Below the pieces are notes generated by a model, which had not been told where the DNA came from, searched no databases, and saw only the letters and a list, made by a program, of their open reading frames with translations. The translations under genes and the position numbers were made by a program. A stretch of DNA of 45,256 bases from a virus, in the IMG/VR virus record IMGVR_UViG_3300048910_000050, positions 1 through 45,256 of that record; one strand, written 5' to 3'. The first letter of the stretch is position 1. The number at the start of each line of letters is the position of its first letter. Of the stretch, positions 1-45,256 are shown piece after piece.

Positions 1-127
1 GGCTAGCCATGCGACCTGGGCCCGGACATTTACGGGATTCCTTTGGGCTCGCTGGAGGCTTAGCATGGGTACGTGCCGCCTTGTGCATCAGATCGCGAAG
101 GAACGGGCTTCTACCCAAACCTCCCCG
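1..127. repeat. Terminal overlap identical to 45130-45256 (circular-contig closure signature)
   Basis: Read directly: ggctagccatgcgacc...ctacccaaacctccccg occurs at both window ends in the same orientation. Confidence 0.95.
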
Positions 128-208
128 AATCTGATCGAGAAGGCTGATTTCAGCTTCGTTCAGCTTCACTTCGACGGTTCCAATACGTGCTGCGTGGTTC
201 ATAGTGTT
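1..208 (-). CDS. Ribbon-helix-helix (CopG/MobC-like) small DNA-binding protein, N-terminal part. The ORF leaves the window start and finishes at 45129..45092 on the circle (about 81 aa in total).
   Basis: ATG at 208 is preceded by AAGGAG with a 7-nt spacer. MNHAARIGTVEVKLNEAEISLLDQIRGGLGRSPFLRDLM has the strand-helix-helix pattern. It is absent from the ORF track because it crosses the window edge. Confidence 0.55.
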
Positions 209-267
209 GCTCCTTGGTGTTGCGGGTTTACTAGGAGGGGACTTCTGGTGCTGCTGATGCTTAAGGG

Positions 268-537
268 TTACTGCGGCTGGGGTGATGTAGCTGGCGGAGC
301 GCCAGTCTTGCGACGGCGACGAACAAGTTCCGGCCAGATGCTTTCCCATTCGTCGGGGAACATCTCTTGGCGGGTTACTTGGCCGCCGGATGCGACCTCG
401 ATGGCGGCGCCGTACTTCGTCGGGATTGGGCGAATGCCGTTCTCAAACTGGTACAGCATCGCGCTGGAGATACCGATCCGACGTGCGAATGCCGCTTTGT
501 TGAGGCCAGGAGTCTGGAGGAAAGTAGGCAGGTTCAT
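268..537 (-). CDS. Cro/YdaS-like HTH regulator; first gene of the leftward early operon
   Basis: 89 aa. HTH segment LNKAAFARRIGISSAMLYQFENGIRPIP. Divergent from the cI-like gene across an operator-bearing spacer. Confidence 0.8.
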   Translation of the reverse strand: MNLPTFLQTPGLNKAAFARRIGISSAMLYQFENGIRPIPTKYGAAIEVASGGQVTRQEMFPDEWESIWPELVRRRRKTGAPPATSPQPQ

Positions 538-543
538 GCCTAC

Positions 544-572
544 ATACTAGCAAAGCTATTTTGATGGCGCAA
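544..572 (-). promoter_or_regulatory. Candidate PR-like promoter: TTGCGC, 17-nt spacer, TAGTAT (minus-strand reading)
   Basis: The hexamers were read on the reverse complement. The -10 ends about 7 nt before the cro ATG (537), which implies a leaderless or near-leaderless mRNA. The operator at 548-558 overlaps it. Confidence 0.4.
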
Positions 573-604
573 GTGCTATTAGACCGCGTTTCGTAGCTTT
601 GCTC
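546..604. promoter_or_regulatory. Operator cluster between cro-like and cI-like genes (TAGC-N3-GCTA palindromes)
   Basis: tagcaaagcta at 548-558 and tagctttgctc at 594-604 (inverted, 10/11). The 15-mer actagcaaagctatt (546-560) recurs exactly at 1993-2007. Confidence 0.6.
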
Positions 605-628
605 GTTGATGGTATTAATAACAACGCT

Positions 629-1138
629 ATGCTTGCAAAGATGAAAGAGAAGAAACCCCTAGAGGAATGGCAGTTAGAGGACGCGCGGAACTTACGCCGT
701 CTATTCGAGGCCAGAACCGAGACTGTTGCCGAAGGAAAACTGATCTCTCAAATGGAGTTCGGCGCCAAGTATGGTATTGGCAGCCAAGGCATGGTCTGGC
801 AGTACCTGAACGGGCATAGGCCGTTGAACATAAAGGCCGCTGTGGCGTTCGCCAAGGGCCTTGATGTCAAGGTTTCGGACATTAGTGCAACGCTAGCCGC
901 GCAGATCGATGACGCGTCAAAGCTGGAGCACGACAAGCCAGCATTGCAGCTGGCAACCAGTCCGGAGGAGCGGCAGTTGCAGTGGGTATCAAGTGTGGAG
1001 GCAACGCTACTCAGCGCCTTTCGGTCTTGTTCTCATGCTCAGCAACAGGGGTTATTGGCTATCGTCGCCAACTTTTCCGCCGCCATCGGAAACCAGTCGA
1101 AGACTGACCAGGGACCGGCGAGGGAAGACTCGCGATAG
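629..1138 (+). CDS. CI-like XRE-family HTH repressor with no recognisable S24 peptidase domain
   Basis: HTH ISQMEFGAKYGIGSQGMVWQYLNGHRP. Its position is divergent from cro. The start is ambiguous (TTG 599, ATG 629 or ATG 641). No GDSM or Ser-Lys autocleavage motifs in the C-terminal half. Confidence 0.7.
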   Translation: MLAKMKEKKPLEEWQLEDARNLRRLFEARTETVAEGKLISQMEFGAKYGIGSQGMVWQYLNGHRPLNIKAAVAFAKGLDVKVSDISATLAAQIDDASKLEHDKPALQLATSPEERQLQWVSSVEATLLSAFRSCSHAQQQGLLAIVANFSAAIGNQSKTDQGPAREDSR

Positions 1139-1246
1139 TGCCTCAAGGGCGAGCAAGGCGTTGATCTGGCCATCATCGCTCATGCTGTCGAGGATGCGTT
1201 TGGCAATTTCCGAACGATCCATCGGCGGGCGTTTTTGCTGTTCCAA
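1052..1246 (-). CDS. 64-aa protein, paralog of 19834..20028 (shared ...AL.R.FPR.....LRLV..GG tail)
   Basis: TTG start at 1246 is preceded by GAGGAGA. Hand alignment to the ORF upstream of ant gives 23/49 identical residues. It converges on, and overlaps, the cI-like 3' end by 87 nt. Confidence 0.5.
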   Translation of the reverse strand: MEQQKRPPMDRSEIAKRILDSMSDDGQINALLALEALSRVFPRRSLVSLRLVSDGGGKVGDDSQ

Positions 1247-1441
1247 GGCGTCTCCTCTTGGGGGTATTGTTTAACAATATTTTTTATTTGCAACCACTGT
1301 ATACCCACACAGTAAGGAAATCTAGTGCCTCTTTGTAGGGCACGTTGCAAAATCACCGAAAGTAAATTGTCACAAATTCTAACGACACATAAATGCATAT
1401 GACATGGCGTAACCACGCGCCAAGTGCGAATTAGGGATGAA

Positions 1442-1846
1442 ATGAAAACAAAATCAATATTCGTTGCGGCACTGTGCGCCGCCGTACTGGCTGGCTGCGC
1501 TTCGTCAGCCGTCGTTGTTGGTCAGGTCCGGCCGGCCATCTCTCCAGCGCAGGTAAAGCTGTATCTGATCCCTCCGAGAAAATTCGAGCAGGTGGCATTG
1601 CTTGAATCAAGCAGCAAGTCATCGTGGGCAGTATCGGACCAGGGGAAAACCGATGTCGTAATCCAGCGCTTGAAGGAAGAGGCGGCGAAGATCGGAGCCA
1701 ATGGCATTCTATTGAGCGGAGTGGGAAGCCAAAGCGCCGGCAGCGTTGGAGCGGCAAACCTTAATGGAAACACCGCTTTTGGGGTGAGCGCCGGGATCTT
1801 CCACAAGGCCGGCAGTGGCGTTGCCATTTACGTTACAGAAGAATAA
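1442..1846 (+). CDS. Lipoprotein moron (DUF4156-like by eye)
   Basis: Signal peptide plus lipobox, MKTKSIFVAALCAAVLAGC. AT-rich upstream region (1262-1423). Strong terminator downstream. It occupies the rex/sie position next to the repressor. Confidence 0.8.
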   Translation: MKTKSIFVAALCAAVLAGCASSAVVVGQVRPAISPAQVKLYLIPPRKFEQVALLESSSKSSWAVSDQGKTDVVIQRLKEEAAKIGANGILLSGVGSQSAGSVGAANLNGNTAFGVSAGIFHKAGSGVAIYVTEE

Positions 1847-1896
1847 TCCCCGCCTATAGCCGGGTGGGGCAAGAAGCTCCACGCCGACTTACAACT

Positions 1897-1921
1897 GCCC
1901 GCGCTCGCGGGCTTTTTTTTT
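1897..1921 (+). terminator. Rho-independent terminator after the lipoprotein gene
   Basis: GC stem gcccgc/gcgggc with a 4-nt loop, followed by a run of 9 T. Confidence 0.8.
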
Positions 1922-1992
1922 GCCCTGGCGCAGGGTCAAGTCGTCTCCAGTGTTGGCCCAACCACACCCCAGCAAAAAAAATAGCACAACGA

Positions 1993-2034
1993 ACTAGCAA
2001 AGCTATTGCACTAGCAAACTAGCGGTGCTATTAT
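1993..2034 (+). promoter_or_regulatory. Candidate PL-like promoter (TTGCAC 2006-2011, 17-nt spacer, TATTAT 2029-2034) embedded in operators
   Basis: Operator copies tagcaaagcta 1995-2005, tagcaaactag 2012-2022 (half match) and tagcggtgcta 2020-2030. Same motif as at 546-604. Confidence 0.55.
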
Positions 2035-2083
2035 GAACTCCATCGCAACGAGCCCAGCAGGGCGAACCGAAGGAGATGCAGCC

Positions 2084-2266
2084 ATGTACACCTACACCGT
2101 AGTTTGCTTTGGAGCCGAGATTGGCTTTGGCGAAAGCGAAACGTTCCTGGACGCCAAGCGCGAAGCGGAAGCGCAGGCATCGGAAAACGGCAGCTGGTAC
2201 CCGCGTAGCGATTGGGGCTACATCACCCGCAATCCGGCCGGGATGACGGTCGAGTTCAACGTCTGA
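2084..2266 (+). CDS. Hypothetical early protein (60 aa)
   Basis: ATG 2084 is preceded by AAGGAG. It is the first ORF after the PL-like promoter. The track ORF start at 2033 lies inside the promoter. Confidence 0.6.
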   Translation: MYTYTVVCFGAEIGFGESETFLDAKREAEAQASENGSWYPRSDWGYITRNPAGMTVEFNV

Positions 2267-2277
2267 GCGGAGGCCGC

Positions 2278-2625
2278 ATGAACGCCCGCATGTCCGAAGA
2301 GGAAGCCCGCGAAGCAAAGATCGCCGAGCTCACCGCCAAGAACGCCGAGTACACGAAGGCGCTGATCGCAAAAGGCGACCCGAAGACGATCCGCGACGTG
2401 GGCAGCGACGTGACCGACTACCTCGCGTTTGCCCGAGACGATCTGAACAAGCTCGTAACTGGCGCGATGACGTTCGAGCAGGTCCGCGACAAGGTGATCG
2501 ATGCCGATGCTGAAGTGGCAGCAATCGAGCAGGTCGAGAAGATCGAAAAGGACCGCGAAGAACAGGCGCGAATGGCTCGTATTGAGCGCATGGCTTGGAA
2601 TCGTGAGATTGGGTACCTGATATGA
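2278..2625 (+). CDS. Hypothetical early protein, acidic/coiled (115 aa)
   Basis: ATG 2278 follows GGAGG; it overlaps the next gene at its stop. Confidence 0.65.
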   Translation: MNARMSEEEAREAKIAELTAKNAEYTKALIAKGDPKTIRDVGSDVTDYLAFARDDLNKLVTGAMTFEQVRDKVIDADAEVAAIEQVEKIEKDREEQARMARIERMAWNREIGYLI

Positions 2626-2852
2626 ATCAGCGCGAAATGAAGCTTCTTGAGAAGGCATTCATAGCAGAGTTCGAGGAAGGCGCACATGGGGCAATCGGCA
2701 TCATGCAGACGAAAAGTAAGGTGGCAGCGAAGTTGGTCGAGGACGGTTATCTGGTCAAGGACAAGATGGTCATTGCTGGTCGCTTCCCGGTGACCATCGA
2801 AGGCTACCGACTGACGCACTTGGGACGACTCACTTACTGCACGGGCTGTTGA
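2622..2852 (+). CDS. Hypothetical early protein (76 aa)
   Basis: ATGA start/stop overlap with the preceding gene; complete ORF. Confidence 0.65.
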   Translation: MNQREMKLLEKAFIAEFEEGAHGAIGIMQTKSKVAAKLVEDGYLVKDKMVIAGRFPVTIEGYRLTHLGRLTYCTGC

Positions 2853-3123
2853 TGGAACGGAGCGCCGCGCCCCGTATAACGCGCGGCTTGCCCTGATCTG
2901 GGGTCAGGAAATTCAGGGAGTGGAATCTCAAATGTCCCGCTGCCAGCGTCACAAGCCGCCTGACTGGCGTAACCAGTCGCCACACATGGGCCGCGATGGA
3001 TTCTAAGCGTTGCGCCCGGTGACTGGATCGGAGTAATTACCGATTCAGATCCGGGGTGGCAGGAAATGATCAGCCTGCCGAGAAGTCCCAGCGCCTACTC
3101 GGTTCGACTCCGAGGCGGTCCAT

Positions 3124-3151
3124 GTGTGGTGAATGCGCAGGCTGATGCGCA
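3124..3151 (+). repeat. 28-nt element gtgtggtgaatgcgcaggctgatgcgca; exact inverted copy at 37000-37027
   Basis: Read directly. Contains TGCGCA-N6-TGCGCA. Both copies are in the sense orientation of the local operon. Confidence 0.9.
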
Positions 3152-3235
3152 AGCAGTTGAAGTGGCGAGGGGCGAGTAGGAGGCATCCGAAATAAGCCCG
3201 GCTTCGCCGACTAGCGCGGACCACTTAGCGACCGC

Positions 3236-3267
3236 AAGCCCGAGATCAGCGCGGGCCGCCACAAGCA
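3236..3267 (+). repeat. Second collinear similarity block (27/32 nt ungapped) with 36920-36951 (reverse complement)
   Basis: aagcccgagatcagcgcgggccgccacaagca versus aagccggagatcagcaccggccaccacaacca, aligned by hand. Confidence 0.6.
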
Positions 3268-3357
3268 AGCCTGAGTGCTCACAGGCCCATGCGGGACATG
3301 GTGAAAGCCCGACCGAACAACAACCGCCGGCGACGCCGGCCATATAGGAGCAGCACG

Positions 3358-3831
3358 ATGGAAGCGAAGCACACGCCGACGCCATGGCGCGTTGTCAACA
3401 GCACCCTGATCAAAGACGAGCTCATGCCGTTCGACCGCGACGAAGGAGAGACAGCGCTTATCGCCACTGCTGGCGGCCACACGACCGCACGCGCCGAGGC
3501 CAACGCCGCCTTTATCGTCCGCGCCTGCAATGCGCACGACAAGCTGATCGAGGCGCTGGAACTGGCGGAAAGCGTGATGTCGTTCAGCCGTGGTGACTCG
3601 TACGAGCGGGAGTGCACGCAAGGCGATTACAACCGGTTCCAGAGCATCTATCGTGATTTCTTCCCAGCGCAGGATACGGGACCGTCGTTCGCCGATGTCA
3701 ACCGTCTGCCTTGGGGCGCCGAAAAGCGTGCGCCTTGCCCGCATTGCGGCAAGAAGTACGGCGTCGTTACCGGCCTGAAGGCCCACATCAAGGCAAAGCA
3801 TTCCGAACTCGTCACCGGGAGCGCCGCATGA
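3358..3831 (+). CDS. Ead/Ea22-like protein (HTPTPW motif) with a C-terminal classical C2H2 zinc finger
   Basis: ATG 3358 follows AGGAG. MEAKHTPTPWRV is at the N-terminus. CPHCGKKYGVVTGLKAHIKAKH fits C-X2-C-X3-Y-X5-L-X2-H-X4-H. Confidence 0.75.
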   Translation: MEAKHTPTPWRVVNSTLIKDELMPFDRDEGETALIATAGGHTTARAEANAAFIVRACNAHDKLIEALELAESVMSFSRGDSYERECTQGDYNRFQSIYRDFFPAQDTGPSFADVNRLPWGAEKRAPCPHCGKKYGVVTGLKAHIKAKHSELVTGSAA

Positions 3832-4004
3832 CCGCCGCCCGCATCGCGCGCCGCCAGGAGCAGGCCGAGCCAGCACCTCGCCGCGACGTCATCGGATCGC
3901 TGCTGTTCTGGAAGCTGGACTGGTTCGAGGCCCACCCCCTCATATGCTTCGCCGGGATCATCCTGACGATTGTGATTAATGGTGTTCTCGAAAGGTTGCC
4001 ATGA
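3828..4004 (+). CDS. Small membrane protein (58 aa)
   Basis: ATGA overlap with the upstream stop; hydrophobic segment LICFAGIILTIVINGVL. Confidence 0.55.
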   Translation: MTAARIARRQEQAEPAPRRDVIGSLLFWKLDWFEAHPLICFAGIILTIVINGVLERLP

Positions 4005-4213
4005 ACACGCTACTGAGGATTGACATCAAGCTGCTGCGCGACGCGCTTGCCAGTAACGGGGGTGGTGTGAATGCAGACATGTATTCGGTGGCATCTCGGA
4101 CTCGGCTGATGAAGGCTGGCCTGATCCAGTGGAAGCCGAACTCGCGCACCGTGTTCGTTTCACTGCTGACGATTACGAAGGCAGGCAAGGAATTGTTGGA
4201 GCGCCTTCCATGA
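4001..4213 (+). CDS. Hypothetical small protein, possibly winged-helix (70 aa)
   Basis: ATGA-coupled complete ORF. Confidence 0.65.
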   Translation: MNTLLRIDIKLLRDALASNGGGVNADMYSVASRTRLMKAGLIQWKPNSRTVFVSLLTITKAGKELLERLP

Positions 4214-4323
4214 TACGCCATGCAGCCGCAGCCCTCGTGTTCCTGCTGGCCTTCCTGTTCATCGTGGCGGAAGTGCAGCAGTTGGATGAGATGAATCAAC
4301 CGATGCCTATCTGGAGGCCCTGA
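4210..4323 (+). CDS. Small hydrophobic peptide (37 aa)
   Basis: ATGA-coupled; AAALVFLLAFLFIVA transmembrane segment. Confidence 0.4.
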   Translation: MIRHAAAALVFLLAFLFIVAEVQQLDEMNQPMPIWRP

Positions 4324-4502
4324 TGAACAACGCAGACGCAGCTGACGCGCTCCAGCAGTACGAAGAGATGGCGAAGCGCCGGACCCTGTGGCCACCTAAG
4401 CCGGTCGAGCCGTGTACCGGCGAACCCTGGCGCCCGGTGATGACCGAGCAGGAGCGCAGGGAGCACGAACAGTACGTAGAGATGAATGATTTGCCCTTCT
4501 AA
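4323..4502 (+). CDS. Hypothetical protein (59 aa); below the track threshold
   Basis: ATG 4323 overlaps the upstream TGA and follows GGAGG. Translation MNNADAADALQQYEEMAKRRTLWPPKPVEPCTGEPWRPVMTEQERREHEQYVEMNDLPF. Confidence 0.5.
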   Translation: MNNADAADALQQYEEMAKRRTLWPPKPVEPCTGEPWRPVMTEQERREHEQYVEMNDLPF

Positions 4503-4513
4503 GCGAGGAAGAT

Positions 4514-5083
4514 ATGAAACAGATCGCCCCAGCATTCATCAAGGCCAAGCGCGCATTCATGCCGGCCTTGAAGGACAAGAATAACCCAGCTTTCCGCAGC
4601 AAGTATGCCGACCTTGGCGCGTGCCTGGAGGCTGTCGAAGATGCGCTGCTCGAAAACAGCATCGCACTGTATCAAGAGACGTTCGAGGATCAGACCGGCG
4701 TGACCGTCGAAACCGTGCTGCTTCACGAGTCGGGCGAGACGATCCGAGGCGGCAAGCTGCATGTCCCGGCCGCGAAGCAGGATCCGCAGGGATACGGTTC
4801 GGCGCTGACATACGCTCGCCGCTATTCGCTGATGACCGCGTGCGGAATCGCTCCCGAGGACGACGACGGCAACGCGGCAACCAAGGCTGTACGCGAGAGC
4901 AAGCCGGACAGCGTTGGGCTGGCAAATGCCGTGAACGCGATCCGCAACGCTGCCAAGGTTGAGGACATCGCTAAACACCTGAATGCAGCGGTAAAGCTGT
5001 TCCCGAACAGCAAAGACGCCCTGACGAAGCACGCCAGCGAACGCAAGGCACAACTCACGCAACAACTCGCGGAGCAAGCATGA
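4514..5083 (+). CDS. erf: ERF-family single-strand annealing recombinase
   Basis: NPAFRSKYADLGACLEAV, HESGE and QGYGSALTYARRYSLMTACGIAPEDDDG match the P22 Erf-family pattern. Confidence 0.85.
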   Translation: MKQIAPAFIKAKRAFMPALKDKNNPAFRSKYADLGACLEAVEDALLENSIALYQETFEDQTGVTVETVLLHESGETIRGGKLHVPAAKQDPQGYGSALTYARRYSLMTACGIAPEDDDGNAATKAVRESKPDSVGLANAVNAIRNAAKVEDIAKHLNAAVKLFPNSKDALTKHASERKAQLTQQLAEQA

Positions 5084-5388
5084 TCGACCTGACCGCCATC
5101 GACCAAGAGACCATCGTGGCGCGCGGGCAGTACGCCACGGTCCGAAGCGCCCACGAGGACGAGAAGAAGCACCTCTCTATCCTCTGCGGCCAACTGTCGT
5201 CTGTGTCGTCCCAAGTACTGCGCTACATGCAGCCGGGCGAGGACGATGCACCTGACCTGCGTGCGGTAAATGACATGCTGTCGGCCGCGCGCCGAACCAT
5301 GGACGAGATTGAGAAATGCGTCACGAACATCGAGCAACTGGCGGTCCAGCAATCCAGCCTCAGGCAATCGGCATGGGGGCGCAAATGA
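5080..5388 (+). CDS. Hypothetical protein (102 aa)
   Basis: ATGA-coupled on both sides. Confidence 0.6.
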   Translation: MIDLTAIDQETIVARGQYATVRSAHEDEKKHLSILCGQLSSVSSQVLRYMQPGEDDAPDLRAVNDMLSAARRTMDEIEKCVTNIEQLAVQQSSLRQSAWGRK

Positions 5389-5846
5389 AAGAACTGGTCC
5401 TTACCAAAGCCCCGGGCGGCGCGCTGATACCGGTCGATCCGCAGGCGGCCGAATATATCTCGAAACTGAAGCTCGGCGCCGGCGTTATAGCGACCGTAAA
5501 GCTGCACCGAAACCCGCGCTTTCATAGAAAGTTCATGGCCCTTCTCAACGTGGCATTCGATGCGTGGGAGCCGGTCGAAGCAACGTACAAGGGTCAGCGA
5601 GTTGGCAAAAACTTCGACCAGTTCAGGCGGGATATCACGATCCTGAGCGGCCACTATGAGATGGCGGTGAACCTCAAGGGTGAGACACGACTGACGGCCA
5701 AGAGCATCAGCTTTGCCAACATGGACGAAGACGAGTTCGGGAAGTTATACAACGCCGCTTGCGACGTGATCCTGAAACGCATCCTGACCAACTACACCCG
5801 CGACGATCTGGACGCGGTAATCGATCGCCTGATGGGCTTCATCTGA
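5385..5846 (+). CDS. DUF1367-like phage protein (153 aa)
   Basis: The MKELVLTKAPGGALIPVDPQAAEYISKLKLG...HRKFMALLNVAF pattern is recalled from lambdoid DUF1367 proteins. ATG 5385 is coupled to the upstream stop. Confidence 0.7.
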   Translation: MKELVLTKAPGGALIPVDPQAAEYISKLKLGAGVIATVKLHRNPRFHRKFMALLNVAFDAWEPVEATYKGQRVGKNFDQFRRDITILSGHYEMAVNLKGETRLTAKSISFANMDEDEFGKLYNAACDVILKRILTNYTRDDLDAVIDRLMGFI

Positions 5847-5856
5847 GAGAGACAGC

Positions 5857-7011
5857 ATGGACTTTGAATTCGAAACGAAGCGCACCGCCCTTGTCAACGC
5901 GTTTGCAGCAGCGGGCGCGGAACTGCTGAATTACATGGGCGCAGCGGCCACGCAAGCAGCTATCCCTGACACGCAGCCGCAAAAATACGCCATCGCCGGT
6001 ACGCTCCTAGGCATCCTGCAGATGGCCGGCAAGATGATGGGCGAGGAAGGCGTTACGAACCTCAAGTTGCTACCCCATTACGCCATCGACAGGCACGGCA
6101 ACGGCGATGTGCACAACTACTTTCGGGTCAGCGACGTCGAGCGTCTTCTCGCCGCTCCTGCTGCAGTAGAGCAGCCGACCGGCGATCTGACGGATGAGCG
6201 TAATCGTGTGCGCGAAGAATTTGAGTTGGCCGTCAAGCTAGGCGCACGATTCGACATCGACAGCGCAATGCTGAACGTTGATGCATTGGTCCGCGCTGCG
6301 ATTGCAGCCCATCTGGCACGCCAACCGAAAGCAGAGCAGCCGGATATCGACTCGCCTGAGTTCATGGACTTGCTGTGCGAGTTCTACAACCAAGCGTCAT
6401 GCGAAGAATTCGACAAGCCGGCCTATGACGCTGCGCGAAAAGCGGTTGTCGCCCATCTGGCAAGACAGGCGCAGGCCGTGCCGGTACAGGTCGCAGATGA
6501 TGCAAAGAAAGTACTGGGACTGCTGCGTGAGGCGGACGATCTGCTATGGATCGCTTCGGGCGCCATGCTGAAAATGGGCCTGCGAGGCCGTGGCAGCGAT
6601 TGCTCGTTGCCGCATGAAGTCCGTGAGTTTGCGCTTGAATTCTCCAGCAAGGGACGTGATGGCCCTGGTGTGCTTCAAGTGCGCGGCACTGGCCGATACC
6701 ATGCATGGCTTACTGCGGCACGCAAGATCGACCGCGCAGCTCCGGTAGCTCCTGCCGGCGCACAGAACGCCGAGGCAATCCGCAATCAGGCGGACAGTGC
6801 GCCAGTGATTTCTAGTTATGACTTGAAAAAGATTAAGTCACTGAAATACAAGTTCGTGGACGAGTTGATACACAGCGGCGTTCAATACAGAACCTGCGGT
6901 GCAATCTCTGCGGCCCTCAATCAGATCATTGCAGACAGTGAGGCTGCTGCCAAGGACGCAGGCGCCCTCCAGACTGGATCAGCTAACACCCAGGAAGGGG
7001 GCGCGGCATGA
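5857..7011 (+). CDS. Mosaic hypothetical protein (384 aa) with internal repeats
   Basis: Long ORF. Repeated AHLARQ segments. IDSPEFMDLL module shared with 7897..8721. AT-rich patch around 6780-6900. Confidence 0.75.
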   Translation: MDFEFETKRTALVNAFAAAGAELLNYMGAAATQAAIPDTQPQKYAIAGTLLGILQMAGKMMGEEGVTNLKLLPHYAIDRHGNGDVHNYFRVSDVERLLAAPAAVEQPTGDLTDERNRVREEFELAVKLGARFDIDSAMLNVDALVRAAIAAHLARQPKAEQPDIDSPEFMDLLCEFYNQASCEEFDKPAYDAARKAVVAHLARQAQAVPVQVADDAKKVLGLLREADDLLWIASGAMLKMGLRGRGSDCSLPHEVREFALEFSSKGRDGPGVLQVRGTGRYHAWLTAARKIDRAAPVAPAGAQNAEAIRNQADSAPVISSYDLKKIKSLKYKFVDELIHSGVQYRTCGAISAALNQIIADSEAAAKDAGALQTGSANTQEGGAA

Positions 7012-7301
7012 CGCGACAAGAAAAACTCTTGGCACTGGCCAACCAGATCGATCACGAAAAGCTGTGGCAGTTGCCGGCGATGGACCGCGACAAGCTGACC
7101 GATGACCAGCGCAACCGTCTGGACGCCGGTATTGCCCTACGCCGCTACGCCGACATTTTGGAGCCTGGGCGCTGGTTGGTCATTCCACCGACTGGATCGG
7201 TGCAGTTCAGCGCGGGCAGCCTGGATAAAGCCTACGAAATGGCGAAGCGCGACGAGGAGCGGAAAACCGCCGCCGCAGAGAAAGGACAGAACAATGGATA
7301 A
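7008..7301 (+). CDS. Hypothetical protein (97 aa)
   Basis: ATGA-coupled complete ORF. Confidence 0.65.
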   Translation: MTRQEKLLALANQIDHEKLWQLPAMDRDKLTDDQRNRLDAGIALRRYADILEPGRWLVIPPTGSVQFSAGSLDKAYEMAKRDEERKTAAAEKGQNNG

Positions 7302-7719
7302 CCTGACCGCAAGCGTCGACCTGGACAAGCTGCTCGCCTTCGACTTCAACGCAGAAGTGGACCGCGAATTCCCAATACCCGACAACCCGCACGCATCTGT
7401 CATTCTGCGCGCCACCGAAAACAGGGCCGCCATGTGGCGCGGCATCAACGCTGCCCGCAATATCCTCGCCCAGCAGGGAGCGTCACATGCAGCGAATGCT
7501 GGCGAGGCAGACGTACAGCCCGGCGTGGACTTCGCGGCCAAGTTCATCGAGAAGCGCGCCGAGGACTACGCCCGCGAAAACAGCAGCATGGAGCACGACA
7601 CCGGCGCGACGGTATGGCACTACGGCGCCGCAGGCCGCGATTATCACTGCACGCTGATCGAGTTGGCCGAAGACCTGCGCGCAGCAATCGCCTCCAGCGC
7701 GGCACAGGAGGGGAAATGA
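7294..7719 (+). CDS. Hypothetical protein (141 aa)
   Basis: An internal ATG of track ORF 7102..7719, chosen because it abuts the end of the upstream gene. Confidence 0.65.
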   Translation: MDNLTASVDLDKLLAFDFNAEVDREFPIPDNPHASVILRATENRAAMWRGINAARNILAQQGASHAANAGEADVQPGVDFAAKFIEKRAEDYARENSSMEHDTGATVWHYGAAGRDYHCTLIELAEDLRAAIASSAAQEGK

Positions 7720-7904
7720 AAATCATCTTTGGACGCCGGCTGAACACGAACACGATGATGTGGGAATTCAGTGACGGCAGTGGCGTTGCGGTTGCCGATG
7801 AACTGATGCCGCGCCCAGGTGACTCGGTGGACGAGTGGTTCCGCACCAAAGACAGGCTGGAGCGCGCGGCATCTCACGACACGAAAGGATCTCGCGATGA
7901 GTGA
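7716..7904 (+). CDS. Hypothetical protein (62 aa)
   Basis: ATGA-coupled; MKIIFGRRLNTNTMMWEF... Confidence 0.5.
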   Translation: MKIIFGRRLNTNTMMWEFSDGSGVAVADELMPRPGDSVDEWFRTKDRLERAASHDTKGSRDE

Positions 7905-8721
7905 TCAAATGAACCAGTGCGTAGGTTGCGAAGGCAAGCCAAGCGCCGAGAACAATCCATGCTCAGTATGTGGGAGAACCGCTCCTTCCGCCCCTATGGG
8001 GGAAGAACTGCCGGCGATCGATTACGACAGAAGCATGGACCGCACCTACATTCCGCTGCCGGGCGGCTGGGAGATCCAGACCAAGGGCAACGGTAGCACC
8101 TTCCGTATCGCGCACGCACAGCAGCAGACGCGCTGGCAGGTATTGGACGACAAACTGCACGAGCCGCTTGAGGCCATGGCACGAGACATGCGCGACGCCA
8201 TCGCCCCGTATGCCGAGCGTATCCGCCAGCTTGAGCGAGAGCTTGCAACCTTCAAGGGCGAGCTTGCAACCCAGAAGCCCGCTAAGAGCATCGATACGCC
8301 GGAATTCCGCAAGCTGCTTGCTGATTTAGTACGTCGCGCGAGCTACAACATCAGTGGCAAAGCATCCCCAGCCGCCCTCATCGCCTACATCGACGGTCGA
8401 ACCGCTGGGGCAGCACCGGCCGTAGTCGAAGCGGAACCAGCAGTAGGGGCGCCGCGCTCTCGGGAATGGCAACTAGTCACCCGGCCAGGTCAAGTGCGCA
8501 AGGGCGACAAGTTGCGCTTCAAGATCGGCGACAAGAGATACGACGAGCGTGCCAAGCTGATCCTGCACCCAGGCACAGACAAGGAAGAGGTCATCTACGA
8601 CAAGGGCCGGAACTACTATTTCATCACGGCGATGGTTATGTCTGGATTCAGTAACCACAAGTGCGTCGAAGTTCTCGCTGCCGCCCCTACACCTATGAAC
8701 AGTGGGAAGGAGGAAGCGTGA
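7897..8721 (+). CDS. Hypothetical protein with N-terminal CxxC...CxxC zinc ribbon (274 aa)
   Basis: CVGCEGKPSAENNPCSVCG, coiled segment, IDTPEFRKLL module. Confidence 0.7.
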   Translation: MSDQMNQCVGCEGKPSAENNPCSVCGRTAPSAPMGEELPAIDYDRSMDRTYIPLPGGWEIQTKGNGSTFRIAHAQQQTRWQVLDDKLHEPLEAMARDMRDAIAPYAERIRQLERELATFKGELATQKPAKSIDTPEFRKLLADLVRRASYNISGKASPAALIAYIDGRTAGAAPAVVEAEPAVGAPRSREWQLVTRPGQVRKGDKLRFKIGDKRYDERAKLILHPGTDKEEVIYDKGRNYYFITAMVMSGFSNHKCVEVLAAAPTPMNSGKEEA

Positions 8722-9422
8722 ATGAGCTGGCACTTTTCGCAGGTGCTGGAGGCGGAATACTTGGCGGCAAACTGCTCGGATGGCGAACAGTTGTTGCCGT
8801 GGAGTTCAACGCCTTTTGCGCGCGACGACTCATGCAGCGACAAAATGAAGGGCACCTTCCACCGTTCCCCATTTGGGACGATGTACGTACTTTCGACGGA
8901 CGCCCATGGCGAGGCCGTGTTGACGTGGTTTCTGGCGGGTTTCCTTGCCAAAGATATTCCTCAGCGGCTGCGGGCAAAAACAATGCAGATGATCTCTGGC
9001 CGGAAATGCGACGGATCGTGGCAGATGTCGCTCCCGGGGACGTATTTGCCGAGAACGTCGCAAGAGAAGCAATTGAGCGAGCGGCGGACGATCTTGAAGC
9101 GATGGGTTATTCCGTCCGCTGCGTCAGGATGGCTGCGTCAGACGTGGGTGCTGACCATGTTCGGGAGCGGTACTGGTTACGTGCACACACCAACGTGCAC
9201 GGCCAACTACGCAGCGAGGTCGATGCAGAAATGGGCCTGCGCTCGAGAATTCGTCCGGGTGTTTGGGAAACCTACCCCGACGAATCACGAATGGCTGATG
9301 GGCTGGCCCATCGGATGGACCGACTCGCGGCCACTGGCAACGGCCAGGTTCCAATCGTGGCTGCAACAGCATGGCAACTGCTTGAGGAAAGCAGCATGAA
9401 CCCCGCCACCAAGGAGGCATGA
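8718..9422 (+). CDS. DNA (cytosine-5) methyltransferase, short phage type
   Basis: GTG 8718 overlaps the upstream TGA. Motifs appear in order: FAGAGGG (8736-8756), GGFPCQ (8934-8951), ENV (9051-9059), RERYW (9162-9176), GNGQVP (9336-9353). Confidence 0.85.
   Translation: MNELALFAGAGGGILGGKLLGWRTVVAVEFNAFCARRLMQRQNEGHLPPFPIWDDVRTFDGRPWRGRVDVVSGGFPCQRYSSAAAGKNNADDLWPEMRRIVADVAPGDVFAENVAREAIERAADDLEAMGYSVRCVRMAASDVGADHVRERYWLRAHTNVHGQLRSEVDAEMGLRSRIRPGVWETYPDESRMADGLAHRMDRLAATGNGQVPIVAATAWQLLEESSMNPATKEA
8722..9399 (+). CDS. Embedded +1-frame ORF (225 codons) with protein-like sequence ending ...NHEWLMGWPIGWTDSRPLATARFQSWLQQHG
   Basis: ATG start. Balanced, non-junk composition. Motifs are recalled from a methylase-associated phage protein family. 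Third positions are more G/C-rich than in the methylase frame (hand tally). Expression is unproven. Confidence 0.4.
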   Translation: MSWHFSQVLEAEYLAANCSDGEQLLPWSSTPFARDDSCSDKMKGTFHRSPFGTMYVLSTDAHGEAVLTWFLAGFLAKDIPQRLRAKTMQMISGRKCDGSWQMSLPGTYLPRTSQEKQLSERRTILKRWVIPSAASGWLRQTWVLTMFGSGTGYVHTPTCTANYAARSMQKWACAREFVRVFGKPTPTNHEWLMGWPIGWTDSRPLATARFQSWLQQHGNCLRKAA

Positions 9423-9423
9423 A

Positions 9424-10086
9424 ATGGACATCGAAAAGCTGAAGACGCTGGCACTGGCGGAATTTATCGAATGGGCGCGTACGGACGAAGGCAATTGCAG
9501 TCAGGTCGACTTGCGCAAAAGTTTGACCGGCGAGGACACGTTTGCAAGTGCATTGGTCGAGCGCGACTGGATCGTATGGCAAGCAGCCCAACGCGGACTG
9601 ATCGCGGAGGTCGAGCGGTTGCGGGCTGAAGTCAAGGAATGGCTATGCATCGACTGCAACACGGTCTATCCCGGGCCGCCACAGCCCGGCGTTGCCTGCG
9701 TCATGTGCCCGAAGTGCAAAGGCAGCGCTGGTCCGCGTCTAGCCGTGGAAAACAGGCTGTTGCGTGCGAAATTAGCCCGGGACCAAAGCGGCACCAAAAC
9801 GTCTGAAACCCGCATGGATGCTGCGTTTGAGGGTGGGCCTAGCGGCTCAGATGGCAGCACGGCCAATTCTAATTCCGCAGAATTCGACGGAATTAGGGGC
9901 GCGGCTCCCGCAGCGGGAACGGTGGAGGACGTAGACCTGCCGCCACTCCCTAGGCCATTGCCGCTAGGCTGGTCCGGCGGCGGGATGAATAAGCTGGCAG
10001 ATGGGTACAGCGCATCTCAGATGAAGAAATATGCACTTGCAGCTATCGAAGCGCACAACGCCCGGAGCCCGTCATGTGGCTCATGA
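9424..10086 (+). CDS. Hypothetical protein with zinc ribbon (220 aa)
   Basis: CIDCNTVYPGPPQPGVACVMCPKC; complete ORF directly after the methylase gene. Confidence 0.7.
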   Translation: MDIEKLKTLALAEFIEWARTDEGNCSQVDLRKSLTGEDTFASALVERDWIVWQAAQRGLIAEVERLRAEVKEWLCIDCNTVYPGPPQPGVACVMCPKCKGSAGPRLAVENRLLRAKLARDQSGTKTSETRMDAAFEGGPSGSDGSTANSNSAEFDGIRGAAPAAGTVEDVDLPPLPRPLPLGWSGGGMNKLADGYSASQMKKYALAAIEAHNARSPSCGS

Positions 10087-10244
10087 CCATCTTTCGCCTG
10101 ATGTGGGAGATGTGGACCGCTCAGTGCACCAGGTGCGGCGGCTATGGCCATACGTTAAGCCAGTGCCGCTGGCCGCCGGCTGTGCAGGGCTGCGGTGGGG
10201 ATTGCAACCAGGGGCGGAAAGCATGCACGTGCCGGAAGCAATGA
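10074..10244 (+). CDS. Cys-rich 56-aa protein with a perfect CCHC zinc-knuckle (CTRCGGYGHTLSQC)
   Basis: ATG 10074 lies 6 nt after GGAG. Third positions are strongly G/C, unlike the overlapping track ORF 10031..10276. Below the track length threshold. Confidence 0.45.
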   Translation: MWLMTIFRLMWEMWTAQCTRCGGYGHTLSQCRWPPAVQGCGGDCNQGRKACTCRKQ

Positions 10245-10297
10245 AGCGCCGCGGCGGTTACGCAGTCGAATTCTGAGATGAAATAGGAGAAGAGAAT

Positions 10298-10516
10298 ATG
10301 GAAACGAATGTCACTCTGCCGCAAACAGGTTACGTGCGCCAGGCTCAACTCATCGGAAACAAGGGGAAGGGGATCGTCGGGATGATCCCGTTTTCGCCGG
10401 CCACATTGTGGCGTAAGGTCAGTTCCGGCGACTTCCCGGCACCTGTCAAGCTATCTGCCGGCATCACGGCGTGGAAGGTAGAGGACATTCGCGCCTGGAT
10501 GTCTCAGCACGCGTGA
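10298..10516 (+). CDS. AlpA-family HTH protein / excisionase candidate
   Basis: LPQTGYVRQAQL...IPFSPATLWRKVSSGDFPAPVKLSAGITAWKVEDIRAW is the AlpA/Xis pattern. Convergent with and adjacent to int. Confidence 0.8.
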   Translation: METNVTLPQTGYVRQAQLIGNKGKGIVGMIPFSPATLWRKVSSGDFPAPVKLSAGITAWKVEDIRAWMSQHA

Positions 10517-10522
10517 CCCCGT

Positions 10523-11737
10523 TCATGCGCTGCGGAGAGGCACCACATTGGCGCCGATCCGTAGCTGATCCAGATAGTCTGCCCAGCGCTGCATCATCTC
10601 GCGGCGCGCGGGTAGGTGAGCGGTCCTGTTATAGGCCCGACCGTTCACATCCTTGACCGTATGTGCGAGTTGATGCTCGATCAGGTCGACCCGCTCCCCC
10701 AGCACTTCATCCATGATCGTGCGCGCCATGGCTCGGAAGCCGTGGCCCACCATCGTGTTGCTGTCGTATCCCATGCTTCGAAGGGCCATGTTGATCGTAT
10801 TTTCGCTCATCGAGCGACCTGGCTTGAGGCTAGCGAACACATAGCGACCATTGCCGGTGATTGGCTTCAGCCCGCGAAGTATCTCGACAGCCTGGCGCGC
10901 GAGCGGAACGATGTGATCATTCTCCATCTTCATTTTCCCGGCTGGGATACGCCATTCAGCGGCGTCCAGATCGATATCGGCCCATTCTGCCCCTCGTATC
11001 ATATGAGGTCGCTGAAACACTAAAGGCATGAACTTCAAGGCGGCACAGATGACGGCTTGCCCTTCATAGGCATAGATGGCGCGAAGCAAAGCTCCGACTT
11101 TCGCAGGCTCGGTGATCGCCGCAAAATGCCGCTCAACTGGTCTTTCCAATGCATCGGCAATACCTATTGTGGGGTCACGATCAACCAGTTCTGCTACCAT
11201 TGCCATGCGGAACACCTTGCCGATGTAGCCGAGCACCCTATGCATCGAATCCAAGGATCCGCGCGCCTGTATGCGCTTCATGGTCTCCAAGATATCGGAA
11301 GGGCGAATGCTGTTGATAGGGCGACTGCCTAGGTATGGAATCACGTCCCGCTCGAACCAGTTGACGAGACGCCGCTGTGTTTCCGAACCCCGCTGACTGG
11401 CCGTAGTCTGGATCCAGTCTCGCGCGACGGATTCGAAGAGTGTCCCTGCGGCTCTCTGCGCCTCTTTCGCTGCATCCTGCTTCGCGGCGCTTGGATCAAT
11501 GCCAACGGCCAATTGCTCACGCGCCGCATCCCGGCTCTTACGTGCAACAGAAAGCGATACGGCAGGGTACACGCCAAGGGCCAAAGTCTTCTGCTTGCCC
11601 AGATATCGGTAGTTGAGGCGCCAGTATTTGCCGGCCGCTTTGACCAGCAAATAAAGGCCTCCTCCATCGGAATGTTTGTCGCCGGCGCCTGCCCCGCTGT
11701 ATTTGACCTGGCGCACAAAAGTGTCTGTCAATGGCAT
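10523..11737 (-). CDS. int: Tyrosine integrase, P4-like (DUF4102 N-terminal domain)
   Basis: N-terminus LTDTFVRQVKYSG...GGLYLLVKAAGKYWRLNYRYLGKQKTLALGVYP. C-terminal HGFRAMARTIM...LAHTV...AYNRTAHL catalytic pattern. Confidence 0.95.
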   Translation of the reverse strand: MPLTDTFVRQVKYSGAGAGDKHSDGGGLYLLVKAAGKYWRLNYRYLGKQKTLALGVYPAVSLSVARKSRDAAREQLAVGIDPSAAKQDAAKEAQRAAGTLFESVARDWIQTTASQRGSETQRRLVNWFERDVIPYLGSRPINSIRPSDILETMKRIQARGSLDSMHRVLGYIGKVFRMAMVAELVDRDPTIGIADALERPVERHFAAITEPAKVGALLRAIYAYEGQAVICAALKFMPLVFQRPHMIRGAEWADIDLDAAEWRIPAGKMKMENDHIVPLARQAVEILRGLKPITGNGRYVFASLKPGRSMSENTINMALRSMGYDSNTMVGHGFRAMARTIMDEVLGERVDLIEHQLAHTVKDVNGRAYNRTAHLPARREMMQRWADYLDQLRIGANVVPLRSA

Positions 11738-12034
11738 CTCTGTCTCATGTGTTGGTATATGCTGGTCCGAGATGGCGACATACCATCAAAACGTACCAAC
11801 AAAATTATGAGATGAGATAATACACGACGGGAATTGATGAGTATCATGCGCGTCATTCTTCATTGGGTAAACGCGCCACATGAGACACGATGGTAATTGT
11901 TGAAATTAGACAATTACTCCTTCTTCCGGGATCGAAGTATAGTATGAAAGCTGGCTGTATTTTGTCGGGTATACCAACAAAAATACCAACAGATCACTTC
12001 GCGTTCACTGCCCGGCACTCGTCGAAGCGCTCGA
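11738..12034. other. attP-containing region with repeated TACCAAC(A) arm-type motifs
   Basis: AT-rich spacer next to int. taccatcaaa 11781-11790, taccaacaaaa 11794-11804 and 11972-11982, taccaacag 11984-11992, inverted gttggtatat 11751-11760. The core was not identified. Confidence 0.5.
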
Positions 12035-12445
12035 CTATGCCGCGCCCTTGACCTTCTCGACGGTACGCAGGGCGCCGAGGCCAAGCATGCCCATCAGGAT
12101 CGTACTCATCTCCGTGAAGTCGAATACTGGAAGGGTGATCGGATGGCCTACCCACTGCGACAGGACGAACGCAGCAGGGCCACCAATGAACTTGAAGGCG
12201 AACGCAGCGCCGCATATCCAGCCCACAAAGGGGCGCCATCCGGACACGAATAAAGAGGCATTCGACGCCTCGGCCTTGTTGACATCGGCCTGCCCGGTAG
12301 CCAGCTGTACGTTGGCGTTGAGTTGAGCCAACTCACCCGACTGCGCGAGTTTCATTACTTCCAGCTTTGCGTCCGCAGCCATCTTTGGATCCGGGAATAT
12401 CCGGTCAAGCAAGTTGGCTAGGAGCGGGACAAGTTCAAGCATCAA
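12035..12445 (-). CDS. Membrane protein resembling the 3-TM GTA-type holin family
   Basis: N-terminus LLDRIFPDPKMAADAKLEVMKLAQ...NKAEASNASLFVSGWRPFVGW followed by TM segments. Last gene of the lysis cassette. Confidence 0.7.
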   Translation of the reverse strand: MMLELVPLLANLLDRIFPDPKMAADAKLEVMKLAQSGELAQLNANVQLATGQADVNKAEASNASLFVSGWRPFVGWICGAAFAFKFIGGPAAFVLSQWVGHPITLPVFDFTEMSTILMGMLGLGALRTVEKVKGAA

Positions 12446-12864
12446 AATTCCCCTTTTCGGATCATGTCAGTCACGCGCTTGGCGCGGTTCGGGCATTGGC
12501 GGGCCCAATCGCTGTCCATCGCTTCGGTTGCGGCGGCATCCCAGCGGCCGACCTTGAGCAGGTCGAGCGTCTTCTTGAACTTCACGAGCTTGTCCATCCC
12601 AAGCTGGAATGCCATGTTGGCCAGCGCGTTCTGTCGCGCATCGTTCATCGTGCGCCACCACGGAAGCGCCGAATCAAGCTCGTGCTGCACGTTGTCGATG
12701 CACCAGTCGAGTAGGGCATCAATGATCGGATCAGGCAGTGCGCGGTCCGACAGGTTGAATCCGACGCCAATCGTCCAGCGTGGAGGGGTGGCATTGTCTA
12801 GATACATGCGCGACTTCCGGCCTTCGTCAACGGTCAGTTGCGCGGCTAGTTTTGTACGGTCCAT
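12442..12864 (-). CDS. Endolysin, T4-lysozyme-like (GH24)
   Basis: LTVDEGRKSRMYLDNATPPRWTIGVGFN carries the Glu/Asp/Thr catalytic spacing; NALANMAFQLG follows. Confidence 0.9.
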   Translation of the reverse strand: MDRTKLAAQLTVDEGRKSRMYLDNATPPRWTIGVGFNLSDRALPDPIIDALLDWCIDNVQHELDSALPWWRTMNDARQNALANMAFQLGMDKLVKFKKTLDLLKVGRWDAAATEAMDSDWARQCPNRAKRVTDMIRKGEF

Positions 12865-12866
12865 GG

Positions 12867-13115
12867 CTAAGTCTTCTCCACAGCTTCAGCACGGCGCTCG
12901 CGCCAAGCCTTCTCGAGTCGGATCAGCTGGATGCCAAAGATAACGAGGCCCGTGACGATACCAATGCCAAGTGAGATTAGCGATAGCAGCCCATGAACGA
13001 TGTCGAGCCACACGAGCGATCCCATCGAGATGTTTCCTGCAGCGACCGCAGCCGCGACTGTGGGATTACTCGCCGCGGCCTCAATCGCGGATTTGACGTT
13101 TTCGGTTTCTTGCAT
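12867..13115 (-). CDS. Holin candidate (82 aa)
   Basis: Hydrophobic LVWLDIVHGLLSLISLGIGIVTGLVIFGIQLI, then a charged tail. Immediately upstream of the endolysin. Confidence 0.65.
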   Translation of the reverse strand: MQETENVKSAIEAAASNPTVAAAVAAGNISMGSLVWLDIVHGLLSLISLGIGIVTGLVIFGIQLIRLEKAWRERRAEAVEKT

Positions 13116-13126
13116 GGTTTTGTCTT

Positions 13127-13531
13127 TCAAGGATTTCCGCCACCCCCGATACAACCAGAATGGCGAACCAGATCACTCCGAGCAGGATCAGCATGGCGGT
13201 CGGGATAAATTAGGCGCATCAGTTGCGCGTACGTCAACGCCACCATGTAGACGTTGTAGAAAACAGGTGGCGCGTATGCCATGTACAGCAGCCAGCCGGC
13301 GCCATTCCCGACAATTGACGCCAATAGCAACTTCTGAGAATCCACGCACAGCCGCCCACTCAGGACGGCTGGCGCGGCGTATAGCATGAAGAGATCGACG
13401 AGCGCACCGCTGCCGTGGTACAGCAGCATGTCTATCGGTGTATTCGGCAACTGGTGGGTTGCCCACCCATGGCCGTAGATCGCCAGCAGCATCAGGGAAG
13501 CAGCCAGGGCACGCGATCTCCACGAGTTCAT
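13127..13531 (-). CDS. Polytopic membrane protein (134 aa; roughly 4 TM)
   Basis: Hydrophobic segments throughout; lies between the tailspike and the holin. Confidence 0.65.
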   Translation of the reverse strand: MNSWRSRALAASLMLLAIYGHGWATHQLPNTPIDMLLYHGSGALVDLFMLYAAPAVLSGRLCVDSQKLLLASIVGNGAGWLLYMAYAPPVFYNVYMVALTYAQLMRLIYPDRHADPARSDLVRHSGCIGGGGNP

Positions 13532-13632
13532 TTCGTCTTCTTCGTCGGCGCAGTTTTCGTCGGCGTAGTCTTTTGCTGCTCGGTCGGACGCTGTTTGCCG
13601 TCGCCGCCGGTTGCCATGGTTTGACGTTTCAT
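13528..13632 (-). CDS. Very basic Thr/Lys/Pro-rich 34-aa peptide
   Basis: ATG follows AAGGA; ATGA-coupled to the downstream membrane protein. Short, so tentative. Confidence 0.3.
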   Translation of the reverse strand: MKRQTMATGGDGKQRPTEQQKTTPTKTAPTKKTK

Positions 13633-13661
13633 GTGTTTCCTTTCAGTGGTGGGTAAAGTGG

Positions 13662-15740
13662 TTAGCCGGTGACGGCGATGGAGGTAACGATTGCCTCCCA
13701 ATCGACCGTGCCGCCGGCAGCAAGGCCGGTGATCTGCAGCGAGACAACGCCAGCATTGGCCGTCGAGTCCGTCAGCACCCAGGTGGCGTTGAGCAGAGCG
13801 TCGGACTCGTACGAGTAGATGCTTGTGGGTCCGGACAGCAGCGCGGTGTTGGTCGTATTGGTCCGCGCGTAGGTGACGAACTTGTACATGGCGGTTGCAC
13901 CGCTGGCCCCTTGCTGCTTCGCCAATACGGTGGCTTCGAGGATCGTGCCGCAGTTGTTGTTCAGCGACTTGGCCCAGATGTTCACCGGCGTTGCATTGGC
14001 CGTCGACACCTTGCGAATTTTCGTGACGTTGCTCCCGGTCGGCTGCGCATCCAGAATGATGCCGGCTGTACCCGAGATGAAATTCTCTTCGCAGTACGTG
14101 CAGTCCACGCCGCCGCCACCCAAGATCAGGGCATAGCTGTACGTCGGTGTGTTCTGGGTGACCTTCGGCGCGATCAGCTTGTTGCGCGTGCCCGAGATGT
14201 TGAATGCTCCATATGAGCCGCTGGATCCGGTACTGGCTCCGTTCACGAAGCAACTCGTGAGCGTGCAGTTCAGCGTGCTCGCAGTCAGCACAATGCCATC
14301 ATGGTTGATGTCGTGGCAGCCGCAGGCGGTCATGTTGATGTTCTCGACCGCGTTCAGGTAGAAGCCATTCGTGCCCGTGCCACCGTCTTTCGCCGTGCAG
14401 CCGATCAGATGCCAGTCGTAGCCGCTCTGGATGTCGAAGCAGGCGCCGCCGTCTGTGCCGGCCGTGACGCAGTTCGACAGGACCGTACCTTGGCCCACGC
14501 CGCGGATGATGAAGGCCGGGCCGTTGGAGTTGTCCGAGATGCAGCCACGAATGCGCCCCTCGATCACGCTGAGGAAGTAGAACGTGCCGCCGCCGAAGCC
14601 GGACGACCAGACGTTATCGACAACCGGCGTGCTGACACCGTTCATGTACAGGCCGTAACCGCTGGTGTAGTTCCACGTCGGGCCGGCGATCGGCGCAATG
14701 AAGAAGTCTTTCAGCAGGTGATTATTCGTACTGACACATTCGATTGCGTTGCCCGTGGCCGCGTAGTAGAAGACTGCGGACCCGATACCGTAGCCGATCA
14801 CGTTGACGGAAAGCGGGATCGACAGCGTCGTGTCGTAGACGTAGTACCCGTACGTCAGCGACACGGTGCCGGTCAGACCGTTGATCGAGTACTGGTAGCC
14901 GGCGAAGTTCAGCGCAGCCTGGAGCGCCGGTGCGTTGCGCGCCGCGGCTGCCGCACGGGCCGAGAAGTCGGCGCCTACCGGCGCATGGAGTCCGTCCGCG
15001 ATAGCGCCCCACCATTCCGGGAAGATCAGATCATTGCGGATCGTGCCGACGACTTTGCCAGTACCGGTGCACTGGAAAATCTGCTGCCGGCCGGCGAGCA
15101 GTTCGGTGTTGGTCATCGTGACCGTGACACCGTTCGGGATGATCAGCTTGGCGCCCGCGTGGAAACGCAGGGCCGCACCAGTGGGAATCGTCAGATCCGA
15201 CCCGATCAGATACGACCCCTTCGGGAAGTACAGTTCAAAGTCGGTGAAGTCCGACGTCAGGTTTGTGAGCATCGTGTTGATCGCATTGCGATCGTCGGTG
15301 ATGCCATCGCCGACAGCGCCATAATCCTTGCTGCCGAAGTGGTCACGCAGCTTATTCTGTACCGTGCGCAGCACCGCGCCAGTGGTGGACTGGATGAAGC
15401 CGAGCAGAGACGAACCAGCCGACGAGGCTGCGCTGGCGATGAAGGCGACGACGCCGAACGGGTCGGATTTGTAGTTGTCGACCGTGTAAATCGTGCTGCC
15501 GGCCGAATCCTTGAGGACGACCTTGTAGGATCCATCCCAATAGATCGGGCTGTCTGGTTCGCCTCGGGCGTTGAGGATGATCGGGTTAGCTTGCGGGACG
15601 AGGCCGGCAGAGTCGGTATAGGTTGCCTTCGGCGTAGTCGTGCCGGCAGCATAGGTGTACACCTTCCCGCCAGCGAGCGGGCGCCCATTGGGCGAGTCGA
15701 AGTATTGCTGCTTCGGGACGGGCATCAGGGCGGTAGTCAT
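13662..15740 (-). CDS. Tailspike / depolymerase with pectate-lyase-like beta-helix
   Basis: SKDYGAVGDGITDDRNAI motif, a long Gly/Thr/Asn-rich repetitive beta-helix-like body, and an N-terminal fibre-type domain (GGKVYTYAAGTTTPKATYTD). Confidence 0.85.
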   Translation of the reverse strand: MTTALMPVPKQQYFDSPNGRPLAGGKVYTYAAGTTTPKATYTDSAGLVPQANPIILNARGEPDSPIYWDGSYKVVLKDSAGSTIYTVDNYKSDPFGVVAFIASAASSAGSSLLGFIQSTTGAVLRTVQNKLRDHFGSKDYGAVGDGITDDRNAINTMLTNLTSDFTDFELYFPKGSYLIGSDLTIPTGAALRFHAGAKLIIPNGVTVTMTNTELLAGRQQIFQCTGTGKVVGTIRNDLIFPEWWGAIADGLHAPVGADFSARAAAAARNAPALQAALNFAGYQYSINGLTGTVSLTYGYYVYDTTLSIPLSVNVIGYGIGSAVFYYAATGNAIECVSTNNHLLKDFFIAPIAGPTWNYTSGYGLYMNGVSTPVVDNVWSSGFGGGTFYFLSVIEGRIRGCISDNSNGPAFIIRGVGQGTVLSNCVTAGTDGGACFDIQSGYDWHLIGCTAKDGGTGTNGFYLNAVENINMTACGCHDINHDGIVLTASTLNCTLTSCFVNGASTGSSGSYGAFNISGTRNKLIAPKVTQNTPTYSYALILGGGGVDCTYCEENFISGTAGIILDAQPTGSNVTKIRKVSTANATPVNIWAKSLNNNCGTILEATVLAKQQGASGATAMYKFVTYARTNTTNTALLSGPTSIYSYESDALLNATWVLTDSTANAGVVSLQITGLAAGGTVDWEAIVTSIAVTG

Positions 15741-15750
15741 CGCGTGCCCC

Positions 15751-16086
15751 TTACACTTGGGTGAATGCGGACACGTCGAGTGCGACGTTCAGGCCCAGGG
15801 CCGAGATGAAATCTCCCGGTTCGAGGATCCGCCCGATCAGTTCCGGGCACGTGTAGGTCTCGCCGCTGGCGATCGAACGCGCCGAGATTTTCTGGTTCTT
15901 GAGCGCCGCGGTATCGCCCGATGTCACGATGTTCACCGTGCACGCAACAGCGCCGCCGCTATTGTTCGTCAGCGTGGCATTGCAGATGCGCACGCGGGTC
16001 AGGGCAGGGGCCGTGTAGTACGTTGCTGCGGAGCCCGTCAGCAGCGTGCCGGGGATGATATTCTTTTGTCCGATCATTACGATCAC
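15751..16086 (-). CDS. Hypothetical protein between fibre and tailspike (111 aa)
   Basis: Complete ORF with a protein-like sequence in the tail module. Confidence 0.6.
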   Translation of the reverse strand: MIVMIGQKNIIPGTLLTGSAATYYTAPALTRVRICNATLTNNSGGAVACTVNIVTSGDTAALKNQKISARSIASGETYTCPELIGRILEPGDFISALGLNVALDVSAFTQV

Positions 16087-16090
16087 CCAT

Positions 16091-16114
16091 AAAAAAAGGC
16101 TCCCGAAGGAGCCC
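16091..16114 (-). terminator. Intrinsic terminator after the tail-fibre gene
   Basis: Minus-strand reading is ggctcc-ttcg-ggagcc followed by 7 T. Confidence 0.6.
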
Positions 16115-16139
16115 TGTTGTTAAATCAGTTGTAGGTTAC

Positions 16140-17594
16140 CTACTCAAGTCGATACCAAGTCGTATTCGAAGAGCGGTAGATGAATGCATAGCCCTGCGTG
16201 CCTGTCGTGCTTACTGTGAAAGTGGTAGGTGCATTTGAGACGCTTTGGCCAGAATTCGGCGAGACCGTCAGAGCAGTGATGTTCTGAGAGCTGCTGATAC
16301 GGATTTCCTGGCCATCCACTGGAGAGGCAGGCATTGTGATCGTCCCGGTTGCCAGAGTGCCGGCTGGGTTAAGAATCAGCGTCCGCACCCCAGCACCGAT
16401 CGTGATCGAGAAGCCTGTAGCCGGTGTCTGGTAGGAGTAGGACGTGTCAGCAACACCCTTCGCATTGACTAGGTTCCCGCTGCCGTCGATGGTCACAGCG
16501 TCGACGAATGAACCTGCAATGCGGGTGGAGAAGATGAGCGAACAGGCCTCAGAACCTGCTGTCGCGTTACTTACAGTGACCCGCAATTGACCCCAGACCA
16601 GCACCGTGCCACTCGCGTTCGGGGCATACACTCCGAACGTCCCGGGCTGCGATCCGACGCCGGAATTGCTGGTACGGCCGGCTACGATCGTGGCGCCAAG
16701 GGAAGTCCGAAAATCGGCGATGCCCGTCGTCAGTCCGCCGATGGACAACTGTGTGAAGGTGCCAGCCTTGGCCGTCGTGGCGCCGATCGTGACATTGTCC
16801 ATCGCCCCGGCCGTAGCCGGGTTGATCGTGACGAGACCCGTACCGGTGGGGGATAGGGTGACGTTGGCGTTGGCTGGGCTGAGCGTTACCGCTTGGCTGG
16901 CCGTCAACGTCGTGAAAGCTCCCGTATTCGGCGTGGTCGATCCGATCGTTCCCGGAACCGCCCAAGTCCCACCCAGCAGCTGCGAGACGTTCAGGTTCGG
17001 CACGACCGTCGTCGATGCGATCGAGAATGGCGCCGTACCAGTAGCAAGCGTGCTGGTGATCTGGCCGGTCGCGCTGATGGTCGTGAATGCTCCAGAGTTA
17101 GCGGTGAGAGAGCCGATCTTGCCGGGATGCTCCCAGTCCACGCGGAACGGATCTTGGAACGAGGCCAGCATCTGCACGCCTTCGAGCTCTTTGCGTACCT
17201 CGGCCAAGTCGGCGCGAAGCGGTTGTTCACCCGGCGCCATCAACTGGCTGGCTAGCTCCTTGCGGATCTCTGCCAACTCGGCTTGCACCTGGATGAACTG
17301 GTTAGCCTGAACGCGAAGATCCTGCACCTCGGCCAGCAATGCGGCCACTTGGCCCGACAAATCCGGCGATTCCACGGCGCCGATGTCCTCGATAGCCTGC
17401 GACTGCAAAGAGGCAGACTGCGCCACGCTCGCAGCCAGGATGGCCAGATCATCAGAGCCCATGCCTTCCGGACCACCGACGCGCTCGAACAGAGCACGCA
17501 GCGCACGCGCAAACTCGGGCGTCATCAGCACCGTATCATCCTGCTGCACGAGCCCGATCGGCACGCGTGCCGGGAAAAGGTTCAGGGTGCTCAT
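16140..17594 (-). CDS. Tail fibre protein
   Basis: N-terminal coiled-coil (AELAEIRKEL / ADLAEVRKEL repeats), then Thr/Gly/Ser-rich repeats (GAFTTISATG, GAFTTLTASQ). Confidence 0.8.
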   Translation of the reverse strand: MSTLNLFPARVPIGLVQQDDTVLMTPEFARALRALFERVGGPEGMGSDDLAILAASVAQSASLQSQAIEDIGAVESPDLSGQVAALLAEVQDLRVQANQFIQVQAELAEIRKELASQLMAPGEQPLRADLAEVRKELEGVQMLASFQDPFRVDWEHPGKIGSLTANSGAFTTISATGQITSTLATGTAPFSIASTTVVPNLNVSQLLGGTWAVPGTIGSTTPNTGAFTTLTASQAVTLSPANANVTLSPTGTGLVTINPATAGAMDNVTIGATTAKAGTFTQLSIGGLTTGIADFRTSLGATIVAGRTSNSGVGSQPGTFGVYAPNASGTVLVWGQLRVTVSNATAGSEACSLIFSTRIAGSFVDAVTIDGSGNLVNAKGVADTSYSYQTPATGFSITIGAGVRTLILNPAGTLATGTITMPASPVDGQEIRISSSQNITALTVSPNSGQSVSNAPTTFTVSTTGTQGYAFIYRSSNTTWYRLE

Positions 17595-19027
17595 CGGCTC
17601 AGGCCTTCAGCATCGACTGCAGCACCCAAGATCACGCGCTTCACCGGGTCGGAAATCGAGACCTCAAATACCCGGTCACGGCCCGAGCCCAGGCGCCGAA
17701 GCCTCGCACGGGCATGGTACTGGCCGATGCGCCCCATGGTCACCGTTCGCAGGTTGCTCCACGTGTGACCGCCATCGTCCGACCAGCGAACCATCATCTG
17801 TGGGTCATCACCTTGGCCCGTGCTCAAGCCCACGCCGGCTTCGACGTCCACCTGCAGCCCATGGAAGCGGATACGGTGGTAATCGCCATCGGCCACATGC
17901 GGAGAGGAGCGCAACGCCAGCAGCGGATCACCGTCGTCGTCGAAGCAATCAAGGTCCAGCGCGTACAGATTGCCATTCTCCCAATCGCCCACGACATGAA
18001 GGCCAGCCCACTGCATGTGGCAGTCCGAGCGGTGCCGATTAAGAGCGGTAGTGTCAGGGTCGCGCCATGCCCGCTCATGCCACAGCCCGGCCTTCACGCC
18101 ATAGACCCACGTGGCATTCGCGCTCGGGAAGTTCAGCACATAGAAGGTTTCGCCCTCCTGCTGATAGGCGTAGGCCCTCGCATCCGAGATGTCGCTGTAG
18201 CCCTGAATCGCCAACTCGACGCCATCGTGCGACACGCGCTGCGGGGTGTAGCCATTCATGCGCCACACGACCCCATTACCGTTCTTGTCCTCACCCAGCC
18301 AGAACACTGAGTTGTCCAGATCAACCACGGAATGCACCGCGGCGCAGCCCTGCTCGATCAGCGCGTTGCCATCGCGGGCATACGGGAAATCCCCATTGCC
18401 ACTGTCGCCCCATACTTCCGTGACGGTGCGCTTGAACAGCAGGATCTGTCCGTGGTTCACGATATGCGACACGATCAGCTCTGCGTTGCTCTCGGCGCTG
18501 GCGAAGTCGAGCGGGTCGAACGTCACGGAGCCATCTGCAGCACTGATGTAGAACTGGTTCGTGCCCGGCCGCTCCAGGATGAACGCGTTGTCGTTGTAAC
18601 TGACCCGCGTCGCACCATAGAAGCCGTCATCCGTGATCTGCTCCAGCGTGTTGGAGGCCAGGTCAAGCTTGTAGCCATAGTCCCCCGTCACAATCACCGC
18701 GGTCGTGCCGTTGTCCTTGATCGAGGCGACCGTATCGCGTGAATCGATAGTTCCCACGAGCGTTGCGGTGAAGTCGGTAGCCAGACGGTACACGCAGTTG
18801 CCAGCCACGGCGATGGCATTGCCGACAGACGGCCGATACAGGCCGCGAACGGCGCCGCCAGCGAGCGTGGTCAGCCGGCGCAGGCCGGGCGTGCCGAACA
18901 GCGCGCGCACGGACTTGGCTGTGCCGCCGGTTTCGTCGACCACGGCATAAAGGTTGACACTTCTCTGAGCCGAGAAATTCAATGATCGGCTCAGGTATGC
19001 GCCGCCTACAAGTGGGAACTGTGACAT
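17591..19027 (-). CDS. P22 gp10-like tail hub / packaged-DNA stabilisation protein
   Basis: 478 aa (P22 gp10 is about 470 aa). Overall pattern and C-terminal ARARLRRLGSGRDRVFEVSISDPV resemble the Phage_stabilise family. Confidence 0.7.
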   Translation of the reverse strand: MSQFPLVGGAYLSRSLNFSAQRSVNLYAVVDETGGTAKSVRALFGTPGLRRLTTLAGGAVRGLYRPSVGNAIAVAGNCVYRLATDFTATLVGTIDSRDTVASIKDNGTTAVIVTGDYGYKLDLASNTLEQITDDGFYGATRVSYNDNAFILERPGTNQFYISAADGSVTFDPLDFASAESNAELIVSHIVNHGQILLFKRTVTEVWGDSGNGDFPYARDGNALIEQGCAAVHSVVDLDNSVFWLGEDKNGNGVVWRMNGYTPQRVSHDGVELAIQGYSDISDARAYAYQQEGETFYVLNFPSANATWVYGVKAGLWHERAWRDPDTTALNRHRSDCHMQWAGLHVVGDWENGNLYALDLDCFDDDGDPLLALRSSPHVADGDYHRIRFHGLQVDVEAGVGLSTGQGDDPQMMVRWSDDGGHTWSNLRTVTMGRIGQYHARARLRRLGSGRDRVFEVSISDPVKRVILGAAVDAEGLSR

Positions 19028-19035
19028 GGATTAGG

Positions 19036-19070
19036 CAATAAAAAACCCGCCTCAGTTGCCTGGGGCGGGT
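19036..19070 (-). terminator. Intrinsic terminator after ant, inside the late operon
   Basis: Minus-strand reading is aacccgcc-(12-nt loop)-ggcgggtt followed by ttttatt. Confidence 0.65.
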
Positions 19071-19090
19071 TGGTTAGGAATCTTTTACTA

Positions 19091-19837
19091 CTATGCTGCT
19101 TCGTTCTGCTTCAGAAGCGGGAGTACACCTGCTGCCCACTTGATCTGCTGGATCGGCACGCCGCTACCGTGCTTCTTGCCGGTGTCGTAAATCTTCGCGA
19201 ACTCTCGGCCGGCATCCTGCACTTCCCACACCTCGCCGCGCTTGACCTGAAATCCAGCCTCGGCAAGCAGCGTGTTCACCTTGCGCCCACTGAGCTTGAT
19301 CTGCTCGCCCAACTCCGTCGGCGTGAAGAACTGTGTCTGCTCCGACTGCTCAAGGTGCGTCTGGCCGAGCAACGACAACAGATTCGTGCCCGTAATGTGC
19401 CTCACCGCCTGATTCGCGCTGATCGCCGCCGCGTTCTTGTCCAGGCCGATCAGCTTGGCCAAGCCGAACAGCGCCTTGAACTCCTTGACAGGCTCCAGCG
19501 TCGACGGTGCTTTTGTAGCCGGACGTTCCTTCGCTTGCCGCTCGCACTCGATGAAGTACTGGCGCGCTTGCTTGCCCTTGTCGGTGCGCTCGACCATCGC
19601 CAACTCTTTCGCCATGTCGAGACTGATGTGGTAATCGATTTGGCTGACTCGACCGTTCATAAATTTATGAACGGTGAAGTCTTCACCTTCGATGAACCCA
19701 TACTGGTCGATTCTGGCTTTGATCCAGTCTGCGAATTGCTGCCGGCTTTCCAGAAACGCATGCAGTTCACGTGCATTGACAGTCTCAACAGCTGCCGCCC
19801 CTAGGTTGCGTTGCTCGATATTGATCAGGCTGCTCAT
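19091..19837 (-). CDS. ant: Antirepressor (AntA-type N-terminal domain plus KilA-C-type C-terminal domain)
   Basis: [35 protein letters not shown]...[29 protein letters not shown] is the Ant/KilAC pattern. Confidence 0.85.
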
Positions 19838-20028
19838 GCCGCACCTCCAGCGACAAGTCGCAGGTTTGCAGCCGCGAGCCGGGGGAATCTCCGCGCGAGA
19901 GCTTGCAGGACGATTATCGCGTTGTCGTGATAGTCGGTACTCATGCTGCGGAGTTGTTCGATCACAGCGATCTCCATCCGGGAGAGCTCCATTCGTTGTA
20001 CTTCAGTCGTCGTCGTGATAACCTTCAT
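19834..20028 (-). CDS. 64-aa protein, paralog of 1052..1246
   Basis: ATG 20028 follows AAAGGA (the track start at 20103 is a GTG). It shares the ...ALARRFPR.....LRLVAGG tail. ATGA-coupled to ant. Confidence 0.55.
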
Positions 20029-20099
20029 CTTGATTCCTTTGCTTAGGGTTTCAAATCGACGCCTCAACCGCTCCAACGGTTGGGGCGTTTTCCTTTGCG

Positions 20100-20276
20100 T
20101 CACGCATTTTCACGCAACGCCTCCTGCTTGCGTGCCGCATCCAAAATCAGCAGCACTTGGGCATTCACACTGCGGTAGCCTTGCTTGGCGGTCCGCTGCA
20201 GCCAGTCACGCATGTCGATCGGCATCTTCACCGAAACAACAGGCTTCGATGCCTTTTCAGGGGTAGAAGTGTCCAT
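20100..20276 (-). CDS. Arc-like ribbon-helix-helix repressor
   Basis: VSVKMPIDMRDWLQRTAKQGYRSVNAQVLLIL resembles P22 Arc (…RSVNSEI…). ATG 20276 follows AAGGA. Confidence 0.7.
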   Translation of the reverse strand: MDTSTPEKASKPVVSVKMPIDMRDWLQRTAKQGYRSVNAQVLLILDAARKQEALRENA

Positions 20277-20354
20277 CTGGTATCCTTTCGATTGACGAGA
20301 TTTCACTCTACAGAACTAAAAAAGATTTTTCAAGACTTTTCGAGATTATTTTGT
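20277..20354. promoter_or_regulatory. AT-rich divergent promoter/operator spacer of the immI-like module
   Basis: 78-bp AT-rich spacer between divergent regulator genes. No hexamers assigned. Confidence 0.4.
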
Positions 20355-20804
20355 ATGGCAACAGCATCTGATATCGGCGCACGCATTCAAACCTGTCGGG
20401 CTCGACTTCGTTTTTCACAGCAAGAGATGGCTGACTTAGTTGGGATTGCGCCGTCCCAGTTTCATAGGTATGAGGTCGGACGGACTAAACCTCGCCCAGC
20501 GATGGCCGATCGCATTGCCGATGCTCTCGGCGTCTCCACGTCATGGCTACTTACCGGCGAAGGCAACATGGAGCGCTCCAAGAAGGATGATCTGGGAACG
20601 CGTGATAAGCCAGGCTTTCACATCATCAGCGTCGAGTTCACCCCCAGCGAAGCCAAGGCATTTAGGCGCCAAGCCACAGCACGAGGAATGACGCCGGAAC
20701 AGTTCATGAAATTTCTCATGTATCAACAGTTCGAAAAGAACAACTTGCTTGATGCTGATAGCAAAGTCTCAAAAAACATCATCTCTCCAAAGGACGACGA
20801 ATGA
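20355..20804 (+). CDS. XRE-type HTH regulator with a C-terminal RHH-like domain (functional Mnt analogue)
   Basis: N-terminus FSQQEMADLVGIAPSQFHRYEVGRTKP. C-terminus FHIISVEFTPSEAKAFRRQATARGMTPEQFMKFLM. Divergent from the Arc-like gene. Confidence 0.75.
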   Translation: MATASDIGARIQTCRARLRFSQQEMADLVGIAPSQFHRYEVGRTKPRPAMADRIADALGVSTSWLLTGEGNMERSKKDDLGTRDKPGFHIISVEFTPSEAKAFRRQATARGMTPEQFMKFLMYQQFEKNNLLDADSKVSKNIISPKDDE

Positions 20805-20929
20805 GCGATTTCATCACCTTCAAGCTGTGGAAACTGGGCATTTTCTTCATCGGCGCCATCATCTACGGCTTCATCAGCGCTCGGAGGCGGAGACGGAATT
20901 CACGGCAGCGCCCCTCAGAAGAGGATTAG
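20801..20929 (+). CDS. Single-pass membrane peptide (42 aa)
   Basis: ATGA-coupled to the regulator. MSDFITFKLWKLGIFFIGAIIYGFISARRRRR. Overlaps the convergent 509-aa gene by 56 nt. Tentative. Confidence 0.3.
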   Translation: MSDFITFKLWKLGIFFIGAIIYGFISARRRRRNSRQRPSEED

Positions 20930-22403
20930 ACAGCCCTGATTCCAGTGCCGGAGCTACGCTACCCGCAGCTTTAGCCCCAGGCCCATAAGCCATCCGCGCC
21001 GCCAGCGCCTTGAATGCAGCGCTTCGGTCGGCCATGAATGCTGCCCACGTGAGTGGGTTCTTTGCCAGCAACGACAAGCCCCCCGGGTTCTTGTTTGCCT
21101 CCATCAGCGCACGACGCTCGGATACCTTGAGCGTCGTGATCAACTTCGATTCCTCGGCGTTCAGGCCGGCCACTTCCGGGACCGCGTTGGCAATTTCTTC
21201 CTTCAGCCCACGCGCCAGCCCCTTCTGCGCCTCCGTCTCAGCGCCGCCCATCTGGCCATACTTCTTCGCCAGCGTCTGGTAAGTGCCCTGCTTGAGTTGT
21301 TGTGCAGCCTGCACTGGTAAGTCCGGGCCTGGGTAGAGCGGGTGTGCCAAGAAGTCGTCACCAACGCGGTCGATTGCAGCCAGATCTGCCGTTGGGCTGA
21401 CCTGATTGCCGAACGTAGTTTTCACGTCCGCCAGCCGCTGCAAGACGCTCTGCTTTGGCACGGTGGCCGTAGAGTTCGCGATCTTGTCGGCTACCTGCGT
21501 GTTCAGGTCATCGATAAGGCCCTGCATCTTCTCAACACCAGCCCTTGTAGGACTGATGCCATAGTCGAGAAGCGTGCGCACAGCAGTATCGGCATCGCCG
21601 TTTGCAAGTTGCTTAATCGTCGGCTTGAGCGCACTTTGCATCAGACCTGTGGCGCGGTTTTGGGCAATTTGCTCCAGCTTGTTACCAATGGCTCCGCCAA
21701 CCTTCGCCACGCCAGGCAACGCTCCGCCCACCACCGCCCCAGCGCCTGCATCGCTCGGGTTGACCATCCCGGCCGATGCGCCGCCAGAGATTGCCCCGCC
21801 AGCGGTCCGATATGCCAGATCAGCCAGGCGCGACGACGGAGCGCCACTGCCAAGCGTCATGCCGCCGCTCTCGATCGAGTTTGCCAGCGTTTGCAGGGTA
21901 GGGCCGCTCATGCCGGCACGTGCCAGAACCGGCGCAGCCGCGCGTACGCCGCCCGCCACCACGCCGCCAATGCCCGCAGTGCCAGCCACTTCGCCGCCCA
22001 GCTTGCCGGCCTTGTACAGCAGCGAATCCGGCTCTGCACCTACGAAATAGGCGAGGCCAGAATCGAGGTCTCGGCGGCGCTGCTCGTTGCGGCTGATCGG
22101 CTGCTTACCGGTGATGAGGCCGGCGACATTGGGATCGCGGTCACCCATGATCATGTCCGTGGCTTTGTCGATCGGCCACATCAGCGTGGCCCCGATCGAG
22201 CCCGCGCCGCGGACTGCGCCGGACGCAAGGTTGATGGCGCCTTGCTTGACGCTGTCGAGCACACTAGTTTGTGGCGCCGGCGGCGCTGCAGGCGCATCGG
22301 CCGGCATCGACTGGATGTAGTTGGCGAGCTTGCGCGCACCCTCAGTGTCGCCGGCTTTATCGGCGTTACGCAGGGCGGTGTACAGCTCTTCGCGGGTTGG
22401 CAT
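20874..22403 (-). CDS. Internal virion / ejection protein (509 aa)
   Basis: Large Ala/Gly-rich protein. Third of three consecutive large genes after the adaptor block, as in P22 7/20/16. Confidence 0.7.
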   Translation of the reverse strand: MPTREELYTALRNADKAGDTEGARKLANYIQSMPADAPAAPPAPQTSVLDSVKQGAINLASGAVRGAGSIGATLMWPIDKATDMIMGDRDPNVAGLITGKQPISRNEQRRRDLDSGLAYFVGAEPDSLLYKAGKLGGEVAGTAGIGGVVAGGVRAAAPVLARAGMSGPTLQTLANSIESGGMTLGSGAPSSRLADLAYRTAGGAISGGASAGMVNPSDAGAGAVVGGALPGVAKVGGAIGNKLEQIAQNRATGLMQSALKPTIKQLANGDADTAVRTLLDYGISPTRAGVEKMQGLIDDLNTQVADKIANSTATVPKQSVLQRLADVKTTFGNQVSPTADLAAIDRVGDDFLAHPLYPGPDLPVQAAQQLKQGTYQTLAKKYGQMGGAETEAQKGLARGLKEEIANAVPEVAGLNAEESKLITTLKVSERRALMEANKNPGGLSLLAKNPLTWAAFMADRSAAFKALAARMAYGPGAKAAGSVAPALESGLSNPLLRGAAVNSVSASER

Positions 22404-23716
22404 TACTTGCCTCCGTGTTTCTTGAGCAGATCTGCGATATCGTCCGGGACGCCACTATCACCAGCGGCTGGCGGGGTGTAACTCGGACCCGCACTACGCG
22501 ACAGGCCGGCGATAGCCGTTTTCCGGTTCGCTGCTTTCTGCGCGATCAGTGCCGGGGTATCGCCAGGCTGCGGGAAATACTGCTGCTTCGCGTTCTCGAA
22601 CTCGCTCGGGCTGATAACAGCGCCGGATTCCTGACGCAGGATGGCATTGACGAAATTGCGCTGGGCCTGTTCGGCTCGCTGATCGGCCTCGCTCAGGGCA
22701 AACTTGTTGGTGATTGCTCCGGTCGCGCCGCCGATGATCGGCCATTCCTGAACACTCTGCTTCGCATTGATCGCTGCCGGACTATATTGCCCGGTCAGTT
22801 TCCCGAGGATCGCATCAGCTTCTTGTGCCCGGTCGGAGAAGGCCGCCGATTTCCCCTGAAACTCGGTCATCGGCTTGCCGCCCTGGAGCGGGTTTCCTTT
22901 GGCATCGACCACAGGGACGGCGACACCAGTACGCTTGTTGACCAGCATCCCACGGTCCGAATCATACTGGCCCTGCTGGTTCAGTTCGCGTGCGCGCGCG
23001 TCAGTCAGATCCTGGCCGCGGCGCGTTGCCGCCACTATGGCCGTGTTGTCCGGGCTCTGCGTGTTCCGCACGCTGTTCATGACCACAACTTTGCCCGTCA
23101 CTGGATCAATGCTGATCGTATCGGTCGTGCCGCCCATGTTGCGTGTGTCGATCTTCGGAAGCATCTTATCCGCTTGCATGGAATGCGCCGCCGCCCACTG
23201 CTTGATTTCCTCCGGAGTCTTCAGGTTGGCAAGTGCCTGCCGCTCATTGGCGATATCCCCGCTGACGTCGAAGCCCAACTGCTTGCCCAGCATCTCCATG
23301 CTGTTCAAGGCGGCATTGGCGTTCTCTTGCGTAGGCATGGCCATAACGCGGCCGGCAACCTGCTTCGTCGCATCGAGATATTTGCCCATAGCCTCTGCCT
23401 GATTCTTTTGGGCCTCGGCCTTCGTCTTGGTCCGGTTCTGGATCGACGTGTCGAGCTTGTCAGCCTCGTCAAAATAGCCGTTCCCACGCAAGGTGTTCAT
23501 GCGCTGATCGTCGGTTGCGTCTTGCGGCAGGCCTTTCATGAGATTCAGCAGGTTGTTCCCGCGTGCGATCTGCCTCTGCTTTTCACCATACATCAGGTCC
23601 GCAAGACGGCTCTGATTCTGCGCTTGCTGGATCTGCTGCACCTGCATGTACTGCTCAAGCGGATTGGCCAATTGGACTGGCTTCACGCTCAGGGCGATAT
23701 TTGGATCGATGGGCAT
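22403..23716 (-). CDS. Internal virion / ejection protein (437 aa)
   Basis: Gln-rich N-terminus; position in the ejection-protein block. Confidence 0.7.
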   Translation of the reverse strand: MPIDPNIALSVKPVQLANPLEQYMQVQQIQQAQNQSRLADLMYGEKQRQIARGNNLLNLMKGLPQDATDDQRMNTLRGNGYFDEADKLDTSIQNRTKTKAEAQKNQAEAMGKYLDATKQVAGRVMAMPTQENANAALNSMEMLGKQLGFDVSGDIANERQALANLKTPEEIKQWAAAHSMQADKMLPKIDTRNMGGTTDTISIDPVTGKVVVMNSVRNTQSPDNTAIVAATRRGQDLTDARARELNQQGQYDSDRGMLVNKRTGVAVPVVDAKGNPLQGGKPMTEFQGKSAAFSDRAQEADAILGKLTGQYSPAAINAKQSVQEWPIIGGATGAITNKFALSEADQRAEQAQRNFVNAILRQESGAVISPSEFENAKQQYFPQPGDTPALIAQKAANRKTAIAGLSRSAGPSYTPPAAGDSGVPDDIADLLKKHGGK

Positions 23717-23729
23717 GTTATTTCCTTGA

Positions 23730-24584
23730 TCAGGAGCTGAAGCCGTTGAAATTCATGAGGTCACGAAGACCGCCATAGCTTTCGCCAGAAAACAACTTGC
23801 TTGTGCCGCCGCCAGACAGTTGACTCAACAGGTTCTGATTCTGGTAAAGGTTCAACCCTTGGCTAATCCCATTGTTGATGGCATTCGCTCCGCCGACATA
23901 ACCGGATGCACGCGCATTGCCGGCGCCGATCATGTTCTGCCCGATGTTGTTCGATGCGTTCATACCTGCGTTCGCAATCGTTCCGTAAGCGCTTTGACCG
24001 GCCTGTCCAACCTGATTTGTCGCGGTCTGGCCGAGGCCTGCAATCGATGCCAACCGGTTGAACTGGTTCGACTGGTCCGTGTTGTATCGGTTGTATGCGT
24101 TGCCGTACTCGTCCGATGCGGTGTTCTGGTTGAAGCGTGCCAGCGCCTTCAGGGTCGCGCCCGAATACAGGCCGCCGCGCGCTGATGCAGCACGCTGAAT
24201 GCCCTGCGTACCCTGGCTTAGGCGGAATTGGTAGCCGGGGTCAGCCTGAAAATCGGCCAGGCCGAATGGCTTGATCAGGGTTCCGCCGACGCCAGTACCC
24301 GAAGCCAGTTGAGCCAGCGCGCCTTTGCCAGCAGAAAGCCACGGCGCCTGATCTTCGCGCTGCTTATTCAAAAGGCCTAGTTGGTCAGCGCGTGTCAAGT
24401 CATATTCGCGCCGCTGTTCCTCTGTAGCATTGTTGGATGCTTGAACTTGCGCGTCTGCCGCCTTACCAGCAGCCCTGTTACTGTCTACGCCACTCCCAAT
24501 GCTTGCGCCGATTGCAGCGCCAGCAGGCCCGCCAATCATAAAGCCCGCAGTGCCCCCAATAATCGTTCCGAGTGATCCACTCAT
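23730..24584 (-). CDS. Internal virion protein with Gly-zipper membrane segment (284 aa)
   Basis: MSGSLGTIIGGTAGFMIGGPAGAAIGASIGSG, then a Gln/Asn/Gly-rich body. Confidence 0.7.
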   Translation of the reverse strand: MSGSLGTIIGGTAGFMIGGPAGAAIGASIGSGVDSNRAAGKAADAQVQASNNATEEQRREYDLTRADQLGLLNKQREDQAPWLSAGKGALAQLASGTGVGGTLIKPFGLADFQADPGYQFRLSQGTQGIQRAASARGGLYSGATLKALARFNQNTASDEYGNAYNRYNTDQSNQFNRLASIAGLGQTATNQVGQAGQSAYGTIANAGMNASNNIGQNMIGAGNARASGYVGGANAINNGISQGLNLYQNQNLLSQLSGGGTSKLFSGESYGGLRDLMNFNGFSS

Positions 24585-24988
24585 CGCAATATTCCGTAAA
24601 GTTGTTCATCGACGATCGAGCCATCCTGTAGCTCAATCGATGCTTTCCGAGTTCCCTCGAACTGCCAACCAAGGCGCCGCGCAAGCGCCCATACGCCGCG
24701 AACGTGCGTTCTCATCTCCAGCTTCGCGTAGCCGGTAGTGCCCCATACGCGCTCTTGAATCTCGCGCGAGTTTTTGACGATGAAGCGTGATCGACTGAAC
24801 AGGTGAACATCAGCTACACGGCTGGTGCAGTGCCGTACAAACCAGCATGTCTGGCCGTCGAGCGACCAGAAGAATTGGGCTACACCGGCTGCGACTTGTG
24901 CATCGAGGTTTGCTACGATCTCGTGCGGCGTCATCCAAGGCGCCTGCACTACCCATGGATCGGCCACATCGAGCAAATCCAACTTCAT
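24581..24988 (-). CDS. Small protein with a GNAT-like C-terminal pattern (135 aa)
   Basis: GYAKLEMRTHVRGVWALARRLGWQFEGTRKASIELQDGSIVDEQLYGI resembles the GNAT beta4-alpha3...beta6 region. The assignment is tentative. Confidence 0.55.
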   Translation of the reverse strand: MKLDLLDVADPWVVQAPWMTPHEIVANLDAQVAAGVAQFFWSLDGQTCWFVRHCTSRVADVHLFSRSRFIVKNSREIQERVWGTTGYAKLEMRTHVRGVWALARRLGWQFEGTRKASIELQDGSIVDEQLYGILR

Positions 24989-25920
24989 CGCATATCCGGT
25001 TGAAAGAACGTCGACACGTCTTCTTTGTCGTAGCCCATGGCCTTGTCCAGTGCATCCTGAGCGCGGCGCTCAAGGTCTTGACGCTCAGGCAGCGACAGGC
25101 CAGCCGACGGCGCCATGCGATGCGCCAGCCCAAGAATCAGCGCCTCGCCCCACTCGATCGCGAAGTCGGGAGTGTTCTCGCCAATGTTGAAGTCTTCGAG
25201 CAGGCGTTCATACCAGAAGCACAGGACATCGGCAGCGCTGTCCGGAGTAGGCCAGACAGACAGTTGCCCGGCGCCGAGTTGCGGATCGTAGAAAGCCTGA
25301 ACGATTTTGCCGCTCGTGCTCTTGCTGGCCAGTTGGGCATACTCGGTGCGCGAGATCATCGCCACCGGCGTGTCCTGCAATGCGGTCGATCGCCAATACG
25401 CGCTGTCCGGATCGATGCGCTGTGGCCGGCTGATCCCGGTCGTGTACGTGAAAACCTGCGCACCTTCCGATGCCGCGCCAGTCAGGGCAACGGCAAGCGT
25501 CGTCGTCGCACCCGGCGTGCCGCTGATCGTGGTCCAGTACAGCGTGCCGTCGTCCAGCAGGATGCCGATGTGGTCGTTTGCAGCCATGCCGGCGAAGCTG
25601 GTCAGGGACACGGTACTTGCGCTCGCCGCGGCATCAGCAGCCAGCGTCGTGCTTACGTAACTTGTCGTGCAGTGCGCGCTGCCACCGAGGGCATATTGCG
25701 CCTGCCCTGGCACCAGAAACAGCGTCGCCAGCTCCATGGCCCACAGCTTGGCGCCGCCGGCCATCAGCGACTTCACCCACGAGTTCAAACGAAGGTTGTA
25801 CTGTGCCAGCGTGGTGTCGTCCATGGTATCGCCCAGGGCGACGTCACCCACTTCCAATGCGGCCGAATTGATGATGTCGTCGCGCGACAGGGAAAATGTG
25901 TTTGTTCCGCTCGTGGTCAT
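24985..25920 (-). CDS. Virion structural protein, possible head-tail adaptor (311 aa)
   Basis: The call rests on position upstream of the ejection block and on the N-terminal LSRDDIINSAALEVGDVALGD...LNSWVKSL pattern, which is common in podovirus structural proteins. Confidence 0.6.
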   Translation of the reverse strand: MTTSGTNTFSLSRDDIINSAALEVGDVALGDTMDDTTLAQYNLRLNSWVKSLMAGGAKLWAMELATLFLVPGQAQYALGGSAHCTTSYVSTTLAADAAASASTVSLTSFAGMAANDHIGILLDDGTLYWTTISGTPGATTTLAVALTGAASEGAQVFTYTTGISRPQRIDPDSAYWRSTALQDTPVAMISRTEYAQLASKSTSGKIVQAFYDPQLGAGQLSVWPTPDSAADVLCFWYERLLEDFNIGENTPDFAIEWGEALILGLAHRMAPSAGLSLPERQDLERRAQDALDKAMGYDKEDVSTFFQPDMR

Positions 25921-26159
25921 AGCTGATCAGGGGTTATCTCGTTGGCCTCGACGAACCATGGTTCTGCACCCGGCCGTGCGTCCTTGACATGGTTGCGCTC
26001 AGGGCGAGCCTTCACGAAGTCTTGCGGGTGTCGCGGTTCCCAATCGGCCCGGCAGACCATGGCGCCATCCCAGCGCTTGCGCAGTTGCGACAGCTTGTGC
26101 TTGAAGCCACATACATCGCATATGGCATTAGCATCGCCCAGGATGAAATCGTCGTTCAT
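25917..26159 (-). CDS. Conserved small Cys-containing phage protein (80 aa)
   Basis: CDVCGFKHKLSQLRKRWDGAMVCRADWEPRHPQDF; ATGA-coupled. Confidence 0.65.
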   Translation of the reverse strand: MNDDFILGDANAICDVCGFKHKLSQLRKRWDGAMVCRADWEPRHPQDFVKARPERNHVKDARPGAEPWFVEANEITPDQL

Positions 26160-26641
26160 CGCATCCTCCGCGCCCTGATGGTCCCGTAGGCCGTCGTCGT
26201 GCCAGCCGAGAACGACGCCTGTGCAACCAGATAGACCGTGGTGGTGGCAGAGAGTGAAACGCGCACTGGCCCCACTGGCAAATTCATCGTTCCGGTAATC
26301 GTCGTGGTCTGCAGAAGGGACGAGCGCAACGGGTCCGTGCCCAAGCCACTGCCGCCCGCCTGCGATGGCAAAGTGGCAGACGTCAGAGAGATGCCCATTT
26401 GCTGCAAGGTGCTGGTGGCGCCGGTCAGGACGTAATCGACTTGACCGCTCACGTCCCAGTCGCCCGCCGTAAGGCTAATGCTGGTCACGTTCGCAGTTGT
26501 GTCGGTGGTGAGCGAAACGGCGCTACCACTGGCTACGGTGGCGGTAATGACCTGGCCAACGTTGCCGGTGGCTGCATTGTCGTTGGTCGTGGTGCCGACA
26601 ACAGCACGTGCTGATCCATCGCCGATAGATAGCTTAGCCAT
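26156..26641 (-). CDS. Beta-rich Thr/Ser/Gly structural protein (161 aa)
   Basis: Complete coupled ORF in the structural module. Confidence 0.65.
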   Translation of the reverse strand: MAKLSIGDGSARAVVGTTTNDNAATGNVGQVITATVASGSAVSLTTDTTANVTSISLTAGDWDVSGQVDYVLTGATSTLQQMGISLTSATLPSQAGGSGLGTDPLRSSLLQTTTITGTMNLPVGPVRVSLSATTTVYLVAQASFSAGTTTAYGTIRARRMR

Positions 26642-26644
26642 GGG

Positions 26645-26968
26645 TCACCTGTATTGGACGTCAAACCAGCAATCAGCGCTGCCGATGGTTTTTGTGTTGG
26701 CGGTCGAGGAATTGCAGATCACGATGCCGCGCTTGAACTGCCGCCCGAGAGTGCCGTAATCGAGGCTGAACGGCGTGGTAGCAGCAACCGCAATGATGAT
26801 CGCCGGGACCGCGCCCTCGGCAGGAAGCAACGGCGCATCGAAGATCAGGATGAACTGCGCCGAAGCCTTCGAGTTGTAGCCGGTCAGCCCATACAGAGTG
26901 CCGGAAGTTGGCTTGACAATGCGGCTCGCCTCGTAAGCGATGGACGTGGAGTTGAGTGACGGTTCCAT
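26645..26968 (-). CDS. Hypothetical structural protein (107 aa)
   Basis: ATG 26968 immediately follows the upstream stop at 26970. Confidence 0.6.
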   Translation of the reverse strand: MEPSLNSTSIAYEASRIVKPTSGTLYGLTGYNSKASAQFILIFDAPLLPAEGAVPAIIIAVAATTPFSLDYGTLGRQFKRGIVICNSSTANTKTIGSADCWFDVQYR

Positions 26969-26969
26969 G

Positions 26970-27371
26970 TCAGTCCTTCCGTACTTTGATGATGATCGAA
27001 CCGCTGCCCGACACAAGCCCGCTGGTCGTCAGCATGATCTTGCCGGTGCCGTCCACCGGGGACCGGTCCTTGATGCCGCCAAAACTGTCGAAGCAGAGTT
27101 CCGCTGGATTGTCCTGAGCAAGCGCCCAGATCCCCGTTTCATCATTCAGGTAGTCGAATTCGAGGCGCGCACTGAACCCGGCCAGGCTGTACCAGAGTGC
27201 GGTGATCGTGAGCGATGGCCGCTTGCCAAGCTTCGGGGACAGGTCGGCATTCGGATCGATCAAAGTCAGCTTGGACAAATCCGGACTGGCGCCATCACCT
27301 TTGATGAAGACGTGGAAAACCGCCGATCGATCGCCGTCGTGCAGTTTGGTGATATCTGCTGTGTGTGCCAT
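26970..27371 (-). CDS. Hypothetical structural protein (133 aa)
   Basis: Complete ORF in the structural module. Confidence 0.65.
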   Translation of the reverse strand: MAHTADITKLHDGDRSAVFHVFIKGDGASPDLSKLTLIDPNADLSPKLGKRPSLTITALWYSLAGFSARLEFDYLNDETGIWALAQDNPAELCFDSFGGIKDRSPVDGTGKIMLTTSGLVSGSGSIIIKVRKD

Positions 27372-27410
27372 GGAGAAGTCTCCGAAACGAGGGCCGAAGC
27401 CCTCTTTGGT

Positions 27411-27938
27411 TTAGATCGGGACTTCCACCCAGGTCATTTCGGCGATGCCGACCGCAGCCGTAGTCAGGTACGACAGCGACAGGTTCGTGCCTGGCGGCAG
27501 GATGATGTCGCCCTTGGTCTCGTCGACATACATGCCGGGGGTGATCGAGGATGCTGCAACGACGCTGCCAATCGGGCGCAGCCAGACAGGCGCAGCGCCG
27601 AGCGTGGCGGCTGCATCAGCCTTGCCGACGCCGACATTGAGGTTGCTGCCGGTGGCGATCGCGTTGTGGATGACTGCTGGGGTGGTATGCGTAACCTCGG
27701 TCGTCTGCACGGCCGGGCTGATGGCCAGGCCGACAACAGCGGCGCCGGCAGGAGCGGTGGACGGGGCGAATCGAACCTTTTCCACCACCAGATTCTTGCC
27801 CGAGCCGATGGGGTTGGACAGGACCAGGCCGGTGCAGGTTGCGCTTACGGTCGACAGGGTGACGGCGCCCGTAGTGCAGGCGTGGTACATGTTCCCGAGG
27901 CGCGCTTGCTCCAGGAACCAATCGGAAGAGTAGGCCAT
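27411..27938 (-). CDS. Beta-rich hypothetical structural protein (175 aa)
   Basis: Complete ORF in the structural module. Confidence 0.65.
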   Translation of the reverse strand: MAYSSDWFLEQARLGNMYHACTTGAVTLSTVSATCTGLVLSNPIGSGKNLVVEKVRFAPSTAPAGAAVVGLAISPAVQTTEVTHTTPAVIHNAIATGSNLNVGVGKADAAATLGAAPVWLRPIGSVVAASSITPGMYVDETKGDIILPPGTNLSLSYLTTAAVGIAEMTWVEVPI

Positions 27939-27952
27939 GATATTTCCTTTCG

Positions 27953-28927
27953 TTAGACGGCAGCGGGATTGATCAGGCCCGACTTGTCAGCCACGGCAGT
28001 GATCATCGAGTAGTTGTTCTGGAAGCCCAGCTTCGTGCCCGTGGGGGCCAGCAGGCCGGCCGAGTTATCCAGATGCCACGAGTAGTTGTCGTACACGTAG
28101 CCCGTCGAGCCGGTGGAGCCGCCGCTGAACAGGGAGCCGCCAGTCGTGCTGGTCGATGGGCGGAACACCTTGTTGCGGCCCATGTTGAGGTTCGTGTGGT
28201 TGTTGGCGCCGAAATCGACCAGAGTCGCGGTGTCGTTCAGGATTGGGTACACGACGAAGTTGTCCATGTAGGACTGGCGGTCGTTCGCTGCGGCCATGAT
28301 GCATGCCTGGGTGGCGGCAGTCGTGGCAAGGCCGAAGACCTTGTTGTTCGAGAACGTGAAGCCGTCCATCGAGTTCGCCGTGGCGTTGCCGGTGACGCAC
28401 TTGATGAAGTTCTTGTTGGACGCCACGTCGCGGAATTCGCACGAATCGACCGTGAAGTCGGTCGGCGTTGCTGTGCCGGTGGCCGTGTATGCGGACACGC
28501 AGTCCGCCACGTTGGCCAGGTGCAGGATGTTGTAGACCGTGACGTTCGCCGCCGTGACCGGGATATTGGCCGTGGCGTTCGTGCTGAACGTCAGGGTAGG
28601 GCGCATCGAGCCGACACCCATGCCGACGATAGCGACGCCGGCCACGTTCAACGCCAGATTGGTCGTCGTGGTGATGGTTTCCGCATGGCCGGGCTTGACG
28701 AAGATGATGTCGCCGCGGTTGGCCACGCACTGGCTGACAGCGTATGCGATGGTCGAAAACGGGCTGTCATACGTGCCCTTGTTACCATCGGAGCCGCCGC
28801 GCTGGCCCTTTTGCAGGGCCGTGCCGTTGTAGACCCAGAAGACTTGGCCCGGGTTGGTGGTGACGAGCGGTACGTTACGGATGGTGATGCCACTGGCAAA
28901 ACCGCCCGGGAAGTTCGAGTAAGGCAT
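27953..28927 (-). CDS. Right-handed beta-helix (pectin-lyase-fold-like) protein directly downstream of the capsid gene (324 aa)
   Basis: ATG 28927 follows GGAGAA. DSPFSTIAYAVSQCVANRGDIIFVKPGHAE, then repetitive N/T/G/V-rich turns. Confidence 0.7.
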   Translation of the reverse strand: MPYSNFPGGFASGITIRNVPLVTTNPGQVFWVYNGTALQKGQRGGSDGNKGTYDSPFSTIAYAVSQCVANRGDIIFVKPGHAETITTTTNLALNVAGVAIVGMGVGSMRPTLTFSTNATANIPVTAANVTVYNILHLANVADCVSAYTATGTATPTDFTVDSCEFRDVASNKNFIKCVTGNATANSMDGFTFSNNKVFGLATTAATQACIMAAANDRQSYMDNFVVYPILNDTATLVDFGANNHTNLNMGRNKVFRPSTSTTGGSLFSGGSTGSTGYVYDNYSWHLDNSAGLLAPTGTKLGFQNNYSMITAVADKSGLINPAAV

Positions 28928-28935
28928 GTTGTTCT

Positions 28936-28964
28936 CCAAAAAGGAAAGGACGGCCGAAGCCGCC
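28936..28964 (-). terminator. Hairpin plus T-rich tract after the major capsid gene (partial terminator or stabiliser)
   Basis: Minus-strand reading is ggcggc-ttcg-gccgtc followed by ctttcctttttgg. Confidence 0.55.
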
Positions 28965-29013
28965 CATTTCATTTGCCGGATAAGACACCGGCACTGCTGG
29001 CATTCCGGTTCGC

Positions 29014-29925
29014 TTACGCGCCCTGGCTGCCCCACCATTCGCGGAAGTCGCCGATCTGCACCGAATAACGCTCAGTTGCAGCCGCGAGCGCGTTTTGGGT
29101 GTTGAAGTCGTTGTCCTTGGCGAATTCGAGTTCACGACGCTGGAACAGCGTCAGGCCGTCTTCCACATCGGTGCGGATGAAGAACGCGTCCGGATCGGTA
29201 AAGAAGTGGTTGACCTTGAAGCCTTCCGGGAACGTGCCCATCGCCCGCAATGCGTTGATCGCGTTGTTGGCGGTGTCGTTCTGGTTGATCGACTTCAGGA
29301 TGCGGGCCGCTTCGAACTCCAGTTGACGCGGGATGTGCAGCGAACGCACCTGCATGGCGATCTTGTTGCCCCGGTCGTCGGTCGCGCCGTTGGCCTGGAT
29401 GACCAGATCTTCCAGCGAGGCTTCCGACAGGTCGGCAGCGGTCGCCAAGGTGTTGCTCTGGTTACCCGAGGACGACGTATGAGACGTCGAGAACAGCGGC
29501 TTGGAGTCCGGGCCAACGTTGTAGTTCGAGTCGAAACCACGGTTGAACCAGTTCGCGACGACTGTGTTTTTCGTCTCGACCATCGCACGCTTCAGAGCCT
29601 TGGAGCGCTGCATTGCCAGCTTCTCGTAGAGGTTGTCCTCGATGGCCTCGCGCGTGATGATGTAGCCCAGGGCGTACACCACGTGCAGGGCCGTGGCGGT
29701 GCCGCCCTGACTCGTGGAGTCGTAGGGAATCGAGCCGCCTTGCTCCTTGATGGCAGCCAAGCCGAAGCCGTTGTTCTGCACCATCTCTTCGCGATGCTTG
29801 TCGGAGGTCTGGACGGTGACCAGATCGCGCCATTCGTCGCGGTTGTTGTAGGACATGCCGAACATGCTGAACACGCCCGGCCAGAGCGCTTTGGGATGGG
29901 CGCCAGTAGTGATAGTTCCAGGCAT
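29014..29925 (-). CDS. Major capsid protein
   Basis: 303 aa. It follows the scaffold and decoration-like genes and is followed by a terminator-like hairpin. The sequence pattern is typical of podovirus HK97-fold coat proteins. Confidence 0.8.
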   Translation of the reverse strand: MPGTITTGAHPKALWPGVFSMFGMSYNNRDEWRDLVTVQTSDKHREEMVQNNGFGLAAIKEQGGSIPYDSTSQGGTATALHVVYALGYIITREAIEDNLYEKLAMQRSKALKRAMVETKNTVVANWFNRGFDSNYNVGPDSKPLFSTSHTSSSGNQSNTLATAADLSEASLEDLVIQANGATDDRGNKIAMQVRSLHIPRQLEFEAARILKSINQNDTANNAINALRAMGTFPEGFKVNHFFTDPDAFFIRTDVEDGLTLFQRRELEFAKDNDFNTQNALAAATERYSVQIGDFREWWGSQGA

Positions 29926-29928
29926 GAT

Positions 29929-30507
29929 TTAGACCCCCGCTACTTGGTTGCTGAATTGGTGACGGTTGATCGTCACCAGCCATTTGCACGAATAGCCGAT
30001 CGCGTTGTCTTCGCGCGGGACGGGCTGCACCAGGTGCAGGTCCAGCGTGTTCGTTGTGGCTTCCGTTGCGTTGTTGACTTGCGTGCCGGACAGGGCGGTA
30101 ACCGTGCTGCCGGAAGCCACAACGAAATCGATGTTCAGGCCGATGTCGTTGGCGGTCAGGGCGGTGCCGCTGGAGCCCTCCTGAATCTCGAACAACAGAT
30201 CCGGGTCGTCCGCGACGTAGATTTCGCGCAGGGTGGATGCCGCGCAGTAGCGCAGGCTGTCTTGCGTGTCCGGCTTGACGCCAACGACCACGCCGACGAT
30301 CACATCGCCGGTTGCGGCACGAATCACGTCTTGCAAGATGCGGCCGTTGACGGTTTCGCCGGTGCCGGCCAGCTTCACAAAGTCGCCAATCATCAGCGCG
30401 GTGCCATCGCTTGCGGGGTGGGCGTACACGCGGAAGGCGCCGTTGTACGGGGCGCCGTTCCGGTGCATGACAGGCCGTGCGCCTGCCGGGGTATCAGCAT
30501 TTGCCAT
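29929..30507 (-). CDS. Beta-rich head protein, possible decoration/cement protein (192 aa)
   Basis: ATG 30507 follows GGAG. Assigned from its position immediately upstream of the capsid gene. Confidence 0.55.
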   Translation of the reverse strand: MANADTPAGARPVMHRNGAPYNGAFRVYAHPASDGTALMIGDFVKLAGTGETVNGRILQDVIRAATGDVIVGVVVGVKPDTQDSLRYCAASTLREIYVADDPDLLFEIQEGSSGTALTANDIGLNIDFVVASGSTVTALSGTQVNNATEATTNTLDLHLVQPVPREDNAIGYSCKWLVTINRHQFSNQVAGV

Positions 30508-30516
30508 TGGATGCTC

Positions 30517-30548
30517 CAAAAAAGGCAAGGGCCGCTCAATGGCGGCCC
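30517..30548 (-). terminator. Hairpin with interrupted T tract between head genes
   Basis: Minus-strand reading is gggccgc-cattga-gcggccc followed by ttgcctttttt. Confidence 0.4.
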
Positions 30549-30585
30549 GAATGATGGGGAATCGGCGCGAACGCCGGATGTTTGG

Positions 30586-31038
30586 TTATCGAGCGCGTGT
30601 CTCGATTTGGATGCCGCGGCCCTGATCCGGGACATAGGCGCCCTCGACTTCTTCGAGCTTGCCCTTCTTGATGCGGCGGTCGGTTTCTTCGACCTTGGCG
30701 ACTTTCGCCCTCTGATCTTCCTGATAGAACTCTTCCTTGATTTCCATGAGATACGCGCGCTGCCCGGTCGTTTTGTCAACCACGCGGGAGACGCGTGCGC
30801 CCAGGTCGCGGTTTTCGTTATCGATGTCCGCGTCGCCGATCTGCTTGACGGTATCGTTCTGCACGAACGTGTACCCGCCGTCTTGGGCGTTCTGCAATCG
30901 GCCGTCGTAGTCGTTGATCCAGCGGCGGACGTAGCCTTGACGGCCGGCGACGGTCAGCTTGGAACGTGCCACGCCCAGCGGGACGCGGGTGCTTCTGCCT
31001 GATTCTTCACGGGAGGTTTCGCGGGGTGCACGGCTCAT
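30586..31038 (-). CDS. Hypothetical head-module protein (150 aa)
   Basis: ATG 31038 lies 2 nt after the scaffold stop. The N-terminal extension in the track overlaps the scaffold gene. Confidence 0.65.
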   Translation of the reverse strand: MSRAPRETSREESGRSTRVPLGVARSKLTVAGRQGYVRRWINDYDGRLQNAQDGGYTFVQNDTVKQIGDADIDNENRDLGARVSRVVDKTTGQRAYLMEIKEEFYQEDQRAKVAKVEETDRRIKKGKLEEVEGAYVPDQGRGIQIETRAR

Positions 31039-31040
31039 AG

Positions 31041-31931
31041 TTATGCCTCGTCGAAGTACTGTTTTACGTAATCGGCCTTGAACTTGGCCATCGCTTTTTC
31101 GTCGCCACCAAAGCCATTCTTCGCCATGCGATCGCAGGCGGCGCGGGCCTCGGCCGGCATATCTGCATACGACTTGCCGCCACGGCGCGCTGCCGGCGCT
31201 GCGCCTTCCACAGCTTGGGCCGACTCGCGGCGCGGGTTGGTGAACTTGGCCGGGAACTGCTTTTTCACGCGCTCGGCGACCATGTCGAGGAACTCGGCAC
31301 CGGTAGCTTTCTCGCCCGATGCACGCAGCTTCTGGGCGGCGAACTCGGCATACTCGGACAGTTCGGCGTCCTTCAGCCACGCATTGCGCGATTCCCACTC
31401 GGAGTAGACCGGATCCGGGCCGTCGTCCTTCTTCTCGGCGCGCTTGGCCGCCTTGGCCGCCGCATCGGATTTCAGTTGCTCGATCTGCTCGTCGGCCTTG
31501 TCGAATGCATCGCCGTCGCCGGCCGCAAGAGCCTCCTTGCGCTGTTGTTTCAGGTCAGCGAGGGCGCGATCGTAGGCGCGCTGCTCGGTCTTGGACAGGT
31601 AATCGCCCATTTCGCGCGTGGTCTGCTTCAGTTCGGCCACTTCGCGCTCCAGGCGCTTGTTCTGCGCCTTCACCAGCGGCAGCAGGTTTTCGCCGCGCTC
31701 GACGAATTCGCCAGCATCACGCCATTTGGCCGGGTCGCCGCGGAACTCGTCTTTCGGCGTCCAGCCCATGGCACGCGCACGCGCCTCGATCTGCTGTTGC
31801 GCGTCGTCGGCGCCATTGTCGCCAGTGTCGACGTTCGTGTTCTCGGCGTCAGCCACTGCGGCACCGCCCGATTCCGCGCCTTCGCCATCAGCCGGCGCAC
31901 GCAATACGTAAAACTTCCTGAGAGTGAGCAT
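31041..31931 (-). CDS. Scaffolding protein candidate (296 aa)
   Basis: Highly charged, Ala/Glu/Lys-rich helical sequence between the portal block and the capsid gene. Confidence 0.6.
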   Translation of the reverse strand: MLTLRKFYVLRAPADGEGAESGGAAVADAENTNVDTGDNGADDAQQQIEARARAMGWTPKDEFRGDPAKWRDAGEFVERGENLLPLVKAQNKRLEREVAELKQTTREMGDYLSKTEQRAYDRALADLKQQRKEALAAGDGDAFDKADEQIEQLKSDAAAKAAKRAEKKDDGPDPVYSEWESRNAWLKDAELSEYAEFAAQKLRASGEKATGAEFLDMVAERVKKQFPAKFTNPRRESAQAVEGAAPAARRGGKSYADMPAEARAACDRMAKNGFGGDEKAMAKFKADYVKQYFDEA

Positions 31932-31940
31932 GAATCTTCC

Positions 31941-32294
31941 TTATTCGGTGGTGGAGCGGGGCGTGACGATCGCCGACACATCCTTGTCGTTACAGAGCCG
32001 AAATTCTTGACCGTCGTCGCCCTTGATAACAAATCCTGCGTACTTGGCGAAGTACACGACGTCGCCGATCTGCGGCACCTGACCGGCCCAGTCCTCGAAC
32101 GCATTGCCGCCAACGGCGACCAGACGGCCCTTCACCTGTGCCATCTTTTCGCGCTCGGTCGTCTTGTCGACCAGTACGAGGCCGGCAGCCTTGGCGCGCT
32201 TCAGCGTCTCGTCGGTTTCCTCGGCCTGCTCGGGCAGGATCAGGATCTTGTACTCAACGGGCGAGATGCCGGAGGTGTTGGCGGCCCCGCTCAT
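31941..32294 (-). CDS. GroES/Cpn10-like co-chaperonin
   Basis: YKILILPEQAEE...VKGRLVAVGGNAF...IGDVVYFAKYAGFVIKGDDGQEFRLCNDKDVSAIV parallels the GroES pattern. Confidence 0.7.
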   Translation of the reverse strand: MSGAANTSGISPVEYKILILPEQAEETDETLKRAKAAGLVLVDKTTEREKMAQVKGRLVAVGGNAFEDWAGQVPQIGDVVYFAKYAGFVIKGDDGQEFRLCNDKDVSAIVTPRSTTE

Positions 32295-32512
32295 TGGGAC
32301 GACCCTTTTTTAACAGGCTTGCGATTAGCCACGCCAGCAATTTCGGCCAGCGCATTTGCCGCGTCCGACGCGAACGATTTAGGCGCAGGTTCTGGCTGCT
32401 GCTCGGCCGCGCGGTCACACAACGCGCTGATTTCGCGCAGCGCCGCGTCCATGCGGTCCTTGTTCTGCACGGCCAGCGCATCGTCGGCCAGTTGCTTGAT
32501 CTGTTCGTACAT
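32291..32512 (-). CDS. Hypothetical protein (73 aa)
   Basis: ATG 32512 overlaps the upstream TGA; MYEQIKQLADDALAVQNKDRMDAALREI... Confidence 0.55.
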   Translation of the reverse strand: MYEQIKQLADDALAVQNKDRMDAALREISALCDRAAEQQPEPAPKSFASDAANALAEIAGVANRKPVKKGSSQ

Positions 32513-32868
32513 CACTTCACTCCTTCCTTTGGTGGGTATAACCCGTCTTGAATCTGCTCTAGCGTGGCCACGGTTTCCTGCTGTCCGACCGGTCGCATCC
32601 ATGCCATGGTTCCAACTATTAGCCGCTTCCATTCGCCGCGCACAAGACTGAAGCGGATGCCAATGGTCGGCCAGCGCTTGCCACGTCGATAAGTGAGATC
32701 CCAGGGCCCAAGGTAAGTCGACGTGATCGGAATCGGGATCATCAACTGTGCACCAAATGACCTCAGAACCGGTCCGTTGCCATAGTTAATCCGCAGGACC
32801 CAGAATCCGAAGATCGATTCAGGCAACTCGTCACCCTCTTTGCGACGCTGGAAGGCGAATAGCTTCAT
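32512..32868 (-). CDS. Hypothetical protein (118 aa), lower third-position GC than its neighbours
   Basis: ATGA-coupled at 32868; MKLFAFQRRKEGDELPESIFGFWVLRINYGNGPV... Confidence 0.55.
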   Translation of the reverse strand: MKLFAFQRRKEGDELPESIFGFWVLRINYGNGPVLRSFGAQLMIPIPITSTYLGPWDLTYRRGKRWPTIGIRFSLVRGEWKRLIVGTMAWMRPVGQQETVATLEQIQDGLYPPKEGVK

Positions 32869-33116
32869 ACGCTGCCGACCTGATTCGTGCAATAGAAATC
32901 GGCGATCCAGTCATCAGCCAAGTCGGCCAGTTCATCAGCCATTTGGCAGCGCGCTACCGCCATCAACGTCTCCGGGTTGTCCGGCAGGTAATCCCCCTGC
33001 GCCCATTTCTCCATCACCGCCTGGCGGTAGTCCCGCAGGTACTGGTGGAACCTCTGCGTCAGCGGGTGGTCCTTCCACTGCTGGTAATCCTCCTTGCTCA
33101 TTCCCTGTGCTGCCAT
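32865..33116 (-). CDS. Hypothetical protein (83 aa) overlapping the portal 3' end by 182 nt in another frame
   Basis: ATG 33116 follows GGGAGAA. MAAQGMSKEDYQQWKDHPLTQRFHQYLRDYRQAVMEKWAQGDY... has strongly G/C third positions. Confidence 0.6.
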   Translation of the reverse strand: MAAQGMSKEDYQQWKDHPLTQRFHQYLRDYRQAVMEKWAQGDYLPDNPETLMAVARCQMADELADLADDWIADFYCTNQVGSV

Positions 33117-35070
33117 CACTTTCTCCCTGTGGTTGCTGCGGTTGTAGTGCTGCCTTGACTTTCTCCAGATGCGAGTCAAACAGTGCTTGCACACTCGTCA
33201 TCAGAAGTTGGAACTGTTGTTCGCCGGCGACTGCCTCGGCCTGTGCGAACTTGAGCGACGCATCCGCCTCCAACTGCACATTCTTCGCCTGCAAGTTCTC
33301 GATTTCGGCCATCATCTTCTCGGCCTTGGCGTTCACCTCGACTTCCATCGCGGCGAGCTTGCCTTGAACCTCCATCACCTTCGGATCCTGCGGCGGCGCC
33401 GGTGGCTCTGTGACCAGCAGCGCATCGATGTCGGGCACCTTCAGCGCCTTCAGGAAGCAGCGATGAAGCTCAACCTGATTGATGAACGGGTCACCCTTAA
33501 ACTGCATCAGCGCCTCAGCGCGCGCCAATTCCTGCGCATCCGAGACCAGATTTGGATCGCTCACAGGCGCCACATCGGTGCCGTCGCCCTGATAGTCGTC
33601 CAGATAGATCGGCTCCGATTTGTCCTCGAAGCGGTAGTAGTCCTCGGGCTGCAGGTACAGCCGGTTCAGCCGGAACAGCTTCGCAAACTCTTGCTTCAGC
33701 GAGCGGTGCACGCGCTTGTAGATCGCGGTGAACGCCTTCAAGCCCTGTTCGATGAGGGCCAATGTTGTCGTTGCGGTTTGGTTAACCTGCTGCTCACCGG
33801 TCAAGATGTCCTTCACCGACGAGATGTCCTTTCCGGCCTCAATCAGCATGCCCAGCAACTGGAACAAGACAGGGCTCGGGCCAGGGAACTGCATGTGATA
33901 GATGCTGTCTGCGATCTTGCCGCCCTGGCTGTCAACGGGCTTGAACTCGCCCGGGGCGAACTTAGCCGCGCCACCCTTCATCTTGAGACCGTTACCGATG
34001 AAGCCACCGCCAGTGTTGGCCAGTGTGCCGGCGTCAAGCAACTGATTCAGCACCGTGTTGATCGTCTCGTTGATCGGGTTCAGCAGCAGGCCCAGCCCGA
34101 CATCATACGAGCCGCCGTCCGGGTTAGGCATGAACGGGTATTTCGTCCAGTAGTTGACCGGCTCGATCTTTGAGACTTCGCCCTTGGCGTTCAGGTAGAT
34201 GCCGTCCTCGTCAAAGCGGGCGACGATACGTGCCACCTCGGACGTTTCCTTGACGACGGTGACGACATACGGCTCTTTGTAGCCGTCCTCGTCCAGGTCG
34301 TACCAGCAGTGCTGCTCCAGGAACTCATAGGCCGGGTCGTCGTCCTGCGTGGAACCTGCTGGCGTGGCAAGCTGCACGTCAACGTAGACATCGCCGCGTA
34401 CGCGCTCGACCACGTCGTTCTTGTAGAGGGTCAGGCACTGCGTGATACGGCGCAGATCCTTCCACGGCGTGGCATGGTCGAAGACGACATATTTCGCCGG
34501 AACCATCTCGCTGCGTGGCCGGCCAAGCGTGGTGTCGAAGTATGTCTTGCGGAAGCAGCAACCGACGATGGCGATTTGCAGCAGCAGCTTGTCGGTGTCC
34601 TCGTCCCAGTCCTGAATCTGCTCCAGCAGCTGGAACGACATGTGATGACCGATGCGGTCTGCGCGCTCCTGCTTCGTGCCATCCGGGTCCGGGCCCATCA
34701 CCATACCCTTGACGACCTGTTCACCTTGGATGATGGCAGGGTAGGCACGGGCACTGAACTGGATTGCGCCGGTCGTGATGAGCGGATACTTGACGTTTGC
34801 AGCCTTCGGCCATGGCCAATTCTTCTCCTGCGACACCTGCATAGCCAAGTCCATGGCCTTCTGCATCGACCGTTCCCAGTCGCCGCGGCTGGCATGGTCG
34901 GTGTCGTAGCCGCGCGTGACCTCCATGCCGATCTTGCGAACGACTTCGGCGTCGAGCATGGGCACGATGTTGGCCTGACCGATGAACGAGCGCAGCAGGC
35001 CAGCCGGCTGCTGCTCCTCGGCCGGCGTATCGTCCTGCTCGTCATCCATTTCGTACGTGTCGTATGCCAT
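32935..35070 (-). CDS. Portal protein (711 aa) with a Pro/Gly/acidic low-complexity C-terminal tail
   Basis: Size and position immediately after terL. Coiled C-terminal region. Confidence 0.85.
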   Translation of the reverse strand: MAYDTYEMDDEQDDTPAEEQQPAGLLRSFIGQANIVPMLDAEVVRKIGMEVTRGYDTDHASRGDWERSMQKAMDLAMQVSQEKNWPWPKAANVKYPLITTGAIQFSARAYPAIIQGEQVVKGMVMGPDPDGTKQERADRIGHHMSFQLLEQIQDWDEDTDKLLLQIAIVGCCFRKTYFDTTLGRPRSEMVPAKYVVFDHATPWKDLRRITQCLTLYKNDVVERVRGDVYVDVQLATPAGSTQDDDPAYEFLEQHCWYDLDEDGYKEPYVVTVVKETSEVARIVARFDEDGIYLNAKGEVSKIEPVNYWTKYPFMPNPDGGSYDVGLGLLLNPINETINTVLNQLLDAGTLANTGGGFIGNGLKMKGGAAKFAPGEFKPVDSQGGKIADSIYHMQFPGPSPVLFQLLGMLIEAGKDISSVKDILTGEQQVNQTATTTLALIEQGLKAFTAIYKRVHRSLKQEFAKLFRLNRLYLQPEDYYRFEDKSEPIYLDDYQGDGTDVAPVSDPNLVSDAQELARAEALMQFKGDPFINQVELHRCFLKALKVPDIDALLVTEPPAPPQDPKVMEVQGKLAAMEVEVNAKAEKMMAEIENLQAKNVQLEADASLKFAQAEAVAGEQQFQLLMTSVQALFDSHLEKVKAALQPQQPQGESDGSTGNEQGGLPAVEGPPADAEVPPVPAGLPPGGDGEMGAGGLPAGQPGDVDGGSALPNG

Positions 35071-36401
35071 CAGTAGCCGCCAATTGCTGATCTTCCGGTG
35101 TAGTCCGGATCCTCTTCTTCGTCATCGCCCCAAGCCTGCGGCTCCTCATACGCCACGCACATCAGGCCAAACGAGTCGGCGCCATGGCTTGACCAATCGT
35201 GTTCAGGCCCAAGGCCAATGCCGCGTATCTCGTCGCGCTTCTCGTGGTAGAAGCCCAGCGCCTCACGGCCTGCTTCAGTCGTCTCGGCGTTGAACCACAT
35301 GGCCGGGAACAGCCGGCGTGCAGCCTCAATACGCGCCTTTGCCGCGCCTTTGCCCTGATTCGGCACGACGGTGACGGTGTAGCCGGCAGACTTCAGCGCA
35401 GACTCATACGACACGTCGAATACCTTGTCTTGCGTCGATCCATCGTGCGGCAGCCAGATTTGCGTGCGCTTTGGGCTGTATCCGCGCTCTCGCATCCACT
35501 CAAGGTGCGTGCCAAGCGGCTGGCCGACTGCCTCGTAGTAGTCAAGTACGCGGATTTCCTTGCCGATGAACTGCGTCACCCACATCGTGAATGCGTCCGC
35601 TCTGGCGCCAGTGCCGCCGATGTCGACGAACACACGCAACGTCATGAGCGGGTCAGCAGCCACGCGCCCTATGCGGCCTTGAGTCTTGGCCATGGTCAGG
35701 CTGGCAGCGTAATACGCGCCCTCGATGACCGTCGCATAGCCGCCTTCCCAGATGTGGTCGTACTGGTCCGGGCGCTCGCGTAGATCGCGTTGCCGATCTC
35801 GCTCCATCTTGGCCGGGAATTTCTCGTTGTCGCGCCAGTTCAGTTCGACGACCTTGATAAGCGGGTCATCCGAGTTACGGAATCGCTTCTCGACCGCAGC
35901 CGTCTTGCGCTTCGGGTTCCACGTCACCCACAACTCAGCATTCCAGTCGCCGCCTTCCTCGCGCAGCGTCGGAATCAGCGTGGTGAACGCTTCGTCTGTG
36001 ACCGGCTCAGCCTCATCCACCCAGCAGATCAGGATGCGACCCTTCGACTTGATGCTGGCAATATTGCGATCCAGGCCGGCAAACGCGAACCAGATCCGAC
36101 CATCACGCGAGCGGATGAACTTCTCACCAACCTCGTAATACGCTTCCAGGAACGGTTCCTCCTCGATCGCGCGCTTGCATTCCTCAAGGCTGGAGTCTTC
36201 CAGCGAGTTCATGAATTGGCGAGCGCACAGCAGCTGGCCAGTGACACCACCCATGCCGTAGATATAGCCACGCAGGGCGATCATCTTGGCGAACGAGCGA
36301 GTTTTGCCGGAGCCCCGGCCGCCGTATGAGCCGCGAACGTCCGCCTCGCCCTCGAAGATCGGGATCAGCTTCTCGGGGATTTCAATCCTTGCGGTCGTCA
36401 T
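35070..36401 (-). CDS. terL: Terminase large subunit
   Basis: Walker A GGRGSGKTRS, Walker B ILICWVDEAE, nuclease-half pattern, 443 aa. Confidence 0.9.
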   Translation of the reverse strand: MTTARIEIPEKLIPIFEGEADVRGSYGGRGSGKTRSFAKMIALRGYIYGMGGVTGQLLCARQFMNSLEDSSLEECKRAIEEEPFLEAYYEVGEKFIRSRDGRIWFAFAGLDRNIASIKSKGRILICWVDEAEPVTDEAFTTLIPTLREEGGDWNAELWVTWNPKRKTAAVEKRFRNSDDPLIKVVELNWRDNEKFPAKMERDRQRDLRERPDQYDHIWEGGYATVIEGAYYAASLTMAKTQGRIGRVAADPLMTLRVFVDIGGTGARADAFTMWVTQFIGKEIRVLDYYEAVGQPLGTHLEWMRERGYSPKRTQIWLPHDGSTQDKVFDVSYESALKSAGYTVTVVPNQGKGAAKARIEAARRLFPAMWFNAETTEAGREALGFYHEKRDEIRGIGLGPEHDWSSHGADSFGLMCVAYEEPQAWGDDEEEDPDYTGRSAIGGY

Positions 36402-36838
36402 TTCCTGAGCGGGGCCAACTCAACGCGGGTGACAGTTTGGACTGGGCCACCATTGGGGCCGGTATGCTCCTGCGTCACCCTGTCGCGCCATTCTTCCTTG
36501 CGGCGGTTCTTCAGCCAGAAGATGGCCGCCGTGGTGTCGGGCGGGTAGTGCTTGACGATTGGGGTCTCAACGATCCTGCCTTCAACGACGCGGATATCGA
36601 TGTCGTCATGCACATACCCGACGGCGCGCGCAAACAGGCTGCGCTCCACGCGGTCATCCGCTTCGTCCTTACCGCTTTTTAAGGACTGTAAAAACTCGTC
36701 GCTTTCAAGCTTCCAGTTGTTTAACGTTTTCTCCGTAACCTCGAAGAAGTCAGCCAATTCCCGATCTGTCGCCCCGAGCTTGCACAGCTTTCGTGCCTGC
36801 TCGATGTATTCCTGCTTGAACTTCGATGGGCGGGCCAT
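36398..36838 (-). CDS. terS: Terminase small subunit
   Basis: MARPSKFKQEYIEQARKLCKLGATDRELADFFEVTEKTLNNWK HTH, and WLKNRRKEEWRD. ATGA-coupled to terL. Confidence 0.8.
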   Translation of the reverse strand: MARPSKFKQEYIEQARKLCKLGATDRELADFFEVTEKTLNNWKLESDEFLQSLKSGKDEADDRVERSLFARAVGYVHDDIDIRVVEGRIVETPIVKHYPPDTTAAIFWLKNRRKEEWRDRVTQEHTGPNGGPVQTVTRVELAPLRK

Positions 36839-36849
36839 AGTGATCGGTC

Positions 36850-36882
36850 AAAAAAAATGGCCCGGCGTGTGAGGCCGGGCCT
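36850..36882 (-). terminator. Strong intrinsic terminator 11 nt upstream of terS
   Basis: Minus-strand reading is ggcccggc-ctcacac-gccgggcc followed by a run of 9 T. Confidence 0.75.
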
Positions 36883-36919
36883 GAGTTCCCTTTCGGGCGG
36901 AGACAACTGACGAGGTAAC

Positions 36920-36951
36920 TGGTTGTGGTGGCCGGTGCTGATCTCCGGCTT
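36920..36951 (-). repeat. Partner of block 3236-3267 (27/32)
   Basis: Hand alignment of the reverse complement. Confidence 0.6.
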
Positions 36952-36999
36952 CATGTGCGTACTGTCCGCTAAGACGTAGTCGCTCTCGTAGGCTCTCGC

Positions 37000-37027
37000 T
37001 GCGCATCAGCCTGCGCATTCACCACAC
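37000..37027 (-). repeat. Exact inverted copy of the 28-nt element at 3124-3151
   Basis: The plus strand reads tgcgcatcagcctgcgcattcaccacac. Confidence 0.9.
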
Positions 37028-37298
37028 GTCGACGCACTGTCTCTCAAGTCCCATGCGGGTACGGCGAGGCAATGACCGTCGATGTGTGGCGCCTCGTTTC
37101 GTGAGGCATCCGGCATGAGCGTCCTCATGCACCAACTTCGGATGAATGCGGCCAATTCCGCACCATTACCGAAACCGTAAACGACAAAGCCCCGCGTCAT
37201 TGCTGATCGCAGGGCTTCGGATTCTTCAGGCGGCCGAAAGCTCCCGCATGGGAGCAATCGACACGTCGGAATGACGGAAATTAGTTGTTGCTTGGAAT

Positions 37299-37589
37299 TT
37301 ACAGCTGAGTTTGCTTAGAGTCAAGCTGTTTTGTATCGTCGGCAACCTCGGCTGCAAACACCAGCAATTCCTCAAGTGTCGGTGCCGCTATCGCATAGAA
37401 CCCAACGGGCGTGTCCGGATACCATTGTAGCGTCCAGATGGAATCGGAATCTATGGCCGCTTGTTTGCTGGCCTCATTCTTCCAGTTGTAGTGATCGTTG
37501 TTATCGATCCATCCCGCCGGGGCTTCGTAATAGTCCCGGTGCTGGTTGTGCTGGAGGTAGAGGCCGCATTTGTGCTCGGGGAGTTTCAT
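37299..37589 (-). CDS. Hypothetical protein (96 aa)
   Basis: ATGA-coupled to the Q-like gene; last gene before the late leader. Confidence 0.6.
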   Translation of the reverse strand: MKLPEHKCGLYLQHNQHRDYYEAPAGWIDNNDHYNWKNEASKQAAIDSDSIWTLQWYPDTPVGFYAIAAPTLEELLVFAAEVADDTKQLDSKQTQL

Positions 37590-37969
37590 ACACATGCCTC
37601 CTCGTTCTTTTCGACCACCGATTCTATCGCAGCCTGCGCCCCCTTTAGCACCGCGGCAAAGTGTTCCCGCGATACCCGCACCCGAGCGTGGCGGCAGATG
37701 ATTTGCCAGCGCATGCCCTCGACGTAGTGATGCCTGAGCACGTCACGCACAGGCTTGAGCAGCTTGCGCATGGAGCGCTCCAGGTGCTGGGCATCGTCGA
37801 TGTCGATCCTGTCGATGATGTCGTGGCCGCTCCACACGTTGCCGAGCGCGGCCTCGCGCATGTTGGCGCAGATGATCCCGGTGATGCATGAGCCTCGATT
37901 GCGTTCCATGGAGCGGAGCCAGCGGGACCAGTTGATCAGGCGGCTGTCGATGTCGTTGTATGCGGTCAA
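37586..37969 (-). CDS. Candidate late-gene regulator (Q-type antiterminator-like)
   Basis: It sits after NinG and before the late leader and terminator, as in lambdoid phages. The RLINWSRWLRS...LRHHYVEG pattern is reminiscent of Q-family proteins. The start is uncertain (TTG 37969 overlaps the upstream TGA). Confidence 0.4.
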   Translation of the reverse strand: MTAYNDIDSRLINWSRWLRSMERNRGSCITGIICANMREAALGNVWSGHDIIDRIDIDDAQHLERSMRKLLKPVRDVLRHHYVEGMRWQIICRHARVRVSREHFAAVLKGAQAAIESVVEKNEEACV

Positions 37970-38106
37970 GGCGTCTCCTCGGTGGTCTGCTCTTTCATCT
38001 TTTTTGCGCCTCGATCGAGAAGCACAGCCAGCCAGACAGCACATGCGAAGCCAGCGACGAAGGAAAGGGCGATGGAGACGGCGAAGTGGATATCGGACTC
38101 GGTCAT
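37966..38106 (-). CDS. Small membrane protein (46 aa); below the track threshold
   Basis: ATGA-coupled at 38106; MTESDIHFAVSIALSFVAGFACAVWLAVLLDRGAKKMKEQTTEETP. Confidence 0.4.
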   Translation of the reverse strand: MTESDIHFAVSIALSFVAGFACAVWLAVLLDRGAKKMKEQTTEETP

Positions 38107-38498
38107 GGGAATCTCCTCAGTTGCTTCGAAAGCTTTCCGAATGCAGGTGCAAGCACTTCGGCTGCAATACGTTCACTCACAGCTACCAGCAGCCCTTCTG
38201 CGATCTCTTCGACTTCAAATTCTTGGTCGAACGATTTGCGGATCTCGATCTTCCGACCATTGATCTGGACGAATAAGCAGAAGTCATGGCGCGCGTTCAT
38301 GGCGTCGATCCGCGTGTGCACGACGCAATCGATAGGGGAGTCCTCCAGACGGATGGCCTGCACGACCTTGTCTCGGGCGGCCTGTTCCATCTCGCGCAGC
38401 AGGCGCACGGATTCATCTGTCGGTGCGCGGTGCTCGTGTACCGTCACTGATTCGTGCACGCGCTTGGTTACGTGGGTGTCGTAATGAATGTCGAACAT
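38103..38498 (-). CDS. Hypothetical protein (131 aa)
   Basis: Complete ORF directly after NinG. Confidence 0.65.
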   Translation of the reverse strand: MFDIHYDTHVTKRVHESVTVHEHRAPTDESVRLLREMEQAARDKVVQAIRLEDSPIDCVVHTRIDAMNARHDFCLFVQINGRKIEIRKSFDQEFEVEEIAEGLLVAVSERIAAEVLAPAFGKLSKQLRRFP

Positions 38499-39128
38499 TT
38501 ACGCTGTCTCCTTCAATGCGCGCAGCTTGGCGCGAAATTGTTCCTTCATGGCGATCAACTCGGGGATCGTCCAGCCGCCGCCGGATTGGTCGGACTCCAA
38601 TGCTTCGACAGCGGGCAGGCCGTAGCGGGCAATCAGGCCGATGCGATAGTCGGCCGCATTCCCTGCGCGGTATCGGTTGCATTTTTTGCACTGGCCGTGC
38701 GCGTTGCGTAAGTCGAAGCGCAGATGTGGTGCGCTGCCGCGGCTTCTGTAATGGCCGCAGTCGTAGCCGCCGCCGGGCTGGTCGGCCAGCGTTGCCAGCA
38801 CGGTGGGGCAGCTGATGCAGGTCTCGTTGCGGTCGCGGTAGCGCACGAGGGCATTGAACGCGGCTTGTGTTTCGGCGATGTGCTGCGATCGAGTCTTGAT
38901 CTTGGCCTTACGCTCGCGCGTGTCCTTGCGCTCCTGCTTCTCGCTGTCTAACTTCCCCTGCGCGATCGAGCATTCAACGCCACACACGCGCTGCCCCATA
39001 CGCTGCGGCCTGAACGTCTCGGCGCAGACGGCGCACTTCCTCTGCCTGAACGTAGGCGTCGACTTGAGGATGCTGCTGCGCTGGCCGAGCGGAGCCTTGC
39101 GCTTGAGAGGCGAGCGGGTGAGGGTCAT
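38499..39128 (-). CDS. ninG: NinG/Rap-family recombination endonuclease
   Basis: CAVCAETF...CGVEC zinc site, then CISC...DCGHYRSRGSAPHLRFDLRNAHGQCKKCNRY, characteristic of lambda NinG. Confidence 0.85.
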   Translation of the reverse strand: MTLTRSPLKRKAPLGQRSSILKSTPTFRQRKCAVCAETFRPQRMGQRVCGVECSIAQGKLDSEKQERKDTRERKAKIKTRSQHIAETQAAFNALVRYRDRNETCISCPTVLATLADQPGGGYDCGHYRSRGSAPHLRFDLRNAHGQCKKCNRYRAGNAADYRIGLIARYGLPAVEALESDQSGGGWTIPELIAMKEQFRAKLRALKETA

Positions 39129-39376
39129 GGCTGAACACCCTTGCAGCCCATGTGCGTCTTGCCGTCGGCGGCGATGCGGGGCGTGAAAGCGGCACTCGAA
39201 CCATCGCGCATGAGATATTGGCAGCCCGTATCAGGATCGGCGTATAGGTACACCGTGTAGGGCAGCGCGTACAAATTGCGCTTAGCAGCAGTTTCCGGTG
39301 CAGGCGTAGTGCTAGGCGCAGGAACGCTTTCTTGGCACCCAGCCAGCAGCACAGCCAGAATCATCAATCGTCTCAT
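39125..39376 (-). CDS. Small lipoprotein (83 aa)
   Basis: MRRLMILAVLLAGC signal peptide plus lipobox; ATGA-coupled to ninG. Confidence 0.75.
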   Translation of the reverse strand: MRRLMILAVLLAGCQESVPAPSTTPAPETAAKRNLYALPYTVYLYADPDTGCQYLMRDGSSAAFTPRIAADGKTHMGCKGVQP

Positions 39377-39425
39377 GTCTCAGTCTCTCCCGTGTCGTTG
39401 CCGCCCGGAGGCCGGGCGGATTGTT

Positions 39426-39581
39426 CTACTGGCTCGGCATCACCGCATCAATGAACAGACAGAAGCACATAGCGGCAATGCCGTAATGCCCCATACCGAC
39501 CAATCCACCTACGGAGCCCGCATGCAAAAGGGTCCACACGGCTTTTCGGGTTGGGTGGCGTGAAACGATTTCGATCTTCAT
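39426..39581 (-). CDS. Small membrane protein (51 aa); below the track threshold
   Basis: ATG 39581 follows GAAAGG; hydrophobic GLVGMGHYGIAAMCFCLFI. Confidence 0.4.
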   Translation of the reverse strand: MKIEIVSRHPTRKAVWTLLHAGSVGGLVGMGHYGIAAMCFCLFIDAVMPSQ

Positions 39582-39621
39582 GTCTGCCTTTCAGGTTGGT
39601 GCTGCGGTTGGTGGGTGGTGG

Positions 39622-40218
39622 TTAATTCGGCTGATACAGGCGTACGGCATCGCTGACCGGCATGCCCCGCTTGACGCGGTAGAGCAATCGCGGGTACGGG
39701 ATGCCCGTTGCTTCGGCCACATCGGCCAGGTGCATCGTTTTTCCGCAATACTCAACGCGAATAGAATCGCGGCGATTGCGCGCCTGTTCCGTGGTGGTAG
39801 CCCAGCGGCAGTTGCTCGGCTCGTAGTTGCCGTTCACATCGATACGATCGATCGTGAGCCCATCGGGACGCAGCCCCATGTCGGCAATGAAATTCTCGAC
39901 CGAGTGCATCCAGCGCTCGCAGACCTTGATGCCGCGACCGCCGTAGTCGGCGTAATGTATCGCTTTGGGATTAATGCATCGATCCCGCATTGCATTCCAG
40001 ACCTTGTATTCATTCGTGCGGCTTAAGCCATGAATTTTCAGCCTCCGACTCGTGACTGCAGGCCGCTGGCAACCGCAGGAACGTGTCTGGCCTAACTTGA
40101 CCTTCGAATACGACGCAGCGAAGTGCTTCCCGCAGTAGCATATGCAGTTCGCCATCTTGTCTTTGACGCCTGGCTCGCGATATTGCGAGAGCACCGTGAT
40201 CCGTGTGTATTGCTTCAT
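39622..40218 (-). CDS. AP2/HNH-like DNA-binding phage protein (198 aa)
   Basis: HGLSRTNEYKVWNAMRDRCINPK...YGGRGIKVCERW...IDRIDVNGNYEPSNCRWATTTEQARNRR is a recurrent phage family pattern. Confidence 0.75.
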   Translation of the reverse strand: MKQYTRITVLSQYREPGVKDKMANCICYCGKHFAASYSKVKLGQTRSCGCQRPAVTSRRLKIHGLSRTNEYKVWNAMRDRCINPKAIHYADYGGRGIKVCERWMHSVENFIADMGLRPDGLTIDRIDVNGNYEPSNCRWATTTEQARNRRDSIRVEYCGKTMHLADVAEATGIPYPRLLYRVKRGMPVSDAVRLYQPN

Positions 40219-40257
40219 TGTCAATCCCCCTGCGCAGCATCTCGCGCGAATTGGTCT

Positions 40258-40347
40258 CTATGCCCTCATCCGCACGCCCAGGCGAAGCATCAGCCGGACG
40301 AATTCCAGTGCGGCGCGATTCTCAAGGTGGTATTGCTGCTTTGTCAT
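40258..40347 (-). CDS. Possible 29-aa peptide
   Basis: ATGA-coupled to the upstream gene; G/C-rich third positions. Very short. Confidence 0.25.
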   Translation of the reverse strand: MTKQQYHLENRAALEFVRLMLRLGVRMRA

Positions 40348-40553
40348 GATGTCTCCTGTTGTTTCCTGCGTTTCGCCTCGTCATAGCAATCGATCAGGAT
40401 CGTGTGCCAGTCGTCCCGAGCGCTCCAGTACGAGGATCGGCAGTGGTTCACGTCGCCCCGGTCAAACTCACCCATCTGTGCCAATTCGGCGAGGCGCTTT
40501 TCGATCTTTGGCGGCAGCGGTTTAGTCACGTTTCTTCCGTCCATACTCGTCAT
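40344..40553 (-). CDS. Hypothetical protein (69 aa)
   Basis: Complete ORF. A hairpin (40557-40577) abuts its start codon. Confidence 0.6.
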   Translation of the reverse strand: MTSMDGRNVTKPLPPKIEKRLAELAQMGEFDRGDVNHCRSSYWSARDDWHTILIDCYDEAKRRKQQETS

Positions 40554-40935
40554 TTAGAGGGGTTGGTTGGACCCCTCAGCCTAGGTAGTGCATGTAAGGG
40601 GTGTTACTGCGGCCCCTGAGCAAAATCAGCGCGAACTGCTATCGCAAGTGACGTCTTCACGGGTGGTCAATCCCGCTACGGCACGCCCAAACCGCCCCCT
40701 TCTGCCCATCTGGGCGATGCACTCGTTTGAATGCGCCGCCCACATAAGCCAAGCCTTCCAACTCTGTACCTCTGTTCGGTCCGGCCTGTGCTCTCAGGCC
40801 TCGCCAGGGCCCCCTCTGCGCCCTGTTCTCGCTGTGTCCTGTGGTTCGTCAGTGACGGCCGGTCTTTTCGCGGTGTGGGCCGATTTCAAGCCCCTGCACG
40901 TTTTTTATGGTGTCGTCCGCTCCACCCTTAGTGTC

Positions 40936-41889
40936 TTATCTCGGACGCAGTAGCCGGGCTTCCCGCATTACCTTGAGCTTCACATCGGCGAACACGCTTG
41001 CTTGAATCTGCAGCACCGTCCGCTTGCGGCTGAAGCTGAATTGCTGGCCGCTATAGGCGACTTCCATCTGTTCCATCATGTAGTCGTTCCAATCGGTGCC
41101 TTCGCATGTCGGGAACGCCACGCCGACGCCAAGCACTTCTGCGGCGGAACGTGCAGCGTCAAGGCCCGGATTGCGGCCGATACGCTTCTCGGTCTCGTGG
41201 TCGTTGTCAGCACATACGACACCCATGCCGAACCGCTCCATGCGCTCGGCGACGATAGGCAGGTTGCCGGCGTTGAAACCGACGATGACGCGGCAGGTAG
41301 GAATAGCCTGGAAGATCGTTAGGCCCGTTGCGAAGCCCTCGACAAGCGCCGTCAGCGTGGCGTTTGGCCGCTCGATGGCGTAGTAGGCGTATTTGGTCGT
41401 GGCGCCGGCGTAGAACTTCTTCTCGCCCTCTGGCGAAATGCGCTGAATGCTCAGCACCTTGCCGTTGTAAAGCATGGGGATGACGAGCCAGCCGTCGGCG
41501 TCGATCCGCAGACCAACGCATCCGGTCACGCCAAGGCCTTTGTGCGAAAGGTATGGATGGCTGTCGCGCAGTGGTGTGCAATTGGCGTAGTAGGCGCGGG
41601 CGCCGAGCGTGGCCTCGACCAGTGCTGCGCGCCGTGCAGCCTGGCGCCGGGCGATTTCGGCCCGGTCGATTGGTGCAGTGGGTGCGTCTTCACCAGCACG
41701 CCACATCAGCGGCTCGGTGTGTACTGCGTAATCCTGACACCATCCGACCTGTCCGTCGTCGGCAAGCTTGATGCTGCCGTTTTTCTTGCGCGGGTGGTTG
41801 GTCGTCCGGCAGCGGATCCAACGGCCAGCGGCGAACGTGTCGGGCACGATGATGCCGTTGGCTTGAACGAAGTTGAGGAAGCCCGTCAT
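40936..41889 (-). CDS. Toprim-domain primase-like protein
   Basis: EGFATGLT (Toprim Glu) and VVCADNDHE (DxD). N-terminal zinc-less P4/TraC-like region. Coupled to the helicase. Confidence 0.8.
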   Translation of the reverse strand: MTGFLNFVQANGIIVPDTFAAGRWIRCRTTNHPRKKNGSIKLADDGQVGWCQDYAVHTEPLMWRAGEDAPTAPIDRAEIARRQAARRAALVEATLGARAYYANCTPLRDSHPYLSHKGLGVTGCVGLRIDADGWLVIPMLYNGKVLSIQRISPEGEKKFYAGATTKYAYYAIERPNATLTALVEGFATGLTIFQAIPTCRVIVGFNAGNLPIVAERMERFGMGVVCADNDHETEKRIGRNPGLDAARSAAEVLGVGVAFPTCEGTDWNDYMMEQMEVAYSGQQFSFSRKRTVLQIQASVFADVKLKVMREARLLRPR

Positions 41890-43355
41890 GGCCGGCCCAC
41901 CTTAGCGTATGCGATGGCGCGCGAGCGAACCCAATTCAACACCTTCAGGCTGGGTTCCATCGGCTCAATGTCGCGGTCTTCCGGCCAGTCGCCGAACTTC
42001 TCCTTGTATTTGTACGCCGCCCAACCGGGCTTGTGCCCACGATCAGCCGCGATGTGACGCAGCTGGGCATGGAAGGCGCGCTTTTCTTCCGGCGACGGAC
42101 CGGCTTTCTTCTTCTTGCCGGTCAATTCAGTCAGAACGCCGTCCACGTGTTCGACCATGCCGGCGCGTTTGTAGGTGTGTCCGCACGACGGGCAGGCAGG
42201 CATGGGCTTGTGCACATGGGCACAGTTCGGGCACTTGACCGGCTCGCGCTCGCTCTTGACGGCCTTCTTCTGCTCTTTCTTCTTGCCGTCGTCCAGTTCG
42301 GTGACGCCTGCTTCCAGAAAGTCGTGCATCTCGTTCCAGAACCGGACGCAGTTGCCCGAATGGTCGAGCACGATGCATTCAGTCTTGCCCGGGTGGATCC
42401 GGAGACCCCGCCCGAGGATCTGGATATGCTCGGCCAGACTTTTCTTGAGCGGCCGGGCCATGATGATCACTTCAACGTCAGTGACGTCGAAACCCTTGCT
42501 CAACGCGCTGACGCTGATCAGCCCACGAATGGAGCTATCCGTCTTGCGGAACTCTTCGACCAGGGCAGTGCGTGCGTCGTCGTCGGTGCGATAGGTGTAC
42601 AACTCGCACATCACGCCAGCCGCGGCGAACTGACGCTGCATTTCTTCGCAGTGGGTGACGTTGCAGCCGAAGGCGATGAACTTCTTACCTTGGCCGTGGC
42701 GCAGGTATTCCTCAACGCAGTCACCGACGATTGGCATGGAACGCTCAGCGGCTTCGGTGTCGGTCCATTCGCCTGCTACGACCTTTGCGCCGGTCATGTC
42801 CGGCTCACTCGCAGCAAAGATGCGAAACGGCACGAGGAAACCATCGGCGGTCAGCTTATTCGTCGTGGTGACGGTCACGATGCCGTCATAGAGCTTGCCC
42901 AGCCCCTTGGTCATGGGCGTTGCGGTGAGCCCGACGACGATGGTATTGCGCTCCTGAATGCGCTTGGCAACGGTGTCCTGTACAGCGTGGCATTCGTCCA
43001 CGATGATCAGATCCGCGTCAGGCCAGCCGCGCTTTGCGAGCGTCTGAGCGCTTGCGACCTGAATGCGCTCCCACGGCTTGCAACGCCAGTGGTTGCCCTG
43101 CATGACGCCGTGTGGGATGCCGTAGCGGTCGAACGTCGCGCTCGTTTGGTCGATCAGGGCAATTCGGTCGCAGACGAACACGGCGCGCTTTCCCGGCTTG
43201 CCGTAGCACTCTGCCATCAGGTGCGAGGCAACCACGGTCTTACCGCCGCCAGTCGGTATCGACAGGATCATGTTTCGAACACCCTGGCGAATCAAGTTAC
43301 GCAGACCGTCGATGCTGCCTAGTTGGTAATCACGCAGTTCCAACAGCTTACTCAT
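41886..43355 (-). CDS. SF2 DEAD/DEAH-box helicase with C-terminal zinc ribbon
   Basis: PTGGGKT Walker A, IIVDECHA motif II, CPNCAHV...CPSCGH. Confidence 0.9.
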   Translation of the reverse strand: MSKLLELRDYQLGSIDGLRNLIRQGVRNMILSIPTGGGKTVVASHLMAECYGKPGKRAVFVCDRIALIDQTSATFDRYGIPHGVMQGNHWRCKPWERIQVASAQTLAKRGWPDADLIIVDECHAVQDTVAKRIQERNTIVVGLTATPMTKGLGKLYDGIVTVTTTNKLTADGFLVPFRIFAASEPDMTGAKVVAGEWTDTEAAERSMPIVGDCVEEYLRHGQGKKFIAFGCNVTHCEEMQRQFAAAGVMCELYTYRTDDDARTALVEEFRKTDSSIRGLISVSALSKGFDVTDVEVIIMARPLKKSLAEHIQILGRGLRIHPGKTECIVLDHSGNCVRFWNEMHDFLEAGVTELDDGKKKEQKKAVKSEREPVKCPNCAHVHKPMPACPSCGHTYKRAGMVEHVDGVLTELTGKKKKAGPSPEEKRAFHAQLRHIAADRGHKPGWAAYKYKEKFGDWPEDRDIEPMEPSLKVLNWVRSRAIAYAKVGRP

Positions 43356-44188
43356 GCCATCCTCCGCGCCATCAGGGCCGGGATGATGTCGGCATTGGCG
43401 AGCACGCCCAGCGCCTTACGGATTTTCGCCAGCATGTCGTTGGCGTAGCGAGCCTGCTTCTGTGCTTCGTTCAGGGTGCGCACCAACTGCGCATTGCGAC
43501 CCGACAGTTGATCGAACTTCATGGACCATTCGGCTGCGATCTTGGCGTGATCCGAATCGCCCGTAAGCTGCTCGATCAGGCTCGACAGGCGGCGGAGTTC
43601 CTTGTCGGCCGCTTCCAGTTCGGACACGAGGTCCGGCGCGTGTTCGGATTCCGGTTCGACGGGAGCCAGTTCTGGCTTAGTGGCGCGTGGGGAGATTTGT
43701 TCAAGGGCTTTGGGCAGGCTGATTTCGCCGTGGGCCACTTGTTTGGCAAGATCGGGCGATGCTTTCGCGACCTTATCTGCCATTTTCTGTGTCCGGACGC
43801 TGGCACCAGAGGCTTTGGCGCGATCCGCCACTGAATCAAGGTGCAACGGTTGCACTTTGATCCGATCGCCGCCTTGCTGAAAGGCGCGGGACCAGTCCTG
43901 CGCAGCAGCGACGACCGCTGCCTGCTGACCTGCCGACAGATGGCGGCGGTGGAAATTTGCCGACAAGACGAACGAAATCGGATCGCCACCGCAAAATGGA
44001 ATAGTTTTAGGCTCAATCCCGGCCTCGACACAAGCAAGATAGCGATTGCCGCCATCCAGAACTTTGCCGTCGTAGATCACGATTGGTTCGCGCTGGCCGT
44101 GGGCGATGATGTCGGCTTTCAGCGAATCGAACTCGGCGCCGGCCAGGCGCGGAAAGAGGGTACAGAGTGGGTGCAGTTCCATCGTCAT
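43352..44188 (-). CDS. ParB-like nuclease-domain protein
   Basis: LHPLCTLFPRLAGAEFDSLKADIIAHGQREPIVIYDGKVLDGGNRYLAC. The start is ambiguous (TTG 44254, ATG 44188 or ATG 44182). Confidence 0.8.
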   Translation of the reverse strand: MTMELHPLCTLFPRLAGAEFDSLKADIIAHGQREPIVIYDGKVLDGGNRYLACVEAGIEPKTIPFCGGDPISFVLSANFHRRHLSAGQQAAVVAAAQDWSRAFQQGGDRIKVQPLHLDSVADRAKASGASVRTQKMADKVAKASPDLAKQVAHGEISLPKALEQISPRATKPELAPVEPESEHAPDLVSELEAADKELRRLSSLIEQLTGDSDHAKIAAEWSMKFDQLSGRNAQLVRTLNEAQKQARYANDMLAKIRKALGVLANADIIPALMARRMA

Positions 44189-44288
44189 GCCTCCGTCAAG
44201 TTGAAGAGTGCGAACAGACGGATAACCGTCATTGCCGAGATAAGCTCGCGGCAATACAACTGGATGGTGATGCGCTTGATGATGGTTT

Positions 44289-44627
44289 TCATGCGGCCTC
44301 CTTGCGAGCAGGCCCGAACAGCGCCTCTACGAGCCAGTCACGGCGCGCGGGATGCTTCCCGGATGGAGCCTTGCCGGGACCAGCGTGGAAGGTGTAGAAG
44401 ACCGTTGGCGGTCCCAGGCGGTTGCCGGCCTTCTTGTGCCTTACGCGATAAGCGCGGGCTTCTTCTTCGAGAACCTTGATGTGATTGCGAACGCAGGTGC
44501 GGCCGACTTGGAACTTACGCATGATCTGTTCATGCGTAATCCCATCGGCGCCGGCACTGATAATGCAGCGCTCGATGGATTTGGTGAGGGAGTTGGTGAG
44601 GGATGCGGGCTGCTTCACGGTGGGCAC
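44289..44627 (-). CDS. Winged-helix-like DNA-binding protein (112 aa)
   Basis: GITHEQIMRKFQVGRTCVRNHIKVLEEE. Confidence 0.65.
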   Translation of the reverse strand: MPTVKQPASLTNSLTKSIERCIISAGADGITHEQIMRKFQVGRTCVRNHIKVLEEEARAYRVRHKKAGNRLGPPTVFYTFHAGPGKAPSGKHPARRDWLVEALFGPARKEAA

Positions 44628-44818
44628 TCCTGCAGTTGACGGCCATTGGCTTTCGACGTCACCTCGTGGTGACGTGCGAGCCAGCCGGTCTTCCAGTCAG
44701 CGATAGCAGCAGCTGATGGATTCATTCCGTGGTCGTCCAGGCTCAAGCCGCGGTCGAACGCATCGGCGCCGCGTTTGCGCATCAGTGCAGGCGTGACGAT
44801 GCAGATGGAGTGGTCCAT
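44615..44818 (-). CDS. Hypothetical protein (67 aa)
   Basis: An internal ATG of the track ORF, chosen because it abuts the upstream stop. Confidence 0.55.
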   Translation of the reverse strand: MDHSICIVTPALMRKRGADAFDRGLSLDDHGMNPSAAAIADWKTGWLARHHEVTSKANGRQLQECPP

Positions 44819-45018
44819 TACCGCTCCTCCTTCATGAAGGCTTTGCGCAACTTGTTCGCTTCCTTCGCGAGCTCGCAAATGCTCTTGTGGAGCTTCCCGT
44901 ATGCGCGGTTCTCTGCACGCGTCTTGCGGGCATCCCCGTACGCGGTATCGCAGATCACCACGTTTTCAGTAATTGATAAAAGCTTCGTCATGTCTGGTTC
45001 TTCGGTATGAGTTGTCAA
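44818..45018 (-). CDS. Hypothetical protein (66 aa or shorter)
   Basis: TTG 45018 follows GAGGA; the alternative ATG is at 44991. Confidence 0.5.
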   Translation of the reverse strand: MTTHTEEPDMTKLLSITENVVICDTAYGDARKTRAENRAYGKLHKSICELAKEANKLRKAFMKEER

Positions 45019-45091
45019 GGCTCGTTCCTCTTTTCCCAGCTTGTGGCCGGGCTATTTTTGGGTTGTCTCCTGCCCTCGTAAGCGGAAGCCA

Positions 45092-45256
45092 TTAAAGATG
45101 GCTCCGGCCGTTTCTTGCGCCACATGCTCGGCTAGCCATGCGACCTGGGCCCGGACATTTACGGGATTCCTTTGGGCTCGCTGGAGGCTTAGCATGGGTA
45201 CGTGCCGCCTTGTGCATCAGATCGCGAAGGAACGGGCTTCTACCCAAACCTCCCCG
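45092..45256 (-). CDS. Same RHH gene, C-terminal part (stop TAA at 45094..45092); 45130-45256 duplicates 1-127
   Basis: The reading frame continues from base 1 across the circular junction. Confidence 0.5.
   Translation of the reverse strand, partial: RGGLGRSPFLRDLMHKAARTHAKPPASPKESRKCPGPGRMASRACGARNGRSHL
45130..45256. repeat. Second copy of the 127-nt terminal overlap
   Basis: Identical to bases 1-127. Confidence 0.95.

Follow-up and report, generated by a model that had tools for sequence, protein, structure and literature searches.

Each of the two copies of a repeated element in the 45,256-nt stretch of phage DNA analyzed here (the window) is probably a gene or module in its own right that belongs to a widespread and so far unannotated family of phage-borne structured RNAs. 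The reading we favor is that of autonomous, moron-like genes, each encoding a predicted stable RNA with tRNA-like topology. Both copies have the arrangement by which the family is defined, P1 - AA - P2 (loop GGCUGA) - variable arm - P3 (loop AGAUCAGCR) - P1', and are listed with the features around them in Table 1.

Table 1 Features of the two element loci in the window (MFE, minimum free energy fold; L363, the closest relative of this phage)
Feature	Position	Strand	Detail	Basis
Third collinear block	2952..2987	+	hairpin followed by GCCACACAU	repeat with copy B locus (reverse complement 37082-37117)
tRNA-like unit	2989..3123	+	abuts copy A	sequence, inverted repeat, MFE
Copy A, RNA scaffold	3125..3263	+	139 nt	MFE and family covariation
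Copy A P1	3125-3131/3257-3263	+		
Copy A J1/2	3132-3133	+	AA	
Copy A P2	3134-3139/3146-3151	+	loop L2 GGCUGA, 3140-3145	
Copy A variable arm	3152-3237	+	86 nt	
Copy A P3	3238-3242/3252-3256	+	loop L3 AGAUCAGCG, 3243-3251	
Late-promoter-like site	37296..37324	-	TTGACT-N17-TAAATT	conserved in L363
First leader hairpin	37183..37218	-	GAAGCCCUGCG..CGCGGGGCUU, terminator-like, loop with GAUCAGC	
Cassette B	36907..37185	-	279 nt, copy B and upstream hairpins	BLAST breakpoints against L363
Hairpin upstream of copy B	37020..37094	-	CCACACAUCGACG...CGUCGACGUGUGG	whole-leader MFE
Copy B, RNA scaffold	36924..37026	-	103 nt	MFE
Copy B P1	37026-37020/36930-36924	-		
Copy B J1/2	37019-37018	-	AA	
Copy B P2	37017-37012/37005-37000	-	loop L2, 37011-37006	
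Copy B variable arm	36999-36950	-	50 nt	
Copy B P3	36949-36945/36935-36931	-	loop L3 AGAUCAGCA, 36944-36936	
Intrinsic terminator	36850..36881	-	8 G-C pairs and U8	kept in L363

The repeated blocks are the two halves of one structured RNA

A preliminary description of this DNA had reported an exact 28-nt repeat in two non-coding gaps. The sequence GTGTGGTGAATGCGCAGGCTGATGCGCA does occur exactly twice in the window, at 3124-3151 (+) and 37000-37027 (-), and its description as being beyond chance agrees with a shuffle test in which no match was found in 100 shuffles with up to 3 mismatches tolerated (0 chance matches expected). In a repeat search the pair was extendable to 34 nt at 94% identity. 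The second block, previously counted as 32 nt, is 27/32 identical as reported, and pairs AAGCCCGAGATCAGCGCGGGCCGCCACAA (3236-3264, +) with AAGCCGGAGATCAGCACCGGCCACCACAA (36951-36923, -), again with a chance expectation of 0. The spacing between the blocks (85 nt in copy A and 49 nt in copy B) and the sense orientation of each copy relative to its flanking genes were also correctly given. A single structured RNA contains both blocks, the first as its 5' half and the second as its 3' half. Of the five differences between copies in the second block, three keep the structure; they are a C-G/G-C swap in P3, which is compensatory, and a change from U-A to U.G in P1.

Some points of that description needed correction. 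The shared region is larger than stated, as it includes a third collinear block (Table 1), and the GC-rich hairpin GCCGGC-GAC-GCCGGC near copy A is located at 3326-3340 instead of 3323-3337. This hairpin lacks a U-run on the plus strand and has a terminator-like score on the minus strand only. A true intrinsic terminator (stem 36881-36859 followed by U8) follows copy B only.

The two copies had been interpreted as a shared cis-regulatory module that places the genes from 3358 onward and the late operon under common control. The 28-mer is instead the invariant core of a widespread family; the 28/28 identity is due to family-wide invariance and not to co-regulation specific to this phage, and the two window copies share the core as every family member does. 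The same description had tied its interpretation to the element being kept in relatives with the same gene order, and L363 is such a relative without the element at the copy B locus, while cassette A is entirely missing from another relative, L427.

All three helices covary across the family

The scaffold folds as a multi-way junction whose closing helix, P1, is usually 7-10 bp long. Two A residues follow P1 and lead into the P2 hairpin with its near-invariant GGCUGA loop, whereas the P3 hairpin carries the loop AGAUCAGCA and has its 3' strand flush against P1. The hypervariable arm between them ranges from ~30 to 230 nt. In the remaining core of ~51 nt, the helices covary freely and the loop and junction nucleotides are invariant. 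P1, P2, and P3 were all recovered in the unconstrained MFE of copy A and in the MFE of copy B, with modest z-scores of -1.2 for the isolated fold of copy A and -2.2 for copy B.

Folding of the gaps and a covariation search among relatives had been suggested previously, and P1, P2, and P3 all covary across more than 100 distinct relatives (103 distinct scaffolds). Double changes were found in 15 of 17 helix pairs, with 183 cells changed on both sides, a level reached in 0 of 500 shuffles. Since the finder used to assemble this set demanded pairing, the percentage of paired positions is inflated, and fairer figures are the diversity of pair types and the recovery of 218 of 245 members by a sequence-only 3' anchor. 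For example, P1 is represented by more than 50 different complementary strand pairs, and a search anchored on the 3' module only returned the P2 variants GCGU/ACGC, GAGC/GCUC, GCAC/GUGC, and CCCG/CGGG. The hexamers TGCGCA-N6-TGCGCA of the 28-mer, which had been recognized as foldable into a 6-bp hairpin, are this covarying P2 stem. G.U pairs are compatible with the sense strand only (38 U.G in P2 and 9 G.U in P3). The earlier view of the element as non-random, strand-specific, folded, acting at the RNA level, and sense to its local operon is supported.

The L2 and L3 loops are complementary over 5-6 nt (GCUGAU/AUCAGC) and form the palindrome GCUGAUCAGC, which could pair within or between molecules. 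In 3.3 Mb of sequence there were no compensatory variants of this loop-loop pairing, only G.U-compatible C-to-U changes; the predicted kiss has no compensatory support because both loops are near-invariant. The overall topology is that of a tRNA, with the acceptor and T-arm stacked, P2 at the position of the D-arm, and the variable arm replacing the anticodon arm. The mimicry is topological only, as the T-loop consensus is missing and the length of P1 varies.

The arm is hypervariable across the family

Among 233 arms there were 177 sequence types, and no similarity was found by BLAST between the arms of copies A and B. Arms conserved with covariation were seen between Klebsiella and Pseudomonas phages. 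D-arm/T-arm modules are present inside the arms of three members (L173, L031, and L333), the last of which carries a tRNA-like gene, and one arm type is a sense mimic of 16S rRNA nt 243-282 (helix-11).

Several general descriptions of the arms were considered and rejected. As rRNA fragments, only the one arm type matching 16S nt 243-282 rose above the shuffled control, and as tRNA pieces, 4 of 233 arms matched compared to 0-1 in shuffles. Neither window arm was significantly complementary to the rest of the window, as would be the case for antisense guides. A 9-nt match of CAGGCUGAU to 23S rRNA was dropped since by our own estimate ~0.7 such matches are expected by chance.

Copy A adjoins a tRNA-like unit and copy B lies in the late leader

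The tRNA-like unit immediately upstream of copy A combines an acceptor-like pairing of 7 bp (GGGCCGC/GCGGUCC) with a T-arm (CUCGG-UUCGACU-CCGAG). Its leader/trailer extension (CCACACAU/AUGUGUGG) and P1 overlap at the 5' strand of the latter. The unit was not called as a tRNA by ARAGORN or Rfam. The open reading frame downstream of copy A (3358-3831) matched solely phrog_1273, a family of unknown function. P1 is followed by AGCA in copy A and by ACCA in copy B.

At copy B, the context of a Q-like gene, late leader, terminator, and terS had been correctly read. The late-promoter-like site is downstream of the Q-like gene (37586-38044, phrog_79) and ~270 nt upstream of copy B, and the terminator follows 38 nt past copy B and 12 nt ahead of the terS ATG at 36838. 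This position between promoter-like site and terminator makes copy B the 3' body of a predicted leader RNA. The first leader hairpin is outside cassette B, since it is kept in L363, which is without the element. The hairpin at 37020..37094 competes with P1 of copy B, because nucleotides of the 5' strand of P1 also belong to the 3' strand of this hairpin. An upstream hairpin in competition with P1 is thus present at both window loci, which could mean local cis-acting switching. Sub-threshold Rfam matches to terminator-type sRNAs were also seen downstream of copy B.

The family is widespread in phages and bacterial genomes

An exact 26-mer core was found in at least 118 IMG/VR contigs and an exact 20-mer core in genomes of at least 120 bacterial species. 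The 20-mer hosts include gamma-, beta-, and alpha-proteobacteria, Desulfocarbo, and Geobacteraceae, as well as metagenome-assembled genomes of Flavobacterium, Coriobacteriia, and Phycisphaerales. Matches in GenBank phages numbered 171-210 records, including HK620, P1, and large Klebsiella phages. In E. coli, 628 of 5,426 genomes (~12%, about one in nine) contained a core match, and among the matches listed there was no annotated feature beneath any of them. Two or more copies with differing P1 helices and arms also occur in phage P1, L248, and L283. The divergent copies of L248 were considered as a nutL/nutR-like geometry, which was rejected because their locus is a late leader with an IS3 insertion and not an immunity region.

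The family is absent from Rfam 15, and scans of the window and both regions at gathering score and at E <= 10 gave no relevant match. In 16 member loci, only tRNAs reached the Rfam 15 gathering score, with no ribozyme or other family. A search of full-text literature, literal sequences included, returned no description or published name of the family.

Members are carried as mobile cassettes in transcribed slots

Neighboring genes are almost always on the same strand as the element (48/49, 29/30, 29/29, and 23/23 for the four commonest neighbor families). The slots occupied include late leaders between Q and the lysis or terminase genes, positions downstream of a cI-type repressor, N-gene leaders, and tRNA arrays. 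Late-leader members have an intrinsic terminator within 170 nt in 30 of 49 cases, whereas a terminator follows only 1 of 49 members in the cI context. A tRNA is located within 300 nt of 25 of 276 members, always on the same strand, and in KP591P1 and phage P1 the element is head-to-tail with tRNAs. Thirteen members are ~25 nt upstream of the gene for an N-type antiterminator (N_peptide) and have P1 extended to ~17 bp; in these leaders, boxA- and boxB-like sequences identified by eye 60-100 nt upstream of the element are a candidate nutL. In a survey in which the 22 largest neighbor clusters were listed and 8 of them scanned against Pfam, the neighbors were ordinary lambdoid genes, with no protein partner gene consistently linked.

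The closest relative, L363 (96% amino acid identity in terS and 95% nucleotide identity in the leader), has kept terS, the Q-like gene, the late promoter, and the two terminator hairpins. In place of cassette B (37185..36907 of the window) it carries a 165-nt segment with a ~47-amino-acid open reading frame, as determined from BLAST breakpoints and sequence. A member is found upstream of terS in 2 of 64 terS relatives, and L010 and L020 have identical flanks with unrelated arms. Members are mobile, moron-like cassettes that occupy any transcribed slot a phage offers.

Alternative explanations

A cis-acting leader RNA, which would be either a put-like processive antiterminator acting on RNA polymerase or a processing or stability element (e.g., cut at P1 by RNase III or RNase P), is unlikely as an explanation of the family, even though several features fit it. 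The element is always sense-oriented inside operons and is often just upstream of a terminator and then essential genes, as in window copy B and HK620, and contact with the highly conserved RNA polymerase would fit the near-invariance of the loops across phyla. The ~17-bp P1 of the N-gene-leader members is a plausible RNase III substrate, and the P1-competing hairpins at both window loci also fit. HK022 likewise has put RNAs in two of its operons, one copy in each, that work without a protein factor (PMC9378689), but they differ in size and architecture and the core motifs are not in HK022 (see below). L363 keeps the regulatory parts without the cassette, and thus read-through does not need the element. 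Furthermore, the Q switch would be defeated by a constitutive antiterminator located after a lambda-type late promoter and before the corresponding terminator. Members inside tRNA arrays have no terminator or mRNA to regulate, a terminator follows just 1 of 49 cI-context members, and the covarying arms conserved between Klebsiella and Pseudomonas phages suggest that the insert itself matters.

That the RNA processes itself, as a ribozyme of a new class that cleaves itself or both cleaves and ligates, is quite improbable. Its catalytic core would consist of the invariant loops and junction purines and would excise and stabilize the arm RNA. No ribozyme family of Rfam 15 was matched, even at E <= 10, and a cleavage site cannot be inferred. 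A small core, a variable arm, broad spread, and multiple copies are hallmarks of known small ribozymes, and the ~51-nt core with freely covarying helices and invariant loops and junction, the optional arm of highly variable length, the lack of a linked protein gene in a family spread over phages of many phyla, the several copies possible per genome, and the units head-to-tail with tRNAs all resemble this pattern.

The preliminary description had also proposed a DNA site, in which TGCGCA-N6-TGCGCA would be the operator for a dimeric phage regulator of both operons. Two palindromic hexamers 12 bp apart, in an exact repeat in two non-coding gaps, would suit such a site, but it is very improbable because the hexamers change together to remain complementary and not identical as half-sites (GCGT/ACGC, GAGC/GCTC, CCCG/CGGG), G.U-type pairs are confined to one strand, the identical sequence is present in phages of unrelated hosts with unrelated regulators, and the orientation always follows transcription. 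A functionless recombination scar or recent intragenomic duplication, although consistent with the presence or absence of the segment among relatives and with mosaic boundaries at the cassette edges, is hardly credible given that the arms are unrelated and the cores near-identical (a recent duplication would give the opposite pattern), that core differences between the copies are compensatory, and that the whole family is under purifying selection with covariation.

A predicted stable RNA with an exchangeable arm

In the favored reading, the L2 and L3 loops would kiss and lock a compact core, and the RNA would be released from the operon transcript by cutting or termination and accumulate in stable form. 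Copy B would form the 3' body of a ~430-nt leader RNA extending from the late promoter to the terminator. Lambda PR' is constitutive, and by analogy lysogens might also produce this leader. For copy A, the source would be the repressor-side operon, where it stands beside the tRNA-like unit. The invariant core may be recognized by a highly conserved cellular component or be self-sufficient, with the arm as the specific cargo.

A rather doubtful extension is that the invariant 5' and 3' handles are a natural, host-independent RNA expression cassette that releases and stabilizes arbitrary cargo RNAs, with a kissing-loop core that either catalyzes its own excision or ligation or is recognized by a universal processing enzyme, and in which phages swap cargoes as decoys or mimics of cellular RNAs. 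The 16S rRNA helix-11 mimic and the tRNA-like modules are examples of what such cargoes could be. If true, phages would possess morons of RNA in a modular system that resembles gene cassettes.

If the family is what we propose, a structured RNA has been overlooked in the well-studied phages P1 and HK620, in prophages of several phyla, and in ~12% of the complete E. coli genomes. Between Klebsiella phages and the genomes of alphaproteobacteria, Geobacteraceae, and Flavobacterium, hardly a nucleotide of the core changes, and the arm differs in nearly every lineage. A conserved core with an exchangeable arm suggests either a universal cellular machine as partner or an RNA-only activity, and either would provide a handle on the role of stable RNAs other than tRNAs that lie next to tRNA genes in phages. 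For annotation, two "non-coding gaps" that are among the largest in this phage would leave the list of presumed regulatory regions.

Comparison with known systems

The putL and putR sites of HK022 are ~70 nt long, contain two stem-loops, are located just downstream of PL and PR, and suppress termination in cis through the zinc-binding domain of the RNA polymerase beta' subunit (PMC9378689). The element resembles put in having two sense copies in two operons of one temperate phage, as structured nascent RNAs with no dedicated protein (PMC9378689). A put-like action on RNA polymerase, one of the readings in the preliminary description, fits poorly. The scaffold is a P1-closed junction with at least three arms, one of them a variable arm of 30-230 nt, and is also found in late leaders (copy B), tRNA arrays, and lytic-type phages, and a close relative does without it. 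HK022 contains neither the core 26-mer nor the 3' module, even when 3 mismatches are allowed, and with the different architecture this led us to reject identity with put RNA.

Like lambda-type nut and qut sites, the scaffold is found in phage operon leaders, some of them N-gene leaders. The proposed identity with nut is contradicted at both window copies, where boxA (CGCUCUUA-like) and a boxB hairpin with a GNRA-like pentaloop are absent and the P2 loop is the 6-nt GGCUGA. Enteric members are preceded by UGCUCUUU, which resembles rrn boxA; this sequence forms the 3' side of a stem for which phage P1 has a covarying version (GGUAAGGGUA/UACCCUUACC). A qut site is a DNA site at the late promoter that is bound by Q, whereas the scaffold is ~270 nt downstream of the promoter-like sequence and is absent in L363, which retains the promoter and the Q-like gene.

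Bacterial Y RNAs (YrlA) are similarly modular, with a terminal stem and a tRNA-like module, comparable to the D-arm/T-arm modules in some arms. The genes for YrlA adjoin that for Ro60/Rsr (PMC4201824). No TROVE-like (Ro60/Rsr) sequence was recognized among the 22 largest neighbor clusters listed, 8 of them Pfam-scanned, the window regions had no Rfam match to a Y RNA at E <= 10, and no Y RNA reached gathering score in the 16 member loci. The comparison with YrlA covered Rfam matches and neighboring genes.

GOLLD and ROOL are phage- or prophage-borne RNAs of unknown function that are often beside tRNA genes, and their oligomers are reportedly assembled through loop-loop contacts. They assemble into RNA-only homo-oligomers (PMC12286853). 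The scaffold is five to eight times smaller, has a different fold, and matches neither Rfam model; that it might oligomerize in the same way is pure speculation.

Within the tRNA cluster, the record of phage T4 annotates two genes as "small, stable RNA" (rnaC and rnaD, the "species 1 and 2" RNAs), which have no known function. Kinship with these was rejected, as there was no evident sequence similarity when compared by eye. ARAGORN found 0 tRNA genes in the window by default and only implausible calls in relaxed runs, and RF00005 had no match in the window at gathering score or E <= 10. The scaffold differs from a tRNA in having no anticodon arm and no T-loop or D-loop consensus, and NCCA follows a 7-bp P1 in 21 of 248 members (~8%). 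It nonetheless shares with tRNAs and the T4 stable RNAs the genomic slots of phage tRNA genes, head-to-tail packing, and a four-arm topology in which the closing helix is stacked on the 3' hairpin.

Two repeated blocks form the halves of one folded RNA

The exact 28-mer GTGTGGTGAATGCGCAGGCTGATGCGCA noted in the preliminary description occurs twice, at 3124-3151 (+) and 37000-37027 (-), with a chance expectation of 0 even when three mismatches are allowed; a repeat finder extended the pair to 34 nt. The second block (3236-3264 (+) versus 36951-36923 (-); 27/32 over the 32 nt first compared) likewise has a chance expectation of 0, and the repeat finder placed a third collinear block at 2952-2987 versus 37117-37082. 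Both copies are, as described, in sense orientation relative to their neighboring genes. Block 1 opens with UGUGGUG, which pairs with CACCACA (CGCCACA in copy A) at the close of block 2; the two blocks are halves of one folded RNA.

Features of the scaffold and of the copy B locus
Feature	Position	Description
P1		closing helix; block 1 start with block 2 end
J1/2		two A residues between P1 and P2
P2		UGCGCA-GGCUGA-UGCGCA hairpin
Variable arm		86 nt in copy A, 50 nt in copy B
P3		GCCGG-AGAUCAGCA-CCGGC hairpin; 3' strand runs directly into P1
Q-like gene	37586-38044	phrog_79; upstream of copy B
Promoter-like site	37324-37296	TTGACT-N17-TAAATT
Intrinsic terminator	36881-36859	strong; followed by U8
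terS	36398-36838	downstream of copy B

Unconstrained folding of either copy recovers P1, P2 and P3 exactly, with modest z-scores of -1.2 (copy A) and -2.2 (copy B). Three of the five block 2 differences between the copies keep pairing; P3 carries a compensatory swap (GCCCG/CGGGC versus GCCGG/CCGGC), and in P1 a U-A pair is changed to U.G. The two variable arms have no similarity by BLAST. The fold has tRNA topology, in which P1 stacks on the 3' hairpin and a two-nucleotide linker leads to a 5' hairpin at the D-arm position. The family has no T-loop consensus, so tRNA mimicry is not at the sequence level; P1 is between 7 and about 10 bp long, and only 21 of 248 members have NCCA after it.

At both window loci (37020-37094 (-) and 2980-3131 (+)), the GUGUGG with which P1 opens has a second partner, a CCACAC(AU) upstream. 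The hairpin so formed beats P1 in whole-leader minimum free energy folds and is kept between the copies, but it was not seen in enteric members.

Covariation and G.U pairs identify a strand-specific fold

Covariation and wobble pairs show that the scaffold is a conserved, strand-specific RNA fold; its core is invariant across the family. For 218 of 245 core hits, sequence alone locates the 3' module, and the strand that comes next is the complement of the local P1 at five or more of six positions; more than 50 different P1 pairs occur, such as GAUCUG/CAGAUC, GAGAGG/CCUCUC, and AAGCGG/CCGCUU. A search anchored on the 3' module alone recovered the P2 variants GCGU/ACGC, GAGC/GCUC, GCGA/UCGC, GCAC/GUGC, and CCCG/CGGG, with the loop GGCUGA nearly always kept. 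Across 103 distinct scaffolds, double changes are found in five of six P1 pairs, all six P2 pairs and four of five P3 pairs, giving 183 double-change cells relative to a shuffled mean of 33.5; none of 500 shuffles reached 183, and the signal was gone when partner columns were slid. This set was gathered by a finder that required pairing, so the 99.8% paired figure is not independent, while the variety of pair types is. The closing pair of P2 is U.G in 38 sequences and P3 contains G.U in 9; these would be A.C mismatches on the opposite strand, which identifies the folded molecule as the sense-strand transcript. Two of the scaffold loops are complementary (GCUGAU/AUCAGC, jointly a palindrome). 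The proposed loop-loop kiss found no compensatory support, both loops being too conserved, and changes at these positions are mostly C to U, preserving a G.U pair.

The scaffold family is widespread in phages and bacteria

By blastn, copy B matches an unannotated stretch of Klebsiella phage KP591P1, which has the same 5' and 3' modules around a different middle and lies directly before a tRNA-Ser/Arg/Met array. An exact-pattern scan found the exact 26-mer in at least 118 IMG/VR contigs. The exact 20-mer core is present in at least 120 GTDB species genomes, spanning gamma-, beta-, and alphaproteobacteria, Desulfocarbo and Geobacteraceae as well as, among MAGs, Pseudobdellovibrionaceae, Flavobacterium, Coriobacteriia, and Phycisphaerales. 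The pattern matches 171-210 GenBank phage records and 628 of 5,426 complete E. coli genomes, with no annotated feature under any of the E. coli matches listed. The HK620 member is flanked by the annotated qut site on one side and the late terminator on the other. Phage P1 encodes two unannotated members (2515-2644 and 2944-3040 of locus L122) just after tRNA-Asn and tRNA-Thr; in this record, the second occupies unannotated sequence that separates a "hypothetical protein" CDS (2673-2846) from tciA (3363). No family in Rfam 15 matches the scaffold, and a literature search that included literal sequences found no description of it. The family, an invariant 51-nt scaffold with a swappable arm, thus appears to be new; specialists would not expect it, and a direct test is possible in P1 and HK620.

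Enteric members (HK620, locus L121, 2130-2510; KP591P1, locus L001, 3700-3995; phage P1, locus L122, 2437-2512) have a further conserved unit upstream, closed by GGUAAGAGCA/UGCUCUUUCC, a pairing that covaries in phage P1 (GGUAAGGGUA/UACCCUUACC). Its 3' strand resembles the rrn boxA, UGCUCUUU. HK620 and KP591P1 also have in common an unannotated upstream block of about 170 nt. All of these would seem to be further RNA units, so far undescribed, that form an array.

The variable arm behaves as exchangeable cargo

Hypervariability marks the arm, which behaves like cargo that can be exchanged: BLAST separates 233 unique arms, about 30 to 230 nt long, into 177 distinct types. Two N-gene leaders (L010 and L020) are identical in both flanks, including the N-type antiterminator gene, but their arms (89 and 154 nt) are unrelated, an apparent case of arm swapping by recombination within conserved handles. 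One arm type is common to a Klebsiella and a Pseudomonas phage, with compensatory changes noted by eye (GAUGG/CCAUC versus GGCGG/CCGCC), which argues that arms are not junk. Another, in loci L019, L040, and L072, mimics E. coli 16S rRNA nt 243-282 (helix 11; comparison locus L429, 6001-6040) in the sense orientation, with 85-87.5% identity over 40 nt and compensatory changes; it occurs in six complete E. coli genomes. ARAGORN called an 86-nt tRNA-Pro(cgg)-like gene within one arm (locus L333, 525-741), and the arms of two further loci (L173 and L031) contain D-arm/T-arm modules. Arms A and B matched none of the other sequences compared and had no significant complementarity to the rest of the window.

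Members occupy transcribed non-coding slots and tRNA arrays

The scaffold shows cassette-like presence and absence and is placed in transcribed non-coding slots and tRNA arrays. Clustering of the ORFs within 3 kb of 276 members gave several recurrent contexts. Forty-nine members have a cI-type (Peptidase_S24) repressor gene upstream on their own strand, and in 13 of the 276 an N-type antiterminator gene follows after about 25 nt. Late leaders, where NinG or Q precedes the scaffold and lysozyme or Rz comes after it, all sharing one strand, account for 49. An intrinsic terminator follows within 170 nt in 30/49 late-leader members versus 1/49 in the repressor context. Twenty-five of the 276 have a tRNA no more than 300 nt away, in every case on their own strand; the 2.2 Mb examined contain only 61 tRNAs. 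The N-leader members have boxA-like and boxB-like sequences upstream, indicating that the nut site is distinct from the element.

A weak cI-like ORF (599-1138; phrog_4, E = 6e-6; also hit by tblastn with the cI cluster) precedes copy A by about 2 kb, and an Erf-like recombinase lies beyond it, an arrangement that matches the repressor-side context. A tRNA-like unit at 2989-3123 (+) abuts copy A; its acceptor-like stem is 7 bp, and its T-arm (CUCGG-UUCGACU-CCGAG) looks canonical. Neither ARAGORN nor Rfam called this unit as a tRNA. Leader and trailer of the unit pair as CCACACAU/AUGUGUGG, overlapping the P1 5' strand. A T-loop motif, GTTCRANTC, also occurs no more than 45 nt upstream of 16 other family members. 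The GC hairpin described after copy A exists, but its position is corrected to 3326-3340; preceding the ATG at 3358, it scores as a terminator on the minus strand only (tail GGTTGTTGTT), the plus strand having no U-run.

Copy B has NinG further upstream and terL further downstream. The leader RNA would be about 430 nt long, with copy B as its 3' body. This leader is strongly structured as a whole (z = -5.3). Among 64 IMG/VR loci encoding a terS homologue, only two have a member upstream of terS. Between copy B and terS, 36843-36923 (-) contains a UGUCUCC motif and the terminator, and is conserved in the closest relative, L363. This stretch may be an sRNA-like module at the 3' end of the leader transcript. 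Its sub-threshold Rfam matches ("Betaproteobacteria toxic small RNA," 28.7 bits; mmgR/suhB, 26.9 bits) hint at a betaproteobacterial host.

The phage otherwise appears novel and temperate, with an integrase encoded at 10523-11737. Positions 19535-19637 and 20367-20612 cover a short segment and a nearby HTH-type ORF. The segment, 88% identical to an antirepressor gene found in Bordetella avium phages, is the only nucleotide-level match by megablast of 1-25000 against GenBank phages; the ORF has similarity to the cI-like cluster. An exact 127-nt direct repeat at both ends (1-127 and 45130-45256) indicates that the contig is circular or terminally redundant.

Relatives in which a copy is absent

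The preliminary description proposed a cis-regulatory module co-regulating both operons, and named absence of the element from relatives with the same gene order as an outcome that would refute it. L363 is such a relative, and the proposed co-regulation is not supported. It aligns with the window in the Q-like gene (90%), the promoter and first leader hairpin (37349-37186; 95%), and everything from 36906 onward, including terminator, terS, and terL (88%). Cassette B (37185-36907) is replaced by 165 nt, and the late-operon control parts are complete without copy B. In the exact slot of cassette B, L363 has an ORF of about 47 aa (2287-2430), lysine-rich (MPLKKSPSEKAFKENVKK...), and the slot between the two leader terminators thus takes protein or RNA cargo. 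In a more distant relative, L427, homologues of the genes flanking copy A are joined by coding sequence alone. The absence of copies from both relatives places the window copies in "moron"-type insertion slots.

We consider it probable that each copy is an autonomous structured-RNA gene of the scaffold family rather than a phage-specific regulatory module. A cis-acting role, as a put-like antiterminator or a processing or stability element, is in keeping with the sense orientation, the terminator often found downstream, the 17-bp P1 of N-leader members, and the upstream hairpins that compete with P1 at both window loci; we judge it unlikely, as it is weakened by L363 and by the tRNA-array members, and the architecture is unlike put. 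The conservation pattern would also fit a new self-processing ribozyme, a candidate that we hold somewhat more doubtful still. Covariation contradicts both a DNA operator at the 28-mer, which is very improbable, and a functionless duplication, which is even less credible.

As an autonomous gene, the scaffold RNA would leave the operon transcript by release or by termination, and would persist with its ends locked in P1 and its core compacted by loop-loop contact. Lambda PR' makes a short leader transcript, and by analogy the copy B leader might also be made in lysogens. That the loops do not vary across phyla suggests that a universal cellular component recognizes them or that the RNA acts on its own, but our confidence in any particular downstream mechanism is far below that in the autonomous gene itself.

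The scaffold family is an object of a known kind. T4 rnaC and rnaD resemble it in being phage-borne structured RNAs of unknown function that accompany tRNA genes, and the same likeness extends to GOLLD and ROOL (PMC12286853).

Follow-up and report, generated by a model that had tools for sequence, protein, structure and literature searches.

The window considered here is the whole stretch of viral DNA analysed, 45,256 nucleotides, and within it one locus on the plus strand can be read in two frames. Frame A is open from 8661 to 9422, and from its GTG at 8718, which coincides with the start position of homologues, it specifies 234 amino acids (8718..9422). Frame B, on the same strand and shifted +1 with respect to frame A, runs from an ATG at 8722 to a TGA at 9399 and specifies 225 amino acids (8722..9399). 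Both ORFs had been reported with these ends in a preliminary description of the DNA, and their translations agree with those given there. The overlap between the two frames is 96% (225 versus 234 codons) and their start codons are 4 nt apart. A Shine-Dalgarno-like AAGGAGG (8707..8713), read from the sequence and common to both starts, lies 4 nt ahead of A's GTG and 8 nt ahead of B's ATG, and in the 47 relatives with such a match most spacers to the A start measure 3-6 nt, so that B's ATG comes 7-10 nt after the match. That ATG (8722..8724) is made by codons 2 and 3 of A (AAT GAG), and an upstream ORF ends with a TGA at 8719-8721, immediately 5′ of it. The locus sits in a temperate-phage early region, and no nuclease was found among the neighbouring genes searched. 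The window is 59.5% GC, and long alternative-frame ORFs are common there.

Frame A has the large domain of a C5 cytosine methyltransferase, with motifs I to VIII followed by a linker and the motif X helix, and is the candidate alpha (catalytic) subunit of the enzyme discussed below. The preliminary description had assigned it to this family on motifs I, IV, VI, VIII and X, and profile searches bear this out, with matches to PF00145 (E=1.4e-18, covering profile positions 4-163 of 324 only), to phrog_363 ‘DNA methyltransferase’ (E=9e-50) and to TIGR00675. Motif I (FAGAGGG, 8736..8756, codons 7-13) lies over the conserved N-terminus of B, MSW.FSQ.LEAEY. Motif IV (GGFPCQ, 8934..8951, codons 73-78) includes the catalytic Cys77, and motifs VI (ENV, 9051..9059, codons 112-114), VIII (RERYW, 9162..9176, codons 149-153) and X (GNGQVP, 9336..9353, codons 207-212) are in the same chain as I and IV, the combination that marks a C5 methyltransferase. 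Motif I and IV residues, S72, G73, G74, F75, C77 and Q78 among them, are invariant in 68 homologues, and residues 1-162 of the A frame of a related phage match M.HhaI and M.HaeIII in the PDB. The small domain (TRD plus motif IX) is absent from between motifs VIII and X in A's own chain. AF2 gives A a pLDDT of 70-90 over residues 11-160 and about 79 for the helix at 211-224, with values of 29-40 over codons 162-209, the low-confidence linker (9201..9344) that carries B's module in the other frame. Amino acid conservation in A drops to 0.14-0.26 at codons 156-190, and the A-type pattern of conservation resumes over codons 201-220.

Frame B, the candidate beta subunit, has a 140-residue overprinted leader followed by a module with a TRD-like segment and motif IX. 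The folded C-terminal module (residues about 146-218; 9157..9375), delimited by AF2, conservation and phrog matches, has a hairpin, an HTPTxTANY..SMQKW segment, helices, motif IX and a conserved PL..F..W..H tail, and H155, T158, N162, S167, M168, K170, F181, E190 and M193 are invariant in it. The AF2 pLDDT is 60-87 over about 150-205 and below 50 over 1-140, so the confident parts of A and B are complementary: residues 1-140 of B, the overprinted region, cover A's ancient motifs I-VIII, and conversely A's linker covers the folded module of B. Frame B matches phrog_26627 and phrog_35493, and longer variants of it match phrog_1008 ‘DNA methyltransferase’ (E=5e-28); against Pfam, NCBIfam, PADLOC, PDB sequences and Foldseek/PDB it gave no matches. 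A query with the last 76 residues of B, seeking single-chain methylases with this segment in frame, returned 15 short proteins and nothing else.

Motif IX, EWLMGWPIGWTD (EWLMGWPIGWT), is in frame B at 9289..9324, where the same bases read RMADGLAHRMDRL in A. It aligns with EWMMGWPDGW of gp6 of mycobacteriophage Corndog, which runs on into motif X, and overall B is homologous to Corndog gp6 (E=2e-14). Over A codons 186-205 the third positions are more conserved (0.73-0.81) than the first positions (0.56-0.61), and because the third positions outrank the first the motif IX region is under conservation of the frame B type. In deep pairs the amino acid identity at motif IX is 0.44 for A and 0.53 for B, whose null is 0.22; for the middle of B (A codons 96-155) it is no better than its null (0.20 versus 0.19). 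The variable region, in 149 loci, has 259 ‘TP’ dipeptides in B versus 12 in A and 78 PTPxx[ASRT] motifs in B versus 2 in A, and the TP-type count in B rises with the length of the insert (rho 0.60). As judged from these sequence features, the C-terminal module of B is the methylase's own TRD-like PTP region together with motif IX. The preliminary description had placed B in a separate family found beside DNA methylases, an assignment that has to be given up since B is always encoded inside them and carries their motif IX and TRD-like segment. A thought that the A-type and B-type C-terminal families might be frameshift copies of one another was dropped, as both are read from the same bases and constitute one family.

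All 84 relatives chosen by homology to frame A keep frame B open, and these, being 45-83% identical in A, are not near-clonal; their +2 frame has 7-21 stops per gene. A shuffle of synonymous codons that left A's protein and codon usage unchanged predicts about 262 B-frame stops (234 + 28) within codons 1-183 across 72 unique genes, and 0 are observed, while in eight other genes of the window used as controls the observed numbers, 4-27 stops each, are close to expectation. The start of B is kept as well. Codon 2 of A, for Asn, is AAT in 64 of the 72 genes and AAC in none, although Asn elsewhere in these genes is AAT 262 times and AAC 322 times, and AAT at this position preserves B's ATG, which 69 of the 72 genes have. 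The start codon of A itself is not fixed: ATG, GTG and TTG all occur, and 5 genes have a non-start codon there. At motif I, four-fold degenerate codons are nearly fixed (Ala10 GCT in 60/64, Gly11 GGT in 62/72), as they are at Val68 (GTT, 66/67), Arg41 (CGA, 64/72), Gly195 (GGG, 70/71) and Ala197 (GCC, 69/70). These comparisons of related genes show that both frames are kept open, that the B start is retained and that both products are conserved at the amino acid level, and an overlap so far beyond chance means that B is not a chance ORF.

The near-total dual coding with overprinting raised in the preliminary description is thus supported by the open frame, the retained B start, the suppressed synonymous sites and the frame-B conservation of motif IX, and the openness of both frames in related loci, which it proposed as a check, holds in 84 of 84. 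Its appeal to codon bias in favour of B fails: GC by codon position in A is 0.70, 0.50 and 0.55, a profile typical of real genes in the window, and the GC3 of B (0.71) is simply the GC1 of A (0.70), so the bias does not favour B. It had also named two observations that together would count against B, homologues that are solely alternative-frame translations of methylase genes, which is what was found, trivially, and interruption by stops in close relatives, which is absent.

The arrangement is widespread. Frame B matches 997 protein clusters at E<=0.01, counted among clusters at 90% identity (about 1000), and, in a set of 1.84 billion proteins, 8355 representatives (at 50% identity) at E<=1e-3. 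In about 75 of 80 bacterial loci selected by frame B, A has motifs I, IV, VI and X and B has motif IX; motif X, present in A, is never in B in these 80 loci, and their median A/B overlap is 254 codons. B without A was found in none of the 80. In three loci that looked like exceptions both frames are intact, and the B frame is open across phyla at B identities of 26-30%. Complete genomes of E. coli gave just four weak, partial DNA matches. By these searches, the nested design was found spread over thousands of phage and prophage sequences.

By their motifs and modules, A and B resemble two halves of one DNA cytosine methylase, A the catalytic and B the DNA-recognition half. The enzyme made from the locus is probably a C5 cytosine methyltransferase of two polypeptides whose beta gene is nested in that for alpha, a rare design first demonstrated for M.EcoHK31I of E. 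coli HK31 (Lee, Kam & Shaw 1995, as described in PMC2836561 and PMC3404938). There beta is wholly inside the alpha gene in another frame, motifs I-VIII and X are in alpha and IX is in beta, activity needs both, and the enzyme functions as two separately expressed chains (PMC2836561, PMC3404938). The likeness extends to gene layout, with the window's beta ORF entirely within its alpha ORF in a different frame (84 plus about 75 loci), and to motif distribution, I-VIII and X being in the window's alpha and IX in its beta. Alpha would provide the complete catalytic large domain, I-VIII and the X helix, with the linker replacing the usual small domain. Beta, begun 4 nt past alpha's start from the same Shine-Dalgarno, would pass through the catalytic region as a 140-residue leader and end in the small folded module with the TRD-like PTP segment and motif IX. 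Both would be translated, as selection on the two frames and on B's ATG indirectly suggests, and, as in M.EcoHK31I, assemble into active enzyme, with the alpha to beta ratio set by the shared start region, and the enzyme may be an orphan phage methylase that shields phage DNA. There are also differences. The window's beta is nearly as long as alpha and starts 4 nt after it behind one Shine-Dalgarno. Its TRD-like conserved segment is in beta's frame (78 versus 2 motifs, 149 loci), whereas the TRD of M.EcoHK31I was predicted in alpha, not beta, in the literature, and the window enzyme is in a temperate-phage early region, with no nuclease among the neighbours searched, and not part of a type II restriction-modification pair.

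It is rather unlikely that alpha alone is a working methylase to which beta is an accessory or unrelated protein, perhaps a regulator, a specificity modulator or an anti-defence factor. Such a division is hard to reconcile with the best conserved parts of B being motif IX and the TRD-like segment, which have homologues in the C-terminal halves of split methylases, with the lack in A of a folded small domain and of a motif IX in its own frame, with the constant company of A at the 80 B-selected loci and with the need for the motif IX subunit in M.EcoHK31I, even though A does have the motifs for AdoMet binding and catalysis and its motif X helix is intact, B is without a match in curated families and the length of its leader is specific to lineage. 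Still less probable is a single-chain methylase made by recoding, with a +1 shift from A into B after motif VIII and a −1 shift back to A for motif X. Passing from A into B and back puts the motifs in canonical order (I-VIII, TRD, IX, X), and a frameshift, a ribosome hop and an intron were all left open as explanations of Corndog gp6/gp7 (Cresawn et al. 2015, PMC4351075). Recoding does not account, however, for an invariant ATG 4 nt past A's start from which B remains open and conserved, or for the lack of stops in A's linker at nearly all loci. Moreover, A's motif VII-VIII and B's W..E.S.T.P.WG..NG share the same bases, so a single chain cannot hold both; no homopolymer or obvious slippery run is seen by eye in 9289-9353 of the window locus; and M.EcoHK31I is active as two separately expressed chains. 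Chimeric A-B-A proteins gain nothing against Pfam or PDB, the match of these and of A-B chimeras never extending past motif VIII, so that neither ancestry nor recoding is demonstrable by chimeras. That B is a shadow ORF without function, generated by composition and by A's amino acid sequence and called for its high GC3, is extremely improbable and already contradicted by the comparative sequence data, for although GC3-driven gene callers would favour B on the GC1 of A, such ORFs abound at this GC content and AF2 confidence is low over most of B, the absence of stops against the fixed-protein shuffle, the stop-laden +2 frame and well-behaved control genes, the ATG held through AAT, the frame-B conservation of motif IX and the openness of the frame across phyla all speak against it.

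Other split enzymes point to a possible history for the two-subunit reading. M.AquI is a natural two-subunit C5 methyltransferase whose beta has motifs IX and X (Karreman & de Waard 1990, as cited in PMC3404938); the window enzyme would likewise be in two parts split in the variable region, unlike it in having motif X in alpha. In Corndog gp7/gp6 (Cluster O) and 067a/067b of Arthrobacter phage ArV1 frame 0 holds the N-terminal catalytic part and frame +1 the TRD and motif IX, as in the window, and the frames similarly overlap on the segment encoding A's motif VII-VIII region. Their alpha stops just past motif VIII, the two overlap by only about 70-90 codons and beta's frame has motif X, whereas in the window alpha continues to motif X and the overlap is total; the M.AquI type of split is found in Corndog and ArV1 and not in the window. 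Methylase pairs of Paenibacillus larvae phages, which infect Firmicutes, have the same nesting; Jacopo gp56/gp57, for example, have a 351-aa alpha (I-VIII, a long linker and X) and, in the +1 frame inside it, a 234-aa beta that ends after motif IX and begins about 68 codons into alpha, as against codon 2 in the window. The beta leader thus varies by lineage, from about 70 overlapping codons in Corndog through a start at about A codon 68 in Jacopo to one at codon 2 in the window clade. A split of the Corndog/M.AquI type (alpha with I-VIII, beta with TRD, IX and X, overlapping by about 70 codons) may have come first, an indel between IX and X could then have put X into alpha's frame, and the beta ORF would finally have grown 5′ up to alpha's ribosome-binding site. 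Ranging stepwise from a 70-codon overlap to total nesting, the relatives show how one enzyme can split along structural domains into two frames.

The Rz1 gene of phage lambda is also a +1-frame gene wholly inside another, Rz, and the two products act together. Overlaps of this classical kind are short, and what they embed is a small novel protein, whereas in the window one ancestral enzyme is split across two frames over about 225 codons. The nested two-subunit design itself is already known, from the M.EcoHK31I precedent and, in the literature, as the Corndog gp6/gp7 puzzle. New here are the 96% overlap, the starts 4 nt apart behind one Shine-Dalgarno and the very wide distribution; a search of the literature on overprinted or dual-coding phage methyltransferases gave nothing specific besides these two precedents, and the nested methylase arrangement of the Paenibacillus larvae phages goes undiscussed in the comparative paper checked.

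Tentatively, and with the odds somewhat against it, the whole-gene overlap could be more than a leftover, a selected device in which twin starts fix the subunit ratio, the leader helps beta to find or hold alpha, and recognition resides in beta. With target recognition in beta, specificity would evolve via frame-B insertions in alpha's low-confidence linker. Were this so, the locus would be among the largest and longest conserved same-strand dual-coding systems known in prokaryotic viruses, with thousands of members in many bacterial phyla and their phages, and the Corndog gp6/gp7 question would be resolved toward two subunits.

Long same-strand overlaps in prokaryotes are disputed, and this one has very strong comparative support as well as a design experimentally validated in M.EcoHK31I. 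In practice, recoding the codons of ‘the methylase ORF’ for cloning would wipe out beta unnoticed. Frame A is annotated as a methyltransferase in at least 8000 clusters, yet gene callers report A or B (B mostly as ‘hypothetical’) and almost never both, so that a common phage enzyme is regularly left with one subunit unannotated or under a wrong name. In GenBank, Jacopo gp56 and gp57 both carry a methyltransferase annotation.

Frame A, a + strand ORF open over 8661-9422, encodes 234 aa from a GTG at 8718 that agrees with the start position of its homologues, and frame B, shifted +1 on the same strand, is embedded in it from an ATG at 8722 to a TGA at 9399 (225 aa), as the preliminary description had it. 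The identification of A as a C5 cytosine methyltransferase also stands: FAGAGGG, GGFPCQ, ENV, RERYW and GNGQVP are present, and A matches phrog_363 'DNA methyltransferase' (E=9e-50), TIGR00675 and PF00145 (E=1.4e-18), the last over only profile positions 4-163 of 324. Frame B has no match in Pfam, NCBIfam or PADLOC. Its final 40 residues match phrog_1008 'DNA methyltransferase' and two small PHROGs of unknown function, phrog_26627 and phrog_35493 (about 70 aa), that correspond to B's C-terminal tail alone, as do the short predicted proteins P0121-P0135 (53-125 aa); gene callers sometimes retain that piece only.

Selection acts on both frames, and the dual coding proposed for the locus is borne out in relatives, where both frames are open and synonymous sites are suppressed. 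All 80 viral loci picked by frame-A homology alone (45-83% identity), and four annotated phages added to them, have an uninterrupted +1 frame between nt +4 of A and approximately A's end; the +2 frame has 7-21 stops. With synonymous codons shuffled within each of 72 unique genes, 234 B-frame stops are expected across A codons 1-155 and 28 across codons 156-183, and none is observed in either interval. For eight other genes of the window, observed stops approximate expectation (4-27 per gene). B's ATG is kept by way of A codons 2-3, AAT GAG: 64 of the 72 genes have AAT as the second codon and none has AAC, with Asn elsewhere in these genes encoded by 262 AAT and 322 AAC. Among the 69 genes in which B's ATG is retained, A's first codon is ATG (44), GTG (15), TTG (5) or a non-start codon (5). 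Several four-fold sites of A are nearly fixed (Ala10 GCT 60/64, Arg41 CGA 64/72, Val68 GTT 66/67, Gly195 GGG 70/71, Ala197 GCC 69/70); at others the codons are fully mixed, which shows that unconstrained sites are saturated. For deep pairs (A identity below 55%), B amino-acid identity exceeds the shuffle null in three of four regions: 0.41 against 0.28 in the leader (A codons 2-95; A identity 0.66), 0.53 against 0.22 at motif IX (codons 184-205; 0.44) and 0.39 against 0.23 in the tail with motif X (codons 206-221; 0.60), the middle (codons 96-155; 0.40) being at 0.20 against 0.19.

Homologous loci L019, L039, L044, L050 and L070 have TTA, CTA, TTT or CTT, none a start codon, at A's start position and retain B's ATG 4 nt downstream, so that alpha, the A product, would there start farther upstream or be produced by another route.

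Codon bias, earlier advanced in favor of B, is not evidence for it. At codon positions 1, 2 and 3, GC is 0.70, 0.50 and 0.55 in A and 0.50, 0.54 and 0.71 in B; real genes of the window have highest GC at position 1, as does A, and B's high GC3 is simply A's GC1, which also accounts for the frequent choice of B by gene callers. Both strands contain many ORFs of 200-700 codons that overlap likely real genes (e.g. 28065-28766 and 27953-29071, both - strand), an abundance expected at the window's 59.5% GC.

The earlier placement of B in a separate family found beside methylases gives way to a closer relationship. Phages of Acinetobacter, Salmonella and Stenotrophomonas have longer B variants, most of whose length is covered by a phrog_1008 match (E=5e-28), and tblastn with one of these variants retrieves 123 phage records, including 48 from Paenibacillus larvae phages and 34 from Cluster O mycobacteriophages, whose annotations give a pair of overlapping 'DNA methyltransferase' CDS. 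Corndog gp7 (frame 0) stops just past motif VIII, and gp6, in the +1 frame and overlapping it by about 70 codons, contains a PTP segment and keeps motifs IX (EWMMGWPDGW) and X (IGNGVCPQQ) in a single frame; the arrangement is shared by Arthrobacter phage ArV1. B aligns with Corndog gp6 from W..E.S.T.P.G..RNG through motif IX (E=2e-14). Paenibacillus phage Jacopo shares the window's design: its alpha, of 351 aa, contains motif X, and its embedded beta, of 234 aa, terminates past motif IX. These comparisons identify B as the methylase's own small-domain half. As B's tail PLATARFQSWLQQHG (9336-9375) aligns with the motif X stretch ADKLWIIGNGVC of Corndog gp6, and the distance from motif IX to X (in A) is about 16 codons against 25 in Corndog, the sequences fit a frame-shifting deletion between the two motifs in an ancestor of the nested form.

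Conservation by codon position is A-like for codons 1-155 (position 2 > 1 > 3), low at all three positions for 156-185, B-like for 186-205 (A's position 3 at 0.73-0.81, position 1 at 0.56-0.61) and A-like again for 201-220, so the readings under selection are EWLMGWPIGWTD at 9289-9324 and GNGQVP at 9336-9353. The variable region between motifs VIII and IX (37-150 codons, 149 loci) has 259 TP dipeptides in frame B versus 12 in A, and 78 PTPxx[ASRT] motifs versus two, their number growing with insert length (rho 0.60), and the module resembling the DNA-recognition part (TRD) is therefore read in frame B.

The best explanation, and a probable one, is that alpha and beta would both be translated, as two polypeptides that assemble. 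The structure predictions are of confident parts complementary along the DNA: A (68-sequence MSA) at 11-160 (pLDDT 70-90) and a helix at 211-224 (about 79), with 162-209 low (29-40), and B (88-sequence MSA) at about 150-205 (60-87), with 1-140 below 50. That alpha suffices, beta being accessory or unrelated, is rather unlikely given the motif IX and TRD content of beta and an A without the small domain. Recoding that joins the frames into a single chain is more doubtful still, as it leaves B's invariant ATG and the full-length openness of both frames unexplained, and both peptides encoded by the motif VII-VIII bases cannot fit into one such chain. A shadow ORF is scarcely credible, being contradicted by the stop-count, start-codon, synonymous-site and deep-pair statistics.

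Two assembling chains have precedent. In M.EcoHK31I, beta is wholly within alpha in another reading frame, motifs I-VIII and X are in alpha and IX in beta, and activity requires association of both; in M.AquI, I-VIII are in alpha and IX-X in beta (PMC2836561, PMC3404938). Corndog gp6/gp7 was left as two subunits, frameshift, ribosome hop or intron, splicing not being seen by RT-PCR, and similar arrangements were mentioned for other phages (PMC4351075). The kind of system is thus already known; we found no published description of the 96% overlap, of paired start codons behind one Shine-Dalgarno sequence, of the frame-B reading of the TRD or of the very wide distribution.

That Shine-Dalgarno sequence, AAGGAGG (8707-8713, +), is 4 nt upstream of A's start and 8 nt upstream of B's. 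The upstream ORF (7819-8721), in the same frame as B, terminates at a TGA (8719-8721) that overlaps A's GTG (GTGA) and abuts B's ATG (TGAATG), which suggests translational coupling; ribosomes that terminate there could reinitiate at either start. One nt past A's stop (TGAAATG) begins a further ORF (9424-10086), which has no PHROG match, and the genes here are packed as a single tight operon. Erf-like (4514-5083) and NinB (5316-5846) recombination genes, a tyrosine integrase (10523-11737, -) and a tail-spike-like gene (13662-15740, -) mark the window as temperate phage or prophage, with the locus in the early region. The neighbor genes searched yielded no restriction enzyme, so the likely role is that of a protective orphan methylase.

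Frame A is represented by at least 8000 protein clusters, and JGI record P0136, identical to the window's frame-A protein, is called there as a methyltransferase. A B profile matches 8355 representatives at E<=1e-3 and 3844 at E<=1e-10 among 1.84 billion proteins. Of 80 bacterial loci picked by B (26-68% identity), about 75 combine an open A containing motifs I, IV, VI and X with a B that has IX and never X; the median overlap is 254 codons. Among the taxa represented are Burkholderiales, Pseudomonas, Acinetobacter, Halomonas, Citrobacter, Akkermansia, Patescibacteria, Planctomycetota and Synechococcus. A single in-frame A stop, located in the linker, immediately ahead of motif VIII or inside it, is present in three bacterial loci, L121 (about 1710), L154 (about 1626) and L144, with B intact and the downstream motif X reading still recognizable; decay of prophage copies, sequencing error or read-through could account for these. 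Public annotation is inconsistent: only B, as 'hypothetical protein' 23F_00035, in Ralstonia phage Gerry (L001), only the final 130 codons of A in phiRSP (L002), a frame-B fragment named 'DNA-cytosine methyltransferase' in SOVA965 (L085), and both nested genes in Jacopo (L091).
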